Position numbers and translations under genes: made by a program
The notes under the pieces: model-generated
The model's database searches: none
What the model was told of the DNA's origin: nothing
Seen by the model: the letters and a program-made list of their open reading frames with translations, nothing else
DNA from: a virus
Taxonomy: Duplodnaviria > Heunggongvirae > Uroviricota > Caudoviricetes
Virus record (IMG/VR): IMGVR_UViG_3300041405_000130
Length of the DNA: 64,000 nt
Strand: one strand, 5' to 3'
Shown: positions 1-64,000 of the stretch, piece after piece
How the letters are laid out: every line of letters begins with the position of its first letter
How positions within the stretch are numbered: position 1 is the stretch's first letter

Positions 1-648
1 GCCACCGCCACGGTTGAAGTTACCGCCACCGCCGCCATTACCGCCACCGAAGTTGGCTGGGTTAGCAACGTTCTTCGCGTTTGGATCGAACTGAGAAACC
101 ATCAGGTTGTAGACGATTGCTTCAGCTGGAACCAGGAAACCCATGGCATAGGCTTCGGACATTTCTTTCGGAGTGATCTCAGAACCATCACCATTCTGGA
201 TGGCATGATACTTGGACGGACCGAAATAGAACGGAATACGTGGACGACTGGCTTTGGTGCTCAGGACAGCCATGTAAACACGACCATCAGAACCACGACC
301 GATCTCCCACTTGGACAGTGCGATGACTTTGTCCATTTTCTTACCTGCCAAGAAATCGTCTTGGTAGATGAATACACGTTTCTGAGCAATGTCAGGAACG
401 TTGTTAACCAGTTGCTTCGCGTAATGCATTGCAGCAGCGAATGTTGCGAGGTCCATACGGAAATCAATCTTACCGTGGTTCTCGTCGCCTTCAACACCGG
501 TCTTAACTACGATAGTCGGCACGTTGCCTCGTACGTTAAAACGAATCGATGGACGCTTGGTCGAGCCTTGCACTGGAGCTGCGTACAGCCAGGTAGACAT
601 AACCGAGAATGCGTTCAGAATTGGTGCTGGAATGTTGCCTTGAGACAT
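1..648 (-). CDS. chmC: ChmC-like phage-nucleus-associated nucleic-acid-binding protein (3' end runs off the window)
   Basis: Open minus frame from ATG 648 (SD GGAG at 656-659): MSQGNIPAPILNAFSVMSTWLYAAPVQGSTKRPSIRFNVRGNVP...PANFGGGNGGGGGNFNRGGG. Not in the ORF track because it is truncated. The Gly/Asn-rich tail and the position just downstream of the SbcD-like gene match the recalled phiKZ gp67/PhiPA3 gp61 slot. Confidence 0.6.
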   Translation of the reverse strand, partial: MSQGNIPAPILNAFSVMSTWLYAAPVQGSTKRPSIRFNVRGNVPTIVVKTGVEGDENHGKIDFRMDLATFAAAMHYAKQLVNNVPDIAQKRVFIYQDDFLAGKKMDKVIALSKWEIGRGSDGRVYMAVLSTKASRPRIPFYFGPSKYHAIQNGDGSEITPKEMSEAYAMGFLVPAEAIVYNLMVSQFDPNAKNVANPANFGGGNGGGGGNFNRGGG

Positions 649-730
649 GTTGATACTCCGATCGGATTTTTCTTTTTTAGTGTCCGCATGCGCATGCGGC
701 TTTAGTCACGTAACATAAAGCTACCCAGTA

Positions 731-1564
731 TTATTTCCTGAGTAGCTTATACAGGTCTTTCAATTCTTTCGAAGCCGTCATGATATCATGATAGAACTTG
801 TCTGGAGTTGTGATACCTGTCCACTTCTTATCCTTGGAGAGCTGCTTCAGTTCTTCCCGGAGTTTCCGTGGCTGTTGTGGTTCGATGAGTTGCCCATCCC
901 CAAACACTTGGAGTGTGAACTCTGTGAATGGCATTGGGTATGCGTTTTCGTCTATGCCGTTAAGCTTCGTATACCAAGTGTTGTATGTTTTCAACTTCCC
1001 GGTATGCGACTCCAATAAGAGCAGCCGACTGAACTGAGGTTTCCACAACAGTTCATGTGGGTAATGCGTAAGCATCGCTACAATGCCTTCACCAGACTTT
1101 GGCTTCTGGTCGATCTCCATTACATCCATGTTTGCCGCTTTCATTTGTTGGTAAAGCTCAATCGCAACAAAGCGTTCAAACATTTCGTAAGCGAGTTGCT
1201 TAGGAGTCTTGGCTACCTTGAATGTCGCCTTAGGAAACATCCACTTGACTGCTTCCTTAGAAGCAAGGTAATAGCGAATCTTACCGGTGAAACCTTGTTG
1301 TGCCAAAGCTACTGGCAAAACCTGCGTCTCTGTTAACAGGACTGCTACGGAGTTGGTATAATCCATCTCCAAGGCTTTGTCAGTAGGTACAGCTTGGAAC
1401 AAGTTACGGGCCAGCGTTCGGAGGTTAATCCAAACTGTTTGAATTGTCTTGACGTTGGTCGGTTGTTTTGGTTGATTCGGGTGAATCCCAAGTAAACCTT
1501 CGAATGCAAGAGACGTGCCGATACTGACCGGTATCTGTCCTACGTCGCGTTCGATGATGTCCAT
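731..1564 (-). CDS. conserved phiKZ-like hypothetical protein (nucleus/nvRNAP locus)
   Basis: 277-aa ORF in a collinear minus-strand operon. Confidence 0.8.
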   Translation of the reverse strand: MDIIERDVGQIPVSIGTSLAFEGLLGIHPNQPKQPTNVKTIQTVWINLRTLARNLFQAVPTDKALEMDYTNSVAVLLTETQVLPVALAQQGFTGKIRYYLASKEAVKWMFPKATFKVAKTPKQLAYEMFERFVAIELYQQMKAANMDVMEIDQKPKSGEGIVAMLTHYPHELLWKPQFSRLLLLESHTGKLKTYNTWYTKLNGIDENAYPMPFTEFTLQVFGDGQLIEPQQPRKLREELKQLSKDKKWTGITTPDKFYHDIMTASKELKDLYKLLRK

Positions 1565-1572
1565 TTAATGCC

Positions 1573-2712
1573 TCAGGCCAGACCGTCTAACCGCTGGAGG
1601 CAACGCATGATAGCTGCCTCATCAGGGGCATGCTTAGCCAACGCCGGTACCAGTAGTTCTCTGATTGAATCACGGGTGATCGCTTTGAACTGAGACATGT
1701 CAAATGCCTGAAATGTTTCAGCGACCGTATTCTTTTTAGATTCGACTTTATCGACCGTTACAGTCCAGTCTAACTGTGGATACTCTTTCTTGTAGACATC
1801 GATGTCTCCATTCGCAACATCGTTCGGATTACAGCGCAGACGCACTGCAGAACCTTTCGGGAGATCCCGAATGAATTCCTTAATCGCGTAGTTTAGTTGC
1901 TTAGTATCCATGCCATGACATTCAAGGGTAACGTATTTCTTAGCCCCCCTGTTTTCAATGAACGTGCGTTCCCACTTACCGTCTTGTTTGACAGTAACTT
2001 TGAACATACCCTTGGCACCTTCGTCATTATGACAAATACGGTCAAAGCTACCTGCAGCCAAAATCCTTTCATTCACGGTCATCAAGTGAACGTGTCCAAT
2101 TAGAATCTGGTGCTTAACGAGTTTGAGATACTCTTCCTCATTGTGGGTTGGCTCTGGAACAATAGCTGGGAGCTGGTAAGAGAAAGCACCGTGCATGATA
2201 GCAAAGTCAACTTGCGTAATACCCAGTTCAGCCATTTGTTGCTTTACTTCTGCCAACGTAACGTCAGTAGAAGGGTTGTGTTTGTCTGGCACATATAAGA
2301 AGTATGCATCTAGCTTCTCGATGTACTCAATCGAAAGGTTCTTGGTATAATGAAGATCAACCTTAATATCAGCATTGATTTTCTGTTCAGTGAAAAATCG
2401 AGATTGCTCTCGGTCGTGGCTCGGTGTACCTTCAACGATTCGCATCATCACGTTAAACGCTGCACAGCGCAGCATAAGCAATGTCATCCATCGGTTGATC
2501 TGGTGCACCACTTCATCACCATTGTTCAATTGCCGATCAAACAGGTCACCTGTAATGATCAACATGTCTACTTCCTTCAACAGCTCATCCGTGATCGTAA
2601 GTTCTAAGTTACGAATGATGTGGCTCGCAGGAGTAGAGCGATGCCCGAGGTGGACATCGCCTAAACTCAAGTAACGAAAGACGCCTGGCTTTTTGGTTAG
2701 ATCAGTCTTCAT
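1573..2712 (-). CDS. sbcD: Mre11/SbcD-like metallophosphoesterase nuclease
   Basis: Motifs GDVHLGH, GDLFD, GTPSHD, MHGAF, GHVH, GSF. Confidence 0.9.
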   Translation of the reverse strand: MKTDLTKKPGVFRYLSLGDVHLGHRSTPASHIIRNLELTITDELLKEVDMLIITGDLFDRQLNNGDEVVHQINRWMTLLMLRCAAFNVMMRIVEGTPSHDREQSRFFTEQKINADIKVDLHYTKNLSIEYIEKLDAYFLYVPDKHNPSTDVTLAEVKQQMAELGITQVDFAIMHGAFSYQLPAIVPEPTHNEEEYLKLVKHQILIGHVHLMTVNERILAAGSFDRICHNDEGAKGMFKVTVKQDGKWERTFIENRGAKKYVTLECHGMDTKQLNYAIKEFIRDLPKGSAVRLRCNPNDVANGDIDVYKKEYPQLDWTVTVDKVESKKNTVAETFQAFDMSQFKAITRDSIRELLVPALAKHAPDEAAIMRCLQRLDGLA

Positions 2713-3346
2713 CTTCTTCGTCAGTAAAACAGCTGGATGGCGGAGACAAGGTCGTACTCACCTCCGCTCGTTTATCTGCTGACAGAGGAAGTGAATCTTT
2801 ACCCAGTGGGTTATTTGCATCGGCGGTCACGTCGAGTTCTTTGCCGTACACCTGTAAGATACGGTGAATAGGTAAAAGAATATCGTCGACCATATCGGGT
2901 AAGATGGTAATACGCTGCAGGAAACCCCGCATGGTATCATCAATCAAATCGACACGATGCAAATCACGATAGCGGTTCATGTTGTGGATGACATCACCCA
3001 CTGATAAACCACCATCCGCTTGAGGGACTGTAGTACGGGGCGTTCGGATGATCGGAGGAACTACATGCAGTACCTTGGATCGATCATGGTCATCCACTAC
3101 ACGGAGTGGCATCATCAAATCAACCACGTAGCGTTGATACGCTTTGCGGTTAGCCGGAACCAGGATTCGTTCAAGCAATGGAACAACTTGCTTTACAAAT
3201 GCCGATTCGTTAATGGTCGGTGTATTTTCTTCGACAGCAGCCAGGATAGCAGAAGCGTACTTCTTAGGACGTTCCCCCATTTCCCGAGCGAGGCGTTCTT
3301 CACGCGCTGACTTGGTCTTCACCGGAGTTGGTTGGGGGTACTCCAT
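2702..3346 (-). CDS. hypothetical protein
   Basis: 214-aa ORF overlapping its neighbours in the operon. Confidence 0.75.
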   Translation of the reverse strand: MEYPQPTPVKTKSAREERLAREMGERPKKYASAILAAVEENTPTINESAFVKQVVPLLERILVPANRKAYQRYVVDLMMPLRVVDDHDRSKVLHVVPPIIRTPRTTVPQADGGLSVGDVIHNMNRYRDLHRVDLIDDTMRGFLQRITILPDMVDDILLPIHRILQVYGKELDVTADANNPLGKDSLPLSADKRAEVSTTLSPPSSCFTDEEDED

Positions 3347-3806
3347 TTTCCTGTCCTTTCTTATTCAGGAAAAGAGTGAACCAAGCGGTCTCACCGTCTT
3401 CCAGATATTGTTTACGAGAGAATACTTGTACCAAGATATCGGTACCTTGGTTGATCAGGGTGTCTGGATCTTCTGCATTAGCAAAAGTGTAGTCGTCACC
3501 TTTACGGGTAACAATAACAGTGCCAGGTGTACCTGGTTCTACACGCTGTACACCGTATTCTTCAGCGGTTGGTACAGTCGAGATAGCCATCATCTGGTCA
3601 GACACACCATGGAACACTTCAGACAACACATGCATCAGGTTACGCGTACGGTTAGCTTCGGAAGTCCGCACCAACTGTACGAGTTGTTCCATTGCTTGAG
3701 CGTTGTTCTTGAGTTCTGCTTCCAGAATAGCTACACGTTTTTCCAGATTACGGATACGGATTGCTTCGTCTACCGCTGGGGCATCTGGTTGTACTGCTTC
3801 GGTCAT
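3300..3806 (-). CDS. hypothetical protein with N-terminal coiled coil
   Basis: 168-aa ORF; heptad-like IRNLEKRVAILEAELKNN. Confidence 0.75.
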   Translation of the reverse strand: MTEAVQPDAPAVDEAIRIRNLEKRVAILEAELKNNAQAMEQLVQLVRTSEANRTRNLMHVLSEVFHGVSDQMMAISTVPTAEEYGVQRVEPGTPGTVIVTRKGDDYTFANAEDPDTLINQGTDILVQVFSRKQYLEDGETAWFTLFLNKKGQENGVPPTNSGEDQVSA

Positions 3807-3807
3807 C

Positions 3808-4215
3808 TTAAACTCCGTTGTTCAGCTTGGCAATTTTGAGTACACGTGAGTCTTGGAATTGAACCATCCAACCCACGGTAAAAGTTTTGTCTTCAGTCAC
3901 CACATAGCCTGTGAAGTTGATCGTGTACTGTGAAGGTTTATCAGGGTCTTCCTGGACCGTCACGTTTGCGTGCGACTGTTCGTTGAACGATGCTTTCAAT
4001 TTTGCATCGAGCTCATCTTGCAATCGCGTCTCCAGATCGAGCATCCGGTTAGCATAGATCTTTAACAGGTATTGTAGTGAGATGTTTTGGTCACGGTGAG
4101 CGACAGTCATCGAGTAGTTCGATTCCATAAAACAAGCGATGATGTAATCCGCTTTATCTTCAGGGTGATCGATCCAACCTTTAATGCCCATCGTCGGGAT
4201 ATATTTTTCAGCCAT
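3808..4215 (-). CDS. conserved phiKZ-like hypothetical protein
   Basis: 135-aa ORF, SD AGGTAAG, abuts the next gene. Confidence 0.75.
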   Translation of the reverse strand: MAEKYIPTMGIKGWIDHPEDKADYIIACFMESNYSMTVAHRDQNISLQYLLKIYANRMLDLETRLQDELDAKLKASFNEQSHANVTVQEDPDKPSQYTINFTGYVVTEDKTFTVGWMVQFQDSRVLKIAKLNNGV

Positions 4216-4273
4216 GGACTTACCTATTCTCTTATTGAGTCATAGAGTAAGCCGAAAGAAAAAAGAAACGCTC

Positions 4274-4289
4274 GGGGACCGAAGTCCCC
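4274..4289 (-). terminator. intrinsic terminator
   Basis: GGGGAC-TTCG-GTCCCC followed by a T-rich tract on the minus strand. Confidence 0.7.
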
Positions 4290-4295
4290 AAGGTT

Positions 4296-4799
4296 TTACT
4301 TCAGTCGCAGAGCCTTTTCAACTGGCAGCTCGGCAATAACTTTGATCCAGTCTTTGATCGGAGAGTCCATACGCACCGATACGCTCGACGTGCGTGGGAC
4401 TGTTTCGCCTTCTGCAGCATCGACGTCGTCGTTGATGATACTAACCAGACGATCGCCTTCGAATTCGAGGGTGAAGTTGTGGCGGCCAGACTTGTGCTTC
4501 ATGCCGGCGGCCAGCGGATTGATCAGGGTAAAGAAAATTCCGGGTGCTACGAAACGGATAGGGAAAGCACGGCCTTCGAAACTCAGATCGTAGTGACCGG
4601 TTTCAGCGTTGTAGGTCAGACCAAAGGTCTCTTCCGGTTTGAAGACACGGATACCACGTTTGCCTTTCGATTCGGTAGGGTTCAGAGTTGGTTCGGTCAT
4701 GCGATGTGCCTTTTGATTTTCGAATTGGATTGAAAGTGAGCCAGGGTTTTTATGCATCACGTATGTTTCACGACCATGATCGTCAATCTCGATGATCAT
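4296..4799 (-). CDS. hypothetical protein
   Basis: 167-aa ORF, ATGA overlap with the upstream gene. Confidence 0.7.
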   Translation of the reverse strand: MIIEIDDHGRETYVMHKNPGSLSIQFENQKAHRMTEPTLNPTESKGKRGIRVFKPEETFGLTYNAETGHYDLSFEGRAFPIRFVAPGIFFTLINPLAAGMKHKSGRHNFTLEFEGDRLVSIINDDVDAAEGETVPRTSSVSVRMDSPIKDWIKVIAELPVEKALRLK

Positions 4800-5200
4800 T
4801 GGTAAAGCGATACGATAGGCACAGTTTGATAGGCAAGGATCATTTTAGCAAGTGGGTCGTTGTGAGGCACTTGCAGTGTATTGAAGAGAGCGCCATCTGA
4901 TGACTTGATCGATAAGATCGCGTACAGTTCGGTATCACTCTTCTTACATTCGATAATGAAGTCACGTATTTTAATAGTGACTACTTCGCCGATCTTACAG
5001 ATTGGTTCAGGAATACCACCACGGAAAGAAAGAACGATCATTCCTCTTTCGCCATGAACCCACTGACCTGCAGATTCCAGATAACGCAACTGTACCAGTT
5101 TTTCAACTTTCTTAGGTACTTCGTAGCGATTAGGGTGGATGCTTCCGTAACCGTCGTCTACACCAATTTGCAGTACATGACGGTTAACGTTAAACATCAT
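4796..5200 (-). CDS. hypothetical protein
   Basis: 134-aa ORF. Confidence 0.7.
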   Translation of the reverse strand: MMFNVNRHVLQIGVDDGYGSIHPNRYEVPKKVEKLVQLRYLESAGQWVHGERGMIVLSFRGGIPEPICKIGEVVTIKIRDFIIECKKSDTELYAILSIKSSDGALFNTLQVPHNDPLAKMILAYQTVPIVSLYQ

Positions 5201-5480
5201 TTACCTCGATCGCAAGCCCGAGTACAGAATCCTTAGGCACAATGTACTCGTTAGATACAATGCCTTTATCGTTGATGATTTCATCGATTGAAAAAGTCCC
5301 GTTAGTATTACGAGTGCCAATGACAGTAACGCCATCAACTTCCCACGAACTGGTACGCCTGGCTACCTTAGTAGCTTCGGGTAGTTTTTCAGGATTAAGC
5401 CACGCCTGAACAACTTTACCCTCAACCATAGTGCAAAAGCATTCTTGGTTGTGGTTATATTGCAATTTGTGATCTGTCAT
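5190..5480 (-). CDS. hypothetical protein
   Basis: 96-aa ORF with SD GAGG. Confidence 0.7.
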   Translation of the reverse strand: MTDHKLQYNHNQECFCTMVEGKVVQAWLNPEKLPEATKVARRTSSWEVDGVTVIGTRNTNGTFSIDEIINDKGIVSNEYIVPKDSVLGLAIEVNDV

Positions 5481-5496
5481 TCGTTTGCCTCAAAAA

Positions 5497-5516
5497 GCCT
5501 TCCCCGAAGGGAAGGC
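5497..5516 (-). terminator. intrinsic terminator
   Basis: GCCTTCCC-TTCG-GGGAAGGC-TTTTT on the minus strand. Confidence 0.8.
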
Positions 5517-5526
5517 ATTTATGTTG

Positions 5527-6135
5527 TTAACCCAGCATCAGCCCTTCAGGCGAAGTTGGATCTTGTTCGCCAGCGCTCAGTTCTGCTTGTAGCACGTTCC
5601 AAGTTCGGAGGATATCTACTTTCTCGAACACAGTCAGTTCCGCATCGTCGCGTGTATCTTCGACATATTGAGTGAACTGTACCGAGTCGTCATTGATAGT
5701 AGCGATACCATCCATAACACGACGCCAATCATAATGCTGCACACCCACGCCGTCACCATGCAAGTTCTCATAGCTTTCACCGTAACCGGATACTTCGCCA
5801 TTGAGATACATCTTGCGTACATCTGGTTGAGCCATCAGGTACCGCTGCATTACCAACGGAGCACACTGAATCTGCTCCAGGCTATTCAGATAGCTGATCG
5901 TGTTAGACTGCCATGCGTTTTCAGCTTTTACAGTCAAGTTACGTAGAGCTTGTACAGCATCGCTCGACGAAATCATCGTGTACAAAGAAGCTGCTTGGTT
6001 AAAGAAGCTTTGAGCCGTTGTTGAGATTGTTGCACGTAGTGCATCTGATCGGTCACCCAGCCAAGACTGAGTGTTCATATCCAAATGTCCACCTGCACAG
6101 ATGTCCAATAGGTCGACACCGTGTGCTTGCATCAT
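5527..6135 (-). CDS. conserved phiKZ-like hypothetical protein
   Basis: 202-aa ORF with its own promoter-like motif at 6170-6186. Confidence 0.8.
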   Translation of the reverse strand: MMQAHGVDLLDICAGGHLDMNTQSWLGDRSDALRATISTTAQSFFNQAASLYTMISSSDAVQALRNLTVKAENAWQSNTISYLNSLEQIQCAPLVMQRYLMAQPDVRKMYLNGEVSGYGESYENLHGDGVGVQHYDWRRVMDGIATINDDSVQFTQYVEDTRDDAELTVFEKVDILRTWNVLQAELSAGEQDPTSPEGLMLG

Positions 6136-6169
6136 AAAGAATTCCCCTTTGCTTGTCTGTTGCCCATAA

Positions 6170-6186
6170 GTGATATAGATCTGAGA
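6170..6186 (-). promoter_or_regulatory. early-type phage promoter motif TCTCAGATCTATATCAC
   Basis: One of 8 copies of a repeated motif upstream of minus-strand starts; resembles the phiKZ early TATATTAC consensus. Confidence 0.65.
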
Positions 6187-6237
6187 TCCGATAGATCACT
6201 CTAGCTGTATACAGTTAGGGAGGTGAGTCATTAAACC

Positions 6238-6684
6238 CTAGTAAATAGTAGCTGGTCTTTCGGCCAAATACTTCTGCTGGGCGGTGAGGTCGTTGTTGCC
6301 ATTCCCGTACAACTGTCGATCCCAACGTTTGTCGATGCAAATCTCATCTACTTGATCATCCAACATGCGACGCTTCACGAAAAGCTTCACATGGGGGCTA
6401 CCTAAAGAGAAGATGAATTCATCTAGAACCTTGTTATGTGGATCAAGGATACTTGCAATTCGATTCTTCCACACATGGAATGTAAAAGGTTTGAAGTTAT
6501 CCTCCAGAACCATTTCGAACTCGGTGTTTAATACGCACCAGGTATATCCGCCCACAACGGCAAAAACGGGGTACTCGACCCCGTCTTCGTTTACTACCCA
6601 CGAACCATAAGGATAGTTCTTATAGATTCGTACCGTTTCTCGTGAGACGAACATATCTGGATTGTGGTCCAGATTGCTCGGCAT
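6238..6684 (-). CDS. hypothetical protein
   Basis: 148-aa ORF directly after the RNAP subunit. Confidence 0.7.
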   Translation of the reverse strand: MPSNLDHNPDMFVSRETVRIYKNYPYGSWVVNEDGVEYPVFAVVGGYTWCVLNTEFEMVLEDNFKPFTFHVWKNRIASILDPHNKVLDEFIFSLGSPHVKLFVKRRMLDDQVDEICIDKRWDRQLYGNGNNDLTAQQKYLAERPATIY

Positions 6685-6687
6685 CTT

Positions 6688-8157
6688 TTATTCGTCCAAC
6701 AAGTGTTTCCATTCATCAGGAGGTGGAGGCAGATAATCTTCGTGAGCATAGTTCACGATGGTTTCTACTACCGGACCTTGTAGTTCCAGGTTACCCGAGA
6801 TCTCGTGTGGATCATCAATCGACAATACCCACGTGTGTGGTGCGATTCGCTCAGTCGCTTCAGTCAGATAGTTATCTGGCATCAGGGTCAGGTTGAGCTG
6901 GTCACCGTCGAAGTCGGCGTTAGGTGCTTTCAAACACAGCACAGACATACTGATCGAGTTATCGGTCAGGTCTGGTTTGATCTTCGTGATAAAGAACTGC
7001 TGAGTCGAACCACGCTGCAGCGTTGGGTTACGGTGGAATGTACAGGCTGGACCAATGTTCGGAGATTCAGCAATCAACTCTAGGAAGATTGCATTCAGTC
7101 TTTCATTGTACTGCAAGACGTTGGAATACAGGAAGCTCATTGCTTCCATTGTCGTCAAGCCTTGCCGCTTAAGCTTGTTGATGATGTGATACTTGAACAA
7201 CTGACAAGCAACACCCCAAGGAATATGGAGTTCATCATAACGGTGCGGTGCAGAGATCGAGGTGATTACTGCACGAGCGGTAAAGTTGAGACGACCACCC
7301 AATACGTGACGACGAACCAGACCAGGTTTCTGGGCGATCCGTTGTTTGTTGTAATCTTCGTGGAACTTTGCCATCAACAGCAAAGCTTTTGCCACACGGT
7401 TTTGTACAGTGATCGGTTTCAGCGGAATCGGACTATGTGTAATGCCACCCATAGTCAATGCAGCATCGATTGCCGGACCGATTGGCTTGTCGATATAAGA
7501 ACCCGATGTGGTGGATTCTACGACGAAGCACAACTTGGTTGGAATTGGGATTGCATGTGGAAACAGTGCATGTTTGTTCTGTACCAGGAACTCATAGAAC
7601 TCGTGCTTCCCAGTTCCGATGATCCCGCAGTCCATACAGAACTTGATAATCGCATCGAAGTTATCGATGAAATGATTCAAGCCACGAGGGATGTTCTGTT
7701 GCAGCAACCGCTTTACCTTGCGGTCTGTTTCACGTGAAGAGATTGTGTTCGCATCAAACTGATACGTCGTATCCATGAAGTACGCTAAGAAGTTAAACTC
7801 CTTACCCTGCATGTGACCCAACAGCATAATCAACAACTCCGGAGAGATCATCGATCGTACGCCTTCTGGTGCACGCATCCACATGGATGGTACAATTGGT
7901 TGGCTTGCTGTGGATACCACTGGGGTGCTACATACTTCACAAACTACGCCGAGGTCATAAGCCTCGTCAAGATGACCACATTCGCAACTCGCTGATACTT
8001 CAATAGCATCCACGTTATCGAAGTGAGAATACAGCGCTCGCTGGAACTCTTCTTTCGATTCGGTGTTGGATGCATTGTAATCATTCGCGTACTTAATCAG
8101 TCCGCGCTGGCTAGCCAGGAGTTCGTCATGGTCTACAATTTCAGCGTGTAGTCCCAA
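6688..8157 (-). CDS. non-virion multisubunit RNA polymerase beta-prime subunit, catalytic part (phiKZ gp55-like)
   Basis: NADFDGDQ catalytic motif, HRNPTL, GRLNFTARAVI, N-terminal Zn finger CECG...CEVC; TTG start with SD GAGG; adjacent to chimallin. Confidence 0.93.
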   Translation of the reverse strand: MGLHAEIVDHDELLASQRGLIKYANDYNASNTESKEEFQRALYSHFDNVDAIEVSASCECGHLDEAYDLGVVCEVCSTPVVSTASQPIVPSMWMRAPEGVRSMISPELLIMLLGHMQGKEFNFLAYFMDTTYQFDANTISSRETDRKVKRLLQQNIPRGLNHFIDNFDAIIKFCMDCGIIGTGKHEFYEFLVQNKHALFPHAIPIPTKLCFVVESTTSGSYIDKPIGPAIDAALTMGGITHSPIPLKPITVQNRVAKALLLMAKFHEDYNKQRIAQKPGLVRRHVLGGRLNFTARAVITSISAPHRYDELHIPWGVACQLFKYHIINKLKRQGLTTMEAMSFLYSNVLQYNERLNAIFLELIAESPNIGPACTFHRNPTLQRGSTQQFFITKIKPDLTDNSISMSVLCLKAPNADFDGDQLNLTLMPDNYLTEATERIAPHTWVLSIDDPHEISGNLELQGPVVETIVNYAHEDYLPPPPDEWKHLLDE

Positions 8158-8197
8158 TTATTACCTCGACACAATAAACAAAAAAGAAATAAGAGCA

Positions 8198-8213
8198 GCT
8201 CCCCGAAGGGAGC
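8198..8213 (-). terminator. intrinsic terminator after chimallin
   Basis: GCTCCC-TTCG-GGGAGC then a T-rich tract. Confidence 0.7.
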
Positions 8214-8322
8214 CGTCCTATCTACAAGTGGAGCATCATGGCTGATGACACCGCAATTCGTTTAGAACTACTAGTTCATCAAGGGGCAGGGCATTTACAT
8301 GCGCACCCTGCCATGATTGGTC

Positions 8323-10233
8323 TTAGTACATCAGACCAGTTGCACCGCCTACCGATGGAGCGTAGACGTTTTGGTTCTGGATGTAGGAAGTTACGTTCGC
8401 TACACCTTGTACGTTCATGCCAGCCAGAGCCATGTTACCCTGGAAGCGCTGACCACCGAATACGGAGCCGACGTTGTCCATGGTTACAGCGATACCAGCT
8501 TTCAGCTGAGCAGCGTCCATAGCAGCAACCAGTTTAGGGTTGATGATGGCACGAGTTACACGACCAGCACTGGTAACGTTACCCAGGTATTGCTTGTCGT
8601 ACTGCTCGGACTTCTTCAGACGAACTTCAGGGTGAACGTTCGGGTTGCACTTGGCAGCGTACCAGTCCATGAACTCTGCAACAACACCGTCGCAAGCGTT
8701 CAGTGCGTACAGGGTATCCAGATCACGACGGTCACGCTTCTCGCCGTTTTCGTCTGGGTAGTAGCCCAGTTGGAAGTCGGTGCCGTATGGACGGAACAGC
8801 CACTCGTTTGCTACGTCGAACACGGAGGTGAAGTTATCACGACCGTACAGGTTGCACAGGATGCGGATCAGGCCAGCTTTAGCAGCTTGCTCGTTTGCAC
8901 CACCCATCGAGTCGATGATCATGGTTTCGATGAACGAGTTATCGCCCATGCGGTCCAGGTCGATCATGATCACTGGGTTCTGTTGTACTTGAGAGAACAT
9001 CAGACCAGCGAAGTCTTGCTCGGTGAAGGTATCGGACTTGGTCTCAACCTTGATACCAGCAGCGGTCAGGTAACCGACAGCGCCGATGTCACGTGGGTCT
9101 TTGATACGACCGATGGTTGGCAGGAACTGCTTAGCCCAGCCTTGACCGTTGGTTGCACGGAAAGCGTTACCCAGCGAGAAGAAGTACATCTCTGGAGTGT
9201 TCGCCATGATCCAACCAGCTTGCTTAACGGCAGTAACTACCAGAGCAGGCATGAATGGAGCAGGTACTGGACCTTGTGGCATGCCGTAGACTTGTTGTAC
9301 TTGCTGTGGCGAGTACTCGAGGTCGGTGAACATTGCTACGGAGTTCAGCTGCGAATCAGCATCGTAGTATTCGTTCTCTTGAACGTTCTGACCTTGCTTC
9401 TTGCGACGCTGCAGAGTTACGACGATGTCGGCACGCTGAGGGATACCAGTGTTCGATTCCATCGGAGTACCGGTGTAGTCGATGGTAGCCGCCAGGATTT
9501 CGTCAGCGGATTGCATGTCGGTAGCCAGGGAGAACGGACGCTCATCGCTCAGGCGAGCCATGGTGTCTTCAACCGAGTTGACTGCTTTGATCAGCAGGTT
9601 GCGAACAACCAGCTTGTCATCGAAATCGAATTCAGCGTGGATTGCTTGTGGACCAGCGTTGTATACGTCAGCGCCTGGGTGACCAGTTACTTGACGAACG
9701 TGAGCAACGATACGCGACCAGTACAGCGGAGTGAAGATGTCGCTGGCGTCTGGCTTGGTTTCGAACTTGTCGAAGGTGCTGAAGCCGTTGGCGATCTGGA
9801 AGGTCTTCGGCTTAACGTTGACCGAGTTGTCGACGATCGGCAGAGCTTTAACCAGGATTGCTGGCTTGCCACGGTTGTCAACCAGTTTCAGAACCAGGAT
9901 CGATGCCATCGCTACTTGATGAGCGGTACGGTCGAAACGGAACAGGTGGAAACCATCGCTCAGGTCTTGCTGTTCAATTGCTTCGGTACGAGCTTCACTG
10001 AATGCAACGAAAGCTTTGGTGGTGCGAGCGTCGTTACCATCGGCACGACCGGAACGGGAGAAGCGGGCGTTCAGAGAACCGATACCGCCGGAAACTGGGA
10101 GAGCTGCTGGTGCTTGCATTTGTTGTGGTGCCTGTGGCTGTTGGGTTTGCGGTGCAACGAACGGTGTTTGGGTTGCTGCTGGTGCTACTGGAGTTTGTGC
10201 TGCAGAAGCTTGGTTTTGCTTGTTAACTGACAT
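8323..10233 (-). CDS. chmA: chimallin (phage nucleus shell protein, ChmA/PhuN)
   Basis: Q/A/P-rich N-terminus then F-SRSG...DAR, QQDL.D.F, NTPEMY, GEKRDRRDLD.L.ALNA, GQRF.GN, all matching recalled 201phi2-1 gp105. Start placed at ATG 10233 (SD AAGGAA) rather than 10281. Confidence 0.92.
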   Translation of the reverse strand: MSVNKQNQASAAQTPVAPAATQTPFVAPQTQQPQAPQQMQAPAALPVSGGIGSLNARFSRSGRADGNDARTTKAFVAFSEARTEAIEQQDLSDGFHLFRFDRTAHQVAMASILVLKLVDNRGKPAILVKALPIVDNSVNVKPKTFQIANGFSTFDKFETKPDASDIFTPLYWSRIVAHVRQVTGHPGADVYNAGPQAIHAEFDFDDKLVVRNLLIKAVNSVEDTMARLSDERPFSLATDMQSADEILAATIDYTGTPMESNTGIPQRADIVVTLQRRKKQGQNVQENEYYDADSQLNSVAMFTDLEYSPQQVQQVYGMPQGPVPAPFMPALVVTAVKQAGWIMANTPEMYFFSLGNAFRATNGQGWAKQFLPTIGRIKDPRDIGAVGYLTAAGIKVETKSDTFTEQDFAGLMFSQVQQNPVIMIDLDRMGDNSFIETMIIDSMGGANEQAAKAGLIRILCNLYGRDNFTSVFDVANEWLFRPYGTDFQLGYYPDENGEKRDRRDLDTLYALNACDGVVAEFMDWYAAKCNPNVHPEVRLKKSEQYDKQYLGNVTSAGRVTRAIINPKLVAAMDAAQLKAGIAVTMDNVGSVFGGQRFQGNMALAGMNVQGVANVTSYIQNQNVYAPSVGGATGLMY

Positions 10234-10307
10234 GCTGCTGTTCCTTTTACGAATTCGCTTTTCTTGATCAAGAAAGGACATTCCATTATCTGGAGAGTGT
10301 CCAAGTA

Positions 10308-10324
10308 GTTATATAGATCTGAGA
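10308..10324 (-). promoter_or_regulatory. early-type promoter motif TCTCAGATCTATATAAC
   Basis: Repeated motif upstream of chimallin. Confidence 0.7.
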
Positions 10325-10508
10325 TTTTTTCGAGTCAGGCAATATAACTACCGCGCAATAAGCGCTAATGTTTCAGACGGGTTTGTCTGCTATATAATAG
10401 CACACAACTAACACTGTTAAGTGAACCCGTCTTGAGTGTGGGCCATACACTTAACCATTCAACTACCTTTCGGCAATCTCCTGTATTAAATGATAGCACT
10501 CAGTATTT

Positions 10509-11954
10509 TTATTCTGGACGTTGAGTCATCTGATCGCGATGACCAGCAAACATCAGGCCACGGGCCGGAGTGGTGCTAGCCGCAAACGGATGAATTGGAG
10601 TTTGATACAGACCAGTGTCACCACCAGCTTGCATGTTTGGAGTTACCCCACCCATGCCCGGTTGGAAACGAGTAACGCCTTGCGCTTGAACAGCAGGAGA
10701 AGCGGTGCGCTGTTTGTTCAGGACGATTGCCGACAGACGATCGAGCAGAACACCAACACGCTCAGAGATTTGCTTCTCTGTGGAGTTTTCTGGTGCGGTA
10801 CGCAGAGCCAGGCCACGCAGATAGTTCAAGCCATCACCGAGGTGAGTAGTGCTCGAATCGTTAGCGAGGCATTCCAGAGCATCATCAACGATGCGCTGCA
10901 TTTTCTCTTCACGAGTAGCTTCTTCTTGACGCTTGGTGTTTTCTTGTTGCGTGATGGTGCGCTCGTTCATTGCTTCAATAGCAGCATTGATTTGAGCGAC
11001 GCCAGTTTGTACTGGGATGTTACGATAAACGATCTGCTTGGCAACAGTGTGTTTGTAGATCGCCAGTTCGAACTCATCGTGGATTGCTTGTGGTACGATG
11101 GTTTCTGGTTTCGCTTGGTACTGCATGAGCTTGGCCAGGCGAGCGATGACACGACGCTGTTGACGCAGGCGTTCTTGACCTTCGTACTTACCGAGGAGTT
11201 CGGTGAGCTGTACCAGGAAAGACGGGATCATTTTGTTGGTGATGTAACCTTGCAGGGTTTCATCTTTTGCAGCTTCTTTGATCTCTTCGGAAATCGGGAA
11301 GACTTGCGGTACTGCTACAGCGCGACCGGCGCCAGCGGATTGACGCAGGATATCTTGCAGGTACTGTGGAACGATACCTTCGTTAGCTTGACGCGGTTGT
11401 GCAGCACGCGCCACACCACTGTTCAGATTGAGGCCGAATTCAGCAGCCAGTTCCGAGTTCAGTTCAGCCAGACCTTCAGCGCCCAACATAGCACCCAGGA
11501 ATTCCATGAAGCCTTCTGGCGATGGATGTTGCGATTTCGTTTGCGACATTGCTTCTTTACCTTTTTCCAGAAGAGATTGTTCAGTCACACGGTTCTGACC
11601 GGTGAGAGCGGGCAGCATGCGCCGTTCAGTTTGAGCAACAGCGCGATCAGCATAACCTGGTGGGTTATACGGATTGTATTCGGCGGAAGCAGAGAGGTTC
11701 AGGCCTGGAGTGGTTTCAGCCAGCATCTTCAGAAGCGGATGATCCAGATTGATCTTACCCGAGTCGTTGCGAGTAGGAGTGCAGCTACCGCAAGCGCAAC
11801 CACTTGAAAAAGAAAGATCAGTTTGGCCGTTATCCATGTTGTTACCCTTTAGCAATGAAAAGAAGTTTTGGTTCAACGATGCTGCTTTTACGAAGTCGGC
11901 TTCTGTGCCACTAAAGCCAATGCTGCGTGCAATTTCGAATGCACTTGGTACCAT
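10509..11954 (-). CDS. hypothetical protein upstream of chimallin (phiKZ gp53-like position)
   Basis: 481-aa ORF with low-complexity and coiled-coil segments. Confidence 0.8.
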   Translation of the reverse strand: MVPSAFEIARSIGFSGTEADFVKAASLNQNFFSLLKGNNMDNGQTDLSFSSGCACGSCTPTRNDSGKINLDHPLLKMLAETTPGLNLSASAEYNPYNPPGYADRAVAQTERRMLPALTGQNRVTEQSLLEKGKEAMSQTKSQHPSPEGFMEFLGAMLGAEGLAELNSELAAEFGLNLNSGVARAAQPRQANEGIVPQYLQDILRQSAGAGRAVAVPQVFPISEEIKEAAKDETLQGYITNKMIPSFLVQLTELLGKYEGQERLRQQRRVIARLAKLMQYQAKPETIVPQAIHDEFELAIYKHTVAKQIVYRNIPVQTGVAQINAAIEAMNERTITQQENTKRQEEATREEKMQRIVDDALECLANDSSTTHLGDGLNYLRGLALRTAPENSTEKQISERVGVLLDRLSAIVLNKQRTASPAVQAQGVTRFQPGMGGVTPNMQAGGDTGLYQTPIHPFAASTTPARGLMFAGHRDQMTQRPE

Positions 11955-11986
11955 CTCGATTTCCTAGGCTGTGTTAATCCAAATCA

Positions 11987-12003
11987 ATGATATAGATTTG
12001 AAA
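11987..12003 (-). promoter_or_regulatory. early-type promoter motif TTTCAAATCTATATCAT
   Basis: Variant of the repeated motif, about 30 nt upstream of ATG 11954. Confidence 0.55.
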
Positions 12004-12024
12004 TTATTTGCAATGGAACTAATC

Positions 12025-13104
12025 ATGTACGCACTCTTCCGAGATGACCCAATTGGTAGCAAGGGGGTCACGTATGATCCCAAACGTCCATACATCCAGC
12101 GCCAAGTGCGGCAACAGATTCAGGACGTAACAAACTACTATCGGCGTTTCCCGAAGATAGTGGACAGCACCAATTTAATTGCAATGATTATTAACCACTT
12201 CGTACTGGAGTTCAGAAGTGACGATGCCATGTGGGCAAAGAAAGTGGAAGACCAAGCTCGTGGTCTGATTCGCACGCTTGGTTTATGCGATGCTATTAAT
12301 AGAGGAAAGATCTTCGAGAACGGTGCAACCCTAGGGCCACAGTGCGAGGAAGTTGTCATTTCTTCTATTGAACGGTTTGATACCAATAACCTTAAGGCTA
12401 AATGGCGCGACCTAAAACCGTTACGTTATTTGTATCATTCGCGCAGTGACATTAACTTGCCCATCATGAACAACAAAACACCAGGCCGTGGCTATGGTGT
12501 ACTGTCAATCAATATTCCCTTGCTGATGGTTCAATACCGGCATTGGGCGTTTCATCACTTCGGTACAACAGAACCCGATGCGGTCAACCTTTACAAGTTC
12601 ATTGGTTCTTACGCTTTGGTCAATTGCTTGGAATCCTATTTGGAGATTGCTTATTTCAATCGGCTATCCCGTATGGCTTACAAGATGCCGACCACACGTT
12701 ATCCATTACCACACCCGTTCTATATACCTGACCTTACACCCGTAACAGACCAGATGGCAAAGAACACTCTAAGTCAACGAGCGATGCGTACAGGCATGAT
12801 CGTAGAACTAGCACAGATGACACCGATGTTGCTATCGGATTCGCTGTACCAGGTCCTCAAGCTGCCTAAGGGGCCAGTTACATTACAGAACGAATGGGCA
12901 TTAGCATTAGCGCGTGTTCCTTTTATCAAATACCTAGTAGACAGCGTTAAACAAGCTCCGAGTTATGATCGGACTCAAACAAACGAAGTCTTACATGAAC
13001 TGCGAGAATCTGTACATTCGCAAGCATTAAAGATGAACGGAAGTTCGCCAATGATGCAACGACTGTTGAAAGATGTAGAAGAGCTAATCCGTGAGTTGAC
13101 ATAA
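12025..13104 (+). CDS. conserved phiKZ-like protein, probable virion structural protein (gp52-like position)
   Basis: Long plus-strand ORF (track start 11971; ATG 12025 preferred) ending at a hairpin terminator. Confidence 0.75.
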   Translation: MYALFRDDPIGSKGVTYDPKRPYIQRQVRQQIQDVTNYYRRFPKIVDSTNLIAMIINHFVLEFRSDDAMWAKKVEDQARGLIRTLGLCDAINRGKIFENGATLGPQCEEVVISSIERFDTNNLKAKWRDLKPLRYLYHSRSDINLPIMNNKTPGRGYGVLSINIPLLMVQYRHWAFHHFGTTEPDAVNLYKFIGSYALVNCLESYLEIAYFNRLSRMAYKMPTTRYPLPHPFYIPDLTPVTDQMAKNTLSQRAMRTGMIVELAQMTPMLLSDSLYQVLKLPKGPVTLQNEWALALARVPFIKYLVDSVKQAPSYDRTQTNEVLHELRESVHSQALKMNGSSPMMQRLLKDVEELIRELT

Positions 13105-13106
13105 GC

Positions 13107-13135
13107 GCCTTCCCCTAGGGGAAGGCTTTATGCTG
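13107..13135. terminator. bidirectional terminator between convergent genes
   Basis: GCCTTCCC-CTAG-GGGAAGGC-TTTATGCTG. Confidence 0.75.
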
Positions 13136-13325
13136 TTAAATAGTCAAACACTCATGTGCTTCATATTCCGGATGGAAGATCCCAGATTGAGGCAACGAAT
13201 GAGCACGGTCCATGGATTCAGAGAACGTACGTTCTTTGTGATTCACCTGAGCCCGTTTGATACCACCCCAGACTTTACCGGCTACAATGCTACCGCTGCC
13301 TGGGCCTTTCTGAAAGCGCCAAGTG

Positions 13326-14231
13326 TCAAGCGGCTTTGGCTTCTTCTTCGATGTACGAACTTTCTGTGGTCGTGGCGTGTGCTTCTTCAACGATATCACC
13401 CTGAGCGATTTGATCGAATTGAGTTTCGGTATCTACGGTTTCGGTAGTAACTGGCTCTTCAACACCTTCGTAAGCAACGTACTCATCAACCTTGGTGTTT
13501 TCCCAATCCACCGAAGTGTTCAGGTCCAAGTCTTGAGTTTCACCAGCGGCTTTGGTGAGGATCATGTAATGCTTGTAGATGAAGTATTCGTACACTTGTT
13601 GCAGGGTACGGGATTCACCTTGAACCGAAGTCATCAGCGTTGGGTTGGCTTCGATGGTGGCTTTCGGGAAGAAGTCATGGCACTTAGTATCTTCTTTAGC
13701 AGCAAAGAATGCTTCCGACTGACGAACACCCAGGATCTCTACCAGTTCTTTCTTAGCCAACTGAGCGGCATGGATCTGGCGAGCTTGTTGTGGGGTACGG
13801 ATCGAATGCGTGTACAGCTTGTTCAGGATGTGTTGGGTTTGTGCTTGACGCTGAGCGTTCTGCAGATATTTCTTCATCTGCTTACCCATGATTTTCTGTT
13901 GCTTCAATTGCTTCTTGGTCAGAGGCTTGATTGGAGTTTGAGTTGCTTCAACAACTTCTTCCAGGGACTCTTTAACAACTTCGTCACCACCCAGTGCAGC
14001 TTTGGCTTCGTCGAATGCACGACGTTGGTTGGTAGTGATGGCGCGTTCTTCAGAAGCAGCCAGGATATCCAGTTGAGCGCTTACGTCTTGCATGTGTCCA
14101 TGTTCCTTGAATATTTGATTTATTACGAAAGAGCCATGTAGTTTGGCTATTTCTTCATTGTGGATTTTTGTAAGGTGTTGGTCCATAGCAGCCCACTCTT
14201 CACCTTCGGATGGTTCGTAATCGTCAGACAT
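13326..14231 (-). CDS. hypothetical protein with acidic C-terminus
   Basis: 301-aa ORF. Confidence 0.75.
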   Translation of the reverse strand: MSDDYEPSEGEEWAAMDQHLTKIHNEEIAKLHGSFVINQIFKEHGHMQDVSAQLDILAASEERAITTNQRRAFDEAKAALGGDEVVKESLEEVVEATQTPIKPLTKKQLKQQKIMGKQMKKYLQNAQRQAQTQHILNKLYTHSIRTPQQARQIHAAQLAKKELVEILGVRQSEAFFAAKEDTKCHDFFPKATIEANPTLMTSVQGESRTLQQVYEYFIYKHYMILTKAAGETQDLDLNTSVDWENTKVDEYVAYEGVEEPVTTETVDTETQFDQIAQGDIVEEAHATTTESSYIEEEAKAA

Positions 14232-14268
14232 CAGAAACCCTTACATTAAATGGGGATAGTCGGTATTA

Positions 14269-14628
14269 TTACCCCTGAAGAAAATTCTTCATGATGATAC
14301 CAGGTTCTACATCAGCAACAGGTACACCAATCACAGTAGCTTTCCAATGGGCGCGCGGGTCAGGTAAATCTTCTTCGTCCCAACCCAGCAGTTCGTATTG
14401 GAGATATTCCTCTACAGTAGTCGGCAGCCCTACGTCTAGGATATTGGACATGTTCTCTTCAAAGGTACTATCTGCACGCCACCGTTCACTTCGGGCAACG
14501 GTAAACAAAGCCTGCTCTTCGCTGGTTGCACATACGACCATTCCTCGGAATTGATCGTAATCTGGCTCATCAGTTCGTTCGAGTTTATACAACAGACGTG
14601 TTAGAGACATTCTATTCCTTGTGGTCAT
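14269..14628 (-). CDS. hypothetical protein
   Basis: 119-aa ORF, SD AAGGA. Confidence 0.7.
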   Translation of the reverse strand: MTTRNRMSLTRLLYKLERTDEPDYDQFRGMVVCATSEEQALFTVARSERWRADSTFEENMSNILDVGLPTTVEEYLQYELLGWDEEDLPDPRAHWKATVIGVPVADVEPGIIMKNFLQG

Positions 14629-14656
14629 AAACCCCTCCCGAGGGAGAGGTCATGAA

Positions 14657-15457
14657 TTAATCGTACTTGCGAACAGTTCGACGGAAGAAAGCTTTCAGAT
14701 ATTCATCATCGGGCTTTTCTATAGCCGGAGCTTGCAGCTTGTTGAATGCCTGCAGCTTTTCCCAGATGAAGTTATCTAATCCAGAAATACGTGGACCTAC
14801 ACGAGTTTCATCCCCAGACATCTTCAGGGTCATCAATTCATCAAGTGCCGCTTGGAGAGCTGGTTCAGGCGAATAGTCCGCTACCAGCTTCTCATATTCG
14901 GTTGGAGGCATCGTTCCATACTTCAATACCCATTCCGCTGCAAACAACGGACGAAGAGCGTAGAAGTATTTCTTGTAGATCACGTCATCATGGTCCCAGA
15001 TAAACCGTTTCCATGTACCTCCAGCGAGGTTCAGGTAATGGTTGAATGCTGCATCTGGGTTGAACTGCTTTAAAGCGAACTTTTCCAGTTCATTGCGTTC
15101 AGGTCGGAACATGTATACCAACGGAGAGCCCAGCCATTCCAAAAGTGCTGGATTGGACTTACGCAACAGGCCCAAGGTTTTACCCAAGGACCATCCACTG
15201 ATATCAAGATCGAATTCAGGAATCTGAGAGTCAATCACGTTTCGTTGCTTGTCAATGTCGAGGTGCCAGTCAATCTTCGGCACGTAAACAAAGCGTACAT
15301 CGAAATCACTGTTATTAGAAGCAAAGCCCCAAGCACGGCTGCCTGACTCACAAGCGTACAAGACAGTTACATTGTAATCTGTCTCGATACGACGAAGTTC
15401 TTTAACCACACGTGCAACGATTTCTTTTGGCAAAGGATGCAGCGTTTCAAAATCCAT
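14657..15457 (-). CDS. RlaP/YcgL-type pol-beta superfamily nucleotidyltransferase (PF10127-like)
   Basis: YACESGSRAWGFAS..SD.DVRFVY, DISGW, LLRKSNPALLEWL.SP, KKYFYALRP motifs. Confidence 0.85.
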   Translation of the reverse strand: MDFETLHPLPKEIVARVVKELRRIETDYNVTVLYACESGSRAWGFASNNSDFDVRFVYVPKIDWHLDIDKQRNVIDSQIPEFDLDISGWSLGKTLGLLRKSNPALLEWLGSPLVYMFRPERNELEKFALKQFNPDAAFNHYLNLAGGTWKRFIWDHDDVIYKKYFYALRPLFAAEWVLKYGTMPPTEYEKLVADYSPEPALQAALDELMTLKMSGDETRVGPRISGLDNFIWEKLQAFNKLQAPAIEKPDDEYLKAFFRRTVRKYD

Positions 15458-17607
15458 TAATAGAAGTCCGAAATCAAACGGGAGTTATTCGCATCGATCA
15501 AGAAGATCCCCAAGGATTCCATGATGAGATAGAACACACCCATGGTGTTAGAGATGATGGTGCGCACGTCAGCTACACGGGTAATCGTTTCCGGTACGCC
15601 CATGTTTTCAACTACAGAAGCAGGAACGTTAACAGAAGTCAAACCTGTTTTCTGATTTGCCAGAGCCCATTCTTTCAGACGCATGCCCAGACGCTTGTCT
15701 TCAATCGAATCGAACCACTCATTCATCTTCGTGCGGTTAGACGCAGTCAAAGAGATTTTGTAGAACGAATACGGTGGTGCAGGAATCTCACCATACGAAG
15801 GACCAAACACATCTTTCCAGAACAGATACTTCTTGTACGTGTCGTTGTCTTCTTCAGACTTGTACGCATTGGATTGTTTGCACTGACCAGTAGTCAGATA
15901 CTCTGCTTTACCAGTACGAACCGAAACGTAGATACTCCGTTCCATGTCAGCAATGTCTTTCAGAATCGACGGCAAGTCAATTGGCTGCTCAGCTTTAACG
16001 CTGTCGATAATGTGACTCATCAGTTTCTTAGCGGCCTTGTTAACAAACGGCTGAACCTTAGAATCTCGTAGACCTACCCCTTTAACTTCCATCCGTGCTT
16101 GTTCGAACATGATACCTTCTACTGCATCTTGCGACGCAAAGTAGTGCTTCGACCGAGTCGTCAATGACAACACAGCAAAGTAGTATTCGTTCTTCATCGC
16201 CAACAGACGAAGTTTATCTTCACCCACACCCATGTTGGCCGATTGAATCGCCAGGATGTGCATTACAACTTCAGATACCAAGAATACCAAACCGAATACC
16301 AAACGCTTAGCTTCAGGCGTAAAGCAGATTCGACCGTGGAACTCTTCAACCCAGAACTGCATGGTGAACATGGTAGAGTCGGTGTCGGAGATTACAGCTG
16401 CACGACGATACGAGTCTTTAAAAGCATGAATCGAATGCGGAATGCACTTAGTCAGGTACAGCGCGTTGATAAGATCACGATGATAGTCCAGACCGTCTAC
16501 AACACCTTTACAGGTAGAGTGCAACAGATCAAAGACCTCAGGGTTCTCTTTCTCCAAACGTTCATCAGAACGACCACGTACTTGTTCAAAGCACAGGAAC
16601 TTGACCAACAGCTTCAAGTCGCCATCACGAATACTGTCATACTCGTCTTTAGTCATTGTGTTCTGATTATCACCAACTTGTGAGATCGATTCTAGGAACC
16701 GACGAGTTGGGATAGGGTTATGCTTGTTCAGGTGATACAGGTCCCCGACGTACATAACTGCAGCTCGTTGCAACGGAGTCATACCCAAAGCCATCTGACG
16801 AATGTGCTGTGTATAGACTCGGTTCTGCCAATAGTTCTTCGTGGAATAAAGAACCATATCCACTACGTCTTCCGCAGATGGATAAACCAACCCATATTTG
16901 TCAACGGCCTTCTGGAGTTTATCCATGTCGGTTAAGTTGATTATAGAAACCAAATTCGCTTTGGTAACTTCTGGGTTGTAATAATGACGGTTGCCCATCA
17001 GGAACTTCTCGTTGTTTGCGTTTGCATACGACGTTGCTGTACGGCAGGTCGAGGTCAACGAAGAGTGTGTAGACTTGTAATACAAAATGGTGGCGGCACT
17101 AACCGTAGCTCCTGAGTAGGAGTTATTGTTAATTTTGAAGTTCTCTTGCTCACCCTTACGGACTTGTGCAAGTTCAAAGTCACCAGCCATCTCAGCATCC
17201 ATCTGCTGACCTTTAACCTTCTTACGGTTCGCAACACCTTCTTTAATATAGATGGCGTGAGTCGATTGACGAACCGATTCTGGTAGGTACGCTGTCAGAG
17301 ATGGAGACAACAGCAAGTTTTGTTTCTCAACCCGTTTTAGGAATCCCATGAACGTAGTTGTTTTCTTCGACCGGTCACCGTTCATGTTCTTGTCAAGAAC
17401 GAATGTCTTCGGATCGATTAGTGGGAACTGGCCAGTTGTACGGAATTGTTCCCGCACCCATTCTGCACACTGTTCGTATGCAGATTGAGTCATGAGTTGC
17501 AAGTACCTTGCGTTGTCAGCAATAGCGCCTTCAATGATATCCAGGTCACGAGCATAGTCGGACGTTGGCAACATAAAAGGGTTTGGTAATTCGGGGAGTG
17601 CCATCAA
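15457..17607 (-). CDS. family B DNA polymerase, polymerase core (phiKZ gp50-like)
   Basis: KINNNSYSG (motif B) and ISDTDS (motif C), KHY and KGV motifs; no exonuclease domain. Confidence 0.9.
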   Translation of the reverse strand: MMALPELPNPFMLPTSDYARDLDIIEGAIADNARYLQLMTQSAYEQCAEWVREQFRTTGQFPLIDPKTFVLDKNMNGDRSKKTTTFMGFLKRVEKQNLLLSPSLTAYLPESVRQSTHAIYIKEGVANRKKVKGQQMDAEMAGDFELAQVRKGEQENFKINNNSYSGATVSAATILYYKSTHSSLTSTCRTATSYANANNEKFLMGNRHYYNPEVTKANLVSIINLTDMDKLQKAVDKYGLVYPSAEDVVDMVLYSTKNYWQNRVYTQHIRQMALGMTPLQRAAVMYVGDLYHLNKHNPIPTRRFLESISQVGDNQNTMTKDEYDSIRDGDLKLLVKFLCFEQVRGRSDERLEKENPEVFDLLHSTCKGVVDGLDYHRDLINALYLTKCIPHSIHAFKDSYRRAAVISDTDSTMFTMQFWVEEFHGRICFTPEAKRLVFGLVFLVSEVVMHILAIQSANMGVGEDKLRLLAMKNEYYFAVLSLTTRSKHYFASQDAVEGIMFEQARMEVKGVGLRDSKVQPFVNKAAKKLMSHIIDSVKAEQPIDLPSILKDIADMERSIYVSVRTGKAEYLTTGQCKQSNAYKSEEDNDTYKKYLFWKDVFGPSYGEIPAPPYSFYKISLTASNRTKMNEWFDSIEDKRLGMRLKEWALANQKTGLTSVNVPASVVENMGVPETITRVADVRTIISNTMGVFYLIMESLGIFLIDANNSRLISDFY

Positions 17608-17640
17608 TACACCTCTGTAGGCGTTGACGGAACCTCAGGA

Positions 17641-17665
17641 AAAAATAGTGCTACCGAAGCAGCAC
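17641..17665 (-). terminator. intrinsic terminator
   Basis: GTGCTGC-TTCG-GTAGCAC-TATTTTT. Confidence 0.7.
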
Positions 17666-17721
17666 TTCAAGAGTATCACATCAACAAACATTCACAGAGT
17701 GTTGGGTTGATGAGTATTATT

Positions 17722-18069
17722 CTATCGTTCCCATACCGCCGAAATCTTTTTCTTGTACAGGTCAGTCAAACCCAACGCGATAACACGCTTCACATCCAGC
17801 ACAGCAAGCTCGTACGGATTATCTAACCAGAACTGACATAGCCGCTCCCGATCTTCTTTGTAGTGTGGAGAAGCGGGCACTGCAACGTACATCTTGCCGC
17901 CGATGCTGATATGAATGGCACGTTCAGCTTCGGTGTTAATGTGCCAATCAATTACCAAACCTTCTAAACGAGAAGGCAGGCGGCCGGTGTGATTGTAAAT
18001 GAACTCGGCCAATTCGTTAGTGGTGAATTTGGTGTCTTGCAACGATACTACTACAGATTTTGCTTCCAT
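17722..18069 (-). CDS. hypothetical protein
   Basis: 115-aa ORF. Confidence 0.7.
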   Translation of the reverse strand: MEAKSVVVSLQDTKFTTNELAEFIYNHTGRLPSRLEGLVIDWHINTEAERAIHISIGGKMYVAVPASPHYKEDRERLCQFWLDNPYELAVLDVKRVIALGLTDLYKKKISAVWER

Positions 18070-18212
18070 TACTTACGACCTTTGCGTTTACGTTTCTTGG
18101 GCATGTGACTTTCTAGTGCACGCATGATAGTTGCGGCCATGGCTTGTTTCTTTTCTAATGCTAGCTCGGCTTTAGACTTACGCCGGAACGGTAGCATGCA
18201 GGGTGGAATCAT
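18069..18212 (-). CDS. small basic ORF (42-47 aa) below the ORF-track cutoff
   Basis: Frame ...MLPFRRKSKAELALEKKQAMAATIMRALESHMPKKRKRKGRK*; its TAA overlaps the ATG of the next gene (TAATG); start uncertain. Confidence 0.4.
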   Translation of the reverse strand: MIPPCMLPFRRKSKAELALEKKQAMAATIMRALESHMPKKRKRKGRK

Positions 18213-18546
18213 TATCAAGTAACATTTCCTCGTACATGTGTTTCAGGCCCATGTAGGCATCTGATCGGGCCAGATGTTCTAGTTTATCGTGACCAAAGCG
18301 TTCATCGATCCAAGCCCAGTCTTGTGGGTGAGCTTGCTTTGAAACCTCTGTATAAAATGAGAATCGATCATCACCAACACGATACATTACAACACGAGTT
18401 GCACTATCATTGATGCACCAAACAATCTTTGGTTCTCCTTCAGTGATAGATTTCTTCAGTTTATGCGACAGTACCTTCGTCAGTTGCGCATAATCAAATT
18501 TGATATCGTACAACTCCACAGGAATAGTGTGTTCACGTAACAGCAT
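18178..18546 (-). CDS. hypothetical protein
   Basis: 122-aa ORF, SD GGAG. Confidence 0.7.
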   Translation of the reverse strand: MLLREHTIPVELYDIKFDYAQLTKVLSHKLKKSITEGEPKIVWCINDSATRVVMYRVGDDRFSFYTEVSKQAHPQDWAWIDERFGHDKLEHLARSDAYMGLKHMYEEMLLDNDSTLHATVPA

Positions 18547-18556
18547 TTCTATACTC

Positions 18557-18583
18557 CGGCATAAAGCCTACCCGAAGGTAGGC
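18557..18583 (-). terminator. terminator, UUCG/TTTATGCCG family
   Basis: GCCTACC-TTCG-GGTAGGC-TTTATGCCG. Confidence 0.8.
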
Positions 18584-18589
18584 CAATGT

Positions 18590-19006
18590 TTATTCCCACG
18601 TCTGGGCATCAGGTGTTTCATTGATTGCAGACATTGCTTCCAAGATACGGCGACGGCGACGATCATCTAGGTTCTGGAATACCAGCCCAAGAGTCTTGCC
18701 ATCCGATGAAACCACCGTACCCGGACGAATCCATGGCACACCCACGAACGTTGACTGGCCGCCATCAAAAGTGATGTAAGCGTAGTTGTATTGTCGAGGG
18801 TCATTCGGTACTGATACACCCGCACCAGTTAATACAGGGTAAACGTTTTGGTGTGCAGCATCCAGATCGAAACCTAGTTGACGAGCAACCATTGCGGTAA
18901 CGATACCTTCCAGTGTTACGTCTTTGAATTCATTAGCCAGATAAGCAGTAGGGTAAACTTCGAAGCTTACCCGAGTGCCTTCGGCAATGTCAGTGATTTG
19001 TGCCAT
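18590..19006 (-). CDS. conserved phiKZ-like hypothetical protein
   Basis: 138-aa ORF. Confidence 0.75.
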   Translation of the reverse strand: MAQITDIAEGTRVSFEVYPTAYLANEFKDVTLEGIVTAMVARQLGFDLDAAHQNVYPVLTGAGVSVPNDPRQYNYAYITFDGGQSTFVGVPWIRPGTVVSSDGKTLGLVFQNLDDRRRRRILEAMSAINETPDAQTWE

Positions 19007-19016
19007 TGATGAAGCC

Positions 19017-19397
19017 CTATGATTGTTTTCTCATAGGTTTGTTCTGTATTACGAAACCAACTGTTCCAGCCAGGTTCATTGGAATGATTGCGATGACGTC
19101 GTATTGAGGAAACATTGCGTTGAACTCTTGATAGATCGCGAACGTATCTAGCATGTCCTGATTGAGTTCTTCGTCAGGGGACTCTAAAATAGTCTCCATG
19201 AACAATTCGTCACAGAAGAGATCCATCACTAGCTTCTGGAACTTATTCACCAGTGCCCTGCGCAATGGCACGTCACCTTCGACCCAGGAATCTTTCTCTG
19301 GGTCGTGCATCGATTCTTGCAGGAAGCGTTCAGCAAACTTCATACCCGCTTTGGATTCCAATACGGAGTATGTCAATTGAGGTTCAGGATGTTTCAT
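19017..19397 (-). CDS. hypothetical protein
   Basis: 126-aa ORF, ATGA-coupled. Confidence 0.7.
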   Translation of the reverse strand: MKHPEPQLTYSVLESKAGMKFAERFLQESMHDPEKDSWVEGDVPLRRALVNKFQKLVMDLFCDELFMETILESPDEELNQDMLDTFAIYQEFNAMFPQYDVIAIIPMNLAGTVGFVIQNKPMRKQS

Positions 19398-19759
19398 TGT
19401 GGGTCCTTAAATACGATGGCTACCCCCGTTTGAGTGGGAAGTGTATCGACATGTTCTATTGGTTTGAATTGTGAGAAATAGGTGATTGCCTGATTGTAAT
19501 ACTCGTAACACGCTTTTTCAATCTGTCCCAGTATTTCATTGGATAGGTTGTGAGTATGACTCTTCAGATAATAATCCATCGCATAACCAATTTCGTCAGT
19601 AAGCGATACGTAGTCGTCGTGCGTCTCATCGGACATGATGATGTTTTGAATGGCTGTGGATATCATCCAGTGGCTAATGCCAATGCCAGCCAACTCTAAG
19701 CCTGGAATGTTTATATAGCCAAACACACGGCAGTCGTATGTGTGGACACTAAACATCAC
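19394..19759 (-). CDS. hypothetical protein
   Basis: 121-aa ORF, coupled. Confidence 0.7.
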   Translation of the reverse strand: MMFSVHTYDCRVFGYINIPGLELAGIGISHWMISTAIQNIIMSDETHDDYVSLTDEIGYAMDYYLKSHTHNLSNEILGQIEKACYEYYNQAITYFSQFKPIEHVDTLPTQTGVAIVFKDPQ

Positions 19760-20313
19760 AACCCCTCAGCCGATTCCGCATCAACCTGGTCGTACGTGAT
19801 ACCGGATAGTACATACATCCCCGTCTTGTTGTCGTCCACTCGGAACATATGAATTTGGTCAACGTCTTGGTGATGTGCATTTAGATCTCGAATCCCTGGC
19901 AGTAGTTGTCGACCCAATTCGCCACAGGCCATTGCCCACTGACTATTGAGGAACATCATCATGCGTTTGTCGGGATACGGGTTCTCTTCTGTAACGGGTG
20001 GGTTCAATAAGTGGGCGACTGCTTTAAAGCGATCTTCCAGATAGAACTCAAACGAACAGTTGTCCTGTTGAATGGGCTTGGGTAAAGCAAACGCTAGGTA
20101 TTCATTCAAGCATTCGTAGATGATCGTACGAATAGCATCCTCTTCCATCGGATACGGTGTATTGTTCGAAGTACCCTCGATGATACTAACCATCTTGTCG
20201 ATTGGTACACGTACAGTCGAGAATGAAACCATGACGGCAACGTTCTCACCCAACTGTTGGTTAGGTATTACTGGGAGTTGATCCCCGATCATGAGCTGTG
20301 GAAAATTGTTCAT
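19756..20313 (-). CDS. hypothetical protein
   Basis: 185-aa ORF, coupled. Confidence 0.75.
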   Translation of the reverse strand: MNNFPQLMIGDQLPVIPNQQLGENVAVMVSFSTVRVPIDKMVSIIEGTSNNTPYPMEEDAIRTIIYECLNEYLAFALPKPIQQDNCSFEFYLEDRFKAVAHLLNPPVTEENPYPDKRMMMFLNSQWAMACGELGRQLLPGIRDLNAHHQDVDQIHMFRVDDNKTGMYVLSGITYDQVDAESAEGL

Positions 20314-20672
20314 GGGGCACCTGTTGGATTTTTCATACTCTGTTTAGCACTGAGTACTTTCTTGCTGGGACGGAGGAACTGTTCGATAGTAACAGACGTC
20401 ACGGCCTCCGGCATTCCCAAATCCTTTTCGATGGGGTTAAAGGTTATCAACATGTACATGTATTGTCCATGCATGTTAACGGGGAAGATCTCGGTTACGG
20501 TTTTTGGCAGCTTACCCCACAACGCTATTGCTAGCTTCAAGAACTCTCTTTCATATTCCAAGGCTGGCTTGCTATAGGAAGTCAAGCGAGGTACATGATG
20601 GAACGATAGGATTTCTCCAGTCTCTCGGTAATAGGTATTCGCTTCTAATATCCATTCGAACACCGTGTCCAT
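20310..20672 (-). CDS. hypothetical protein
   Basis: Track ORF 20310..20840; start moved to ATG 20672 (MDTVFEW, SD GGTGG) to remove a 154-nt overlap. Confidence 0.65.
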   Translation of the reverse strand: MDTVFEWILEANTYYRETGEILSFHHVPRLTSYSKPALEYEREFLKLAIALWGKLPKTVTEIFPVNMHGQYMYMLITFNPIEKDLGMPEAVTSVTIEQFLRPSKKVLSAKQSMKNPTGAP

Positions 20673-20686
20673 AAACCCACCTGGGC

Positions 20687-21190
20687 CTATTTCGTTATGA
20701 TCGGACTTCCCGAATATACGGGCATGGAGTTTCCGCAACTTTGTATACCCTGGAAACCAGGACTGTTTGTCAAATCGATAGATGGTTGTATATTGCACAG
20801 CACAGGCTCCGAGGTTTCCCGGTAGATGATATTGACCCAATCAGCATCTTCAAATGCTTCAATAAGTTTTAGGTCAGTACCAATAATGAGTGGCGAACAC
20901 TTTAGACAGATCAGTCGAATGAACTGAACCATCTTTTCATAGAACACCGTTTCTTCTGGATCAATTCCCATATAGCCCAAGCCCATGAAAATCATCTCTC
21001 GGAACTCGACTATGTTGTGCACGTTACGCTGAACGATAGCATTACCGATCAGGTGTGTAAGCTTATCACGGTCTTCGCCGAACTCCATCATGATGTCTAA
21101 GTAATACGGTGTGTTATAACCGAAGAACTCACCAAACGGAACCATAGCGACCGCGTTAGTAAAAGGTACCACATATTGCTGCATGACCAC
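20687..21190 (-). CDS. hypothetical protein
   Basis: 167-aa ORF, SD GAGG. Confidence 0.7.
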   Translation of the reverse strand: MVMQQYVVPFTNAVAMVPFGEFFGYNTPYYLDIMMEFGEDRDKLTHLIGNAIVQRNVHNIVEFREMIFMGLGYMGIDPEETVFYEKMVQFIRLICLKCSPLIIGTDLKLIEAFEDADWVNIIYRETSEPVLCNIQPSIDLTNSPGFQGIQSCGNSMPVYSGSPIITK

Positions 21191-21194
21191 CTCG

Positions 21195-21218
21195 CGGCAT
21201 AAAGCCCCGAAGCGGGGC
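21195..21218 (-). terminator. terminator, TTTATGCCG family
   Basis: GCCCC-GCTTC-GGGGC-TTTATGCCG. Confidence 0.7.
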
Positions 21219-21219
21219 C

Positions 21220-22146
21220 TTATAGATTTTCTAGCATGTATTTCTCAGCACGGACACGATCGGCTTCGGGCAGGTAATCACCACGCATCAGTTGCTTAGC
21301 AAGTTCTGCATCCGAATCAATTTCTACTACCGCTTCTTTATGCTCTCGGATTACCAAGCAGCATGTAGTGCTTACGAAGTTGAAATCATACTTAACACCT
21401 GGAATGATGTTCTGACTGAATGTCGGTACATTGAATGCATGAAGCACTTTCTGTACGTATCCATCAAGCCATGTAGTCAGGTCCGGTACACCAAACGCAG
21501 CTGCCATTTCATAGTCGATACCTTCTTGGCGAGTATCAACTCGATGAAGCTGAGGAAACATGTTCATTACCGATTCCAGCAACATCGCTGAGATCTGAGA
21601 TTCAGGATACGGACCGTAGTTCTTTTCAAACTCTTTATGGAGCTCTTCACGAACACGGCTCAGATCCAATGTGATATACGATTCTTCCTGGGCGTCTTGT
21701 AACAGTTCCCAATGGAGAATACGACGATCACCAATCTCTACCAAGCAGATCATCGAACCGGTATTGATAACTTCCCACGCTGTGTAGGATGTGTACTTCT
21801 CATGGGCACAGATCTGATGGTTCAAATCCGAGTGAGTAGATTCCATGAGATCGCAATTGAAGATCCGCTCGATGAACTTTACTTGCCGATGCAACACTTG
21901 ACCTGGAGTGGTACCGAACAAGATAGATGCGCGAACGACATCCCAATCTGTTCCGTTTACTTTAATGCCTTTGTCTTTCTGTTCCATTATCTCCGCGACA
22001 ATGGTTTGCACCATGTTCAAAGCCATCGCTTTGGTCGGTTGGACAATGCCAACCAAAGGTTGTTGTTGATGAATATGTGACAGGTAATCCAGGACTGTTT
22101 TGACTTGATGTCTAACATCCAACATTACTAACTTCTTGTCCGACAT
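21220..22146 (-). CDS. conserved phiKZ-like hypothetical protein
   Basis: Track ORF 21220..22293; start moved to ATG 22146 (MSDKKL, SD GGAG). Confidence 0.75.
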   Translation of the reverse strand: MSDKKLVMLDVRHQVKTVLDYLSHIHQQQPLVGIVQPTKAMALNMVQTIVAEIMEQKDKGIKVNGTDWDVVRASILFGTTPGQVLHRQVKFIERIFNCDLMESTHSDLNHQICAHEKYTSYTAWEVINTGSMICLVEIGDRRILHWELLQDAQEESYITLDLSRVREELHKEFEKNYGPYPESQISAMLLESVMNMFPQLHRVDTRQEGIDYEMAAAFGVPDLTTWLDGYVQKVLHAFNVPTFSQNIIPGVKYDFNFVSTTCCLVIREHKEAVVEIDSDAELAKQLMRGDYLPEADRVRAEKYMLENL

Positions 22147-22157
22147 GGTGTCTCCGA

Positions 22158-22544
22158 TTAATTGGTTTGTGCGTACAGATAGATCATCGCGCCTACTCGT
22201 GCGTAATTGACCATCGACCCAGCGTAATGAATAGCAAGTGGTCTCAACATTAACCACAGCTCTCGCCGAGCGTTCTGGTTCATATTGAACCATGTGTGTT
22301 CTTGCGGTGTTACTCGTTGTGGATTGAACTCAGCCACCATGACTTCTTCAAACGAGTTTATCGTGTGACAAACAAAGTCATCTACTAGCGTATCCCAATA
22401 CGGATTTGTTCCCGTAATGGATGTGCATACATGGTGGTAACGAACTTCACGCGAGGCAATTAGTTGCCCACTTGGGTGTTCTCTGAGCAATCCCATGATG
22501 TGGGTAATGTCCCAACAATGAACATTGCCTTCCTTAACGTACAT
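22158..22544 (-). CDS. hypothetical protein
   Basis: 128-aa ORF downstream of an early-type promoter motif. Confidence 0.7.
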   Translation of the reverse strand: MYVKEGNVHCWDITHIMGLLREHPSGQLIASREVRYHHVCTSITGTNPYWDTLVDDFVCHTINSFEEVMVAEFNPQRVTPQEHTWFNMNQNARRELWLMLRPLAIHYAGSMVNYARVGAMIYLYAQTN

Positions 22545-22574
22545 TACTGTACCCCTTCTATATTACACATTTTG

Positions 22575-22591
22575 ATAATATAGATTTCAGA
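22575..22591 (-). promoter_or_regulatory. early-type promoter motif TCTGAAATCTATATTAT
   Basis: Repeated motif. Confidence 0.6.
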
Positions 22592-22692
22592 TTCAGTGCA
22601 ATCGTTTGTAAGCCCCTTCCGTATATTATACCGACCTCAGGTATTCCTTTACGGAGAATCCCTCTTAAAACAGCTTTATAGGACGTCTGAGA

Positions 22693-23505
22693 ATGAACGC
22701 CATCACTAAAGCACTCTCCGATCTCAAGTTCAAGATCCCACAACAGATCCTGAATGATGCTTTTCGCAACAAAGACATGTATGCTGCAGAGACTACATGT
22801 GGTGCGGCTATCTCATTAGAGACCCGTATCCGTGAAGAAGTGATCGAAGGGCGCGTCATGCCCGACATCGATTTGATCGGTGGTACGAAAACTTACATTC
22901 CACTGGACTTCCCAGTGAAGCAGGAGTACGTCGATCCGTACACGATCGTTTACTACATTCCTGACGAATATACCCAGCAACGTCCTATTGTCCAAGTCTT
23001 CGATATTCATTTCGGTATCTTGGGTTACCAGAACGCTGGCTATGCCATGAACTATAACCAATCGGTTATGGGTGCTGAAACAATGAAGGTGTTAGATGCT
23101 GCTCGCCGTATCCCGGTAGCCCAGACATCCTACATCAATTTGATCAACCACAACACCGTAATGGTTCGTTATATTTACGTCCCATCACCTGCTGCTTATC
23201 TATCATGCCGACTGGGTAATGATGATGAGCTGTTGAACATTCGACCACAGTCTATTCCTGCTTTTAGTAAGTTGGTTGAATACGCTGTTAAGTCTTATAT
23301 CTACAACACCACGTTTGTAGAGATGGGTGATGCACAACTGCGGTACGGTCAAGAGCTCGGTGTTTACAAAGACAAGATCTATGAATGGTCTGAAGCCGAA
23401 ACGCTCTATGAAGAACAACTGAAGAAATGGCGGAAGATCTCTCGGAACTTTAACGATCCGGAAGGTAACCGACATCACATCCGTACGATCATGGCTGCAC
23501 CATAA
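22693..23505 (+). CDS. conserved phiKZ-like protein, probable virion structural protein
   Basis: Isolated plus-strand 270-aa ORF with its own terminator, the pattern seen for other late genes here. Confidence 0.75.
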
Positions 23506-23524
23506 AAAAAAAGAATGGCATATT

Positions 23525-23553
23525 GGCTACCCCGAAGGGTAGCCTTTATGTTG
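23525..23553. terminator. bidirectional terminator
   Basis: GGCTACCC-CGAA-GGGTAGCC-TTTATGTTG, with an A-run on the other side. Confidence 0.8.
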
Positions 23554-23814
23554 TTATACCTTGGCCTGTTGCTGGGCAAAGATATCGTCGAGAATATCTT
23601 TTACGTCCACGGCATCGCAGCTGTAGATAATCACATCATCTTCATACGGTTCAATGATCGCTTTCTCTTGCCCATCGTTATCCCAAATGGAAATGATGTT
23701 ACGGACGATTGTAACTTTGTCACCCGTAAACGCATCGAACATGCGGTGACCAGAATTACGCGCGATTGTTTTCGCCGTATCAATGATCTCTTGTAGTATT
23801 GGTTCCAGTGCCAT
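23554..23814 (-). CDS. hypothetical protein
   Basis: Track ORF 23554..23895; ATG 23814 preferred. Confidence 0.6.
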   Translation of the reverse strand: MALEPILQEIIDTAKTIARNSGHRMFDAFTGDKVTIVRNIISIWDNDGQEKAIIEPYEDDVIIYSCDAVDVKDILDDIFAQQQAKV

Positions 23815-23824
23815 AGTCTTTATC

Positions 23825-24076
23825 TCACAAACTGTTGAATAAGGCGGCTGCCCGTGTATGGTCCCAGCCCTCACGGAAATATTGCGCTCGGCCATCTATC
23901 CAAGTAAAACTGGCTACGGGTTGACCATCTGCATGCCAAACAACAATCTGGGAGTCGAAGATAGAAATTTGCATTCCATCCTTTTGCATGATTGTGCGAT
24001 TACGTTCATCTAGCAAACGACGGGCAGCTGTAATCAAAGCCGTCCAAGGGGAAATCGTTGGTTTATCTGGATGCAT
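23825..24076 (-). CDS. hypothetical protein
   Basis: 83-aa ORF, TAATG coupled. Confidence 0.65.
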   Translation of the reverse strand: MHPDKPTISPWTALITAARRLLDERNRTIMQKDGMQISIFDSQIVVWHADGQPVASFTWIDGRAQYFREGWDHTRAAALFNSL

Positions 24077-24675
24077 TAGAAACAGTATTCCTTTAGTGTA
24101 CCGAATGGGTAGATTGGGTTTTCAAAGCACATTGGTTCACGCTTAGTTTCCACTGGGGTGGATTCTTGGCGCTTATTGTTAACTTGTGCAACACAACCGT
24201 TGATCTGGTCAGCCGAGGCTACATTGACGGACCCTACGGCTTTACGGATGCATGCACGGAACTCATCATCCCGTTGTTGTCCGACTGGATCTTTTACGAT
24301 GGTGTGTTGGTTACTCTGGTACTTGTGGTAACTGATTGCACCACAAGTGATCACCATTACTAACAAACAAACAGTGGTTACCCACGAGGTGAGCATTCTT
24401 TGCCACAATGGCCTGGGCCGTTCCGAATCGACGGCCAGTTGTATTGCATCCTGAACAGCATTTTCAATATCGATATCTTCCCCGATGAAAACGTGGGCTG
24501 TATTAGCTTTGATATCGAACTTGGCCATCAAGCGTTTATCAGAAGTCCACACACTTACTTGTGTCGCATAGGTCACGACACTGATACCGTCTTCCAAAGT
24601 CCAAGATTTCTGTGGATATTGTTCGAGCAGCAGTTTGGCATCAGCAAATGCGAATTCGTGGTCTTCATGTACCAT
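24076..24675 (-). CDS. hypothetical membrane protein
   Basis: Central hydrophobic helix (MLTSWVTTVCLLVMVITCGAISY) and a C-terminal Cys pair. Confidence 0.7.
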   Translation of the reverse strand: MVHEDHEFAFADAKLLLEQYPQKSWTLEDGISVVTYATQVSVWTSDKRLMAKFDIKANTAHVFIGEDIDIENAVQDAIQLAVDSERPRPLWQRMLTSWVTTVCLLVMVITCGAISYHKYQSNQHTIVKDPVGQQRDDEFRACIRKAVGSVNVASADQINGCVAQVNNKRQESTPVETKREPMCFENPIYPFGTLKEYCF

Positions 24676-25156
24676 ACTGTTTTCCTCTTAGTAAAATTGA
24701 ATCACCCCAACTAGGTCTCGGTAACCGATGGAATAGTAAAGGCTTTTTCCGGATGAACTGACATTCTTCCGTTAAGATGGTTGTTGTTCGATAGGTGGGG
24801 TCACTATCAGTTAAGAAATAGAATTGGTCTTTTAAATCATCCACCTTGGCAGTCTGTACTGGAAACAATCTTCCATTCCCCATGACGTACCAACGTTTGT
24901 ATAGCCGCTGCCTAAGCCGCTCCTCGATCACTGGATGCGATCTGAATCGAGGAACTCTCACTCGCATCCCATTTACCGAACGCCACACCTCTACAATGTC
25001 ATAGTGAATTAGCCCGTTCTGTTCTAGAACAAAGACAAATCCATCTACGGCATCAGGAAAGCGTGTAGCATGTTTTAATATCATGGTAATCGGTGCTGGT
25101 GACAAACCCAGATCAGCAGCGACTAATGTGTCTAGTCGTTGCATCTGTTTTGACAT
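24665..25156 (-). CDS. hypothetical protein
   Basis: 163-aa ORF. Confidence 0.7.
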   Translation of the reverse strand: MSKQMQRLDTLVAADLGLSPAPITMILKHATRFPDAVDGFVFVLEQNGLIHYDIVEVWRSVNGMRVRVPRFRSHPVIEERLRQRLYKRWYVMGNGRLFPVQTAKVDDLKDQFYFLTDSDPTYRTTTILTEECQFIRKKPLLFHRLPRPSWGDSILLRGKQYGT

Positions 25157-25158
25157 GA

Positions 25159-25710
25159 TTACCCTCTTAGGCCCGGCGAGCCTATTGGTCCACTTAATGC
25201 TAGAAGATGAACCGGTGGGAATGCAGGAAATTTCTCCTCCATCTTTTCCAACAGCTTTGAACTTGCAAGATCCCGATCAAGCATCTCAAGCCATTCTTTA
25301 CGAGCAGGCACCCATTTGAGTTCGATGTACTTTTCGAGGATCTTACGGCCTTCTGGTGTCGCGTGATTATGTTCCAGAACTTCTACAGGACTTCCACTCA
25401 ATGCAGCCAAGATTGGCAATGGTGGGTAATTCATGCTTTTAGCAACTGGATAAGTTTCTGTTTGCAGGTCCGCTGGTTTATCACAGAAATAGATCTGTGA
25501 GCAGAACAATTCCAATTGCTCATCCCGGTAGGCTGATTGTAATGCATTGGTCAACAATGTAATCACGTAGTCTTGGGTAAGGCTGACGTTTCTAGCAACA
25601 TCGACGATGTGTGACCGCTGACTTGCCAGAGCATCTTTACGCAGATATCCAGTAACGGCAGTGAGCTTTGTCAGCAGTTGTCGACCTCGACGAATTTCAG
25701 GTGTACTCAT
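25159..25710 (-). CDS. hypothetical protein
   Basis: 183-aa ORF, ATGA coupled. Confidence 0.7.
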   Translation of the reverse strand: MSTPEIRRGRQLLTKLTAVTGYLRKDALASQRSHIVDVARNVSLTQDYVITLLTNALQSAYRDEQLELFCSQIYFCDKPADLQTETYPVAKSMNYPPLPILAALSGSPVEVLEHNHATPEGRKILEKYIELKWVPARKEWLEMLDRDLASSKLLEKMEEKFPAFPPVHLLALSGPIGSPGLRG

Positions 25711-26171
25711 CGTTTCAATCCTTCTAACGGTGTTACTTGTCCACCACTCATTTGAAGATCCATATGTGTGATCTCCAATTGACGATAGACTTGTTTATTC
25801 ATTTTCAAGAGGCTGCCAGAACACGGACTAGAGAGATCAATGAATCTTTTACAGCGAGTCCCCAAGTAGTTGGCAACTGCGGCAGAGCGACTAATCCCAG
25901 CGTGGCAATGCACGATAATGTCATGATCGCGAAAACGATGTTCGAACTGCAGGATCTTTCGGGCGTGGGTCCAATCGAATTGTCGATAAGTTGAATCGAG
26001 ATCTTCAATTGCAACTCCGTCGGGGATGTCATGGCATTCAATCCGTAGTACGTCAATGGGCTCAACGGCAAAAGAAGGCATCTCTTCACCAGGATCGCCA
26101 ATTGAGATTATTGCTGCTTTTCGTTTATCACGAGTCATCCAGTCTTTGGATAACCAAGTAACTGTTTTCAT
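25707..26171 (-). CDS. protein-tyrosine/dual-specificity phosphatase family (CX5R)
   Basis: IIVHCHAGISRSAAVA P-loop and an upstream acidic loop HDIPD. Confidence 0.85.
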   Translation of the reverse strand: MKTVTWLSKDWMTRDKRKAAIISIGDPGEEMPSFAVEPIDVLRIECHDIPDGVAIEDLDSTYRQFDWTHARKILQFEHRFRDHDIIVHCHAGISRSAAVANYLGTRCKRFIDLSSPCSGSLLKMNKQVYRQLEITHMDLQMSGGQVTPLEGLKR

Positions 26172-26413
26172 TTATTATCCTCGACACACATATGCTTTTC
26201 AACTTTGTATGTCGTTTGGTTACCAATACCCAGATAACCATTTTTACTAAGCAGCGTAACATTGTTGTTACTGTTGGCCTGTGCTCTCTTTGCTTGAGAT
26301 TCAAGCCAGCTAACACATTTACCCCAAGTACCGAACGATTGGTTTACTTTCTCAGAAGTAGGAATACCAAATAAATGAACCGTGATATAAACCGATGCGA
26401 GTGTTACCGACAT
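26168..26413 (-). CDS. small membrane-anchored protein
   Basis: Hydrophobic N-terminus and two Cys; start moved to ATG 26413 (SD GGGG) because the track start lies upstream of a terminator. Confidence 0.6.
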   Translation of the reverse strand: MSVTLASVYITVHLFGIPTSEKVNQSFGTWGKCVSWLESQAKRAQANSNNNVTLLSKNGYLGIGNQTTYKVEKHMCVEDNK

Positions 26414-26440
26414 AGCTAAACCCCAAAACAAAAAATAAAC

Positions 26441-26458
26441 GGGAGGCCGAAGCCCCCC
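26441..26458 (-). terminator. terminator after phuZ
   Basis: GGGGGGC-TTCG-GCCTCCC-GTTTATTTTT. Confidence 0.7.
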
Positions 26459-26465
26459 ACTTATA

Positions 26466-27413
26466 TTAGTCAGCAATGAAACCGTCTTCGGTCATGTTGT
26501 CATCAGCAACGTTAACGATCGCTTTGCGTTGACGGAACCCAGACTGGATGGTGTTGATCTTAACCTTCGCTTCTTCCAGGTCTTCGTAGATGGATGCGAT
26601 GCCTACGGAGTTCAGGACGAAATGGAGTTGGTCAGATGGCATCTTGGCTTCGTTGTTGGTGATACCGATGGTGTGAACGAACGCAGCCCCGAAAGGAATG
26701 TTCTTCTCAGCGTCAGTGTACAACGATGCAGTGGAAATCGGTTCCAGCACGGCGGCAGCTTCTGCACGAGTTTGCGATACGTGCAGTTGAACCAGTTGTG
26801 GTTGTACGGAGCACAGGTGTTGGTATTGCAGCCAGTTGATGATGTCTTTGGTATCCAGACGACCGTTAGTTTGGTCGGTCAGCGCAACCAGGGCATCCAG
26901 CAGGAAGATGACTTCGTTGTCAGCTTCGCCTTCGCCATTGGCATTCGATACCCACGCCAGAGGAACAGGCTGTTTGGTTTTCTGCGATACCAACTCCATG
27001 TTTTTGATGAAGTTAGTAGTGTTACGGATACGACGAGTGTTGTCGGTACCTGCAACAGCAATCACGATCGTTGGCAGACCAGCAGCCAACAGACGAGTAA
27101 CCAGTTGTACTGCGATTGCCGCACCACTGCCACCACCAGCACCTAGTACTACGATGTTCACATCGCCAGATGGGAAACGATCCAGCATATCGCCAACATG
27201 CTTACGAGCAAAAGGCATCATGTAAGACTGATCACCACCGGCACCATCAGTGCCAGGAATCAGGAAGATGCGTTCCGACGGAATTTGTTTGTCTTTCAGG
27301 TTTGCATCAGAGGAGTCAATGAAACACACATGCTCGCCAGTTGCCCCGTAGAGGTTACCGATGTTGAAGCCAGTACCACCGAGGTTGTAGATGCGAGTCT
27401 TGATATTGGTCAT
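26466..27413 (-). CDS. phuZ: PhuZ phage tubulin (TubZ/FtsZ family)
   Basis: LGGTGFNIG, CFIDSS, GAGG, GAGGGSG tubulin signature, RLDTKD T7 loop, acidic tail DDNMTEDGFIAD; 315 aa. Confidence 0.93.
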   Translation of the reverse strand: MTNIKTRIYNLGGTGFNIGNLYGATGEHVCFIDSSDANLKDKQIPSERIFLIPGTDGAGGDQSYMMPFARKHVGDMLDRFPSGDVNIVVLGAGGGSGAAIAVQLVTRLLAAGLPTIVIAVAGTDNTRRIRNTTNFIKNMELVSQKTKQPVPLAWVSNANGEGEADNEVIFLLDALVALTDQTNGRLDTKDIINWLQYQHLCSVQPQLVQLHVSQTRAEAAAVLEPISTASLYTDAEKNIPFGAAFVHTIGITNNEAKMPSDQLHFVLNSVGIASIYEDLEEAKVKINTIQSGFRQRKAIVNVADDNMTEDGFIAD

Positions 27414-27452
27414 GCTTACTACCCTTCAGAAAAATGATTTTGCGTCAGCGTT

Positions 27453-27479
27453 ACATACTACCTAAGCAGGCAGTATTTT
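27453..27479 (-). promoter_or_regulatory. bipartite promoter motif AAAATACT-N11-TAGTATG
   Basis: Same motif recurs at 33203, 57795, 59461 and 62604. Confidence 0.6.
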
Positions 27480-28251
27480 AATTCGAATTCCAGTGAAAGT
27501 TTTCGATTGTTACTTCGACAGGTTCTTTGGTGAAAGTCAAATTACCTACGTAAGTACGTTTCCAACCTTCCTGAGATTCTGATTTGGTCATGGAAGTAAC
27601 ACGGTCCAAATGCAAACCAGCGAGCTGTTGGGTGAAAACACTATTCATTTTCTCCCCCTTCCAACATTGACCCTCGATAGCGTTGATAGTGATACGACGG
27701 ATTGGACGACCATCGCTCAACGAAGAAGCCGACAGGTATGTCAACTGTCCTTCTTCGTAACTAACAGTGTAATACACGTCATCTGAAGAAGCAGTATGTT
27801 TACCCGGTACGATGATAGCCCCTTCAGGCATATAATCGGACGGAGTGTACACAACCTGGAGGGATGTACCTGTCCAACCATCAGCAGCTGCTTTGTAATA
27901 CTCACAGCGAACCATGTCGCCTTCGGCGTGAGCATGCCATACTGCTGCTACCAACGTGTATCCGGCAGAACGGATTGTGTTGTGTAATTCCATACACATT
28001 TCTTTCCGTTCAACGTAACGCTCTCTTTCGATATCATCACGATTAGAGAAGTCATCAAAGATCAATGCTGGTGCCACGGTGTCACAGTTGGGGCGAGACT
28101 GCATCTCGACGCTATACTCGATACCACAGATAGCAACATTTTCTTTTGTTTCGACATAACCGAACACTTGGTTCTTATTGAACCCAACAATCTCTCGGAC
28201 ATCATCAGGTCCGAATGACCGAAGGTGTGCACGAAGATCACTCAGTTGCAT
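27478..28251 (-). CDS. hypothetical protein
   Basis: Track ORF 27478..28290; ATG 28251 preferred (SD AAGGAAG). Confidence 0.7.
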   Translation of the reverse strand: MQLSDLRAHLRSFGPDDVREIVGFNKNQVFGYVETKENVAICGIEYSVEMQSRPNCDTVAPALIFDDFSNRDDIERERYVERKEMCMELHNTIRSAGYTLVAAVWHAHAEGDMVRCEYYKAAADGWTGTSLQVVYTPSDYMPEGAIIVPGKHTASSDDVYYTVSYEEGQLTYLSASSLSDGRPIRRITINAIEGQCWKGEKMNSVFTQQLAGLHLDRVTSMTKSESQEGWKRTYVGNLTFTKEPVEVTIENFHWNSN

Positions 28252-28339
28252 TTGTTTCTTCCTTCTGTGGAACCTGAATAAAGAATGCACTACGGTCCTG
28301 GGAATAGGACACGAGTAGTACTAGATCGTACTTGTTGTC

Positions 28340-28535
28340 GATTGCATATTGCATTGCATCGTTGCTATAACCACATTGCTTTGCCACTTGATCTACCTCT
28401 TAATTGATTTAGGGGGGGGGGGTACTAAGTAATAATGAAATAGTATATGGGACCCCCCCAAAGGGTCCCCCCCACATACTATTACTATTTATATACATTT
28501 TTCTTTTAAGAAAAAGCTTTTAAATAGATTAACTA
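28340..28535. repeat. non-coding low-complexity/inverted-repeat element (TTGC repeats, G11 run, C7 runs, palindromes, AT-rich tract)
   Basis: Six TTGC in 28343-28385; G11 at 28412-28422; TAGTATATGGG (28441-51) / CCCACATACTA (28471-81) arms enclosing GGGACCC...GGGTCCC; TTTTTCTT-TT-AAGAAAAA. Confidence 0.7.
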
Positions 28536-28549
28536 CTTCTATCGAAGGA

Positions 28550-28744
28550 CTACTTTCTTTTAACAGAACTACTGAGGCGGCGGCGGCCGATTTCTTCGAG
28601 CATCATTCCGCGTGCAACACCAAGGATTGTCTTGCGAACATTCTCTCTTTTTATAGGACAAGCAGCAACTTCCTCTACAACTTTTTTCATATCTAAAGTG
28701 CGCTCACCACGAAGTAGTCCTAAGCTCATTAACCCCAGCCCCAT
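28550..28744 (-). CDS. small basic hypothetical protein
   Basis: 64-aa ORF. Confidence 0.5.
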   Translation of the reverse strand: MGLGLMSLGLLRGERTLDMKKVVEEVAACPIKRENVRKTILGVARGMMLEEIGRRRLSSSVKRK

Positions 28745-28929
28745 TTTCTTACTTCGGCGCGATGCGCCTTTTGTGCCGCAACATGCTGACGCGCTTTCTG
28801 AATCCAGATCTTCGGATTAGCTGTGCGCATACAAGCAACAACATATTCGTCTACCTTTGCATCTTGTGCCAGTATTCGCATCGCTTGGATTAGATGCTGG
28901 CGCCTGCCTCTTGTGATTTTGTTTGGCAA
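28729..28929 (-). CDS. small basic hypothetical protein
   Basis: 66-aa ORF, TTG start with SD GGGGA. Confidence 0.6.
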   Translation of the reverse strand: MPNKITRGRRQHLIQAMRILAQDAKVDEYVVACMRTANPKIWIQKARQHVAAQKAHRAEVRKWGWG

Positions 28930-29387
28930 CGCATTTTCCCCTGTATGCCCATTACAAATTGAGTTGATCCGATAACAGCAGCTATCTCTTCTGGAGTATA
29001 CATGCTCAGTTTTTTATTTTTAATCGGAGTGAGTTCGACTTCGTCCCATTTTAATTCACCCCATCGATCCAAATAGCTAGAGAACACTTTGTTGTCTTTG
29101 AGTTCTTGTGGTGTAAGTGGTCGAGACTTACCTTGCAAATCATCTACTTTAAACATTGGAGCATCTGCACCCAGTAGTCCTCCTTTAGCAAAAGCAGCTT
29201 GTACTAAAGGATGCCCAGCATTATCTGTAGTCCACTGTTCATAGAACTCTCGGGATTGCACCGGAGTACCCCAAACACAATCTGCAGCTTGTTGCCACGC
29301 AATGTTAGTAATGAACAACTTACTTAAGCGCAGAGTGCGATACAGATCACGGAGATAACGAACTTTACCTCTGGATGCTCTAGCCAT
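28890..29387 (-). CDS. hypothetical protein, basic N-terminus MARASRGKVRYLR
   Basis: 165-aa ORF. Confidence 0.7.
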   Translation of the reverse strand: MARASRGKVRYLRDLYRTLRLSKLFITNIAWQQAADCVWGTPVQSREFYEQWTTDNAGHPLVQAAFAKGGLLGADAPMFKVDDLQGKSRPLTPQELKDNKVFSSYLDRWGELKWDEVELTPIKNKKLSMYTPEEIAAVIGSTQFVMGIQGKMRCQTKSQEAGASI

Positions 29388-29703
29388 CGATTACACCCCA
29401 GTTCAATTCGTAAGCAATCTTATCACCTTGATTCACAGTGCTGCGATGCTTACCGGTGACGTATGTATGGTAATACGATTTCTTTGATCGACTAACAGTA
29501 TCACCGTTGGGCAACACTGTTGAGATAGATGACCAATCGAACCAGGTTGCAGCTTCCTGGATCATTGCTTCTGTTTGTTCCGGATCTTTGGCGTAAGCTC
29601 CGGAATAGTTCTTACGCATCGTTGCTATGAACTTAGCGCGATTAGCAATTCCCCGATAGACCAGACGGAGATTGTTAAGCTTACCCTTAGATACCCGTGC
29701 CAT
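29380..29703 (-). CDS. hypothetical protein, basic N-terminus MARVSKGKLNNLR
   Basis: Track ORF 29380..29766; ATG 29703 preferred (SD GAGG). Confidence 0.7.
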   Translation of the reverse strand: MARVSKGKLNNLRLVYRGIANRAKFIATMRKNYSGAYAKDPEQTEAMIQEAATWFDWSSISTVLPNGDTVSRSKKSYYHTYVTGKHRSTVNQGDKIAYELNWGVIDG

Positions 29704-30157
29704 AGGTGCCTCGTTTGATATCTTCACGGGCTTGCTCACGACCAAGTTCGCCTGCCAGAGCAGCATTCAACATCAATATTTTCCCACGACCATGGTTACC
29801 ATTACCGCCACCAATTACAGCGACTTGGTTCTCACGGCTTGGACGATGAACTTTCTGGATGTCCTGCAACGCTTCGGCCATTGGGACAGATGGAGTCAGA
29901 GTAACTTTCCCCAGAGCTTCCAATGCATCCTTGGTATCAGAAGACAGTTCTTTCTGAATAACCAGTTCATCTACTTCGTTGATCTTTTCTTGTAGAGGTT
30001 TTTCAATCATGTCTGCAATGGGTTTACTCTTACCCTTGAAGAAGTCAGGCGGAACATTTGTCCACTCAGGCAAGTTGTTCTGTTCACGCCACCGCTTAGC
30101 AGCATATTGCTCGTTGTGGTGTTCTGCTTCCGAACGTTTGAATGCGCTGTTACTCAT
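29687..30157 (-). CDS. hypothetical protein
   Basis: 156-aa ORF, ATGA coupled. Confidence 0.7.
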   Translation of the reverse strand: MSNSAFKRSEAEHHNEQYAAKRWREQNNLPEWTNVPPDFFKGKSKPIADMIEKPLQEKINEVDELVIQKELSSDTKDALEALGKVTLTPSVPMAEALQDIQKVHRPSRENQVAVIGGGNGNHGRGKILMLNAALAGELGREQAREDIKRGTYGTGI

Positions 30158-30897
30158 TTGAAGTCCTTGAAGATAGAGCGAACATACTCGGATGGTTTCA
30201 TGGTGTCACGATCGATTTCATCGCAACGGTTGAATTGGATCTGGATGGCACCATGCTCATTGCCGATAACAATCCACATCTTGAAGCCAGCAGGAACCTT
30301 TTTAGCAAAGGCAGTCATCACTGGTTTAGTACCGTAAATACCTTCCCACTCGGCTATGTATGTGGTCAGTTGGCGTCCAACAAAACCTACAGCAATAGCT
30401 GGCACATAGGGCTCCACGATCAGTTCAGCCTGATCCATGGAGATAACCGTACCGGTATCATCATTACTTTCACGCCATGTAGGTTCGCCGTAGACCATTA
30501 CAGCCTTGGCATCGTGAATGACGACGTGGGCTTCATCATGACGCTGATCGCATCCCAGAACTCGGTAAGTGTCCATTACCATTTTGTCAATAGAGAACAA
30601 AGCGGGATGGTTTTTGTGGGCGGTCTTACGAATCCATTTGGCCAGTTCTGCATGAACCCATGCTTTATCCCACTCGACATTTTCTTTACCAAGATACAAA
30701 GGACAGATATGTTTCTTTCCTGCACGAACGTGGATTACATCTCCACCCAAAAGAGCAGGGCTAGGTTCGTAATGACCCCAAGGCATGACTTCTTCACCAA
30801 CAGCGAAGAGTGTGCCATTAACAAGTTCGATCATGCGGTCAGTAACACCGCGAGATTTCAAATATTCAAAGTCAATTAACTGCAGTGCGTCCGTCAT
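30154..30897 (-). CDS. hypothetical protein
   Basis: 247-aa ORF after an early-type promoter motif. Confidence 0.75.
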   Translation of the reverse strand: MTDALQLIDFEYLKSRGVTDRMIELVNGTLFAVGEEVMPWGHYEPSPALLGGDVIHVRAGKKHICPLYLGKENVEWDKAWVHAELAKWIRKTAHKNHPALFSIDKMVMDTYRVLGCDQRHDEAHVVIHDAKAVMVYGEPTWRESNDDTGTVISMDQAELIVEPYVPAIAVGFVGRQLTTYIAEWEGIYGTKPVMTAFAKKVPAGFKMWIVIGNEHGAIQIQFNRCDEIDRDTMKPSEYVRSIFKDFK

Positions 30898-30931
30898 GGC
30901 TGTTCCTTTTTACGGGTGTAAGTTCAGAATA

Positions 30932-30948
30932 GTAATATAGATTTCAGA
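30932..30948 (-). promoter_or_regulatory. early-type promoter motif TCTGAAATCTATATTAC
   Basis: Repeated motif containing an exact TATATTAC. Confidence 0.7.
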
Positions 30949-30959
30949 TTTCTTGGAAA

Positions 30960-30986
30960 CGGCATAAAGCCTACCCGAAGGTAGGC
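30960..30986 (-). terminator. terminator, UUCG/TTTATGCCG family
   Basis: GCCTACC-TTCG-GGTAGGC-TTTATGCCG, identical to 18557-18583. Confidence 0.8.
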
Positions 30987-30991
30987 GGGTA

Positions 30992-31417
30992 TTATGCAGC
31001 TGGACCCGAAGGTGGATACACAGCGTATTTACCCTGAGGTGGGTAATGTGGAACCCAAACTGGATCAGGATCGACGCCAGTTGCCTCTGGAGCTTTCGGT
31101 CCAGTGTAAGCTTGCATCTTAGAAAGGTCCACAAGGGCCTTTGCAGACGTTTCGATGTAAGTTAGCAGCGAAGCTACGTCTGTAAGCTTGGTGCCACCCC
31201 AGCCACGCTTCTGGACAGTTAAGAATTTGCTAGAGCAAGTAATTTGCCCAGAGTATTCTTGTTCTGTCTGTGCTACGTTTACACGCAGCGCTTCTGGCAG
31301 TGGAGCAATGTGAGAAGTCAGAAACAAACGACGAATAACTTCTTCGGCGTACGTTTTAGATACACCCAGTTTTGTAGCAATTGCTTCTTGGGTTGTTTCA
31401 ATAGTGATCATGCTCAC
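30992..31417 (-). CDS. hypothetical protein
   Basis: 141-aa ORF. Confidence 0.7.
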   Translation of the reverse strand: MSMITIETTQEAIATKLGVSKTYAEEVIRRLFLTSHIAPLPEALRVNVAQTEQEYSGQITCSSKFLTVQKRGWGGTKLTDVASLLTYIETSAKALVDLSKMQAYTGPKAPEATGVDPDPVWVPHYPPQGKYAVYPPSGPAA

Positions 31418-32181
31418 CTCGTAAAGATTTCATGGAATTGATCTAGGTCGGCATCCAACATTGCAACTTCTTGCAGAGTCATCCGAACTCGAGTATGGGT
31501 GTCGCTGTTCCGATAAGCGTAACCTTCCAGAACGATGTTGCGATAATCTTTAACCACGGTGCGATCGATCTTATCAAACACTACACCCAGTTTAATCAGA
31601 CGTCTTACTAACCGAGCAATAGCCCGACCAGCTTCACCAGGAATGTTCCCAATATAACTCCAGATGTCATCAACCGGTACACCAGGTAAAACTGCTACAC
31701 CCGGCAAACCAATAAAGTCTAGTTGGAAAGGAACGACACCCAGTTCGCCCATAATCGGGCGCCAGATGCGATAACCGTTAGTGGTTTCTTCTAGCTGGTA
31801 ATGGAAGACCGGATAATCTTCTTGCAGTGCTTCTAGGTGATCGTCCAGTGCACGTCGTACACCTTCGTTGTACCGTAGGGCTGATTCGTTGTAATCACGC
31901 TCAAATGCGTGCTCAGGGCTTTCTTTGGTAAACTCTTTTCGAACAGACCATTCATACCGCTCACCATTAGCTTTGTCGAAAATGGTAAAGTAATAAGTCA
32001 TTGCATCGGAGAGTTGGAATTGCACATCGAAGCGACTAATGTCACAACGTGGCCACTGACTACGCAACCGACGCAGTGCGTCAATACGGTTCAGCATATT
32101 TTGATAGATGTCACATGGATTGCCGTACAGACTCAAATCGATGGTCGTAAGAGGTGCAGGCTTTTCACAACGCTTGTACAT
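31414..32181 (-). CDS. hypothetical protein
   Basis: 255-aa ORF, SD GGAG. Confidence 0.75.
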   Translation of the reverse strand: MYKRCEKPAPLTTIDLSLYGNPCDIYQNMLNRIDALRRLRSQWPRCDISRFDVQFQLSDAMTYYFTIFDKANGERYEWSVRKEFTKESPEHAFERDYNESALRYNEGVRRALDDHLEALQEDYPVFHYQLEETTNGYRIWRPIMGELGVVPFQLDFIGLPGVAVLPGVPVDDIWSYIGNIPGEAGRAIARLVRRLIKLGVVFDKIDRTVVKDYRNIVLEGYAYRNSDTHTRVRMTLQEVAMLDADLDQFHEIFTR

Positions 32182-32225
32182 TGCGTTAGCTCCGTATTGG
32201 TTAACTACAGAGGATAAAAGAAAAA

Positions 32226-32254
32226 CGGCATAGACGGGAACCCGAAGGTTCCCG
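32226..32254 (-). terminator. terminator, UUCG family
   Basis: CGGGAACC-TTCG-GGTTCCCG-TCTATGCCG. Confidence 0.75.
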
Positions 32255-32260
32255 AATATC

Positions 32261-33166
32261 TTAGACAGCGAAGTCCAACGAGTAGTGTTTGCGTGTCACA
32301 GAGTTAGCCAGGTAAACCTGAACCGACGGAGTGCTACGGTATTCACTGTGCGATGCAGTCACCGAGTAGATATGAACATCACTACCCAGGGTGCTCAGCT
32401 GACGCAGAACTTCTTTCAGTACGGCACCAGTGAGTTCACGACGCTTCTCGGAAACAAAGCTGATCACTTGATCAACATCCAAACGGTCCACATTGATGGA
32501 TTCGTTTTCGTCAAAGGTACGTGCATTGATACCAGTGAAACGTTCCCACTTACCATCAAGCAAAACGGTCAGCCCGGTGTTCGAGTAACCACGATCCGAT
32601 TCGCCCAACAAAACGTTTGCGAAGTTACGACCCAGGATGTACTTGACTGGGAGTTCCAGTTTCAGTTTCTGGTTAGTCTCGTCAATCGGCTTGGAATCCA
32701 GACGAACAGTAACCATGCCATTAGTCATGGAAACAGTGATATGTGGATCTTCAGCAGCTTCGATACCCAGATCGAACGACAGTGGTTGGAAACAGTTGGA
32801 TGCCAGAGTCTCAACAATAGCACCGAAGGCACCGGCGAGCTTACGGCCTTCTTCTGTGTGCGATACCGCCAGCGCTGTAACCAGGATACCGCGTAGACGA
32901 TCGACGGTCAGTTCTTCTTGCCGATCATGGGAATCGCGCTTACCCAAACCAAACCCACCAAAGCCATAGGTATTACGACCAGCGCCTTGTTGGATTTCGA
33001 TAGCTCCACGGACGATGCCGTACTGTGTAGTGATCTTGTTAGTGAGGCTACCATTACGGTCATAGCCTTCAGCCTCGTTCCAACCGGTGAGGGCCAGACC
33101 GCTTTCACCGTCTAGTACCAGACCGGTGTCAATTAGTTGTTTCAGAGCATCAGTGTTATTGCACAT
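32261..33166 (-). CDS. hypothetical protein
   Basis: 301-aa ORF, SD GAGG. Confidence 0.75.
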   Translation of the reverse strand: MCNNTDALKQLIDTGLVLDGESGLALTGWNEAEGYDRNGSLTNKITTQYGIVRGAIEIQQGAGRNTYGFGGFGLGKRDSHDRQEELTVDRLRGILVTALAVSHTEEGRKLAGAFGAIVETLASNCFQPLSFDLGIEAAEDPHITVSMTNGMVTVRLDSKPIDETNQKLKLELPVKYILGRNFANVLLGESDRGYSNTGLTVLLDGKWERFTGINARTFDENESINVDRLDVDQVISFVSEKRRELTGAVLKEVLRQLSTLGSDVHIYSVTASHSEYRSTPSVQVYLANSVTRKHYSLDFAV

Positions 33167-33202
33167 CGTAAAACGTTCCTCGTTATAGGGTGTAATGCAT
33201 TA

Positions 33203-33226
33203 CATACTAGATGCAACCTAGTATTT
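33203..33226 (-). promoter_or_regulatory. bipartite promoter motif AAATACT-N10-TAGTATG
   Basis: Recurrent motif upstream of ATG 33166. Confidence 0.55.
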
Positions 33227-33572
33227 AATCTCGTTTAGCCCGATTCAATAAAGCTTGCAACTTCGGACTGATTGCTACAGGTTCAGGTTTTTCGTAGTAG
33301 CTCGGGACCTTCAACTCGACCCGTGGATTTGCATAGATACTCATGATATCCATGTCCATCGGATGTGAAGCGAATGGTCGTTCAAAATACTGTGGTCGAT
33401 AGGAATCCCCACCTACGATAACGATCTTGTCTAAGTTAAGACCTTGCAGCTTGGCCTTAATCTCTAAAGCATGTGGATCATCACCAACAATTGCAACTGT
33501 GATTGGCTTATCGCTAAGCATCACCTTTTCTTCTGAAGGGGGTTGTGCAGCAATTTCTTCTAAGCGACACAT
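33225..33572 (-). CDS. hypothetical protein
   Basis: 115-aa ORF. Confidence 0.7.
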   Translation of the reverse strand: MCRLEEIAAQPPSEEKVMLSDKPITVAIVGDDPHALEIKAKLQGLNLDKIVIVGGDSYRPQYFERPFASHPMDMDIMSIYANPRVELKVPSYYEKPEPVAISPKLQALLNRAKRD

Positions 33573-33599
33573 AACAAATTCCTGAATGAATGCAAATTA

Positions 33600-33616
33600 G
33601 TAATATAGATCTGAGA
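33600..33616 (-). promoter_or_regulatory. early-type promoter motif TCTCAGATCTATATTAC
   Basis: Repeated motif. Confidence 0.7.
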
Positions 33617-33657
33617 TTCATTGCAGTCCAATCATTTGAATTTAGGAGACCGCATTC

Positions 33658-34905
33658 ATGCATGACACAACCACTATCGTCGATTTGCTAGAAAAGCATT
33701 TTGCTGACGTTAAACTCGACCGCGCTTTTTGTATGCGGGTCATCAACTTCGTTACCCGCTTCATGAACAAAAATGCTGACCACTCCGCTTTCTTTGGTGG
33801 GGCATTGTTAGGGGTTAACCCAATCCGTTGGCACCCAGCTGACCGTGAACAATGGTACGACGAAGTTTTACAAGTCAACGATGATCTGTTGCAATATGAT
33901 TTTCTCAAGTTAGATGTAATCGATCCATCACACAACGTAAACTCAGATTCATTCAACCACATCCCTGCATTCCTTTGCCGTAAGCTGATGATGAATACAC
34001 AGCTACCTGGCAACTTGCGTGATGAAACAATGATCGCATTGTTTACTTTGCTGCACATCAAATACCTCACCTCTCTGTTGAGTCGCCGGTTTTCTTACCC
34101 GGCTAAACGTGAAGTAGCAGAAGCTACATTCATGTCACTTAACTACAAGTGGGACATTCGTCGTCTAGGTAGTTGGCACGCCCTTATTCGAGATCGTTGC
34201 TTATCGATCATCGGACCAGATACAAACTACAGTGACCACATCTTTGGTGCAAAGAATTCTTTGACGGATTACTGGTCTACTCGAATTGTAACTGACACGC
34301 AATCACGTATTCGTGAAGTGATCAACAAGATCTACGCCGTGTATATCCAGGTACTCAAAGAAGGTGGGCGGGTTATCACTACTTCTGAGATGGGACTGTC
34401 TACCGATGGCGATGCTTTCCTTAAAGACAAGACGTCTGGATTTGCTACCTATCTTCGATACGGTAAAGAAGTGGTAACTAACGAAGCTAACTTCATTCGT
34501 CCTGAACTGTTGGGAATCATCGAACGAGCAATGGTTGACTCCATGCCAGCTGATCCTTTTGAGAATACCCTCAAGTACATCTGCCGGAACGTAGCCCAAC
34601 CTCGTATGGGTCACATTGATAAGATGTTTGAAGAATGCTTGTTATATGTATTCGATCAGATGCAGTCAGAACGTACACAGATCCAACGATCGAATGACTT
34701 AGAGGGATTGATCTTAAAGGTCCGTTCTAAGTTAATGGCTTCTCGTTCGAGTGACCCTCGCGTGTTGTATCTGCGCGAAGTCGGAGAGAAGATTGTGGCA
34801 GATGCTACAGGTATCCGTAACAAAGCGGTACTGGCTGCAACTCGTACAGGTGTGATGCTTTACATTACACTTCGTGTGTTGACCAAGAACCATTACGCTC
34901 GATAA
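33658..34905 (+). CDS. conserved phiKZ-like protein (gp32-like position), probable structural/late protein
   Basis: 415-aa ORF, SD AGGAG, own terminator. Confidence 0.8.
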   Translation: MHDTTTIVDLLEKHFADVKLDRAFCMRVINFVTRFMNKNADHSAFFGGALLGVNPIRWHPADREQWYDEVLQVNDDLLQYDFLKLDVIDPSHNVNSDSFNHIPAFLCRKLMMNTQLPGNLRDETMIALFTLLHIKYLTSLLSRRFSYPAKREVAEATFMSLNYKWDIRRLGSWHALIRDRCLSIIGPDTNYSDHIFGAKNSLTDYWSTRIVTDTQSRIREVINKIYAVYIQVLKEGGRVITTSEMGLSTDGDAFLKDKTSGFATYLRYGKEVVTNEANFIRPELLGIIERAMVDSMPADPFENTLKYICRNVAQPRMGHIDKMFEECLLYVFDQMQSERTQIQRSNDLEGLILKVRSKLMASRSSDPRVLYLREVGEKIVADATGIRNKAVLAATRTGVMLYITLRVLTKNHYAR

Positions 34906-34923
34906 AAAAAAAATACAGCATAA

Positions 34924-34952
34924 GGCTCTCCCGAAGGAGAGCCGTTATGTCG
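34924..34952. terminator. bidirectional terminator
   Basis: GGCTCTCC-CGAA-GGAGAGCC with TTATG tails on both strands. Confidence 0.8.
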
Positions 34953-35294
34953 TTAAATGTCTTTCTGTACTGGAGCCCCCAGATCAGATGCAACTTGAGT
35001 CATGAGGCTCAGTACGTAAGGCTTGTACGTATCAAACTCTTCTGGAGTCAACTGTAACCGCTGCAGAGCAGTGTCACTGTAAACAATTGCGTAACCAGCC
35101 ACGTCCATGATCTTCTCATGTTCGAACTTAGTTACAGCATCCCAACATGCGCTAGCATCACACTGAACCAGTGTGGAGGTCATGAACAAATCTTTCAACA
35201 CGTCCGGGTTGAGGTCCGGGTGCTTGATTTCTTCTGCGTGTGCAACAGAACCAAAAGCGAGTGCAGCAATCAGTGTGAGGCTAGCGAATTTCAT
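34953..35294 (-). CDS. secreted/periplasmic hypothetical protein
   Basis: Sec signal peptide MKFASLTLIAALAFGSVAHA|EE. Confidence 0.7.
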   Translation of the reverse strand: MKFASLTLIAALAFGSVAHAEEIKHPDLNPDVLKDLFMTSTLVQCDASACWDAVTKFEHEKIMDVAGYAIVYSDTALQRLQLTPEEFDTYKPYVLSLMTQVASDLGAPVQKDI

Positions 35295-35298
35295 GAGG

Positions 35299-36501
35299 TT
35301 AGTCCTTTAGAGGTTTGATGATAAGTGCGAATGCTTCAAAGTCACCACGGAAACCACGTTCTTTAAGTTTCATGAACGCTTCGTAATGTGGTTTTGCTTG
35401 ATCACGTTCAATACCTGCCTTCGCAAGTACGTGATCTTCAAGGAAGGTCGTTACTTGCGCAGTAATGAAATGGGAATACGAAACCAGGGCTTTTTGTAGA
35501 TCAACATCGATCATCTTAACCAGCTCAGGTTGATCACGAAGCGTATCCATCATCTTGGCACTGATTCCTGGATACTGCTGTCCTACCGGTAATTCCATAT
35601 TACCGAGAGTATTACCACCACGAGCAGCTTCAACAACAAGCTGATCATCGTAGAAGAAAACTTTGCTACCGGATGGAGAAACGAAGACGTGTTCTTTTTG
35701 GAAGCGGTCAACATCGAAGCGAGCAGCTTGCGTCAACGTGCCTGCACCAAGCTTCAGAATATCATCTTTAGCTTTAATGACAGCCTTCATCAACTTGGCA
35801 ATGTCTTGACGTACGTTGTTAAGAACAGTACGCATGCCAAGCACGTGTGGGCGAATCTTCTGGATGATGTTTTCAACGTTCTCGTTGAGGTCGGTACCAG
35901 TAACATACCCCACACCAAAGTGCATCATCCGAGCAGTTGTAGCTACGATCAACATGCCTTCTGGATCGTAGACAGCCCAGCCATCACCACGTTGGGCAAC
36001 AGAATACTTCTGCATGTTGTAAATTCGTTTGGCACTGAGTTTGCCAGTAGCTTCGAGCAGACCATGGAAGTCACGAGCCATTTTACGGATCTTTGAATTC
36101 GTCATGGTTTCAAAGACGTACATCGCCGCGCCAGATTGCTCTTGATAGATCTGGTCGAAGATAGCGCCAATAGACCAACCAAGAGTTTGTCGGTTTCGAA
36201 CTTGTTCTGAGTAGAGCTCATTGAACTTTTCCCAGTCTAGTTTAATGATCTTAGTCTTGGGGTCAAACGAGAACACCACGTAATCTTTGTAACTGAGTTC
36301 TAACAAGAAATCACGGTCTTCGTTGAATGTACAAACCAGATCAGCAATCGTGGTAGGGATTCTTGGGGTACGGTAGATCTGCGCACGATACAACTGCCAA
36401 ATCTGTGTACGCAGAATGTACAACTCATCACGGGAAAGCGCTTGGGTAAACATTACAGTTTTGTTGATTTGCATACAGCTACCATGTTGTGGGTTTATCA
36501 C
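35299..36501 (-). CDS. hypothetical protein
   Basis: 400-aa ORF after the promoter-like motif at 36506-36522. Confidence 0.8.
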   Translation of the reverse strand: MINPQHGSCMQINKTVMFTQALSRDELYILRTQIWQLYRAQIYRTPRIPTTIADLVCTFNEDRDFLLELSYKDYVVFSFDPKTKIIKLDWEKFNELYSEQVRNRQTLGWSIGAIFDQIYQEQSGAAMYVFETMTNSKIRKMARDFHGLLEATGKLSAKRIYNMQKYSVAQRGDGWAVYDPEGMLIVATTARMMHFGVGYVTGTDLNENVENIIQKIRPHVLGMRTVLNNVRQDIAKLMKAVIKAKDDILKLGAGTLTQAARFDVDRFQKEHVFVSPSGSKVFFYDDQLVVEAARGGNTLGNMELPVGQQYPGISAKMMDTLRDQPELVKMIDVDLQKALVSYSHFITAQVTTFLEDHVLAKAGIERDQAKPHYEAFMKLKERGFRGDFEAFALIIKPLKD

Positions 36502-36505
36502 AGTT

Positions 36506-36522
36506 GTAATGTAGACCCGTAA
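36506..36522 (-). promoter_or_regulatory. early-type promoter variant TTACGGGTCTACATTAC
   Basis: Degenerate copy of the repeated motif. Confidence 0.45.
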
Positions 36523-36549
36523 TTCTTTTCAATGTACCAATCGACAACA

Positions 36550-36578
36550 CGGCATAAAGCCGATCCCGAAGGATCGAC
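36550..36578 (-). terminator. terminator of the tail tube/sheath operon
   Basis: GTCGATCC-TTCG-GGATCGGC-TTTATGCCG. Confidence 0.8.
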
Positions 36579-36587
36579 TAATGCCTG

Positions 36588-36779
36588 CTACGCCTTGGGA
36601 GCGGTTGTAGCTGTTTGACCTTTAGCTTCGCGACGCAAAGCAGCAGCGGCTGCTAGATCATCCGCAAAGCCGAAACCAGCATTTGCTTCGTCAACACCGA
36701 TAAACGATGCAAACGTTTTCTTTTCAGCTTGTGCCTTTTGACCCGTTGGGGTCGAAGGTGTTACGGAGCTAGTAGCCAT
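36588..36779 (-). CDS. small Ala/Thr-rich protein co-transcribed with the tail tube
   Basis: 63-aa ORF, SD AAGGA overlapping the tube stop codon. Confidence 0.65.
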   Translation of the reverse strand: MATSSVTPSTPTGQKAQAEKKTFASFIGVDEANAGFGFADDLAAAAALRREAKGQTATTAPKA

Positions 36780-36789
36780 TGCTTATTCC

Positions 36790-37659
36790 TTAGGCGATAC
36801 CGATACGGTTGTTAGCACCTTCAGCAAGCTGATCGGAGATACCGTTACGTTGACCTTGGACGTCTGCACTGATCTTGTCAGTCCAGTTCTGCATGTCGTT
36901 CGGGTTCAGACCACTGAGATCCATCGATTGAAGGATTTCACGAGCGTACATCTTAACACCAGCCGAAGTATCGGTCAGTGCTGTAAACTCGATAGTCAGT
37001 TCCAGGTTCTGACCAATCTGCGAAACGTCTTTACGGTTCGACCAATCACCAGTAGTGGTTGGCTGCATGTTAGTGCACAGGTAAGCAGATACCACGTCTT
37101 GCATGGTTGGATCTGGCTCGATGAACAGTACAGTGCAACCTGCGAAGGTTTGGTTGTAATGCTCAGGACGAACCATACCGTCCGATACAATCAGAGGAAC
37201 TTTAGTGTTCGGATCACCCAGACCGTACAGAATCCACCATTCCAGGAAGTGCTGGATGGTACGACCTTGCAGTTCCCAAGCACCCAACGAAGGACGCGAG
37301 GTAGCACGGGTAACGTTCGAGACCGCAGAGATTACTTCACCAGCACCACCGACAGGAGCATCGGCGAATTCAGCAGTAACAGTACGGTTCAGACCATCGA
37401 TAGTACGGCAGTGTTTCTCGATCAGTGCTTTCAGAGAAGCGATCAGTTGGTTTTGGTTGGCCGCATACCGGAAGAAGCGCGGAGCTTCCAACAGAATTGC
37501 GATCAGGTTACGAGACACGTACGGTGTGTTCGAAGCCAGGTTAGCCAAGTCCGGAGCCAGGACAAACGTACCGGCTTGCGCCAGGTTCATCATGTTCTCA
37601 GAAGCGTTGGCACCGTAGCCCGAGCGCGGAGCGTACGGGTTTGAATAGCGCTTTGCCAT
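36790..37659 (-). CDS. tail tube protein (phiKZ gp30-like)
   Basis: 289 aa, immediately downstream of the sheath; size and position match. Confidence 0.75.
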
Positions 37660-37696
37660 TTGGTGGACCTCTTGCTAATGTGGGACAACCCGAGGC

Positions 37697-39793
37697 TTAC
37701 GCCTCGGTGTTGGCTTCCCGACGGATGGTGGTCAGGTTGAAGTTCAGAGTGGTGTGCGGGTTGTTAGCCGCAACAGTCACTTCACAGCTCCAGCTGGTAC
37801 CGTTGTTTTCGTCCATGGCAGAGATGTACGAACGTGGGATAACGTCAACGCGATCGCCGTAGCGCTCACGAGTCAGTTCCAGGATTCGTTCATCTGTACG
37901 CTCGATCAACTGTTCTTTCGACAGGAAGGCGTTACCAGAGAAGTCCGCATGAACCTTGTGGATCAGACGGATAAGGTCGCAGCAGATGTTGACTGTGATC
38001 GGCGACAGCAATACCGAAGTATCGTCTTTGTATACCGAACGCAGGCATGGGTAGTACTGAGAACGTTGGTCGTACGATTGCGACCAAGTAGCACCGTTTG
38101 CCCAAAGCTGTGCACGTGTACGCTCACTGAAGAACTTGACGTTCTGATCTTTGACCAGAGTAACGCGGTTGTTCGGAGAGACGTCCATCTCGAAGCCTTC
38201 ACGCAGGATACCAGTACCCATACCAGCGTACCGAGCCCACTTGACACCGATGTCCAGCAACTGAGGAACATACTTAGGCAGACCGTTACCGCCACCAATC
38301 AGCTTACCAGTTTGCAGGGCGATCATAGCACGGCAGACCGGAGTACCGAACAGAGTCGATTCAGGGAATGCTTGCAGGCGAGTGATCAGAGCCTGGCAAC
38401 GGGAAGCTTCTTCAGAAGCAGACAGCAACCGCGATTCACCATCCACGAAGGTAGTGAAGAAGTACTGTACGTCTTTACGAGCAGCCAGAACTTGGATTGC
38501 ACGGAACTTCGATTCCATCGGCAGACCGGTGTCGTATAGAACGCCGAACTGGTAGTGCGCGATGTTTTCGTACTGGTCATTGCCCAGCTTACCGAAGTTG
38601 GTGTTTTCGATGTCTACAAGCTTGTTGTATTCGTCGAGGGAAGTGGTACCGTCATCGCCGCCAGCAGCGTAGATAGTAGCGTTCTTACCGAGGGTCACAC
38701 CGCCACCCATTGCACCTTCCAATTGAATGGACTGGTACGCATCACCGTCTTCACCCAACATAGTCAGGAAGTCGATCTGCGAGGCACTGGTAACTGTACC
38801 GGCAATAGCTGGGTTCACAGCTTGTTCAGCAGCCAGGATCAGTTCCTGAACCAGCTTAACGTTATCGCGGTAAACATAGCACTGCGAGAACGGAGAATAC
38901 AGAACCGACAGGCCCGATTCAAAACCGTCATCAGAATACTTATCGATCAGTACGTCGTCGATGGTGTAATCCATGTTCAGTGTATCGGAGTAAACACCTG
39001 GATCGAAAGATACGTTAACGTAATCTTCGTCAGCAGCAGTTTTCACGATAACTGGAGTGTTACCTACGACTGGCAGTTCCACGAATTGAACGCGGTACAT
39101 ACGAGTCTTGAAGCGCTCTGCAGTCACTTCGTCGAAGCCATCTGGATCTTCAGTGTGAGTACACCAGATACGCATGCCCAGGTTGTTACCTTGAGCACCG
39201 AAGAAAGCAGCAGGCAATTCGAACAGCGGGTAAACAGTGGACTGCGAGTTATCAATGGTCGAAACCATAGTACCAGGCAGGATACGTTGAGTACCTACTT
39301 CGGAGTCGTTGTCACGGATCAAGATGACACGTGCACGGTAACCTTCCACTTGATTGTCTGCCATTGCAACTGGGTTAGCTGCCAGGTCATTGACTGCGTC
39401 TGGGTAGTTAAAGCCGCCCAGCTGAGTAATGGTCTGTGAGACATAATCGTGCACCATCTCTAGTGCGACGATAATACGAGCGGAGTTACCTGCGTCTTCT
39501 GGAGTCAAACGCTTCACGTAGAAGCCGTTACCTTCGCTGAGGAACTGGAGAGCCAGGAGAGACTGCTGGTTAAAATACTTGCTGCGCGGAGCGAGCGAGC
39601 TTTCACCGTAGATTGTAGCGAAGCCACCTTCATCGTTGCCGACATAAGTAGTTTCAGTTGGGCCAGTCTCAGTGAAGAGACGCAGCAGAGGAGTGTGCTG
39701 AGCAAACGTCACTGGTGGACGCTGGAATGCCCGACGACTCAGGTCCCGGATACCGTTAAAGGTTACCTTAGGGACAGCGTTGGTGTATGACAT
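37697..39793 (-). CDS. contractile tail sheath protein (phiKZ gp29-like)
   Basis: 698 aa; GGDDGT, LYDTG and C-terminal sheath-like segments; synteny with the terminase block. Confidence 0.85.
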
Positions 39794-39920
39794 CTTTTAT
39801 TTCTCCCAAGTATGGAGCATTTTGAACTCGATGTTATGAGTGTAAACTAACGGTCAATCATAGATATTAATTAAGATTGACCCATGAAGTTATTTTTTAC
39901 CCCCTAAAAGGAGATACGGA

Positions 39921-40856
39921 ATGGTCATCTTGCCATACCAAACGACCCTCGGTCGTCTGAACAAACCCGACGAATATGTACGTGCCGTTCGCAAAGCTGA
40001 GATCAGTCTGTCCCTGCCACCAATGGCGACAGTTAACAATGAACAACTTCGCGACACCGGATACGTAACTCCTCGTGAAGAACACGAAGACATTCCGAAC
40101 TTTGCTCACATCATCAATGTCGGTGACGAGCGCAACCCAATGCTAGTTGTTGATGGCCGTCAATACATGCGTTATGATGAACGCACTGGTGTAACACGCA
40201 TCATCGCTGCAAACGATTGGCAATTACAATGCGTACGAGTTGCCTTGACTCACAAGATGTTGGAGCAAGGCCCAGGTGCTTTCGCCCGACTAACAGATTT
40301 CCCAGCCAAAGTTTTTATGGACTGGATCTCGGGTACCCTGGTTCAACGTTACACCCTGCGCCCTGAATCTGAAATGGCACTGCGTGTTATCTCTGCTCTC
40401 TACTACCAAGCCATGTTGTCACCAGAACTCCGTGAGCCTGGTCATGACCGTGTTCGTTTCGCTTCGATCCTGAACCGCATTACTTCGGTACCGGTAGATT
40501 TCATCTTGAACCTGGTTGATCCAGACATGCAAGATTCCATCGGTCCTCTAAATAATGCTAATGACTTGGCCAAAGAGCTAAGTACAAAAGCTCGTACACT
40601 GAGCATGGGCGAACTTAAATTCGCTGACCTCCACGTACTATTGAAAGCATCGTGGTATGGAACAAATGCGTCGGATAACGTTGGTATGGCATTAGAACAC
40701 CTACCAACTTGGATTGCCATTCTTTACACGGCAGTATCCGATCGCTCATACCGTAAGTCCAAAATCACAGAGCGAGCCGAACGCATGGGTCGCGCTAATG
40801 ACATTCGTAACTTCATTGACCTCGTCGGTCGTTCGGTTACAGAACAATTCGCTTAA
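39921..40856 (+). CDS. virion structural protein (phiKZ gp28-like position)
   Basis: 311 aa, first gene of a plus-strand operon divergent from the sheath. Confidence 0.7.
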   Translation: MVILPYQTTLGRLNKPDEYVRAVRKAEISLSLPPMATVNNEQLRDTGYVTPREEHEDIPNFAHIINVGDERNPMLVVDGRQYMRYDERTGVTRIIAANDWQLQCVRVALTHKMLEQGPGAFARLTDFPAKVFMDWISGTLVQRYTLRPESEMALRVISALYYQAMLSPELREPGHDRVRFASILNRITSVPVDFILNLVDPDMQDSIGPLNNANDLAKELSTKARTLSMGELKFADLHVLLKASWYGTNASDNVGMALEHLPTWIAILYTAVSDRSYRKSKITERAERMGRANDIRNFIDLVGRSVTEQFA

Positions 40857-40868
40857 CAGGGGACAACA

Positions 40869-43583
40869 ATGAACGACTATCTGTTGCGCTACGCGATTGA
40901 TAACGTTTGGTGTAACCTTGGGCAAGATCGGCAGTTTGTATATCAACTGCGTCAACTGACTCCACGGTACGGCACACGTCGCTACTACACAGTTGATGCA
41001 CAGAAATACGTGCTGCCTTACGAGTCTGAACGGGATTGGTTCCACGTGTATCAAATCGGTCAGGTGGTTCCATCCCATCTGGCTCTCCCAAAGGTTTACA
41101 ACCAATGGATGTCATTGGAAAACCTAGCCATTCACAACAAGATGCTTGGCGAAGTTTACGTTGACAGTGGTATTCAGTTCTCTCGGGCTCAAACCTGGGT
41201 ATTGCTGACCTCCAACCAAAACTTACTGGTTGCTGTAAAGATCCTTCCTTTATTTCCGGATTTGGATGAACAACAGCCTTACCTTCACTTTTACCAAAAC
41301 GCTTTCTTTCACAGTAAGCGCTCCGACCAATCAGACCGTAACTTCATTGAAGCCTATTCCATCCGACCTAACACCACTGCTGAACTTCGTCAGTTCCAGG
41401 TGCGTATGCAAGATCTACTTGCAGAGAAAGGTGGGTTCCCGATGTGCTGGGTTAATGGACGATTGGTTCAAGAGATCTCGTTGGTAACAGCAGGACCAGG
41501 TGATTACTGCGAATGGGTATTGGACAGTTCGATCTATCGGGTTGAAGAATATCAGCTTAGCGGAACACCTACATTCACTTCGACTTTGGATACGGCTAAC
41601 AAATATCTGATTCACATGCCGAAGGCTAAAGCCGTATCGACGATTGAGTTCCATGACGACATTGCTGTGTTCCTTTGTAAGAACAACAATGCCCTACAAC
41701 GGTATTCGGGTGTTCATTATCATCACAACGATGGTAAGTGGATGCGTCAACTGACTCATCGCGATTGGTCTATTCCAGTAGGCCGTGTACAGTCGTTGAT
41801 TGCTAGCCACCCAGAAGATCCACGGGTGGGCACTGATCCACGTTGGCAGTCTGATAAATGGACTACCGCTGATCCGATGTATATCCGCATGTTTCATCGC
41901 CGTTCAGGTAATGAGCGTCCGATTGTGGCGGAGTCCTCCCGCATCCAAGAACTTTACCGTTTGTCTGACACGGATATCATTCGGGCTATGACAGGTGCAG
42001 ATTCAATGCCGTTGTGGCATGCAGCGAATCTGGAGAAAGCAGCGTATGTTCGATTCATGTCGGCAGATCCAAATGTAATCTACCCGATCGCATTCCAAGA
42101 CCCGTCTAAAACGAATCAAAACAAACGAGATGCACAGAACTTTGCTGGTGACGTTTTTGGTTATCACGAGTCTGCACATCTGTTGGCTAACAATCCGGCT
42201 AAGGTCTATACAGATCAATCCAGTCGTGTTGCTGACCTGGCTTACGTCTACTGGGAAAATGCTACTGTATTCGAATACGATGCGACTGGTGTTTTGCTGG
42301 AATGGCATCACCACACAGGTGGATCACGTTACTACGTGCATAATGCCAGCTGTGCCCTCGTAGAAGCGATCACAGGCGTCGGTAGCACTGATTTGGAAGG
42401 TGTGTATGGGGTAACCGATACTCCTCTTCCAGACGGCTATGAGTTCAGAGTCTATGTCAACCGTGTTTGGGGTGGAATGCCTACCGGTGAATGGCAGGAC
42501 ATCACTGATCTACCTAATCGTCACGATTGGGGCTACCTAGATGAAACGGGTACGGTTCCTGTATGGCGTTGGTTGGTTCCTGCGACGGAATGGCAAGGTT
42601 TGATTCGTCGTTCTAATCGGTTCTTCTTGGACTCTCGTCGTTTTAACAAAAGCGATGGTATGATCCGATTTAGTTTCCGTCATGTTTCCATGTCCTCTGG
42701 GCAAGAAACAGAAGAACTGATGGATGTTCCTTTCGGTCAACTGGATGTATTCCTGGCTGATGAGAATGGTGAGAATGGTCGTCCTTTAATCGAGGGCCTC
42801 GACTATGTAATTATTCCCGGTAAGACGTTCCAAGAAACTCAGGTCGTACTGAACAACTTGGAATATCTAAATGACGTCAACACTGTCATTTACCGGGGTC
42901 ATGGTTTCTGTTCACCACAGCTCACAATGTACCAACCGACCGAATTTGGTTTCGTTGAATACGGCGTATTGTCTGGCAACAGTATCTACGATGTCCACAC
43001 GCACAAGATGCAACGGATTATCGTAGATGGCCACTACCGTTCTTTTGAAGACGTTAAGTTTGATGAAGACTACTCTGACCTGATCATTGCTGATGAACGT
43101 AACGGTTCACCTTACCAGATCCAAACACCACAAGTTACTTTCCGTGATGTGTACGATCCTGATGGTGCAGCACGCGTTGCTGACGATATCAAAGACAAAC
43201 AAGTCAGTGACTACATGACGGAATACTTCCCGTCCCGACCTCGCCCTAACTCGGACAAGATCGAGCGGTCGTACTACGTTTATAGTGCTTACGCTAACAA
43301 GATTCTAAACGATCTAATTGCGGGTACATTGAAGCCACCGATTGTCAATGGTTTCTACACCGATATGGACATTGCTAATGCCGTCGCCAAATACGACTGG
43401 TTGAAGCCGTTCGATATGTGTAACCGTGAGTACAACAAGAACCACGTCATCATCTATCCACACTGGCATGCGACTGCCCAGGGATTGGACATCCAACAGT
43501 ATGACTTCTTTGTGAGAGTACTGAAATTGGGTCTCCGTGAAGTACCTGATCTTTCACATTCCATTTACATCACGAGGACTTAA
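40869..43583 (+). CDS. virion structural protein, probable baseplate (phiKZ gp27-like position)
   Basis: 904 aa; synteny. Confidence 0.7.
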   Translation: MNDYLLRYAIDNVWCNLGQDRQFVYQLRQLTPRYGTRRYYTVDAQKYVLPYESERDWFHVYQIGQVVPSHLALPKVYNQWMSLENLAIHNKMLGEVYVDSGIQFSRAQTWVLLTSNQNLLVAVKILPLFPDLDEQQPYLHFYQNAFFHSKRSDQSDRNFIEAYSIRPNTTAELRQFQVRMQDLLAEKGGFPMCWVNGRLVQEISLVTAGPGDYCEWVLDSSIYRVEEYQLSGTPTFTSTLDTANKYLIHMPKAKAVSTIEFHDDIAVFLCKNNNALQRYSGVHYHHNDGKWMRQLTHRDWSIPVGRVQSLIASHPEDPRVGTDPRWQSDKWTTADPMYIRMFHRRSGNERPIVAESSRIQELYRLSDTDIIRAMTGADSMPLWHAANLEKAAYVRFMSADPNVIYPIAFQDPSKTNQNKRDAQNFAGDVFGYHESAHLLANNPAKVYTDQSSRVADLAYVYWENATVFEYDATGVLLEWHHHTGGSRYYVHNASCALVEAITGVGSTDLEGVYGVTDTPLPDGYEFRVYVNRVWGGMPTGEWQDITDLPNRHDWGYLDETGTVPVWRWLVPATEWQGLIRRSNRFFLDSRRFNKSDGMIRFSFRHVSMSSGQETEELMDVPFGQLDVFLADENGENGRPLIEGLDYVIIPGKTFQETQVVLNNLEYLNDVNTVIYRGHGFCSPQLTMYQPTEFGFVEYGVLSGNSIYDVHTHKMQRIIVDGHYRSFEDVKFDEDYSDLIIADERNGSPYQIQTPQVTFRDVYDPDGAARVADDIKDKQVSDYMTEYFPSRPRPNSDKIERSYYVYSAYANKILNDLIAGTLKPPIVNGFYTDMDIANAVAKYDWLKPFDMCNREYNKNHVIIYPHWHATAQGLDIQQYDFFVRVLKLGLREVPDLSHSIYITRT

Positions 43584-45265
43584 TGATGGCTTTTACACCA
43601 TTCGTCCGTTCTGCCTTCCTGGACCCGCAACGTGGGTTCTGGACTTGGCTACGTTCGGAAATTGTTAGCTTTCCAGGTGAGACTAACAAATACATCCCTA
43701 ACGTGAATGACGCCGTCCGTGATTGGGACCAAGGCTTGTTCCGCGTTATTGAAGTTGATCAGACCACAGGTATGTCGGTACTGGAGAAATGGGTTGATCC
43801 TGTTACTCCAGATCCGGATGGTCCTGAGAACGTTTTGATTGCTACCGGCCCAGGGTATACTTCGGAATCGTTCCGGATGTTCTTGGACCAAACTGTAACA
43901 CCGCACACTTTCTCTCCTGACCTACGTTGTCATTTCTATGGTACCGAAGTTCAAGGCTATAAAGTTTTCCAGGGTAGCGATATCTCGGAACAATACGGTA
44001 AAGTGATTTCGGAGTATTACGATGCTTCGGGTAACTACCTAGGTCCGATGATCCCGGTAGAAGTTGCTTTGCTCCCAGGTCTGTTGCCAGGTACTCAGTA
44101 CAAGAACGGTATTACTGTTCCAATGGCTGGTTACACTTCGGTTGATCTGCCTGATGGTGAGCGTGTTACTTTGGTTGCCTATTCGGCTAACGGTAAGCAG
44201 CTGTCGATTGCACAGCTTGTTGTGGTTAACTCCCAGGCTATCCGTCAACCAGACACTTCGAAACGTTACGTTAAAGGTATTTCGATTGATACTCCATGGC
44301 TCAGTTCTGCTGATCCTAAAGTCATCGAGTTCCCTCTGAACGTTGCAGTTGAATCGTTGCCAATGGTTGGCCGTGTGCATTACCGTGATGGTAAGAAAGA
44401 ACCTAAGGCCATCAATGGTGGTCAAATGGAACTGCTGGGTCTCCGTAACTACGTGGCTACTGAAGTTGGTCAAGAGTTCGGTATGACACTGACTTATCAG
44501 CTGGCACAAGACGAAATCTCTTACGGGTTGAATCCGACTACTGATCGCAAGATCACCATGTCCTACATCGCTCGTACCACTCCAGCAGAAGGTGCTTACG
44601 AATGTCGTCTATTTGTATATCCTGTTTGGGTAAACGAGGCGGTCGGTTACCGACTGGAGTTCTGGCTATACAACCAAGACCGCGAACGGTTCTGGAACGT
44701 CACGCCACAGATTCAATTGGGCATGACATCCAAAGCCTTCGATCCGAAAGGTTACGGGTACATTCAAGATTTGACTTACGCGTTGAACTTAAACGAAGTG
44801 GACGGTGTTTTCAAACCTGTTCGTTTTGTGACCAACGTACAGATCTCGTTACTCACAGCTGGCAACAACAATGCCAACTGGGAAATCAAAGCACGCCCTG
44901 ATCAAGATTCGGCTTACGGTCGAGACTTGAAAGCTAACGTAGAATTCCTGGCCACAAACCAATGGAACCTTCGTCTGGCTAACGGTGCGCAAACTAAAGA
45001 ACAGTGGCTGAATAAGATGTACTACGCCGCTGAGCCTTTGATCAACCCAGAAGCTGAAGTGATTGCGCCAGCACCTACACACTTCCGTGTACAGTTCTTG
45101 CACAACATTTACGAGTACTCGGTGGCTCAGTGGGGTGATGTTCTGAAGGTAAACAACGACCTAACTAACGACGGGGAATTGGTGTACATTCAGTGGATTC
45201 GTCGGACTGTAGGCACAGACCTGCAACTGGCAATGACCGCATTACCGCTGAAACAACTGGTATAA
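43583..45265 (+). CDS. virion structural protein, probable baseplate (phiKZ gp26-like position)
   Basis: 560 aa, TAATG coupled; synteny. Confidence 0.7.
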   Translation: MMAFTPFVRSAFLDPQRGFWTWLRSEIVSFPGETNKYIPNVNDAVRDWDQGLFRVIEVDQTTGMSVLEKWVDPVTPDPDGPENVLIATGPGYTSESFRMFLDQTVTPHTFSPDLRCHFYGTEVQGYKVFQGSDISEQYGKVISEYYDASGNYLGPMIPVEVALLPGLLPGTQYKNGITVPMAGYTSVDLPDGERVTLVAYSANGKQLSIAQLVVVNSQAIRQPDTSKRYVKGISIDTPWLSSADPKVIEFPLNVAVESLPMVGRVHYRDGKKEPKAINGGQMELLGLRNYVATEVGQEFGMTLTYQLAQDEISYGLNPTTDRKITMSYIARTTPAEGAYECRLFVYPVWVNEAVGYRLEFWLYNQDRERFWNVTPQIQLGMTSKAFDPKGYGYIQDLTYALNLNEVDGVFKPVRFVTNVQISLLTAGNNNANWEIKARPDQDSAYGRDLKANVEFLATNQWNLRLANGAQTKEQWLNKMYYAAEPLINPEAEVIAPAPTHFRVQFLHNIYEYSVAQWGDVLKVNNDLTNDGELVYIQWIRRTVGTDLQLAMTALPLKQLV

Positions 45266-45275
45266 ACAACATACT

Positions 45276-45304
45276 CGGCTACCCAATGGTAGCCGTTTAT
45301 GCCG
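45276..45304 (+). terminator. terminator, TTTATGCCG family
   Basis: CGGCTACC-CAAT-GGTAGCCG-TTTATGCCG. Confidence 0.8.
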
Positions 45305-45396
45305 TAATTGTATGACTCATATACGTTTCCGGGCAGGGGCGGGGTCAAAATCTTTTATACCGCTACCGCCCTATATACCTACAAAGGACTAAAAAC

Positions 45397-47553
45397 ATGA
45401 ACGTAATTCTCTTTATTGAAGACTGGGAAAAGTTTCCATCTGCAATTGCGGATACAAAAACAAAGAACGAATCATTCCTGAAGTTGGTTGCCCTGTACAA
45501 GAAAATGGGCATCAAAAACTCTGACTTCTGTCTAGCATTATTCCAACCAGAACTCCAAGGCGTAGACCCGTACGACGAAACACTCGACGATGCCACTAAG
45601 ATGAAGATCATGCTGGAGGCGAAGTATAACCCCTGGTATTACTTCCGAGAGATTGCTCGCATTCCACCAACCTCTGGTAACAACCCGATTCCTTTCCGGG
45701 CCAACCGTGGTAACATCGCTCTGTTCTGGTCGTTCTTTAACCACGTAGACTTCGGCCTGCTGCAACCACGTCAGACCGGTAAGTCTGTATCGACTGACGT
45801 ACTCATGACTGGGATGATGTACATCTGGGGTGAGAACACTGTAATCAACCTGATTACGAAAGATACAAAACTGAAGAACGCGAACATCGAACGTCTGAAG
45901 ATCATGATGGATTTGCTACCAAGCTATATCCACCAGAAAGACTTTGCTGATGTTGATAACCAAGACATGATGACCTGTATCCGTTTGGGTAACAAGTACA
46001 AGTCTTCGGTAGGCCGTAACGATAAAATCGCTGCTGACAAACTTGGTCGGGGTTTGACCGTACCTATTATGCACTTTGACGAACTTGCGTACATCAACTT
46101 AATTGAGTACTCGCTTCCGGTAGCTCTGGCATCGGGATCGGCAGCACGTGAAGAAGCGGCAGCACAAGGCCAGCCATACGGCAACGTATTCACAACAACT
46201 GCTGGTAACATCACAACTCGAGATGGTGCATTTGCACATAGCTTCCTTACTTCGGGTGCTCCATGGACTGAGACTTGGTTTGACTTAGCTGGTCAAGAAA
46301 CACTGCACAAAGTCATTGACAAAATGTGTGGTGAAGGTAAGTCGATTATTTACGGTGCATTTAACCACCGTCAATTAGGTCGTGATGATGCTTGGTTGTT
46401 TAAGACACTTCGGGAATCTGCACAGTACGGCGAAATCGCTGACCGAGATTACTTCAACATCTGGACTGTTGGTGGTGAGGGTTCCCCTATCACACAAGAA
46501 CAGAAGAAGCGAATCAAAGAGTCTGAGAAAGAACCGCTATGGAACGAGATCACTCCGGAAGGTTACACTGTACGTTGGTACATTCCAAAAGAGCAAGTCG
46601 AAATGCGAATGGCGGCAAGCCGTTATGTAATGGGACTTGACCCTTCGGAACTCTTAGGCGAAAAGTCTGACGCCACCGGTATGGTTATCATTGACGTAGA
46701 AACACATGACATCGTTGCTACTGGTCGTTATAACGAAACTAACGTTCCCCAGTTGTCTGCTTTCTTAGCTTCTATCTTACTGCGCTTCTCGACGATTACT
46801 TTCGTACCAGAACGTAAGTCGATGGGTATGGCTATTATTGACTACGTGGTGATTGCATTGCATCGTGCTGGTGTAGACCCATTCAAGCGGATCTTCAACC
46901 GTATCGTAGATGATGCTACTATTATGGAATCTGAGTTCCGTGATATCCAGGCTCCAATGTCAACACGTTCGGCTACATTCTACGATCGCTTTAAACGTCA
47001 CTTTGGTTTCAACACCGCAGGCAGTGGTCGTTACTCACGAGATGCATTGTACGTCGTATCGTTACCGTCGTCTATGGATTATGGTTCACGTCGAATGCAC
47101 TGTAACTTACTGATCACTGAGATCTTGGCATTGACTATCCGCAATGGCCGTATTGACCACAACCGCGGTAACCACGATGACTTGGTAATCTCCATGCTGT
47201 TGGCTCACTGGCTGTGTATCCAAGGTCAAAACCTTTCTTACTACGGTATCAACTCTAATAACATTTTCTCCAAGGCACAGATCTCTGATCGAGAACTGAC
47301 TAAGGTTGAAGTATATCGTGAAGAAGTCGGTTCTCGTGCTAAGCAAGAATTCGATGCATTGATCGAAGAGATGAAAGGTGAGAAGAATCCGATGGTATCC
47401 GCTAAGATCGAACTCAAGTTGCGGGCACTGTCTCGACACATCAACTTGGATGAAGCTTCTGGTGCTGGTATCGATGCAATGATTCGTCAAGTTAAGGATG
47501 AACGTTCGCGTAAGGTTCGTACTAACCGCTATACTCCGACAATCGGTATGTAA
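45397..47553 (+). CDS. terL: terminase large subunit
   Basis: Walker A PRQTGKS, Walker B HFDE, coupling motif TTAG, RuvC-like GLDPS and HDDLV; 718 aa. Confidence 0.93.
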   Translation: MNVILFIEDWEKFPSAIADTKTKNESFLKLVALYKKMGIKNSDFCLALFQPELQGVDPYDETLDDATKMKIMLEAKYNPWYYFREIARIPPTSGNNPIPFRANRGNIALFWSFFNHVDFGLLQPRQTGKSVSTDVLMTGMMYIWGENTVINLITKDTKLKNANIERLKIMMDLLPSYIHQKDFADVDNQDMMTCIRLGNKYKSSVGRNDKIAADKLGRGLTVPIMHFDELAYINLIEYSLPVALASGSAAREEAAAQGQPYGNVFTTTAGNITTRDGAFAHSFLTSGAPWTETWFDLAGQETLHKVIDKMCGEGKSIIYGAFNHRQLGRDDAWLFKTLRESAQYGEIADRDYFNIWTVGGEGSPITQEQKKRIKESEKEPLWNEITPEGYTVRWYIPKEQVEMRMAASRYVMGLDPSELLGEKSDATGMVIIDVETHDIVATGRYNETNVPQLSAFLASILLRFSTITFVPERKSMGMAIIDYVVIALHRAGVDPFKRIFNRIVDDATIMESEFRDIQAPMSTRSATFYDRFKRHFGFNTAGSGRYSRDALYVVSLPSSMDYGSRRMHCNLLITEILALTIRNGRIDHNRGNHDDLVISMLLAHWLCIQGQNLSYYGINSNNIFSKAQISDRELTKVEVYREEVGSRAKQEFDALIEEMKGEKNPMVSAKIELKLRALSRHINLDEASGAGIDAMIRQVKDERSRKVRTNRYTPTIGM

Positions 47554-47579
47554 CGAAACAAAAAAAAATAAGGCATAGC

Positions 47580-47608
47580 GGCTACCCCGAAGGGTAGCCT
47601 TTATGTCG
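47580..47608. terminator. bidirectional terminator
   Basis: GGCTACCC-CGAA-GGGTAGCC-TTTATGTCG. Confidence 0.8.
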
Positions 47609-47615
47609 TCACAGA

Positions 47616-48323
47616 TTAACTGTTAACTACCTTCACTTCAAACTGCATGTCCACTGGTGCATCACTAGGGACCATCGGCAGCGATTGAATACTCCGACGA
47701 GTCAGGTATTTGAATCGCTTGAAGTGGAACAGATTTTCTTCACTGGAATGTACATACCACACGCGATCAGTTGGGTCAGTCACCACCGTGCCGAACATGT
47801 TACCGTTTTGGGTTTTCTGGACTTCGGTAACATTTGCACCCAGCACGTGAGCAATGAATGCCAGTTGCTCATCACGAGTCTCACGAGTAGAATCGCGCAA
47901 ACGCATACGAATGCGTGCCATTACCTGCCCATCACGTGCTCTTTTTGCCGGGCAGCGATCAGGATGTTTATTGATCTTTTCATACTGTCGCAACAGAGCT
48001 TCCTGTGTAACAACGGCCACATCACCGATATGGATGTAGTCGCTATCAACAGTATCGCGGGGGTGGATATCGAAATGCTCGTCTACTGTGAACATGTCGC
48101 CACACAAACCTTTCTTCATTACGAAAGGTCCGAGAGTTGGGCTATAAGCAGTATTGAACCACTCATAAGTATCCATCTGCATATCCAGATCGATATCGCC
48201 AGTTTCTTCACGAAGACCATGAAGTACAGCGGCAGCCCCATAGCCAACAACTACCGAACCAAGTTCAGTACGATACTTGTTATTGAACATGCGCATCTGG
48301 TCGATGATCATAGCAGCATTCAT
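47616..48323 (-). CDS. putative pol-beta-fold nucleotidyltransferase-like protein
   Basis: VVGYGAAAVLHGLREETGDIDL resembles the G.G.A...T.DID signature. Confidence 0.55.
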   Translation of the reverse strand: MNAAMIIDQMRMFNNKYRTELGSVVVGYGAAAVLHGLREETGDIDLDMQMDTYEWFNTAYSPTLGPFVMKKGLCGDMFTVDEHFDIHPRDTVDSDYIHIGDVAVVTQEALLRQYEKINKHPDRCPAKRARDGQVMARIRMRLRDSTRETRDEQLAFIAHVLGANVTEVQKTQNGNMFGTVVTDPTDRVWYVHSSEENLFHFKRFKYLTRRSIQSLPMVPSDAPVDMQFEVKVVNS

Positions 48324-48347
48324 TTGTATTTCCTTGTGTAAAAGTTA

Positions 48348-48363
48348 CCTCCCCGAAGGGAGG
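48348..48363 (-). terminator. hairpin terminator
   Basis: CCTCCC-TTCG-GGGAGG on the minus strand. Confidence 0.6.
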
Positions 48364-48376
48364 CATCTGATGGTTC

Positions 48377-48772
48377 TTATTGATTACGCAGCTGTTGCAG
48401 CGTGCGTCCGATATGGTAGAACTCAGAAGCAAAGCTTTCTACCGAGGAATAAACTTCTGGCCGAAGTTCTTTCATCATCCAGACCATGCAATCGATCAGG
48501 CATTCGAAGTCATCGGTTTCGATGTCGTGCGTGATCTGGTTTTTGGATTGATCGTAAACGACCAGTGTTACGTTATCTTTGATTACCGTCAGGATTTCGT
48601 CATTCACTTCGAAAGTGAAGTCGGCACCTGCTGGTGAGAATTCGGTGTAGAAACGTTCTTGTGTTTCCAGAAACAGGTTCATCAGAATTTGCAGCTTCTT
48701 CATTTGCTTCTTCATGCGGTGCAGCTCCGTGGTTTGTGCAGCTATAATAACGCTTAATTTGATTTGGTGCAA
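48377..48772 (-). CDS. hypothetical protein
   Basis: 131-aa ORF after an early-type motif. Confidence 0.65.
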   Translation of the reverse strand: MHQIKLSVIIAAQTTELHRMKKQMKKLQILMNLFLETQERFYTEFSPAGADFTFEVNDEILTVIKDNVTLVVYDQSKNQITHDIETDDFECLIDCMVWMMKELRPEVYSSVESFASEFYHIGRTLQQLRNQ

Positions 48773-48799
48773 GCATTTTATTCAGGTACATCCATAAAA

Positions 48800-48817
48800 G
48801 TAATATAGTCCTTTAAA
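48800..48817 (-). promoter_or_regulatory. early-type promoter TTTAAAGGACTATATTAC
   Basis: Exact TATATTAC core. Confidence 0.6.
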
Positions 48818-48827
48818 ACTTTTAAAT

Positions 48828-48854
48828 CGACATAAAGCTTCCCCGAAGGGAAGC
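48828..48854 (-). terminator. terminator after DHFR
   Basis: GCTTCCC-TTCG-GGGAAGC-TTTATGTCG. Confidence 0.8.
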
Positions 48855-48858
48855 CCTA

Positions 48859-49341
48859 TTAACGACGTACCCATTTATTAATGGTGCACTCAGGAGAGAG
48901 GTCAGAAGAGACCAGATTCCAACACTGTGGTTTGATGTCAGGACGGAACCACGTATCAGCATGTTCTACCTCTGCATGGATACGGGTAATATGTAATTCA
49001 TCACAACGACCGTAATAGTCATTGAACAACGAGCTACCTCCAATGATAAACAGTTTCTTCAGCTTCAAAGCTTTAGCTGCTTTACGGGCTTCTTCAAAAG
49101 AACGAACCGTAACACAACGTTCATCATCGATTGGGTTAGATGCAATTACGATGCACTGACGACCTGGAAGTTTCTTTGGTGGTAGAGATTCCCATGTCTT
49201 ACGTCCCATCACACAACCGTGACCTTCACCTTTGGTGGTCTCACGGAAGTAAGTCATGTCGGCTTTACATGACCAGGGCAGTTTATTCTGATAACCGATT
49301 TCACCATCGGGACCAGTAGCCGCGATAAGTGCTAAGATCAT
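48859..49341 (-). CDS. frd: dihydrofolate reductase
   Basis: IG..NKLPW, D..YF, MGRKTWESLP, LPGR, IIGG motifs. Confidence 0.93.
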   Translation of the reverse strand: MILALIAATGPDGEIGYQNKLPWSCKADMTYFRETTKGEGHGCVMGRKTWESLPPKKLPGRQCIVIASNPIDDERCVTVRSFEEARKAAKALKLKKLFIIGGSSLFNDYYGRCDELHITRIHAEVEHADTWFRPDIKPQCWNLVSSDLSPECTINKWVRR

Positions 49342-50021
49342 CCGGCTGTTTCCTGCAAGATAGGGCGGGAGAGTTTAGCTACGTCAATGTGACCACGTTC
49401 GTGTTCGATGGTTACGGTGAATACTGGTAGGATACCATCATGGCGGATCTCTACACCAGTAGCTTGACCTAGTTCCCAAACAAACCGATGGAACTCACCT
49501 ACTGATCCGAAGCTGTCTTCAAATTCATAACGACGAATCAATGGAAGATCAATCCCCACCGAATGATCGGTATTCTTCGAACGCATATCCCAGAGACTCT
49601 TAACTTTCAGTGTCTCTGCGTTGATCTCCAGCTGAATACGACCCATAGTAGTCAGTGGGTTATACGGAGCCTTACTGAAACGATCTTTCATTAGGCTAGC
49701 AAATCGACGGACTGCTTCAGGTCGGTTGGGAACCCGGTTATCAATAAACATCAGTTTCATGTACTGAGCAGCAATGACCCGATCCATTTCAATGATTCGG
49801 TCGTTGATCACCATTTTGACCGTGCGAGGCAAGAAGCCTTCTTTGGTCGTAGTGGCTTCTACTAGCTCAGCTACTCGATCACGAATGATCTCAAGGGCTT
49901 CATGTTGTGGCCGCGAATGCAGGTCAGGAGTAAACCCGCCATCGTATTCTGGTTCTGGAGTGTCTGAAGAAACCTGGCGGTATTCTACTTCATCTGCTGC
50001 TTCACATGCGTCTTCGTTCAT
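49338..50021 (-). CDS. hypothetical protein
   Basis: 227-aa ORF, ATGA coupled to DHFR. Confidence 0.7.
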   Translation of the reverse strand: MNEDACEAADEVEYRQVSSDTPEPEYDGGFTPDLHSRPQHEALEIIRDRVAELVEATTTKEGFLPRTVKMVINDRIIEMDRVIAAQYMKLMFIDNRVPNRPEAVRRFASLMKDRFSKAPYNPLTTMGRIQLEINAETLKVKSLWDMRSKNTDHSVGIDLPLIRRYEFEDSFGSVGEFHRFVWELGQATGVEIRHDGILPVFTVTIEHERGHIDVAKLSRPILQETAG

Positions 50022-50051
50022 TGTTATTTCCTTTTTTTGATTGAGTGGTTA

Positions 50052-50855
50052 TTAAAGATGTACGGTGCCAGACGGAGACCAACTAATATCGCCGTAGGGA
50101 TTTGGGATGCTCATGTGCGAGGCGATGTCAGGGCTATTCAATCGTAGATCCATCTTTTGTGGTTCTTCTACAATTGGTGTATTGCTGGTATCTTTGATAC
50201 CATTAAGCACTGTTTTTGGTAGCGGGTTGAAGTTCTGTGGTGTCAGCTTCTTAACCGCATTACCGATTGCTTCTTGAATTTCTTCTTCTGGAATGATTTC
50301 TTCCAGAGCAGATGGAACGTATTTCGAGATGGACTGTTTACCATCTTTCAGTTCGTAAATAAACGAACCACCAAAGCTACCTTTAATCGGAGCAAACTTT
50401 GGATCTTGCGCAGCAATGCAATTGACCAGTGCCAACGAACCATACAGGCCGACATTGTCGATAGTAGTCTGAAAGGTTTCAATTGGTACGGTAGAACCCG
50501 GTACGTAGTCAGGGTGACCCTCTACAGTCATCGGGTGGCGCATGATACCAGAAATAAAGATCGTGTCTTCTTCAGCATCGTAGATGATCTGGTACGAGGT
50601 AGACAGATACTTCATTTTGATCTTGTCTTGGAACTGATAAGAAAAGATCAGGAATTCGAGTGGGTTATACGAAGTTAGGAAAGGATGGTTACCATCCAGA
50701 ATACCCAGCAACAGTTGTGCTTGATTCAGAGACAACTCATGGTCCTGACCAGTTGCACCTTTAAACGTTACACAGTTAGAGATATACTCTTCTCCGCCTT
50801 CAGTCATGCGCATGCGGTTAGCAATGTCATTGAACATGTCGTATACTGGATTCAT
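50052..50855 (-). CDS. hypothetical protein
   Basis: 267-aa ORF. Confidence 0.7.
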   Translation of the reverse strand: MNPVYDMFNDIANRMRMTEGGEEYISNCVTFKGATGQDHELSLNQAQLLLGILDGNHPFLTSYNPLEFLIFSYQFQDKIKMKYLSTSYQIIYDAEEDTIFISGIMRHPMTVEGHPDYVPGSTVPIETFQTTIDNVGLYGSLALVNCIAAQDPKFAPIKGSFGGSFIYELKDGKQSISKYVPSALEEIIPEEEIQEAIGNAVKKLTPQNFNPLPKTVLNGIKDTSNTPIVEEPQKMDLRLNSPDIASHMSIPNPYGDISWSPSGTVHL

Positions 50856-51232
50856 TTCTTAATTACCTTTGCTGGTTCTGGTGGAGGTTGTGGAATGGTA
50901 GCTAGGTCTACGTATCGTTCGTGCAATACCTTAGCTGTGATTACGGAATAACCCATAATCCGTTTCTTTTTATCACGATGGAATCTTACCCAGTCCCCTG
51001 GACAGATTACGTACTCTAGATCACCGATCCTTTTACTGATGGTACCATGAGTATCCATTCGTCGATTACAAGTGTGACACAGTTGTGCACCTGTAAATGA
51101 ACCGTAGGTAACATGTCGTCCTACTACGGCTCCACTATTGATGTTGTTGATTACGCCATCACCTGGCATATCGCCATTCTTTAACCATTGATAGACTTCA
51201 ATGGGTTCTGGCTTTGGGATGTATACCGACAT
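50852..51232 (-). CDS. hypothetical protein
   Basis: 126-aa ORF with C..C..RMDTHG...ICPGDW, a family common in phages. Confidence 0.7.
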   Translation of the reverse strand: MSVYIPKPEPIEVYQWLKNGDMPGDGVINNINSGAVVGRHVTYGSFTGAQLCHTCNRRMDTHGTISKRIGDLEYVICPGDWVRFHRDKKKRIMGYSVITAKVLHERYVDLATIPQPPPEPAKVIKK

Positions 51233-51547
51233 TCCCAGTCCTCTTGTGATATTGAATACATAGTCTAAGGCTTTCTTGTAATTAAACTCATTAGCTCCTG
51301 TAAGGTATCTAAAAGAGGAATAAGGATGGAAGCTAAGGGTATACCAGGGTTTGTTTCTATAAGCCTCTAATGATGTTATAAAGCGAATAAAAAGCCTCCC
51401 TCCTTTGCTCTTAGCAGTCCTCTAACATACTATGCGTAGGGGAGGTAAAATCTTCCCAAAGAAGTAAATTGAGAAATACTAGGGAGCCTAAAACTATGTT
51501 TAATCACCCTCATCTCAATATCTCAAACAGACTGACAAGGCACTGCA

Positions 51548-53833
51548 ATGATCAAGACTTTTATCAAGATGGACGGTACTGAAGAACCGTACATGCCACA
51601 CAAAGCAAACGGCTGGGGTGAGTGGTTCTCGAAGAACCTGATCGACATCGATTGGGCTGGCGTCGTAATGGACGTAGTAGCAGAAATGCCAGAGAAGGTA
51701 CACTCGCAAGATTTCCAACAAGCTCTTATTAATAAGCTATTGGATATCGGGACTTGGTCCGCTTATGTTGCAGCAGGTCGACTGTATGCTGTATTGATTC
51801 GTAAGAAGATCTATGGCACCGAAGGTGTGCCAACGCTGAAGACGCTGCACACACGCATGCGTAAAGACAAAGTCATGGTGAAGTTGGATTACTCCACTCG
51901 CGAATACGCCCAGATTGAAAAGATGCTCAAGCATGATCTGGATATGGATTCCCCACACTTTGCATTGCACCACATTCGTCAGAAGTATTCCCTGATGAAT
52001 CGGGTAACCAAAAAAGAATACGAAACTCCACAGTTCACATACATGCGTATGGCTATGGCTCTCTCCGAGAAAGAGCCGGTCGAAACACGCATGACTCACG
52101 TCCGTAATTTCTACGAGATGTTTTCACAACGTGAACTGTCTGCTCCAACTCCGAACTATGTAAACCTGGGTACAGTGCTCCGTGGTTTTGCTTCTTGCTG
52201 CCTGTTTGCATCTGGCGACAACGGTGTGTCGCTGGCAGTGGGTGACTTCATTGCTAACGTGATGACACAGAAAGCTGCCGGTATTGGTGTTAACCTAATC
52301 ACGCGTTCGATCAACGATCCGGTACGTGGTGGTCTGATCAAGCACCAAGGTAAACTGCCTTACATTGCTGCTCAAGGTAAAGCTGTTCGTGCTAACACAC
52401 AAAACGGTCGTGGTGGTGCAATCTCGTTGTACTACAACGTCTACGATCCAGAAGTAGAAACTATCGCTCGTCTACGTAACCCTAAGTCGACAGACGACAA
52501 GAAGAACCGTGACCTGCACTACGCTCTGATGACCAACACCTTTACTGCGTGGCTGGTTGCAAACAACAAAGAGATGATGACCTGGAACATCTTTACTGCT
52601 CCGGATCTGCACGAAGCTTTCTACAACGGTGACGTCGGTAAGTTTATCGACCTGTATCTGAAGTATGAGAAAGACCCTGCCTTTAAGAAAGTGTACGTCA
52701 ATGCTCGTAAGATCGTTCTGACTGCACTGAACGAAGGTATTGAGACCGGTACAGCGTACTGGGCTAACATGACCGAGATCAACCGTCATACGCCGTTCCT
52801 TGATCCGATCCTGTCGTCTAACCTCTGCTTGGAAATCTGCCAACCTACTGCACCGTACTACTCGATGCAAGACCTGCACTCTTCGGAAGATCATGGTCGT
52901 GGTGAGATCGCTACTTGTTCGCTGGCTGCAATTGTAGTTAACAACATCTACACGCAAGAACGTTACCAAGAAGTAGCGTACTACGCGTTGAAGATGATCG
53001 ACTATTGCATCGACAACTCTGAGTATGCATTCCCACACCTAGAGATGACTGCTAAGGCTCGTCGTTCTGCTGGTGTTGGTATCATGGGTCTGGCTACCCA
53101 CATGGCCCGTAACAAACTGAAGTACTCGTCTGAGGAAGGTTTGCATGAGATGCACCGCATTGCAGAAATGCACATGTACTGCCTCATCAATGCTTCTCTG
53201 CGTATTGCTGATGAACGTGGCGTAGCTCCATGGATTCATAAGACCAAGTGGCCACAAGGCTGGCTCCCACTCGACACTTACAACCGTAACGTCGACACGA
53301 TCGTTGAAGGTGGCTTCAAGAACCTGCAAGATTGGGAACCGCTGCGTGCCCGTATCATTGCCAAAGGTGGTCTCGCCCACTCGGTACTGGCTGCATTCAT
53401 GCCTGGTGAAGCATCGTCGAAAGCTCTGGGTGGTGCAAACTCCCTTTACGCTGTTCGTGCTCTGACAATCATCAAGACCGACAACGCTATCTCTATTCAA
53501 TGGGCTGCTCCTTACGGTGACAATCCTGAGTACGAATACGAAATCGCTTGGGAAATCCCGACTCGTCGGCAGATCGACGGTTACTGTGTATGGCAGAAGT
53601 GGACTGATGGGGGTATTTCTGCAGACCTGTTCCGTCGTATTCTTCCAGGTCAAGAACACATCTACTCGAACGAACTGATTGATGATTGGTTGTACATGAA
53701 CTATCGTGGCCAGAAAACTCGTTACTACCACAACGTGGAAATCGTGGCGGGTGCAGACTTGAACGGCGGTGTATCTGCGTTCTCTAACACGCTTGAAGAT
53801 GCTGGTTGTGCCAGCGGCGCTTGCTCCCTCTAA
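51548..53833 (+). CDS. nrdA: ribonucleotide reductase class Ia alpha subunit
   Basis: N-terminal ATP-cone-like IK.DG..E, ASCCL, SSNLCLEI, TCSL, YYHN, C-terminal GCASGACSL. Confidence 0.95.
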   Translation: MIKTFIKMDGTEEPYMPHKANGWGEWFSKNLIDIDWAGVVMDVVAEMPEKVHSQDFQQALINKLLDIGTWSAYVAAGRLYAVLIRKKIYGTEGVPTLKTLHTRMRKDKVMVKLDYSTREYAQIEKMLKHDLDMDSPHFALHHIRQKYSLMNRVTKKEYETPQFTYMRMAMALSEKEPVETRMTHVRNFYEMFSQRELSAPTPNYVNLGTVLRGFASCCLFASGDNGVSLAVGDFIANVMTQKAAGIGVNLITRSINDPVRGGLIKHQGKLPYIAAQGKAVRANTQNGRGGAISLYYNVYDPEVETIARLRNPKSTDDKKNRDLHYALMTNTFTAWLVANNKEMMTWNIFTAPDLHEAFYNGDVGKFIDLYLKYEKDPAFKKVYVNARKIVLTALNEGIETGTAYWANMTEINRHTPFLDPILSSNLCLEICQPTAPYYSMQDLHSSEDHGRGEIATCSLAAIVVNNIYTQERYQEVAYYALKMIDYCIDNSEYAFPHLEMTAKARRSAGVGIMGLATHMARNKLKYSSEEGLHEMHRIAEMHMYCLINASLRIADERGVAPWIHKTKWPQGWLPLDTYNRNVDTIVEGGFKNLQDWEPLRARIIAKGGLAHSVLAAFMPGEASSKALGGANSLYAVRALTIIKTDNAISIQWAAPYGDNPEYEYEIAWEIPTRRQIDGYCVWQKWTDGGISADLFRRILPGQEHIYSNELIDDWLYMNYRGQKTRYYHNVEIVAGADLNGGVSAFSNTLEDAGCASGACSL

Positions 53834-53840
53834 ATAGAAC

Positions 53841-53858
53841 GGGTGACTTCGGTCACCC
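53841..53858 (+). terminator. UUCG hairpin between nrdA and nrdB (attenuator or stabiliser)
   Basis: GGGTGAC-TTCG-GTCACCC with no T tract. Confidence 0.5.
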
Positions 53859-53882
53859 TCAATCCCCAATTGGAAGAAACAA

Positions 53883-55103
53883 ATGACTGGCACTGTTGCT
53901 GACATCGCACCAAAGATCTTTAACCTAAGTAAAGGGGACTACGGTTCCTACAACATCATTTTGGGTGAAGACCCAGGTCTGTTGGATTCGATCACACACA
54001 ACCACCCCGAAGCATGGGCGCTGTATAAACGTCTGCGTAATTTGGACTGGGACGAACTGGAGTTCGACTTCTTTACATGTAACGCTGAATTCAAGAATGC
54101 CGAGAAGTCTGTCTACGACATGATGATCAAAACTCTGGCATGGCAATGGGAAGCGGACTCCGTGGCTTCCCGTTCGATCGTAACTATTCTGGGTAACGTC
54201 ATTACTGATGGCCGCATCTGGACTGGCTACAACCGTATCTCTGAAAACGAATGTGTTCATGCACTGACGTACTCTGAGATCGTTCGTGGTTCTTTCGATG
54301 ACCCTGATGAAATCCGTGAAGAGATCCTCAAGGTAGAAGAAGCACACAGTCGTATGAAGATTGTGTCGGAAGTAATGGCTAAGGCTCACGAGACCTCCCT
54401 GAAATATGGTTTGGGTCAAGTAGAGAACTGCCAAGAAACCTACAACGACATTTTCATGTTCCTGATTGCTCTGTACTTCTTGGAGCGTATTCAGTTCATG
54501 GCATCTTTCGCTGTGACGTTTGCAATTGGTCGTACTGGTATGTTCCAGCAGATCACTAAAGCCGTCCAGAAGATCGCTGTCGACGAATTCGAGATTCACG
54601 CACAGTTCGGTCAGCATGTACTGCGTTCGGAGCTTGCAACGGAACGTGGGCGTACTGCTTACGAACAATGCAAAGACAAGATTGTTCGTCTGCTGTGGGA
54701 AATCATTCGCACTGAAGTTGAATGGGCAATGTACCTGTTCTCCGAAGGTCGTGAACTGACTGGTGTTACTGCCAAGTCTCTGATTCAATGGGTTCTGTTT
54801 AACGCTAAAGCGGCAGCAGAGTTCCTGAACGTCAAAGACGATATCTTCTTCCGCTTCGATTACGACTTCGAGCAGATTGCAGGCTTCCCGTTTGAGTGGC
54901 CAGAGAAGAACCCACTGCCGTACATGACTAAGTATATTCAGCTGTCCGCTACTCAGTCTTCGGCACAGGAAGAGAAGAAAGGCGATTACATGACTAACTT
55001 GCTGACTCGTCGCAACGAACGTGATGTATTCGAATTCACCATTCCTGGTTTCGACATGTCCAAGCTAGAAAATTATCAACCGGCAGAACAACTACCGGCG
55101 TAA
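53883..55103 (+). CDS. nrdB: ribonucleotide reductase class Ia beta subunit
   Basis: Di-iron ligands EADSV, E.VHALTY, LE.IQF, DEF.IH. Confidence 0.93.
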   Translation: MTGTVADIAPKIFNLSKGDYGSYNIILGEDPGLLDSITHNHPEAWALYKRLRNLDWDELEFDFFTCNAEFKNAEKSVYDMMIKTLAWQWEADSVASRSIVTILGNVITDGRIWTGYNRISENECVHALTYSEIVRGSFDDPDEIREEILKVEEAHSRMKIVSEVMAKAHETSLKYGLGQVENCQETYNDIFMFLIALYFLERIQFMASFAVTFAIGRTGMFQQITKAVQKIAVDEFEIHAQFGQHVLRSELATERGRTAYEQCKDKIVRLLWEIIRTEVEWAMYLFSEGRELTGVTAKSLIQWVLFNAKAAAEFLNVKDDIFFRFDYDFEQIAGFPFEWPEKNPLPYMTKYIQLSATQSSAQEEKKGDYMTNLLTRRNERDVFEFTIPGFDMSKLENYQPAEQLPA

Positions 55104-55122
55104 GGATCTAACGGCAAAAAAT

Positions 55123-55151
55123 GGCTTCCTTTAGGGGAAGCCTTTATGTCG
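55123..55151 (+). terminator. terminator, TTTATG family
   Basis: GGCTTCCT-TTAG-GGGAAGCC-TTTATGTCG. Confidence 0.75.
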
Positions 55152-55196
55152 TCATAATCCTATACATCAAACAAACACTACACAAGGAAACAACGC

Positions 55197-57056
55197 ATGA
55201 ACGTTTATGAGTGGATGGGTGCAACTGAGAGCGAGCCCCCTTTACACGAAGATGATTCCCGAGAGAATCCAACGCACCGCCCTCAAGTCCCACACGAAGA
55301 TGATGATAGCAATCGTCAGCATCACGGTGATTCGTCACCTGCCGGGGGTGGGCGCGTTCATGAAGAAGATGAACATCAAGTTGATCGAGTAATTGCAGAT
55401 CGACACATGGTTGAAGACATGACCTGCTCTAATGAGAGCATTATCGAAGACGTCCGTAAGTTCTTCAAGTTTCATAACCGTGGAAAAGACTTCTTTGAAC
55501 TCGACGGTAATGCTAAAGCCAACATGGCTAAAGTATATGCAAACTTAGAAAAGACATTTGGTTCTAAGGAATGGCTGGAAAAGCAAACCCCAATCAAAGG
55601 CTCTATCAAAGTTGGGGATCTGGCTGATCGCCTTAACTTGGATAATCTGTCTGGAACCGTTCAAGAAACATCCGCTATTAATATCGCTTTTGCTACGTCT
55701 GTAGACAACGCCCAGCTAGAAATCATCAAACAACTGAAACCTCTGTTGGTGGGCTGGACACCAGGTAAACTAACCGATAAAGTGTACGAGAAAACTCGTG
55801 ACGGTTTAAGTGATGTGAAGACGGTTATTGACGTAATCAAGAAACCTAGTCGCAGCAAAACATCGTTACTTGATGGTAAGACAAGTGATGCTGTAAAACC
55901 AGCACTAACACTAGATGAAACTCTTGAGTTAGCCCAAACCATCTTGAAGTGTATGAAAGATGACGTTGCGCGTATCGATGGTCAGAATGATGAACTCGAT
56001 CGTAACCTAGGTGAATTCTTTGATGCCCATCACGAAATTATCCGTGAGGATGACCATAGTGAATCATACAACTCACAAGCCTGGGAAAAGCTTTCTTCGG
56101 CAGTCCTTCGGAAACTAAGCCATAACGGTATCCCTGAAGCATTAGCAGCCTTCCGTCAATTTGAAGGGGCATGTATTGCAGCTGTGATTTATATGGAGCG
56201 TTCGTTCAAAGGTGGTAAGGGTGTATCAGTCGAGCATCACACCGATGAAACAGTATCCAACGAAGGTTTTCTGGATGCGATAAAGGATCTGTTTAAGTCC
56301 AAACCTAAAGATGTCCAGATTAAAGCAGACATCGATCAAACGGTACTGAAGCAACTGCAAGAAACTGTATTGAACGATAACTGGTTAAAACAACAGAAGT
56401 TCAACGAAGGTACAGTTAGCGTACGTTTTCCAGATGCTGTAAAGAACGGCGATTACAAACCTGTCCTGCAACGCGTTAAGCAAGAATTGGCTACTACCGC
56501 CAAGTACAACGCCGGTAAGGCAAATGCTTGGCTAAATCCAATTAAGCAGGCGATGGATATAATCATCGAAGGTCGTGTGAACGGGGTCAGTCTAGAACAG
56601 GCCGAGGCACTGCGTGAACTTGCAGATTATGATAATTTGGACTTTGATGTTGATTACAAAGAACCAAATAACTTCTTGAGCGATGACGCCGAAGTAGAAG
56701 TTCCAGCGCTAGATGAAGCTGGCATTAAAGATGCGGTCAATGCAATTATCGAACTGGTTAAAGCTCGTGAACTGTATACCCGTACTTCAACAGGGAATAT
56801 CCCTGGCGGTATTCCTCACACCAGTATGCACAAGATTCGAGCAGTGCGTGATGAAGAAACACGGGATGTCCTGATAGATCTCCATGAAGAAATCAGCAAC
56901 ATTACGGATTACGCCATTGAAACGTTCTTTCAAAATCAGTATGCTTACTTTGACTTATTCGAAGCCTTGGCTAAACCCCTGATGGATTGGATTCAGAAAT
57001 CTATTTCTGGTATCAAATACAGTAACGAGGCAATTGCTGATGTGGGAAAGCTCTAA
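55197..57056 (+). CDS. phiKZ-type inner-head/virion paralogue-family protein with an acidic His-rich propeptide and repeated modules starting at SNE
   Basis: SNE at aa 78, 354 and 609; modules share TxxNxxWLxxQ; ends SNEAIADVGKL*. Confidence 0.75.
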   Translation: MNVYEWMGATESEPPLHEDDSRENPTHRPQVPHEDDDSNRQHHGDSSPAGGGRVHEEDEHQVDRVIADRHMVEDMTCSNESIIEDVRKFFKFHNRGKDFFELDGNAKANMAKVYANLEKTFGSKEWLEKQTPIKGSIKVGDLADRLNLDNLSGTVQETSAINIAFATSVDNAQLEIIKQLKPLLVGWTPGKLTDKVYEKTRDGLSDVKTVIDVIKKPSRSKTSLLDGKTSDAVKPALTLDETLELAQTILKCMKDDVARIDGQNDELDRNLGEFFDAHHEIIREDDHSESYNSQAWEKLSSAVLRKLSHNGIPEALAAFRQFEGACIAAVIYMERSFKGGKGVSVEHHTDETVSNEGFLDAIKDLFKSKPKDVQIKADIDQTVLKQLQETVLNDNWLKQQKFNEGTVSVRFPDAVKNGDYKPVLQRVKQELATTAKYNAGKANAWLNPIKQAMDIIIEGRVNGVSLEQAEALRELADYDNLDFDVDYKEPNNFLSDDAEVEVPALDEAGIKDAVNAIIELVKARELYTRTSTGNIPGGIPHTSMHKIRAVRDEETRDVLIDLHEEISNITDYAIETFFQNQYAYFDLFEALAKPLMDWIQKSISGIKYSNEAIADVGKL

Positions 57057-57106
57057 GTGGTTTCGTTAAGGCAGGGGAAAGAGATCCCACTGTCGTAGGG
57101 GACCAC
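57044..57106 (+). promoter_or_regulatory. candidate programmed -1 ribosomal frameshift signal
   Basis: Slippery heptamer G GGA AAG (57044-57050) and a stem-loop at 57057-57106 starting 6 nt later. Confidence 0.7.
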
Positions 57107-57796
57107 AACTATCAGAACGCAAAGAAATTAGTTACACAGACGTTTTTCAATGATAGTTGGTTAGCTAAACAGAAGTTCACAGGCAAGCCCGTGAAAGTAT
57201 CCTTCCCAGGAAACCTAACGGCGTTTGACAACTCACTCATCGATACCATTCGGCAGGATGCACAACCCCATTCGAACAAGGCTAAGGAATACTTACAAGC
57301 TGGTTTCAAACCAGTCAATGAAGTAATCCATTACCTGTATCAACATGGATGGGAAAACGATCCTAAGAAAGCCAAGTGGCTGCTAGACAACACAGACTTC
57401 AAGTTTAATCTGAAAGCACCACATATTCAGATTGCTAAGCCCTTAGTAGAGCATGAACTACCCGCTCTGGATAAGAAGTCTATCAAGGATGTTGCTAAAA
57501 CATTCTTAGATCTAGTGGAACTGAAACGTGAACTCTGGGACGTACATCTAATCCGTATTTGGAAAACGTTTGGTGAAGAAGGTAATCATTACGCTCGTGG
57601 TGGTAAACGCTATCGTGATGCCGAAGCTACTAATGCGCCAAAAGAAGTTTATCAGTTGTTTGAGAAACTCCAAAAGTACGGGACTGTATTCGAAGACTTC
57701 CTTTATAAGTTCAACTCATCTTACACGGAGATCACGGTCCCTACAGCGGACGGGTTGTTACGTTGGTTGACTCGATCGGTAGAACCACAGGAATAA
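57050..57796 (+). CDS. -1 frame extension (third module) of the 55197 protein; track calls only 57191..57796 from GTG
   Basis: Frame open from 57041; ALSGFVKAGERDPTVVGDHNYQNAKKLVTQTFFNDSWLAKQKFTGKPVKVSFP aligns with module 2 ETVLNDNWLKQQKFNEGTVSVRFP. Confidence 0.75.
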   Translation, partial: ALSGFVKAGERDPTVVGDHNYQNAKKLVTQTFFNDSWLAKQKFTGKPVKVSFPGNLTAFDNSLIDTIRQDAQPHSNKAKEYLQAGFKPVNEVIHYLYQHGWENDPKKAKWLLDNTDFKFNLKAPHIQIAKPLVEHELPALDKKSIKDVAKTFLDLVELKRELWDVHLIRIWKTFGEEGNHYARGGKRYRDAEATNAPKEVYQLFEKLQKYGTVFEDFLYKFNSSYTEITVPTADGLLRWLTRSVEPQE

Positions 57797-57819
57797 AATA
57801 CTGGCGGTGAGATAGTATA
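57795..57819 (+). promoter_or_regulatory. bipartite promoter motif AAAATACT-N10-TAGTATA
   Basis: Recurrent motif. Confidence 0.6.
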
Positions 57820-57946
57820 GTTGAGGACGTACGCGCCTTAACACCACCCAGTCACCAGCCGGAGCATCCTACGGAGCGCTTCTAGAAGAGATCCTTCTGT
57901 GATTGTCACATCTTAAGGGCTGTCCTTCGGGATGGCCCTTATGCCG
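57820..57946 (+). ncRNA. candidate small RNA between promoter motif and terminator
   Basis: No ORF; 5' hairpin 57820-57842; ends at terminator 57916-57946. Confidence 0.4.
57916..57946 (+). terminator. terminator, UUCG/TATGCCG family
   Basis: AGGGCTGTCC-TTCG-GGATGGCCCT-TATGCCG. Confidence 0.8.
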
Positions 57947-57976
57947 TTATCGTATGTTAACAATGGAGATACACTA

Positions 57977-58501
57977 ATGAGTACCTTTACTCGATTTACC
58001 GCAAAAGAACAACTAACATACGACGAAGAAGCCAGTCATATCCTCGGTAAAACTTACTACCGTACGGTTCCAGGCTTTCGTTATTACATCGGGCATGAGA
58101 ACTCGGATAAATATGTAGACGTTCCTACAGGCTTCCTGACGGACGGTGCATCGGTTCCTTTCTTGTTCCAACTGTTGATTCCCGTCTTAGGCGAATACTC
58201 ACAGGCTACCACCCTACACGATTTCCTCTGCGAACGATATGAAATTACCCAGGTCATCAATGGTGTACCTACACAGGTAAAAATCGACCGAGCAGAAGTT
58301 GACCGTATTCTTTACGAGGCAATGCGTGTTCTGGAAGTTGCTGCTTGGAGACGTAACGTTATTCAAGTTGGTGTCGATGCTTACCGTGTCTTTAAACGAC
58401 CAACCAAACCGGTCGTCAATCCAAAGAAAGCGGAGCTAGAACGTGAACCTAATCGTCAAAGCAATGGCAGCACCAGTTACGGAATTACTGAAGCAATTTA
58501 A
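57977..58501 (+). CDS. DUF1353-family protein
   Basis: VP.GF.TDGASVP...G.Y..A..LHDFL; start ATG 57977 with SD GGAG. Confidence 0.8.
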   Translation: MSTFTRFTAKEQLTYDEEASHILGKTYYRTVPGFRYYIGHENSDKYVDVPTGFLTDGASVPFLFQLLIPVLGEYSQATTLHDFLCERYEITQVINGVPTQVKIDRAEVDRILYEAMRVLEVAAWRRNVIQVGVDAYRVFKRPTKPVVNPKKAELEREPNRQSNGSTSYGITEAI

Positions 58502-58625
58502 AGTAGATCCGATCGTCAATGAACCAGGCAACGAAATGATTCGTATCGGCTTCGGTCGTAATAAGCATCGGGGGTTTGCTCGTGTGGATGTATGGAACCG
58601 TGGATTCCGAGTGACTGCCCGATGA
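58443..58625 (+). CDS. small hypothetical protein
   Basis: 60-aa ORF whose TGA overlaps the next ATG (ATGA). Confidence 0.5.
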   Translation: MNLIVKAMAAPVTELLKQFKVDPIVNEPGNEMIRIGFGRNKHRGFARVDVWNRGFRVTAR

Positions 58626-59026
58626 ATGAAGTCTTCCTAGGTGGTACTTGCGCAGGTCCTGATTATCGAGAACAACTGATCCCTCTTTTAAAGGTTCCTT
58701 ATTTCAACCCAGTGGTTGCGGATTGGAAACCTGAAGATGCAGCTCGTGAAGATCGAGCGAAAGAAGAAGCATCAGCTAACGTCTTTGTTATCACACCTGC
58801 AGCAGTTGGCATGTACTCTGTTGCAGAACTTACGGAATTGGCTATCGAATCCGAGAAGCCGCTGTTTGTCATGTTTATGGAAGTAGAGGGTTTCACATGG
58901 AACGAGCATCAACAAAAGTCAAACACGCAAATCAAAAAACTTCTGAGCAAGTACAACGCGTTAATCTTCGAAGACCTATCGCAGTTGGCAGCAGCTATCA
59001 ACTGGACAGTCGCCAAGGTGAACTAG
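58622..59026 (+). CDS. nucleoside 2-deoxyribosyltransferase-like protein (NDT-like 2 family)
   Basis: VFLGGT...YFNP.V.DW...E...FVIT...GMYSVAEL pattern. Confidence 0.7.
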   Translation: MNEVFLGGTCAGPDYREQLIPLLKVPYFNPVVADWKPEDAAREDRAKEEASANVFVITPAAVGMYSVAELTELAIESEKPLFVMFMEVEGFTWNEHQQKSNTQIKKLLSKYNALIFEDLSQLAAAINWTVAKVN

Positions 59027-59379
59027 TTGCACCTAACCTGGATTTGTTTTTGGCATCTACTCCATATGTGAGACGACCCATAATAGGGTATCTTGTATCG
59101 GTGCCGGATACAAAGCCTAAGCCTAAGGTAGAACGACCAGTTAAACCTGGACCTGCCAATACGGTGGCAATGCCAATCGATTGTGGTGAACATTTGTATT
59201 ACCACAAGTCAGACGGTAAGTTCTATCCGCTCCCATGGACTCATGACATCCAACATGACATCGTGTTGACTCCAGAGGAAATGGTAGTAGCTCGTGCAGC
59301 GTTCCGTGAACGATGGCCAGAGTGGAAACACATCTCGGAAGAACACTACGATATCAACACTGGTGAGTTCTTTAACTAA
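58897..59379 (+). CDS. hypothetical protein (true start probably downstream of 59026)
   Basis: Open frame filling the gap; 5' part overlaps the previous gene. Confidence 0.45.
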   Translation: MERASTKVKHANQKTSEQVQRVNLRRPIAVGSSYQLDSRQGELVAPNLDLFLASTPYVRRPIIGYLVSVPDTKPKPKVERPVKPGPANTVAMPIDCGEHLYYHKSDGKFYPLPWTHDIQHDIVLTPEEMVVARAAFRERWPEWKHISEEHYDINTGEFFN

Positions 59380-59460
59380 GTAGTTGATTTGTATACAACT
59401 ATATGTGGTTGGGTCAGCGCAATAGTGCAGCCCAATCACAGTTGTCTTTGCCCCAAAGTA

Positions 59461-59487
59461 AAATAATACTTTGAATGTAATAGTATA
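59461..59487 (+). promoter_or_regulatory. bipartite promoter AATAATACT-N10-TAGTATA for tRNA cluster 1
   Basis: Shares TGTAATAGTATACGAG with 62604-62632. Confidence 0.65.
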
Positions 59488-59570
59488 CGAGAGTAACTGC
59501 CGCAAGTATCATTGGGTTACCTAGCTTCTAGGACCACGTGAAAAAGCGGTGGGTACTGTCATGCTTGATG

Positions 59571-59647
59571 GTGAGCTTAGCTCAGTTGGATAGAGTGCCG
59601 GGATGTGACCCCGGAGGTCAGGAGTTCAATCCTCCTAGCTCACACCA
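59571..59647 (+). tRNA. trnH: tRNA-His (GUG)
   Basis: Cloverleaf: GTGAGCT/AGCTCAC, CCGGG-AT GTG AC-CCCGG, AGGAG-TTCAATC-CTCCT, encoded CCA; G at 59570 in the -1 position. Confidence 0.9.
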
Positions 59648-59668
59648 TTTCTTTTCTGGGAGTATTCT

Positions 59669-59836
59669 ATGAAAGTTAAGATCAAACCACGTCCACTAGC
59701 AGACTTTGGTCCAGCCGATTGCGGCTGTTGCAGCAGACTTAGTTGGAAAAATCTTAAACTCGATAAACAGATACTTCGAGAAGCTGTTAATGATGCTGAC
59801 TACGCAGTCAGTAAAAGAGAACAGCAAGCAGCATAA
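59669..59836 (+). CDS. small protein (55 aa) with a CGCC motif inside the tRNA cluster
   Basis: SD GGGAG at 59658; MKVKIKPRPLADFGPADCGCCSRLSWKNLKLDKQILREAVNDADYAVSKREQQAA*; below the track cutoff. Confidence 0.65.
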   Translation: MKVKIKPRPLADFGPADCGCCSRLSWKNLKLDKQILREAVNDADYAVSKREQQAA

Positions 59837-59837
59837 C

Positions 59838-59914
59838 GCAGCCATAGTTCAGTTGGTTAGAATGCCTGCCTGTCACGCAGGAGGTCGCGGGTTCGAGTCC
59901 CGCTGGTTGCGCCA
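59838..59914 (+). tRNA. trnD: tRNA-Asp (GUC)
   Basis: GCAGCCA/TGGTTGC, CCTGC-CT GTC AC-GCAGG, TTCGAGT, CCA. Confidence 0.95.
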
Positions 59915-59920
59915 GTTTCA

Positions 59921-59996
59921 CAGAGTGTAGTTCAGTTGGTAGAATGCGTGGTTTGGGACTACGTGGTCGGGGGTTCGAAGCCTCCCACTCTGACCA
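59921..59996 (+). tRNA. trnP: tRNA-Pro (UGG)
   Basis: CAGAGTG/CACTCTG, CGTGG-TT TGG GA-CTACG, CCA. Confidence 0.95.
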
Positions 59997-60000
59997 GTTT

Positions 60001-60130
60001 TGAAATTAACTAACAACGACGGTAAGGTACAGCCCGAATCACACTAAAGGAGCCGCCCGGTGATTCAATAGTGGTGCATGGGTACAAGTCAGGAGATAAA
60101 ACGAGTCGCCTTTCTCCATAGTTAGTTTCA
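60001..60130 (+). ncRNA. candidate structured ncRNA (130 nt)
   Basis: 12-bp closing stem 60001-12/60119-30; internal GAATCAC/GTGATTC and GGAGA/TCTCC stems. Confidence 0.55.
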
Positions 60131-60140
60131 AATGTTTTAC

Positions 60141-60226
60141 GGATGATGTAGAGACGGATGGCTACCGTCAGCGGCCTGTAACCCCGCCGGTTCTCCTAGA
60201 GGTTCAATTCCTTCCTTCATCCACCA
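60141..60226 (+). tRNA. trnY: atypical tRNA-Tyr-like gene (GUA)
   Basis: Anticodon loop CT GTA AC, T loop TTCAATT, A73-CCA; non-canonical acceptor and D stems. Confidence 0.6.
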
Positions 60227-60231
60227 ATGAT

Positions 60232-60315
60232 GCCCAGGCTTAGCTTAAACGGCAAAGCACTTGTCTTGCGCGGCGCGCAAGCAAGAGACATGCAGGTTCG
60301 ACTCCTGCCCAGGGC
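60232..60315 (+). ncRNA. tRNA-like RNA lacking an anticodon loop (pseudo-tRNA)
   Basis: D arm GCTT/AAGC, T arm GCAGG-TTCGACT-CCTGC; anticodon arm replaced by an 11-bp hairpin with a 3-nt loop; no CCA. Confidence 0.65.
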
Positions 60316-60320
60316 TGCTA

Positions 60321-60580
60321 GACAGAAGGCACTTCGGTGCAGAACTAAAACGAGGCGTCATTACACGCCTACCTAGATGACGACCGACCTGACGCGCAGG
60401 GTAATCAGCTACTAGGGAACTGTTTAGGTAAAGAATTTCCATCGTTGTCCAGACCAGCTCTTGCACCAAACGGGTAACCGTTAGCTCGCTGCAAGCCTGG
60501 ACTCCCTTGGGAATATTAGCACTACCCGATCCAGAAGTTAGTCGGGGTTAATAGTCACCGGTGAAGCCCGGTATAGCGAT
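60321..60580 (+). ncRNA. candidate large structured ncRNA (about 260 nt)
   Basis: No ORF; at least 8 nested or adjacent helices including cUUCGg and GNRA tetraloops. Confidence 0.6.
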
Positions 60581-60584
60581 CCAT

Positions 60585-60660
60585 TGGCAAATAGCTCAGT
60601 TGGTAGAGCACACGGCTGTTAACCGTGCGGTCCCTGGTTCGAGTCCAGGTTTGCCAGCCA
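60585..60660 (+). tRNA. trnN: tRNA-Asn (GUU) copy 1
   Basis: TGGCAAA/TTTGCCA, CACGG-CT GTT AA-CCGTG, CCA. Confidence 0.95.
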
Positions 60661-60661
60661 T

Positions 60662-60737
60662 TTCGGGATAGCTCAGTTGGTAGAGCAGCGCACTGTTAAT
60701 GCGTTGGTCCCAGGTTCGAACCCTGGTCCCGGAGCCA
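60662..60737 (+). tRNA. trnN: tRNA-Asn (GUU) copy 2
   Basis: TTCGGGA/TCCCGGA, GCGCA-CT GTT AA-TGCGT, CCA. Confidence 0.95.
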
Positions 60738-60744
60738 ATTCAAT

Positions 60745-60774
60745 AAAGGAGATCTTCGGATCTCCTTTATGCTG
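60745..60774 (+). terminator. terminator of tRNA cluster 1
   Basis: AAAGGAGATC-TTCG-GATCTCCTTT-ATGCTG. Confidence 0.85.
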
Positions 60775-60799
60775 TCTAATAGTGAAAGAGGAAATACAA

Positions 60800-61087
60800 A
60801 TGGCAAGCGAAGATCTATTGTTCCACGGTAAATTGACTGTCACAGGTAAAAGGGTTCTAGAGTATCCAGTATACAAGATCGTTCAACTGTACGCTGGCGC
60901 ATGGAATGTGTTGTGTAAAATGTATGGTGACTCAGGTACACAACCAAATGAAGCGGCTTGTAAGGAATGGGTACGTAAACATATCGATCATTACGTTACC
61001 CTGGAAGACTATCAAGAGCTAGAGAAAGAAAACTTAGCCCTTAAAGAAAGACTGGCTCAATACGAAATCGAACACACGGGGGATTAA
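60800..61087 (+). CDS. hypothetical protein
   Basis: Track ORF 60677..61087 overlaps a tRNA; ATG 60800 with SD GAGG preferred. Confidence 0.7.
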   Translation: MASEDLLFHGKLTVTGKRVLEYPVYKIVQLYAGAWNVLCKMYGDSGTQPNEAACKEWVRKHIDHYVTLEDYQELEKENLALKERLAQYEIEHTGD

Positions 61088-61288
61088 ATGTTAGAATCTA
61101 TTGAAGAACAAAAGGTTTATAAGTCTCCAACTGGAAAACCTTTCAGGGTACTCTATCTGGCTCGCCACGCACAAGACTGTGGTTGGCCTATGGTTGTCTA
61201 TACTAACCTTGGTCCAACTGAGGATGCCCCAATGGGGACGGTATGGACTATTGCGGAGAGTATATTCCTAAGGACATTTAGTGAATGA
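61088..61288 (+). CDS. DUF1653-like small protein
   Basis: VYKSPTGKPFRVLYLARHAQDC..MVVY pattern. Confidence 0.65.
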   Translation: MLESIEEQKVYKSPTGKPFRVLYLARHAQDCGWPMVVYTNLGPTEDAPMGTVWTIAESIFLRTFSE

Positions 61289-61467
61289 TGTCACCTAACC
61301 TGATAGAGAACATCACAATCAGAATAGCCAAAGCTATGGGCATGACCCCAGAAGAATTCCAGCTATATCAGAAGCGACACATGGCTGATTTAGATCAACG
61401 TCTATCGGATCAGATGGAACAACAGAAAATGACTCCCGATGTATTAGCTAAGCGGTGTACGTTATGA
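61285..61467 (+). CDS. small helical protein, paralogue 1
   Basis: ATGA coupled; ends TPDVLAKRCTL. Confidence 0.65.
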   Translation: MMSPNLIENITIRIAKAMGMTPEEFQLYQKRHMADLDQRLSDQMEQQKMTPDVLAKRCTL

Positions 61468-61637
61468 CAATTCAAGATTTAATCGACCAGGCACGCGCAC
61501 GGAGATCTCCAGAAGAGCAGGCACAAATCGATGAAGACATGCGTCTAAGAATGGAAGCTATCAATAAACGAGAACATGCTTTGTTTGTTGCATCGTGTGT
61601 AACGGAAGAACAACTCAATCGGTTGATCTCATTATGA
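61464..61637 (+). CDS. small helical protein, paralogue 2
   Basis: ATGA coupled; ends TEEQLNRLISL. Confidence 0.65.
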   Translation: MTIQDLIDQARARRSPEEQAQIDEDMRLRMEAINKREHALFVASCVTEEQLNRLISL

Positions 61638-61828
61638 GTTTACAAGCATTGATCGGTTTATCGAAAACAACCATCGACATGAATGATCCCGAGGTTATCG
61701 CTCGATTCAAAGCTGTCCGTAAAAAAATGGAAGAATTTGATAAAGAAATTGAAGAACGAGTTAGACAACGCATTCCTACTCAAGAACAATTACAGAAAGT
61801 AGTTAACTGGGGCACTCTTTACGGTTAG
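61634..61828 (+). CDS. small helical protein, paralogue 3
   Basis: ATGA coupled; contains TQEQLQKVVNW. Confidence 0.65.
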   Translation: MSLQALIGLSKTTIDMNDPEVIARFKAVRKKMEEFDKEIEERVRQRIPTQEQLQKVVNWGTLYG

Positions 61829-61851
61829 GAGGCTTTGCCTCCTTTATGCCG
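61827..61851 (+). terminator. terminator, TTATGCCG family
   Basis: AGGAGGC-TTT-GCCTCCT-TTATGCCG. Confidence 0.75.
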
Positions 61852-61885
61852 TTCAATAGTCTGTATATGAATTGGCAGGTGTGCT

Positions 61886-62599
61886 ATGTTTGAAATATTG
61901 TTATTACCACATGCAGGGTTACAAGACGAAGAAGCAGGACAAACTATTTTTCTTTATGATCCTGAAACCAATACGGACCTAGCTGGGTCGGGAGCCACAA
62001 TTACATTAATTGGGGCGGCTGTCAAGGACGACACAATCATTAACGGACATAAGACACTATCCATGCCCACAACTGCATCTGGATTTAGAGCGGTGTTCCC
62101 CACCCCACTCGATCTACAGGGAAAGAACTGGACACTGGAATGGTCGTTCTATAATACGTCCTCTGCAGCAAGCTATGCTCCAGAATTAACTGTTAACTCT
62201 TCTACTGCTGGTACAGGTATTCTATCGCGGTGGGGAGATGCTGGTTTTGGAAATCGATTACAGTTAGGGGGCAGGTTTTCCACTGCACCAGAATGTTGGA
62301 GCCCACCCGTTTTAAAATCGACTTCATTAAACAACGAAGTCAACATGGCCCTTTCTTGTAAAGATGGGATAGTCCACGTATTCCGAAATGGAGTTAAGGT
62401 GGCGATGGCAAACGGTACCAGCGGCACCTACAACTATCAAACGTATCCAGTCGGTGCCAACTTATCTAATTTGATTAACTTAACCGCTGGATATATTGGA
62501 TCAGGCTCTGCTACTCAGACTGGATATAGGGGCAGAATTCGTTTAAGTCTAGGTGGACGGTACACGCGTAACTATCCTCTCGCACCACTAGAACTCTAA
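61886..62599 (+). CDS. concanavalin A/LamG-like beta-sandwich protein (probable virion/tail accessory)
   Basis: WTLEW.FY, V.VFRNGVKV, GYIG...GYRGRIRLS..RY pattern. Confidence 0.65.
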   Translation: MFEILLLPHAGLQDEEAGQTIFLYDPETNTDLAGSGATITLIGAAVKDDTIINGHKTLSMPTTASGFRAVFPTPLDLQGKNWTLEWSFYNTSSAASYAPELTVNSSTAGTGILSRWGDAGFGNRLQLGGRFSTAPECWSPPVLKSTSLNNEVNMALSCKDGIVHVFRNGVKVAMANGTSGTYNYQTYPVGANLSNLINLTAGYIGSGSATQTGYRGRIRLSLGGRYTRNYPLAPLEL

Positions 62600-62603
62600 G
62601 AAT

Positions 62604-62628
62604 AAAATACTCGTAGTGTAATAGTATA
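62604..62628 (+). promoter_or_regulatory. bipartite promoter AAAATACT-N10-TAGTATA for tRNA cluster 2
   Basis: Recurrent motif. Confidence 0.65.
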
Positions 62629-62630
62629 CG

Positions 62631-62745
62631 AGTGAATGCCGTTAGTTCACCAAAAGAGCGTAAGAGCAAGAATCCCCTATAGCTTGCTCGGCAGGGACCA
62701 GGGATATCGGTTAGCCTGGTTTAACAAAAACCCGACCAAGATACA
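62631..62745 (+). ncRNA. structured leader or small RNA before tRNA-Trp
   Basis: Three hairpins: GTGAA/TTCAC, GAGCAAG/CTTGCTC, ACCAGG/CCTGGT. Confidence 0.45.
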
Positions 62746-62821
<76 letters not shown>

Positions 62822-62827
62822 TCTATA

Positions 62828-62900
62828 GAGAGTAACACCGGTTCGAGTCCGGTACTGTCGGTTTCCACCGGCGGTTCGTCTAGTGGCCTAGGACACTCTC
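62828..62900 (+). ncRNA. circularly permuted tRNA-Glu-like RNA, unit 1
   Basis: GAGAG-TAAC-[T arm ACCGG TTCGAGT CCGGT]-[acceptor ACTGTCGG-TTTCCA-CCGGCGGT]-TC-[D arm GTCTAGTGGCCTAGGAC]-A-CTCTC. Confidence 0.8.
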
Positions 62901-62905
62901 GCTTC

Positions 62906-62966
62906 GGAGGACGTTGGTGCAAATCCAACCAGCAATAGCTGTCGTCTAGTTAGACTAGGGCACTCC
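62906..62966 (+). ncRNA. circularly permuted tRNA-like RNA, unit 2 (short acceptor)
   Basis: GGAG-GAC-[GTTGG TGCAAAT CCAAC]-[CAGC-AATA-GCTG]-TC-[GTCTAGTTAGACTAGGGC]-A-CTCC. Confidence 0.7.
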
Positions 62967-62988
62967 ACCTATTCAGAAGAGAGTAATA

Positions 62989-63663
62989 ATGTTTGTCGAT
63001 ATCAGTAACTATTTGATAGCTACACCTCTACCGGTTTCTGATGAGAAACCAGTTGCACTGGAACTCCTTGGCTCTTTCGCCTTGGAATTATATCCAGAGG
63101 TAATTAGCCAAATGGCCGACGGTTCCATACAACTCTCTGCGCCCACATTAGGGGCGTCCAGTAAAAGCACACATCGCACTCGGTGCGAATGGAAAGAGCC
63201 AGTCTACTGGTCACTTACAGGTGCACCGCATCATTGGTCTCGGCAAGAGATGACGCTTACAAAGGTCAACTCAGCTAAGAAAGTAGTGATTGCACAAGTC
63301 CATGTCAAAGGAGCTACTACGCCACCACTAAAGGTCTTCTGGAATAAAGGGAAGATCACTGCTGGTTTCCGTACTAACTTCGATGACGCAATTATAAGCA
63401 ACTTCACTTTGTTGGAAGACGTTCCACTAGGTGTACCATTTAAGATCAGCATACACGTCACCACAGCCGGGTCCGTTTCAATATCGGTACTCTGCCAAGG
63501 GCGTAAGTCGATCTGCCCAGTGCTAAAGTTAGATAGTTCATGGAAAGACAAAACCTTCCAATTCCATGGTGGGGTCTACAATCAAATTGATTATTCAGAT
63601 ACCACTCCGGTAGATGATGGTTCAGTTTGCTTGATCCATGCATTAGCTACAACGCACGAATAA
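62989..63663 (+). CDS. polysaccharide lyase family 7 (alginate lyase)-like protein
   Basis: RTRCEWKE (about R-S-E-L-R), VIAQVH (QIH/QVH), FHGGVYNQ (about YFKAG.Y.Q); no signal peptide. Confidence 0.8.
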   Translation: MFVDISNYLIATPLPVSDEKPVALELLGSFALELYPEVISQMADGSIQLSAPTLGASSKSTHRTRCEWKEPVYWSLTGAPHHWSRQEMTLTKVNSAKKVVIAQVHVKGATTPPLKVFWNKGKITAGFRTNFDDAIISNFTLLEDVPLGVPFKISIHVTTAGSVSISVLCQGRKSICPVLKLDSSWKDKTFQFHGGVYNQIDYSDTTPVDDGSVCLIHALATTHE

Positions 63664-63669
63664 AGTTTC

Positions 63670-64000
63670 ATACCTACTGGAAACGGTAGAGCAAGTCCTC
63701 TGGCCTAACCCGCCATGGGCATTAAGTTCGTAAGAGTCATGGCAGGATGGTGGTCACGCGATTGCGCCCACTGTGCTGAAAAGGTCGCTTCAATCGGAAT
63801 CTATAGTACTTAAAGCCGATTGGAGTAAAGGATCGTCCCACGATAATTACAAGCCCATTCCCCTTTGGGAGTGGTAAGACCCTCGCGATAAAAAGCGTGG
63901 GCACGGTCGTTAGCGATGTCACTACTCACCCTAGGGCAACGCCTGCATGCTAACGATTTAAAGATACCCTACGACGGCTGCTGGATTGATCATAGCCAGC
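63670..64000 (+). ncRNA. candidate large structured ncRNA, runs off the window end
   Basis: No sense ORF; several long helices and a GAAA tetraloop. Confidence 0.5.

Follow-up and report, generated by a model that had tools for sequence, protein, structure and literature searches.

Programmed -1 ribosomal frameshifting in tailed phages is textbook material for the tail chaperones and for a few capsid and tube proteins. In T7 gene 10A/10B, Listeria phage PSA and SPP1 (gp17.1*), a shift near the end of a structural gene produces a minor, longer form of the protein that is found in the virion; the extension stays attached and decorates the shell or tube. The G/GT tail assembly chaperone genes of phage lambda, reportedly worked out by Levin, Hendrix and Casjens in 1993 and by Xu, Hendrix and Duda in 2004, lie between the tail tube and tape measure genes. 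There a -1 shift at the heptamer G GGA AAG, near the end of the upstream open reading frame (ORF), yields, at a constant ratio, a minor product with an extended C-terminus.

Heptamers of the XXXYYYZ type ending in AAG, decoded by tRNA-Lys, are also used by E. coli dnaX (tau/gamma) and by IS3/IS911, with a stem-loop 5-7 nt downstream and a Shine-Dalgarno (SD)-like element 11-13 nt upstream. Frameshifting in dnaX brings translation to an early stop, and the shifted product is the shorter one. In retroviral Gag/Gag-Pol, a -1 shift near the end of a structural polyprotein sets the ratio of the downstream part; this part reaches the particle solely in fused form, from which the virion protease then excises it.

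The inner-body proteins of phiKZ, of the Chimalliviridae, are gp93, gp95, gp97, gp162 and their paralogues. They consist of helix-rich paralogous modules encoded by separate, clustered genes, and they are cleaved by the protease gp175 after the Glu of an S/A/G-X-E motif (PMC11297242, PMC5694885). Frameshifting is not known to have been described for proteins of this kind, as the initial annotation of the locus considered here remarked, and the literature searched likewise yielded no report of it for phiKZ inner-body proteins or, more broadly, for the internal head proteins of jumbo phages that form a nucleus; frameshifting and recoding both go unmentioned in a 2026 review of the biology of jumbo phages. 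Judged from its sequence and from those of its relatives, a probable internal-head polyprotein gene of a Chimalliviridae jumbo phage very probably undergoes programmed -1 ribosomal frameshifting to give an 866-aa fusion protein, and would be a well-supported new case of a known recoding trick.

The phage and the polyprotein gene

The window, that is, the whole 64,000-nt stretch of DNA analysed, comes from a member of the Chimalliviridae (nucleus-forming, phiKZ-like). It encodes a chimallin homologue (8323-10281, minus strand; phrog_4795, E 1e-145) as well as a tail sheath and a terminase, and the nearest isolates are Pseudomonas phage D6 and Psa21. The gene of interest is preceded by the RNR alpha and beta genes and followed by a DUF1353 gene and a tRNA island. 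Its features are:

55197-57056, plus strand: 0-frame ORF of 619 aa, ending GAT GTG GGA AAG CTC TAA
55428-55436, plus strand: first S-N-E, aa 78-80, boundary of leader and module 1; putative prohead-protease site
56256-56264, plus strand: second S-N-E, aa 354-356, boundary of modules 1 and 2
57021-57029, plus strand: third S-N-E, aa 609-611, boundary of modules 2 and 3, 6 codons 5' of the GGA codon
57027-57030, plus strand: SD-like GAGG, weak and tentative stimulator, 13 nt 5' of the heptamer
57038-57040, plus strand: TGA that shuts the -1 frame on its 5' side; the remaining overlap of 13 nt contains the heptamer
57044-57050, plus strand: slippery heptamer G GGA AAG
57050-57796, plus strand: -1-frame continuation (module 3), 248 codons and stop; module 3 is aa 612-866 of the fusion
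57054-57056, plus strand: 0-frame stop TAA, one codon 3' of the heptamer
57057-57106, plus strand: stem-loop after a 6-nt spacer; outer stem 57057-57064/57099-57106 (8 bp), inner stem 57070-57078/57085-57094 (9 bp)

The 0-frame ORF, whose coordinates and closing letters are as first annotated, comprises an acidic, His-rich leader (aa 1-80), module 1 (81-356), module 2 (357-611) and an eight-residue tail, AIADVGKL. The -1 frame opens at 57041 and runs to a stop at 57794-57796, as had been claimed, and the fusion, then put at about 866 aa, is 866 aa on translation: slipping would join 618 residues to 248, with the junction ...DVGK/ALSGFVK when translated across the heptamer (the slash marks the shift). 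Module 3 can be aligned in register with modules 1 and 2, bearing out the earlier statement for module 2, and the N-terminus of module 2 (SNE-GFLDAIKDLFKSKPKD) matches the junction across the shift site.

The positions of the S-N-E motifs at module boundaries are kept in the relatives, and S/A/G-N-E stands just upstream of the shift in all 10 genomes compared. The Psa21 orthologue (PSA21_426, 54% identical to the 0-frame ORF) has no module 3 and ends exactly in ...SNE-stop. The third motif had initially been placed ten codons before the shift; it does lie just upstream, but the distance is shorter, the Glu being six codons before GGA and seven before AAG. A count of ten is obtained only from the Ser to the last sense codon, S-N-E being codons 609-611.

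The 0-frame ORF matches PHROG 24656, 'virion structural protein' (head; E 1e-15), and not a chaperone family; the description 'lambda G/GT-type' fits the heptamer but not the gene, which is not a tail assembly chaperone. The module shows similarity (21% identity, E 1e-4) to the C-terminal portion of an annotated 'internal head protein' of 896 aa from phage HHBS36_1, whose gene lies in a cluster of six such genes. The structural model of module 3 is helix-rich (pLDDT 67) and is matched by Foldseek to jumbo-phage virion structural proteins (E 2e-7 to 5e-4), with no match in the PDB; a feature search of the ESM Atlas gave nothing informative on its function. Pfam has no family for either the 0-frame ORF or the -1 continuation, and nothing linked the gene directly to phiKZ gp93/95/97. 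The Pfam S77 prohead protease model found no match in the D6 record. Like the phiKZ inner-body proteins, the product consists of helix-rich paralogous modules with S/A/G-X-E at their boundaries, and its similarity in sequence and fold to 'internal head' or 'virion structural' proteins is weak; unlike them, it combines two to four modules in one ORF beside RNR genes, the last being reached by the proposed frameshift. The gene thus appears to encode a modular internal-head (inner-body-like) polyprotein, whose presence in the virion is suggested by family resemblance only.

The proposed frameshift signal

The proposed heptamer G GGA AAG is present and, checked against the ORF start, lies in X XXY YYZ phase. 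RNAfold reproduces the outer and inner stems that had been drawn 6 nt downstream, including the single bulge of the inner stem. The hairpin has a minimum free energy of -25.7 kcal/mol (z = -4.2; equalled in stability by 0 of 200 shuffles) and is the most stable 65-nt window of the whole gene. An Rfam search around the shift site gave no match. Neither a terminator nor a convincing promoter was found on the plus strand between the two frames, and the hairpin is not followed by a T-run.

GGGAAAG itself is not enriched in the window (6 observed, 6.1 expected). Among the 107 window ORFs of at least 100 aa, only the 619-aa ORF has an in-phase XXXYYYZ near its end with a -1 frame continuing beyond the stop, in this case for 246 codons. 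A second GGGAAAG, at 57075-57081 within the hairpin, was dismissed because it is out of phase for either frame.

The lambda heptamer is identical and likewise stands near the end of the upstream ORF of a virion-assembly gene, although lambda is said to need no downstream hairpin, whereas a strong one is present here. In the type of heptamer, its final AAG and the spacing of the stem-loop, the site is also like those of dnaX and IS3/IS911. The GAGG may be a weak counterpart of their upstream SD-like element. Its duplex with the anti-SD is calculated at -5.6 to -5.9 kcal/mol in the window phage and in two uncultured relatives (L002 and L007), at -3.3 in D6 and at -1.0 to -2.7 in the in-frame relatives L003 and L008; pairing at least as strong as -5.0 kcal/mol occurs in 17% of background windows, so that the GAGG is not significant alone.

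Conservation among relatives

A megablast search of the phage collection with the gene found nothing, and the relatives were reached only through protein-level searches. The initial annotation had asked whether heptamer, stop and stem are conserved in orthologues, and they are, in five further distinct genomes: in each of Pseudomonas phage D6 and the uncultured L002, L007, L004 and L013, the heptamer is in phase, the 0 frame stops one codon after it, and a hairpin follows at an equal distance. With the window phage they form the set of six frameshift-type genomes. Module 3 of the five relatives is 63-80% identical at the amino-acid level. The 0-frame stop is at the same position in all six (TAA in five, TGA in one), and the -1 frame is closed upstream at the same place by TAA in D6 and TGA in L002. 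A contig designated P0021 has a like split layout at the level of gene arrangement.

In-frame orthologues lacking the heptamer had been named as a finding against the shift. The picture is not so simple: five orthologues keep the signal, while four, which make up a sister clade (L003, L008, L014 and L015), each have one uninterrupted ORF, 586-633 aa long, with a net additional nucleotide. Their in-frame junction (e.g. NE-NFSSLESKLGGFF) and the trans-frame peptide SNE-DFGSLGK/ALSGLF can be aligned with no gap. The in-frame relatives thus encode the same junction peptide, which points to the fusion protein as the selected product.

The hairpins of the other five frameshift-type genomes range from -17.1 to -22.1 kcal/mol and those of the four in-frame genomes from -12.7 to -16.6; the hairpin is therefore more stable in 6/6 frameshift-type than in 4/4 in-frame genomes, a contrast that traces to a single evolutionary event. 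In D6 and L002 the hairpin ranks among the 7-12% most stable windows of the gene. Covariation analysis gave the hairpin no support (one compensatory pair, covariation term 0), and the outer stem lies within conserved codons.

In the best tree the frameshift-type L004 groups next to the in-frame clade, a placement under which the frameshift would be the older state. A tree in which the frameshift-type genomes are forced into one clade is, however, not rejected (p-AU 0.27), and either state, frameshift or in-frame, may have come first.

Selection on the two frames and alternative explanations

Over the 40 codons upstream of the heptamer, substitutions fall on third positions of the 0 frame. Downstream, across 46 codons that contain no start, the substitutions are at third positions of the -1 frame (pS 0.59-0.81, pN/pS 0.22-0.29), and the other frames of this segment contain two to five stops. 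The selected frame switches from 0 to -1 exactly at the heptamer. The first two -1 codons read Ala-Leu in all six genomes by way of synonymous changes (GCT, GCG or GCA; CTA, TTA or CTG), while the 0-frame reading at the first post-heptamer codons varies (L, R or H). GGA accounts for 3% of Gly codons in the window phage, yet it is the codon used at the heptamer in 6/6 genomes; further downstream, 12 of 116 amino-acid-invariant codons (10%) are also codon-invariant. The heptamer is conserved beyond what the protein requires, reflecting selection at the nucleotide level.

These data bear directly on the suggestion that module 3 is a gene of its own, its translation beginning at an internal codon such as the GTG at 57191, and that the heptamer is incidental. 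Gene finders do call products of 198-271 aa from internal GTG or TTG codons at this locus, and the D6 GenBank record, in which the locus is annotated as two genes (WDS62024 and WDS62025), assumes the same. In the window phage, the -1 frame contains no ATG, GTG, TTG, CTG or ATH before codon 49, and that first start-like codon, the GTG at 57191, is not preceded by an SD sequence and is GTT in three relatives. Across the six genomes start-like codons occur at differing positions, none of them conserved. Some lie nearer the junction, namely GTG at -1 codons 11 and 17 in L013 and an upstream TTG in L004, and some independent initiation could occur in these two phages. The 46-49 codons before the GTG at 57191 are nevertheless under purifying selection in the -1 frame and hold a conserved block (ALSG...TVVGDHNYQ...FFNDSWL), and the in-frame relatives translate straight through them. 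As an internal start would also leave the rare GGA codon and the invariance of the heptamer unexplained, it is an improbable account of the locus.

A shift at the RNA level is harder to separate by comparison, as sequence alone cannot tell the two routes apart: the phage or host RNA polymerase might stutter at GGGAAA and add a base to some transcripts. The Chimalliviridae transcribe with unusual multisubunit RNA polymerases of their own, and slippage by these enzymes has been little studied. On the other hand, known sites of transcriptional slippage usually comprise at least seven identical bases, and three G followed by three A is far shorter. The exact X XXY YYZ phase, the hairpin at the canonical 6-nt spacing and the nearby 0-frame stop matter to ribosomes and not to polymerases, and polymerase slippage is accordingly regarded as very improbable.

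That a plain frameshift mutation, or an assembly indel at 57044-57050 (where the alternative letters would be GGGGAAAG or GGGAAAAG), has left module 3 a dead remnant or an artefact, with only the 619-aa protein being made, is very improbable even though Psa21 does without module 3 altogether, for the same break is present in six divergent genomes, one of them assembled identically from several metagenomes (L007, L009, L010 and L011 are the same sequence), which argues against an indel artefact, and module 3 is free of stops over about 250 codons in all six, with pN/pS of about 0.25 and near-saturated synonymous sites.

Proposed mechanism

Under programmed -1 ribosomal frameshifting, most ribosomes would read GGA AAG CUC UAA and terminate, yielding leader, module 1 and module 2 with the eight-residue tail. 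A fraction would pause on the hairpin, allowing tRNA-Gly and tRNA-Lys to re-pair from GGA AAG to GGG AAA, and would then translate 248 further codons in the -1 frame to give the 866-aa protein with module 3. In lambda, G GGA AAG gives only a few per cent frameshifting; a tRNA-Lys CUU isoacceptor in the host would lower slippage. The outcome would differ from that in dnaX, the shifted product here being much longer.

A prohead protease of the phiKZ gp175 type, cutting after Glu in S/A/G-X-E, would be expected to act at the conserved SNE sites. After maturation the two products would then differ only in whether module 3, about 255 aa long, is present in free form. Its ratio to modules 1 and 2 would be fixed by the frameshift rate, module 3 being sub-stoichiometric, and it is reasonable to suppose that the supply of module 3 after cleavage is governed by how efficiently ribosomes shift. 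In its position near the end of a structural gene the shift is like those of T7, PSA and SPP1; in contrast to their attached extensions, a putative protease motif stands here 6-7 residues before the shift, so that the extension would be released inside the head. From lambda G/GT the gene differs in setting, being a probable internal head polyprotein gene beside RNR genes, and in that its extension is a paralogue of the earlier modules, probably released by a protease.

The module may ride into the prohead on the polyprotein, much as retroviral Pol does on Gag-Pol. The likeness, in which processing at this locus is inferred, is one of analogy and not homology. What is added downstream is not a set of enzymes but a paralogue of the modules before it. 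A broader reading along these lines is offered tentatively, with rather less than even confidence. The -1 shift, seven residues past a putative prohead-protease site, might serve to dose an internal head module, possibly an ejected one, that has neither a start nor a capsid-targeting leader of its own and is carried into the prohead and released there. Evolution might have tuned the dose from absent (Psa21) through frameshift-limited (the window phage, D6 and others) to 1:1 (the in-frame clade).

Implications

The D6 paper includes SDS-PAGE of the phage structural proteins; a search of its text found no mention of frameshifting or slippage and no protein-level result for the polyprotein gene. 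If the frameshift is real, WDS62024 and WDS62025 of D6 would be one recoded gene, the second coding sequence being about 50 codons short as annotated, and the correction would extend to every relative. The phages would provide a natural series, without module 3, with module 3 limited by frameshifting and with module 3 at 1:1, that could be used to study how the copy number of inner-body or ejected proteins is determined. D6, which can be grown on P. syringae pv. tomato DC3000, would be a small and convenient system in which to test -1 frameshifting in Pseudomonas.

The probable frameshift signal

The polyprotein gene of the window ends, as the initial annotation described, in a 619-aa ORF (P0001) that closes GAT GTG GGA AAG CTC TAA, as read from the sequence at 56900-57260 and the ORF list. 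The other elements of the proposed signal are also present:

55197-57056, plus strand: 0-frame ORF
57044-57050: slippery heptamer G GGA AAG, in X XXY YYZ phase
57041-57796: open -1 frame, preceded by TGA at 57038-57040 and ending with a stop at 57794-57796
57057-57064/57099-57106 and 57070-57078/57085-57094: stem-loop with one bulge after a 6-nt spacer, reproduced exactly by RNAfold

A -1 slip would yield the expected fusion of about 866 aa (618 + 248 residues), with the junction DVGK/ALSGFVK. The putative protease motif, placed 10 codons ahead of the shift in the same annotation, lies closer: S-N-E occupies codons 609-611, with its Glu 6 codons before GGA.

The hairpin is stable (RNAfold, -25.7 kcal/mol, z -4.2; 0 of 200 shuffles equally stable) and ranks first among all windows of 65 nt across the gene. 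GGGAAAG itself is not over-represented, occurring 6 times in the window against 6.1 expected. An in-phase XXXYYYZ near the ORF end, together with a -1 frame running past the stop, is found in one of 107 window ORFs of at least 100 aa, namely the 619-aa ORF, whose -1 frame outruns its 0-frame stop by 246 codons. A second GGGAAAG (57075-57081), within the 5' arm and loop of the hairpin, is out of phase in both frames and is probably incidental.

The polyprotein and its neighbourhood

The window derives from a nucleus-forming jumbo phage (Chimalliviridae, phiKZ-like). It encodes a chimallin homologue, as well as tail sheath, large terminase and DNA polymerase, and the polyprotein gene lies downstream of the ribonucleotide reductase (RNR) alpha and beta genes.

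8323-10281, minus strand: chimallin homologue (phrog_4795, E 1e-145)
53883-55103: RNR beta gene
55123-55142: GC-rich hairpin, terminator-like score on both strands, ahead of the polyprotein start at 55197
57932-58501: next gene, matching phrog_1158 'tail assembly chaperone'
59571-62821: six tRNAs (His, Asp, Pro, two Asn, Trp; ARAGORN)

The 'tail assembly chaperone' label may be unreliable; orthologues on relatives' contigs carry Pfam DUF1353, and the gene is flanked by the head polyprotein gene and the tRNA island. A Kelch-repeat beta-propeller gene (about 310 aa) separates module 3 from the DUF1353 gene in the uncultured relative L014 (3588-4517) and on the contig of P0021, where the gene is likewise split, and is absent from the window, Pseudomonas phage D6 and the uncultured relative L013. 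The tRNA cluster contains no Lys or Gly tRNA and therefore does not supply the slippery-site tRNAs.

In the polyprotein an acidic leader comes first and then a series of homologous modules, each about 255-276 aa long with S-N-E ahead of it (aa 78, 354 and 609 in the fusion). The protein's PHROG match is family 24656, 'virion structural protein', and it is 54% identical to PSA21_426 of phage Psa21 (602 aa). A weak match (21% identity, E 1e-4) links it to the C-terminal portion of an 'internal head protein' (896 aa) of the P. aeruginosa phage HHBS36_1, whose gene is one of six of this kind in a row. Module 3, modelled with AlphaFold (pLDDT 67), is helix-rich, with residues 1-21 disordered; in BFVD the model matches virion structural proteins of jumbo phages (Psa21, Noxifer, PA7, PS119XW and PhiPA3; E 2e-7 to 2e-2), while a PDB structure search with it gave no match. 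The phiKZ inner body is composed of helix-rich paralogues cleaved after Glu by the prohead protease gp175 (PMC11297242, PMC5694885). Together with the family evidence, this makes 'inner-head protein' a reasonable label, based on weak homology and annotation.

Conservation among relatives

Nine further distinct genomes were recovered by protein-level searches. The in-phase GGGAAAG, stop and hairpin proved to be conserved in D6 and in L002, L007, L004 and L013 from uncultured relatives (L007 being identical to L009, L010 and L011 from other metagenome assemblies). In each, the 0-frame stop lies exactly one codon past the heptamer (TGA in L002, TAA in the rest) and is followed by GTGGT, where the hairpin begins. 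L003, L008, L014 and L015 each have a single ORF of 586-633 aa, with a net gain of one base and no heptamer. Their junction peptides (e.g. ANE-NFSSLESKLGGFFRHKPKD) align gap-free with trans-frame peptides (L004: SNE-DFGSLGK/ALSGLFRGKPKD), and the N-terminus of module 2 (SNE-GFLDAIKDLFKSKPKD) resembles both across the shift point.

Module counts upstream of the junction differ: L013 and the in-frame clade have one, the window, L004 and L007 have two, and D6 and L002 have three. This ties the cassette to the start of module 3. In L013 (Logan contig, 2407-4211) module 1 leads through the cassette directly to module 3, without module 2, and thus the cassette travels with module 3. Psa21 (MK552327.1, 2501-4309) lacks module 3, and its protein terminates exactly at SNE-stop, as though the protease site marked the gene's end. 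D6 (1341-4013) and L002 (823-3513) have a further, highly divergent module at about aa 353-627, lying between modules 1 and 2. With two to four modules among close relatives, modules are gained and lost rapidly.

The GenBank record of D6 (OQ363659.1) splits the locus (1341-4750) into two hypothetical proteins, WDS62024 (890 aa) and WDS62025 (200 aa, from an internal GTG). The start of the latter is placed about 50 codons too far downstream, and the two together look like a single recoded gene.

The reading under selection

An assembly error, a decaying remnant or a conserved internal start could each, in principle, account for a split gene. Between the window and each of four relatives, variation in the 40 codons upstream of the junction falls mainly at 0-frame third positions; in the 46 start-less codons downstream it falls at -1-frame third positions (pS 0.59-0.81, pN/pS 0.22-0.29), the other two frames containing 2-5 stops. 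In the -1 frame, the codons directly past the heptamer specify Ala-Leu-Ser-Gly in each of the six frameshift genomes, maintained through synonymous changes, while the 0-frame codon there encodes Leu, Arg or His. The heptamer is invariant in these genomes and uses GGA, the codon for 3% of the glycines encoded by large genes of the window; among 116 downstream positions with an invariant amino acid, 12 keep the same codon. No start-like codon is positionally constant in the -1 frame, the site differing in each of the six; GTG at 57191 in the window is GTT in L002, L004 and L013. Taken together, these four tests exclude all three explanations, assembly error being ruled out for this assembly through conservation in relatives. 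At the level of genome comparison, the signal, its conservation and the fusion as the selected reading can be regarded as shown.

Possible stimulatory elements

Hairpin stability was computed over the 65 nt that follow the heptamer.

Predicted hairpins in relatives (type; MFE, kcal/mol; z)
D6: frameshift; -17.8; -2.4
L002: frameshift; -17.1; -2.1
L007: frameshift; -19.0; -2.7
L004: frameshift; -22.1; -3.9
L013: frameshift; -20.2; -2.6
L003, L008, L014, L015: in-frame; -12.7 to -16.6; 0.0 to -2.7

As the in-frame genomes group in a single clade (96/93 support), the contrast in stability represents a single evolutionary event. Essentially no covariation was detected in the hairpin by RNAalifold, its outer stem sitting in conserved codons, and the D6 and L002 hairpins rank only in the top 7-12% of gene windows. 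A weak SD-like GAGG lies 13 nt upstream in most frameshift genomes and is absent from both in-frame genomes tested (L003 and L008). For these reasons the hairpin is a likely stimulator and the GAGG a possible one. The hairpin falls in the codons of the first 21 residues of the modelled module 3 segment; a linker predicted to be disordered may leave room for RNA-level constraints. In lambda, G GGA AAG yields a few per cent frameshifting without a hairpin.

Evolution and proposed function

In the best trees the frameshift-type L004 adjoins the in-frame clade, a placement under which frameshifting would be ancestral and the in-frame genomes would have been repaired later. A single clade of all frameshift genomes is not rejected (p-AU 0.27), so the best trees do not fix the polarity. 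Whichever the polarity, the cassette has been kept despite module 3 divergence of up to 37% and near-saturated synonymous sites.

Full-text literature searches covering jumbo phages, phiKZ, the Chimalliviridae and inner-body or internal head proteins gave no account of frameshifting in them, and neither the D6 paper nor a 2026 jumbo-phage review mentions it.

By analogy with the phiKZ family, the prohead protease would cleave each SNE site behind its Glu. Such processing would trim no more than an 8-residue tail from the 0-frame product, while from the frameshift product it would free a module 3 of about 255 aa. Because module 3 lacks a start codon and a leader, the polyprotein would be its only route into the prohead. 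Its ratio to modules 1 and 2 would in this way be set by the frameshift rate, in parallel with retroviral Gag-Pol.

What the first reader, a model, noticed from the sequence alone, without database searches (positions are those of the whole stretch)
62828..62966. Tandem circularly permuted tRNA-Glu mimics (YrlA/Y-RNA-like architecture) downstream of tRNA-Trp
Unit 1 reads 3' half first: GAGAG (62828-32), variable loop TAAC, T arm (62837-53), acceptor 3' strand, TTTCCA loop, acceptor 5' strand (8 bp, 62854-61/62868-75), U8-C9, D arm, A26, then CTCTC (62896-900) pairing back with GAGAG. The D-arm segment TTCGTCTAGTGGCCTAGGACAC matches E. coli tRNA-Glu at 20/22 positions as I recall it, and TAAC is the tRNA-Glu variable loop. 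Unit 2 (62906-66) repeats the same topology with different sequence, a 4-bp loop-closed acceptor and GGAG/CTCC closure, so the fold rather than the sequence is conserved. Neither unit has an anticodon loop or a free CCA end, although unit 1's loop ends in CCA. Bacterial YrlA Y RNAs have this T-arm/closed-acceptor/D-arm order (established), but no Ro60/TROVE gene is in this window. The options are a phage Y-RNA-like mimic, a decoy for tRNA-Glu-recognising host factors (GluRS, toxins, nucleases), or a permuted tRNA needing ligation.
Basis: partly seen in the sequence, partly recalled or inferred. Interest (0 to 1): 0.9.

Follow-up and report, generated by a model that had tools for sequence, protein, structure and literature searches.

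The report
Tandem handle-less Y-RNA-type tRNA mimics
A giant Pseudomonas phage encodes, right after its tRNA-Trp gene, two small RNAs shaped like tRNA-Glu turned inside out; this design is known from bacterial Y RNAs, but here it lacks both the Ro60 protein and the RNA handle that binds it, which offers a clean way to find out what such tRNA mimics bind.

Summary
Window 62828-62900 and 62906-62966 are two adjacent four-way-junction RNAs: closing stem, variable loop, T arm, loop-capped acceptor-like stem, U8-C9, D arm, A26, closing stem.

**Match to Y RNAs.** I built a covariance model from 13 unrelated viral Y-RNA modules; 10 of their 13 records carry a Ro60/TROVE gene. It scores unit 1 at 61 bits (E 2e-18) and unit 2 at 32 bits (E 9e-9). 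Tandem-tRNA junctions reach at most 16-30 bits.

**Conservation.** Unit 1 recurs in phage Psa21 and two metagenomic jumbo phages. Unit 2 recurs only in Psa21. Both show compensatory changes in the closing, T and acceptor-like stems.

**Differences from Y RNAs.** These units have no Ro60-binding handle. No TROVE gene was found in 5 of 5 complete relatives, and TROVE occurs in only about 4% of 201 sampled Pseudomonas genomes. All five relatives encode RtcB in the same RNA island, about 6 kb away in Psa21.

**A swap at the same locus.** Two sister phages carry instead an unpermuted tRNA-Glu look-alike with a 17-18-nt "anticodon loop". This suggests the tRNA-Glu body, not the topology, is what matters.

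**Reading.** These are Ro60-independent tRNA-elbow mimics, acting as a decoy or cofactor. Maturation into a real tRNA is unlikely.

This scan has noted tandem permuted tRNA mimics on other DNA, beside DUF7873 or Ro60-like genes. Neither partner is seen here.

The parts
62616..62632 (+). Promoter-like motif GTGTAATAGTATACGAG, the probable start of the transcription unit that holds tRNA-Trp and the mimics (inferred)
   Evidence: A second copy with 1 mismatch lies at 59475, upstream of tRNA-His. The core GTGTAATAGTATACGAG is invariant in six related phages. No transcript data are available.
62633..62735 (+). Conserved structured leader between the motif and tRNA-Trp (several hairpins)
   Evidence: RNAalifold on 6 phages predicts 30 pairs, 10 of them with compensatory changes.
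62746..62821 (+). tRNA-Trp (CCA), a canonical tRNA
   Evidence: ARAGORN; Rfam tRNA model 60.5 bits.
62828..62900 (+). Unit 1: a YrlA-type permuted tRNA-Glu-like module. Closing stem 62828-32/62896-900; V loop 62833-36; T arm 62837-53; acceptor-like stem-loop 62854-75; U8C9 62876-77; D arm 62878-94; A26 62895
   Evidence: R1 61.1 bits, E 1.6e-18. The MFE fold reproduces the four-way junction. Homologues occur in Psa21, L006 and L192, with both-sided changes in the closing, T and acceptor-like stems.
62901..62905 (+). Linker GCTTC between the units, not conserved
   Evidence: The linker is GTACCC in Psa21. The single-unit phages run straight into the PL7 5' UTR.
62906..62966 (+). Unit 2: a divergent module of the same topology. 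Closing stem 62906-09/62963-66; V 62910-12; T arm 62913-29; 4-bp capped stem 62930-41; TC 62942-43; D arm 62944-61; A26 62962
   Evidence: R1 32.2 bits, E 8.5e-9, with all pairs canonical. It is conserved in Psa21, with a G-C to A-U swap in the T stem and U-G to U-A in the D stem.
62989..63663 (+). Downstream gene: PL7 alginate-lyase-like protein. It is probably on the same transcript and is not part of the RNA element
   Evidence: Pfam Alginate_lyase2, E 1.2e-36. It is 63% identical to chromosomal genes of fluorescent pseudomonads.

Best explanation
**What it is (about 0.9).** The stretch encodes two independently folding tRNA-shaped RNA modules of the kind that forms the effector domain of bacterial YrlA Y RNAs. 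Each has a T arm, a loop-capped acceptor-like stem and a D arm, closed by a 4-5-bp stem that stands in for the anticodon stem. The D arm and 4-nt variable loop are those of tRNA-Glu. Unit 1 keeps the nucleotides for the tRNA elbow (G18G19 with T-loop UUC, U8-A14, G15-C48).

**How it works (inferred, about 0.35-0.4).** The modules are transcribed with tRNA-Trp from a phage promoter about 130 nt upstream. They fold into L-shaped tRNA look-alikes that cannot decode or be charged. They have no Ro60-binding handle, the phage lineage has no Ro60 gene, and Ro60 is rare in the host genus, so they act without Ro60. They would occupy a protein that reads the tRNA(Glu)-type elbow and D arm, which may be the still unidentified effector proposed for the YrlA tRNA-like domain.

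**Setting.** The phage's RNA island also holds real tRNAs, other anticodon-less tRNA mimics and the RtcB ligase. In that setting the most likely roles are two: a decoy or sponge for a host tRNA-directed factor, or a cofactor for RtcB-centred repair.

**Possible processing.** Unit 1's 7-8-bp acceptor-like stem may also be nicked by RNase P, as shown for M. smegmatis YrlA.
For: **Shown here**
1. Both units match a covariance model of Ro60-associated Y-RNA modules. 10 of 13 training records carry TROVE. That model's own structure is backed by covariation: 13 of 19 pairs changed on both sides, 0 of 500 shuffles reach it.
2. Across the six jumbo-phage modules, 99% of cells are paired, against 27-53% when partners are slid. 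Nine pairs changed on both sides, with 0 of 500 shuffles. In the MAFFT alignment of unit 1 alone, 3 pairs changed on both sides, including the closing stem (A-U to G-C).
3. The model's hits start 6 nt after tRNA-Trp, and the units sit 5 nt apart. There is no room for a terminal handle. In Ro60 loci the modules sit about 150 nt apart.
4. TROVE is absent from 5 of 5 complete relatives. It was found in 8-9 of 201 sampled genomes of the host genus and in 0 of 5 tested pseudomonads, including a P. syringae.
5. RtcB is present in 5 of 5 relatives in the same RNA island.
6. Among the four relatives that carry a tRNA-Glu-type D arm, each has exactly one exact-type copy (plus the divergent unit 2 in Psa21). 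It is permuted downstream of tRNA-Trp in Psa21 and G006, and unpermuted with a 17-18-nt anticodon loop upstream of tRNA-Trp in G007 and G008. Psa21 has no real tRNA-Glu among its 8 tRNAs.

**From the literature**
- The YrlA tRNA-like domain is an L-shaped tRNA mimic. Its conserved D and T stems are predicted to bind an unknown elbow-reading protein.
- YrlA and an ordinary-looking tRNA (b7a-tRNA) appear interchangeable next to RtcB (10.1101/312249).
- M. smegmatis YrlA, which has a 7-bp stem, is cut by RNase P and receives CCA (PMC4201824).
Against: - No transcript, end-mapping, binding or phenotype data exist for any of these phages.
- The family is small: four distinct unit-1 sequences and two unit-2 sequences, all from one phage lineage. 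The covariation counts rest on few events.
- Thermodynamic z-scores of single units are weak, from -1.9 to 0, as is usual for tRNAs.
- Related phages do without the modules. D6 has none, and RVTF4, 201phi2-1 and three other jumbo contigs have none. The function is therefore dispensable or replaceable.
- RtcB is present whether or not the mimic is, so the linkage is not specific.
- A Ro60-shaped protein undetectable by Pfam was not excluded by structure prediction.
Confidence: 0.45

Rival explanations
1. Cis-acting processing or stability element. The tRNA-shaped modules serve as punctuation for RNase P, RNase Z or RNase E, or as a 5' protective structure. They would separate tRNA-Trp from the PL7 mRNA and set that mRNA's 5' end, with no trans-acting role.
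For: - The units lie exactly between tRNA-Trp and the PL7 start codon. In the single-unit phages the module ends about 20 nt before the ATG.
- One promoter-like motif precedes the whole block.
- RNase P cuts a YrlA with a 7-bp stem (PMC4201824).
Against: - L005 joins tRNA-Trp directly to the PL7 leader without any module and places its tRNA-Glu look-alike upstream of tRNA-Trp instead.
- L007 has a CDS between them.
- Processing signals would not need the tRNA-Glu-specific D arm and variable loop, which are kept exactly in all four phages.
Confidence: 0.2
2. True Y RNAs with a hidden partner. The modules bind a divergent Ro60-like ring protein, of phage or host, that Pfam TROVE does not detect, through a non-canonical contact.
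For: - Earlier notes of this scan (e1-5344638 and others) report phage Ro60-shaped proteins without sequence similarity next to such RNAs.
- Conserved unknown proteins flank RtcB in these phages.
Against: - There is no terminal helix or handle beyond 4-5 bp.
- TROVE was not found in 5 complete relatives even at E <= 1.
- No conserved protein gene is adjacent to the units. The upstream gene differs between the window and L006.
- The Atlas model of the 603-aa RtcB neighbour is uninformative.
Confidence: 0.1
3. Non-functional relic. The units are leftovers of rearranged tandem tRNA-Glu genes in a recombination-prone tRNA island rich in HNH endonucleases.
For: - The island is mosaic, and the modules are gained, lost or swapped between close relatives.
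- L007's unpermuted copy has a damaged acceptor stem and fails the tRNA model.
- Published models derive YrlA from dimeric tRNAs (10.1101/312249).
Against: - Compensatory changes occur in three helices at 75-85% overall identity.
- The acceptor spacer is trimmed to a 4-6-nt loop in every copy.
- Two different units are both kept between the window and Psa21, the most distant pair (75% PL7 identity).
Confidence: 0.07
4. Circularly permuted pre-tRNA-Glu. The ends are cut and joined, for example by the phage RtcB, and the capped acceptor stem is opened by RNase P or Z to give a working tRNA.
For: - The topology equals that of algal permuted tRNA genes.
- RtcB is encoded nearby in all relatives.
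- Unit 1 has a 7-8-bp acceptor stem.
- The window's linker happens to read GCTTCGG, which contains TTC.
Against: - Nothing that could become a 7-nt anticodon loop is conserved. The sequence after the closing stem is GCTTC, GTACCC, GCTTAT or GCCTAT.
- No CCA or N73 is conserved in the loop.
- The acceptor pairs are not those of tRNA-Glu.
- Unit 2 has only a 4-bp stem.
- No bacterial or phage splicing endonuclease is known for this.
Confidence: 0.04

Closest known systems
YrlA-type bacterial and phage Y RNAs (Rfam RF02553; Chen et al. 2014, PMC4201824; Wang et al. 2018, 10.1101/312249, PDB 6CU1)
   Same: - The module order is the same: V, T arm, capped acceptor-like stem, D arm.
- The near-invariant D arm (UCGUCUAGYGGCCYAGGAC) and the GGUUCGA T loop are the same.
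- There is no anticodon loop and no free CCA.
- Tandem arrangement of a strong copy and weaker copies is also seen at Ro60 loci.
- Both are genomically near RtcB.
   Different: - There is no long terminal stem or Ro60-binding site; the closing stem is only 4-5 bp.
- There is no TROVE gene in the lineage.
- The units are 77 nt apart start to start, instead of about 150 nt.
- They are embedded directly behind a tRNA in a nucleus-forming-type jumbo phage.
- They score below the threshold of the Rfam model.
M. smegmatis YrlA (7-bp acceptor-like stem, cut by RNase P, then CCA added; PMC4201824)
   Same: Unit 1 has a 7-bp stem (8 bp in the window) stacked on a 5-bp T stem. This is the main RNase P determinant.
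   Different: Cleavage was not tested here. Unit 2 has only 4 bp.
b7a-tRNA and other RtcB-linked tRNA-like RNAs (Burroughs and Aravind 2016, as cited in 10.1101/312249)
   Same: - Each is a tRNA look-alike encoded near RtcB without necessarily having Ro60.
- A permuted and an ordinary-order mimic appear interchangeable, which parallels the swap between window/Psa21/L006 and L005/L007.
   Different: No Band-7 gene was seen. The original paper was not available to me, so the sequences could not be compared.
Circularly permuted tRNA genes of Cyanidioschyzon and other algae (Soma et al. 2007, as cited in 10.1101/312249)
   Same: The 3' half precedes the 5' half, the acceptor stem is initially closed, and the ends meet in the anticodon stem.
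   Different: There are no nucleotides for an anticodon loop, no BHB motif was recognised, and there is no known endonuclease.
Double tRNA-mimic RNAs next to DUF7873, noted by this scan on other DNA (e1-2703945, e1-4274050)
   Same: Two tandem permuted tRNA-like modules, no Ro60, often inside phage tRNA clusters.
   Different: Those are described as one 360-400-nt RNA right after a roughly 245-aa DUF7873 gene. Here the two modules span 139 nt, and the upstream 237-aa ORF has no Pfam match and is not conserved in position.

Membership tests
YrlA / Y RNA (RF02553) | tRNA-like domain with the order V - T arm - capped acceptor-like stem - D arm, and conserved D and T sequences | tested here: met
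   R1, built from Ro60-adjacent modules, gives 61.1 and 32.2 bits full length. The structure is supported by covariation.
YrlA / Y RNA (RF02553) | Long stem formed by the 5' and 3' ends that carries the Ro60-binding site | tested here: not met
   The closing stem is only 5 bp (unit 1) or 4 bp (unit 2). tRNA-Trp ends 6 nt before unit 1, and unit 2 starts 5 nt after it. The GGTGCGCAGG...CCGACCCTGA-type flanks seen in the Ro60-linked loci are absent.
YrlA / Y RNA (RF02553) | Encoded within about 4 kb of a Ro60/TROVE gene on the same strand | tested here: not met
   No TROVE match at E <= 1 in 5 complete related phage genomes. ORFs near the element carry no TROVE domain. The window's own whole genome is not held.
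YrlA / Y RNA (RF02553) | Score at or above the Rfam gathering threshold (69 bits) | tested here: not met
   No YrlA hit on 62800-63000 even at E <= 10. The only YrlA hits in the window are tRNA-tRNA junctions of 20-28 bits. The 13 Ro60-linked training loci also fail this model at gathering, so the test is weak.
Canonical tRNA-Glu | Cloverleaf in normal order with an anticodon loop and a free acceptor end | tested here: not met
   ARAGORN finds none. The Rfam tRNA model gives only a 15-bit partial hit bridging D arm 1 and T arm 2.
Canonical tRNA-Glu | tRNA-Glu-type D arm and 4-nt variable loop | tested here: met
   21 of 22 identity to annotated E. coli tRNA-Glu. The same D-arm pattern retrieves about 100 real tRNA-Glu genes with CTTTCA anticodon loops.
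Circularly permuted tRNA gene | 3' half upstream of the 5' half, with the acceptor strands joined by a short intervening sequence | tested here: met
Circularly permuted tRNA gene | Flanks that, once joined, restore a complete anticodon stem-loop (conserved anticodon, BHB-like motif) | tested here: not met
   The flanks differ in all four phages and hold no conserved 7-nt loop. The BHB motif was judged by eye only.
DUF7873-associated two-headed tRNA-mimic RNA (earlier notes of this scan) | RNA lies directly downstream of a DUF7873 gene | tested here: inconclusive
   The upstream 237-aa ORF has no Pfam family at E <= 0.01 and is replaced by small ORFs in L006. Whole genomes could not be searched because I lacked the accession.

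The most novel reading that the evidence does not exclude
The active principle is a bare tRNA-Glu body: the augmented D helix, the 4-nt variable loop and the elbow. Phages can supply it in either permuted or normal strand order. It acts as a competitive ligand for a specific host protein that reads tRNA-Glu, such as GluRS, a GluRS-directed or tRNA-Glu-directed toxin or defence nuclease, or glutamyl-tRNA reductase. The same protein would be the long-sought effector of the YrlA tRNA-like domain in bacteria. These handle-less phage modules would then be natural minimal baits for identifying it.
Probability: 0.15. Interest if true: 0.85.

Novelty: new variant of a known kind. Interest (0 to 1): 0.62.

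Why it matters
The tRNA-like domain of bacterial Y RNAs has been known since 2014 and solved since 2018. Its binding partner and purpose remain unknown, and it has only been studied and searched for next to Ro60.

Here the same module occurs stripped of the Ro60 handle. It sits in a cultured, Ro60-less jumbo phage (Psa21) and its relatives, and it is interchangeable with a normal-order tRNA-Glu look-alike. That separates the tRNA-mimic function from Ro60 and provides a minimal natural bait for pull-downs.

It also adds to the picture that giant phages invest in a set of non-decoding tRNA mimics beside their tRNAs and RNA-repair enzymes. That is relevant to the current interest in tRNA-targeting anti-phage defences.

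Tried and rejected
- **Rfam YrlA model.** No hit on the element. It also misses the Ro60-linked viral Y RNAs, so it says little.
- **Alternative fold.** D arm 1 and T arm 2 could flank a short hairpin, CTC(T)CG-loop-CGGAG. This is possible in the two double-unit phages, but it shows no covariation. It cannot exist in the single-unit phages, whose closing stem does covary.
- **TTC in the window's linker and CCA in unit 1's loop.** Neither is conserved.
- **RVTF4 hit of 26.6 bits.** This is a tRNA-Cys/tRNA-Thr junction, not a module. The hits of 21-30 bits in L005 and L007 come from the D arm of the unpermuted look-alike or from tRNA junctions.
- **Metagenome scan.** It returned only one further phage, on two contigs. 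The exact unit-2 pattern and the unpermuted-element pattern found only the phages already known.
- **Sigma-70 promoter and terminator scan.** At shuffle level and uninformative for this phage type.
- **Looking for a partner protein.**
  - ORFs around the element and around RtcB have no RNA-binding family.
  - The Atlas model of the 603-aa RtcB neighbour is too poor to read.
  - DUF7873 could not be searched by name.
- **Burroughs and Aravind 2016.** The paper is not held.

Full report
**1. Setting**

The window comes from an uncatalogued jumbo Pseudomonas phage.
- Its nearest relatives are Psa21 (Tepukevirus), D6 and RVTF4, at 75-82% nucleotide identity over structural genes.
- No whole genome is held for it.
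- Positions 59.4-64 kb form an RNA island with six canonical tRNAs (His, Asp, Pro, Asn, Asn, Trp) and several unassigned structured stretches.

**2. The observation**

Unit 1:
- GAGAG / TAAC / ACCGG-TTCGAGT-CCGGT / ACTGTCGG-TTTCCA-CCGGCGGT / TC / GTCT-AGTGGCCTA-GGAC / A / CTCTC

Unit 2:
- GGAG / GAC / GTTGG-TGCAAAT-CCAAC / CAGC-AATA-GCTG / TC / GTCT-AGTTAGACTA-GGGC / A / CTCC

Supporting checks:
- ARAGORN and the Rfam tRNA model find no tRNA there.
- The D-arm stretch is 21 of 22 identical to annotated E. coli tRNA-Glu genes.
- The D-arm pattern retrieves about a hundred real phage tRNA-Glu genes with CTTTCA anticodon loops.
- Folded alone, unit 1 of the window and of Psa21 gives the four-way junction as the minimum-energy structure.
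- The z-scores are modest (-1.9 to 0), as is usual for tRNAs.

**3. What the architecture is**

I scanned IMG/VR with a pattern that joins unit 1's T loop to its D arm. It returned two classes of hit.
- *Tandem tRNA-X/tRNA-Glu genes.* These have an unpaired spacer and a real anticodon loop.
- *Thirteen further loci* (a 14th hit, L137, is L006's own contig). Here the spacer is a 5-9-bp stem capped by a short loop (about 2-7 nt), no anticodon loop follows, and long complementary flanks surround the module.

Ten of those 13 records carry a Ro60/TROVE gene, adjacent where I checked. They are therefore YrlA-type Y RNAs as defined by Chen et al. 2014 (PMC4201824).

Their alignment supports the four helices: 97% of cells are paired, 13 of 19 pairs changed on both sides, and 0 of 500 shuffles reach that.

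The covariance model R1 built from them was run unfiltered over the whole window.

| Hit | Score | E-value |
|---|---|---|
| 62827-62900 (unit 1) | 61.1 bits | 1.6e-18 |
| 62904-62967 (unit 2) | 32.2 bits | 8.5e-9 |
| tRNA-Asn/tRNA-Asn junction | 16 bits | next best |

- Both unit hits are full length with canonical pairs.
- In about 3 Mb of other jumbo-phage DNA, the best background hits are tRNA junctions or partial D-arm matches of 27-30 bits.
- Unit 1's score is partly by construction, because the training set was fished with its own pattern. Unit 2's score is not.
- The Rfam YrlA model does not hit the element. It also misses the 13 Ro60-linked loci at gathering.

**4. Conservation**

Where the units occur:
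- Psa21 has both units, after tRNA-Trp and tRNA-Ser.
- IMG/VR contig 3300042009_000026 (L006) has unit 1 only, between tRNA-Trp and the PL7 gene.
- The metagenome contigs RCUK01000114 and RCUS01001627 (L192, L191) likewise have unit 1 only.

Unit 1, MAFFT alignment of four sequences:
- 98.8% of cells pair, against 33-55% for slid partners.
- Three pairs change on both sides: closing stem A-U to G-C, T stem C-G to A-U or U-G, and acceptor-like stem G-C to A-U.
- By eye, the seventh acceptor pair changes G-C to C-G.
- The cap differs in every lineage: TTTCCA, ATTA or TTCG.

Unit 2, window against Psa21:
- The T stem changes G-C to A-U.
- The D stem changes U-G to U-A.

All six modules aligned to the model:
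- 99.1% of cells pair.
- Nine pairs change on both sides.
- 0 of 500 shuffles reach that.

The numbers rest on few sequences from one lineage, but they agree with the independent model match.

The closing stem covaries in phages that have only one unit. This rules out the alternative hairpin between the two units as the conserved fold.

**5. What is missing**

No handle:
- The model's hits start 6 nt after tRNA-Trp.
- The units are 5 nt apart, and the closing stems are 5 and 4 bp. There is no terminal handle.
- In Ro60 loci the modules repeat about every 150 nt, each with its own flanking stems.

No Ro60:
- TROVE is not found, even at E <= 1, in five complete related genomes: Psa21, D6 and three IMG/VR genomes.
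- It is also absent from five pseudomonad genomes, including a P. syringae.
- It occurs in only 8-9 of 201 sampled genomes of that genus.

No other protein partner seen:
- The ORFs next to the element have no RNA-binding family.
- The upstream gene is not conserved in position.

**6. Context**

- A 17-nt motif, GTGTAATAGTATACGAG, precedes a conserved structured leader and tRNA-Trp.
- Its core is invariant in six phages, and it recurs upstream of tRNA-His.
- I take this motif as the phage promoter of the block, which is an inference.
- The PL7 alginate-lyase-like gene follows. It was acquired from fluorescent pseudomonads, at 63% identity.
- All five complete relatives encode RtcB in the same island and in the same orientation. 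It lies about 6 kb from the units in Psa21.
I did not check that on this genome.

**7. A telling swap**

- Four of the five complete relatives contain a tRNA-Glu-type D arm. Each of those four has exactly one exact-type copy. Psa21 additionally has the divergent D arm of unit 2.
- In Psa21 and G006 that D arm belongs to the permuted unit 1, downstream of tRNA-Trp.
- In G007 (L005) and G008 (L007), the former being the window's closest relative by PL7 (87%), it belongs to a normal-order tRNA-Glu look-alike upstream of tRNA-Trp. That look-alike has a 17-18-nt "anticodon loop".
- L005's copy passes the Rfam tRNA model at 36 bits.
- D6 has neither form.
- Psa21 has no genuine tRNA-Glu among its eight tRNAs.
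- The lineage therefore keeps a non-decoding tRNA-Glu body in either topology. This parallels the proposed redundancy of b7a-tRNA and YrlA next to RtcB (10.1101/312249).

**8. Mechanism**

*Shown here:* the fold class, its conservation, the lack of a handle and of Ro60, and the linkage to the tRNA/RtcB island.

*From the literature:*
- The YrlA domain is a true L-shaped tRNA mimic.
- It is modified by tRNA enzymes.
- Its conserved D and T stems are thought to bind an unknown elbow-reading protein.
- A 7-bp acceptor-like stem makes it an RNase P substrate (PMC4201824; 10.1101/312249).

*Inferred:*
- The phage modules are made with tRNA-Trp and fold as tRNA look-alikes.
- They act without Ro60 by occupying a protein that reads the tRNA(Glu) elbow or D arm, as a decoy against a host factor or as a cofactor of the repair module.

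*From my own knowledge, not tested:*
- U11-A24, U13-G22, A46 and the missing residue 47 form the "augmented D helix" that GluRS uses to identify tRNA-Glu.
- Unit 1 keeps all of these features. This motivates the bolder reading that a tRNA-Glu-specific protein is the target.

*Maturation into a working tRNA is unlikely:*
- No anticodon-loop nucleotides are conserved, and neither N73 nor CCA is.
- The acceptor pairs are not those of tRNA-Glu.
- Unit 2 has only a 4-bp stem.

**9. Verdict**

The element is a new variant of a known kind: tandem, handle-less, Ro60-independent YrlA-type tRNA-Glu mimics in a jumbo-phage tRNA island.

Similar tandem permuted modules have been noted by this scan on other DNA, beside DUF7873 or Ro60-like genes. 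Neither partner is evident here. I could not search whole genomes for DUF7873.

Noticed in passing
window 62633-62735 (with L005, L006, L192, Psa21, D6): A conserved structured leader lies between a promoter-like motif and tRNA-Trp. RNAalifold finds 30 pairs, 10 with compensatory changes, in six phages. It matches no Rfam family.
   Followed up: partly
window 59475-59491 and 62616-62632: The motif (A/G)TGTAATAGTATACGAG occurs twice, upstream of tRNA-His and of tRNA-Trp. Its core is invariant across six related phages, so it is a candidate phage promoter for the RNA island.
   Followed up: partly
L005:3816-3899 and L007:3468-3552: A normal-order tRNA-Glu look-alike with a 17-18-nt 'anticodon loop' (GGCCACCATA..ACCAA) sits upstream of tRNA-Trp, in phages that lack the permuted units. 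L005's copy scores 36 bits on the Rfam tRNA model. L007's acceptor stem has two mismatches.
   Followed up: partly
window 60141-60222 and 60234-60314: Two odd tRNA-like genes. One is a weak tRNA-Sec-model hit (23 bits); ARAGORN calls the corresponding gene in L191/L192 tRNA-SeC(tca). The other is a 31-bit tRNA hit whose anticodon arm looks like a long GC hairpin.
   Followed up: no
L005:5079-5133: A 55-nt stretch downstream of the PL7 gene matches positions 330-384 of the bacterial 23S rRNA model (40 bits, E 3e-9). It may be an rRNA-fragment mimic in the same RNA island.
   Followed up: no
L016:1760-1835: Another jumbo-phage contig carries a tRNA-Glu-like gene whose anticodon arm appears to be replaced by an 8-bp stem capped with a UUCG tetraloop. 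This was seen by eye only.
   Followed up: no
window 62989-63663: The PL7 alginate-lyase-like gene is 53-63% identical to chromosomal genes of many fluorescent and putida-group pseudomonads. It looks like a host-derived acquisition sitting among RNA genes.
   Followed up: partly
L123, L148, L182 (IMG/VR): Ro60-encoding viral contigs carry arrays of three or four tRNA-like Y-RNA modules, spaced about 150 nt apart in the tightest runs. Each array has one strong copy (about 82-85 bits) and several weaker ones (24-38 bits).
   Followed up: no
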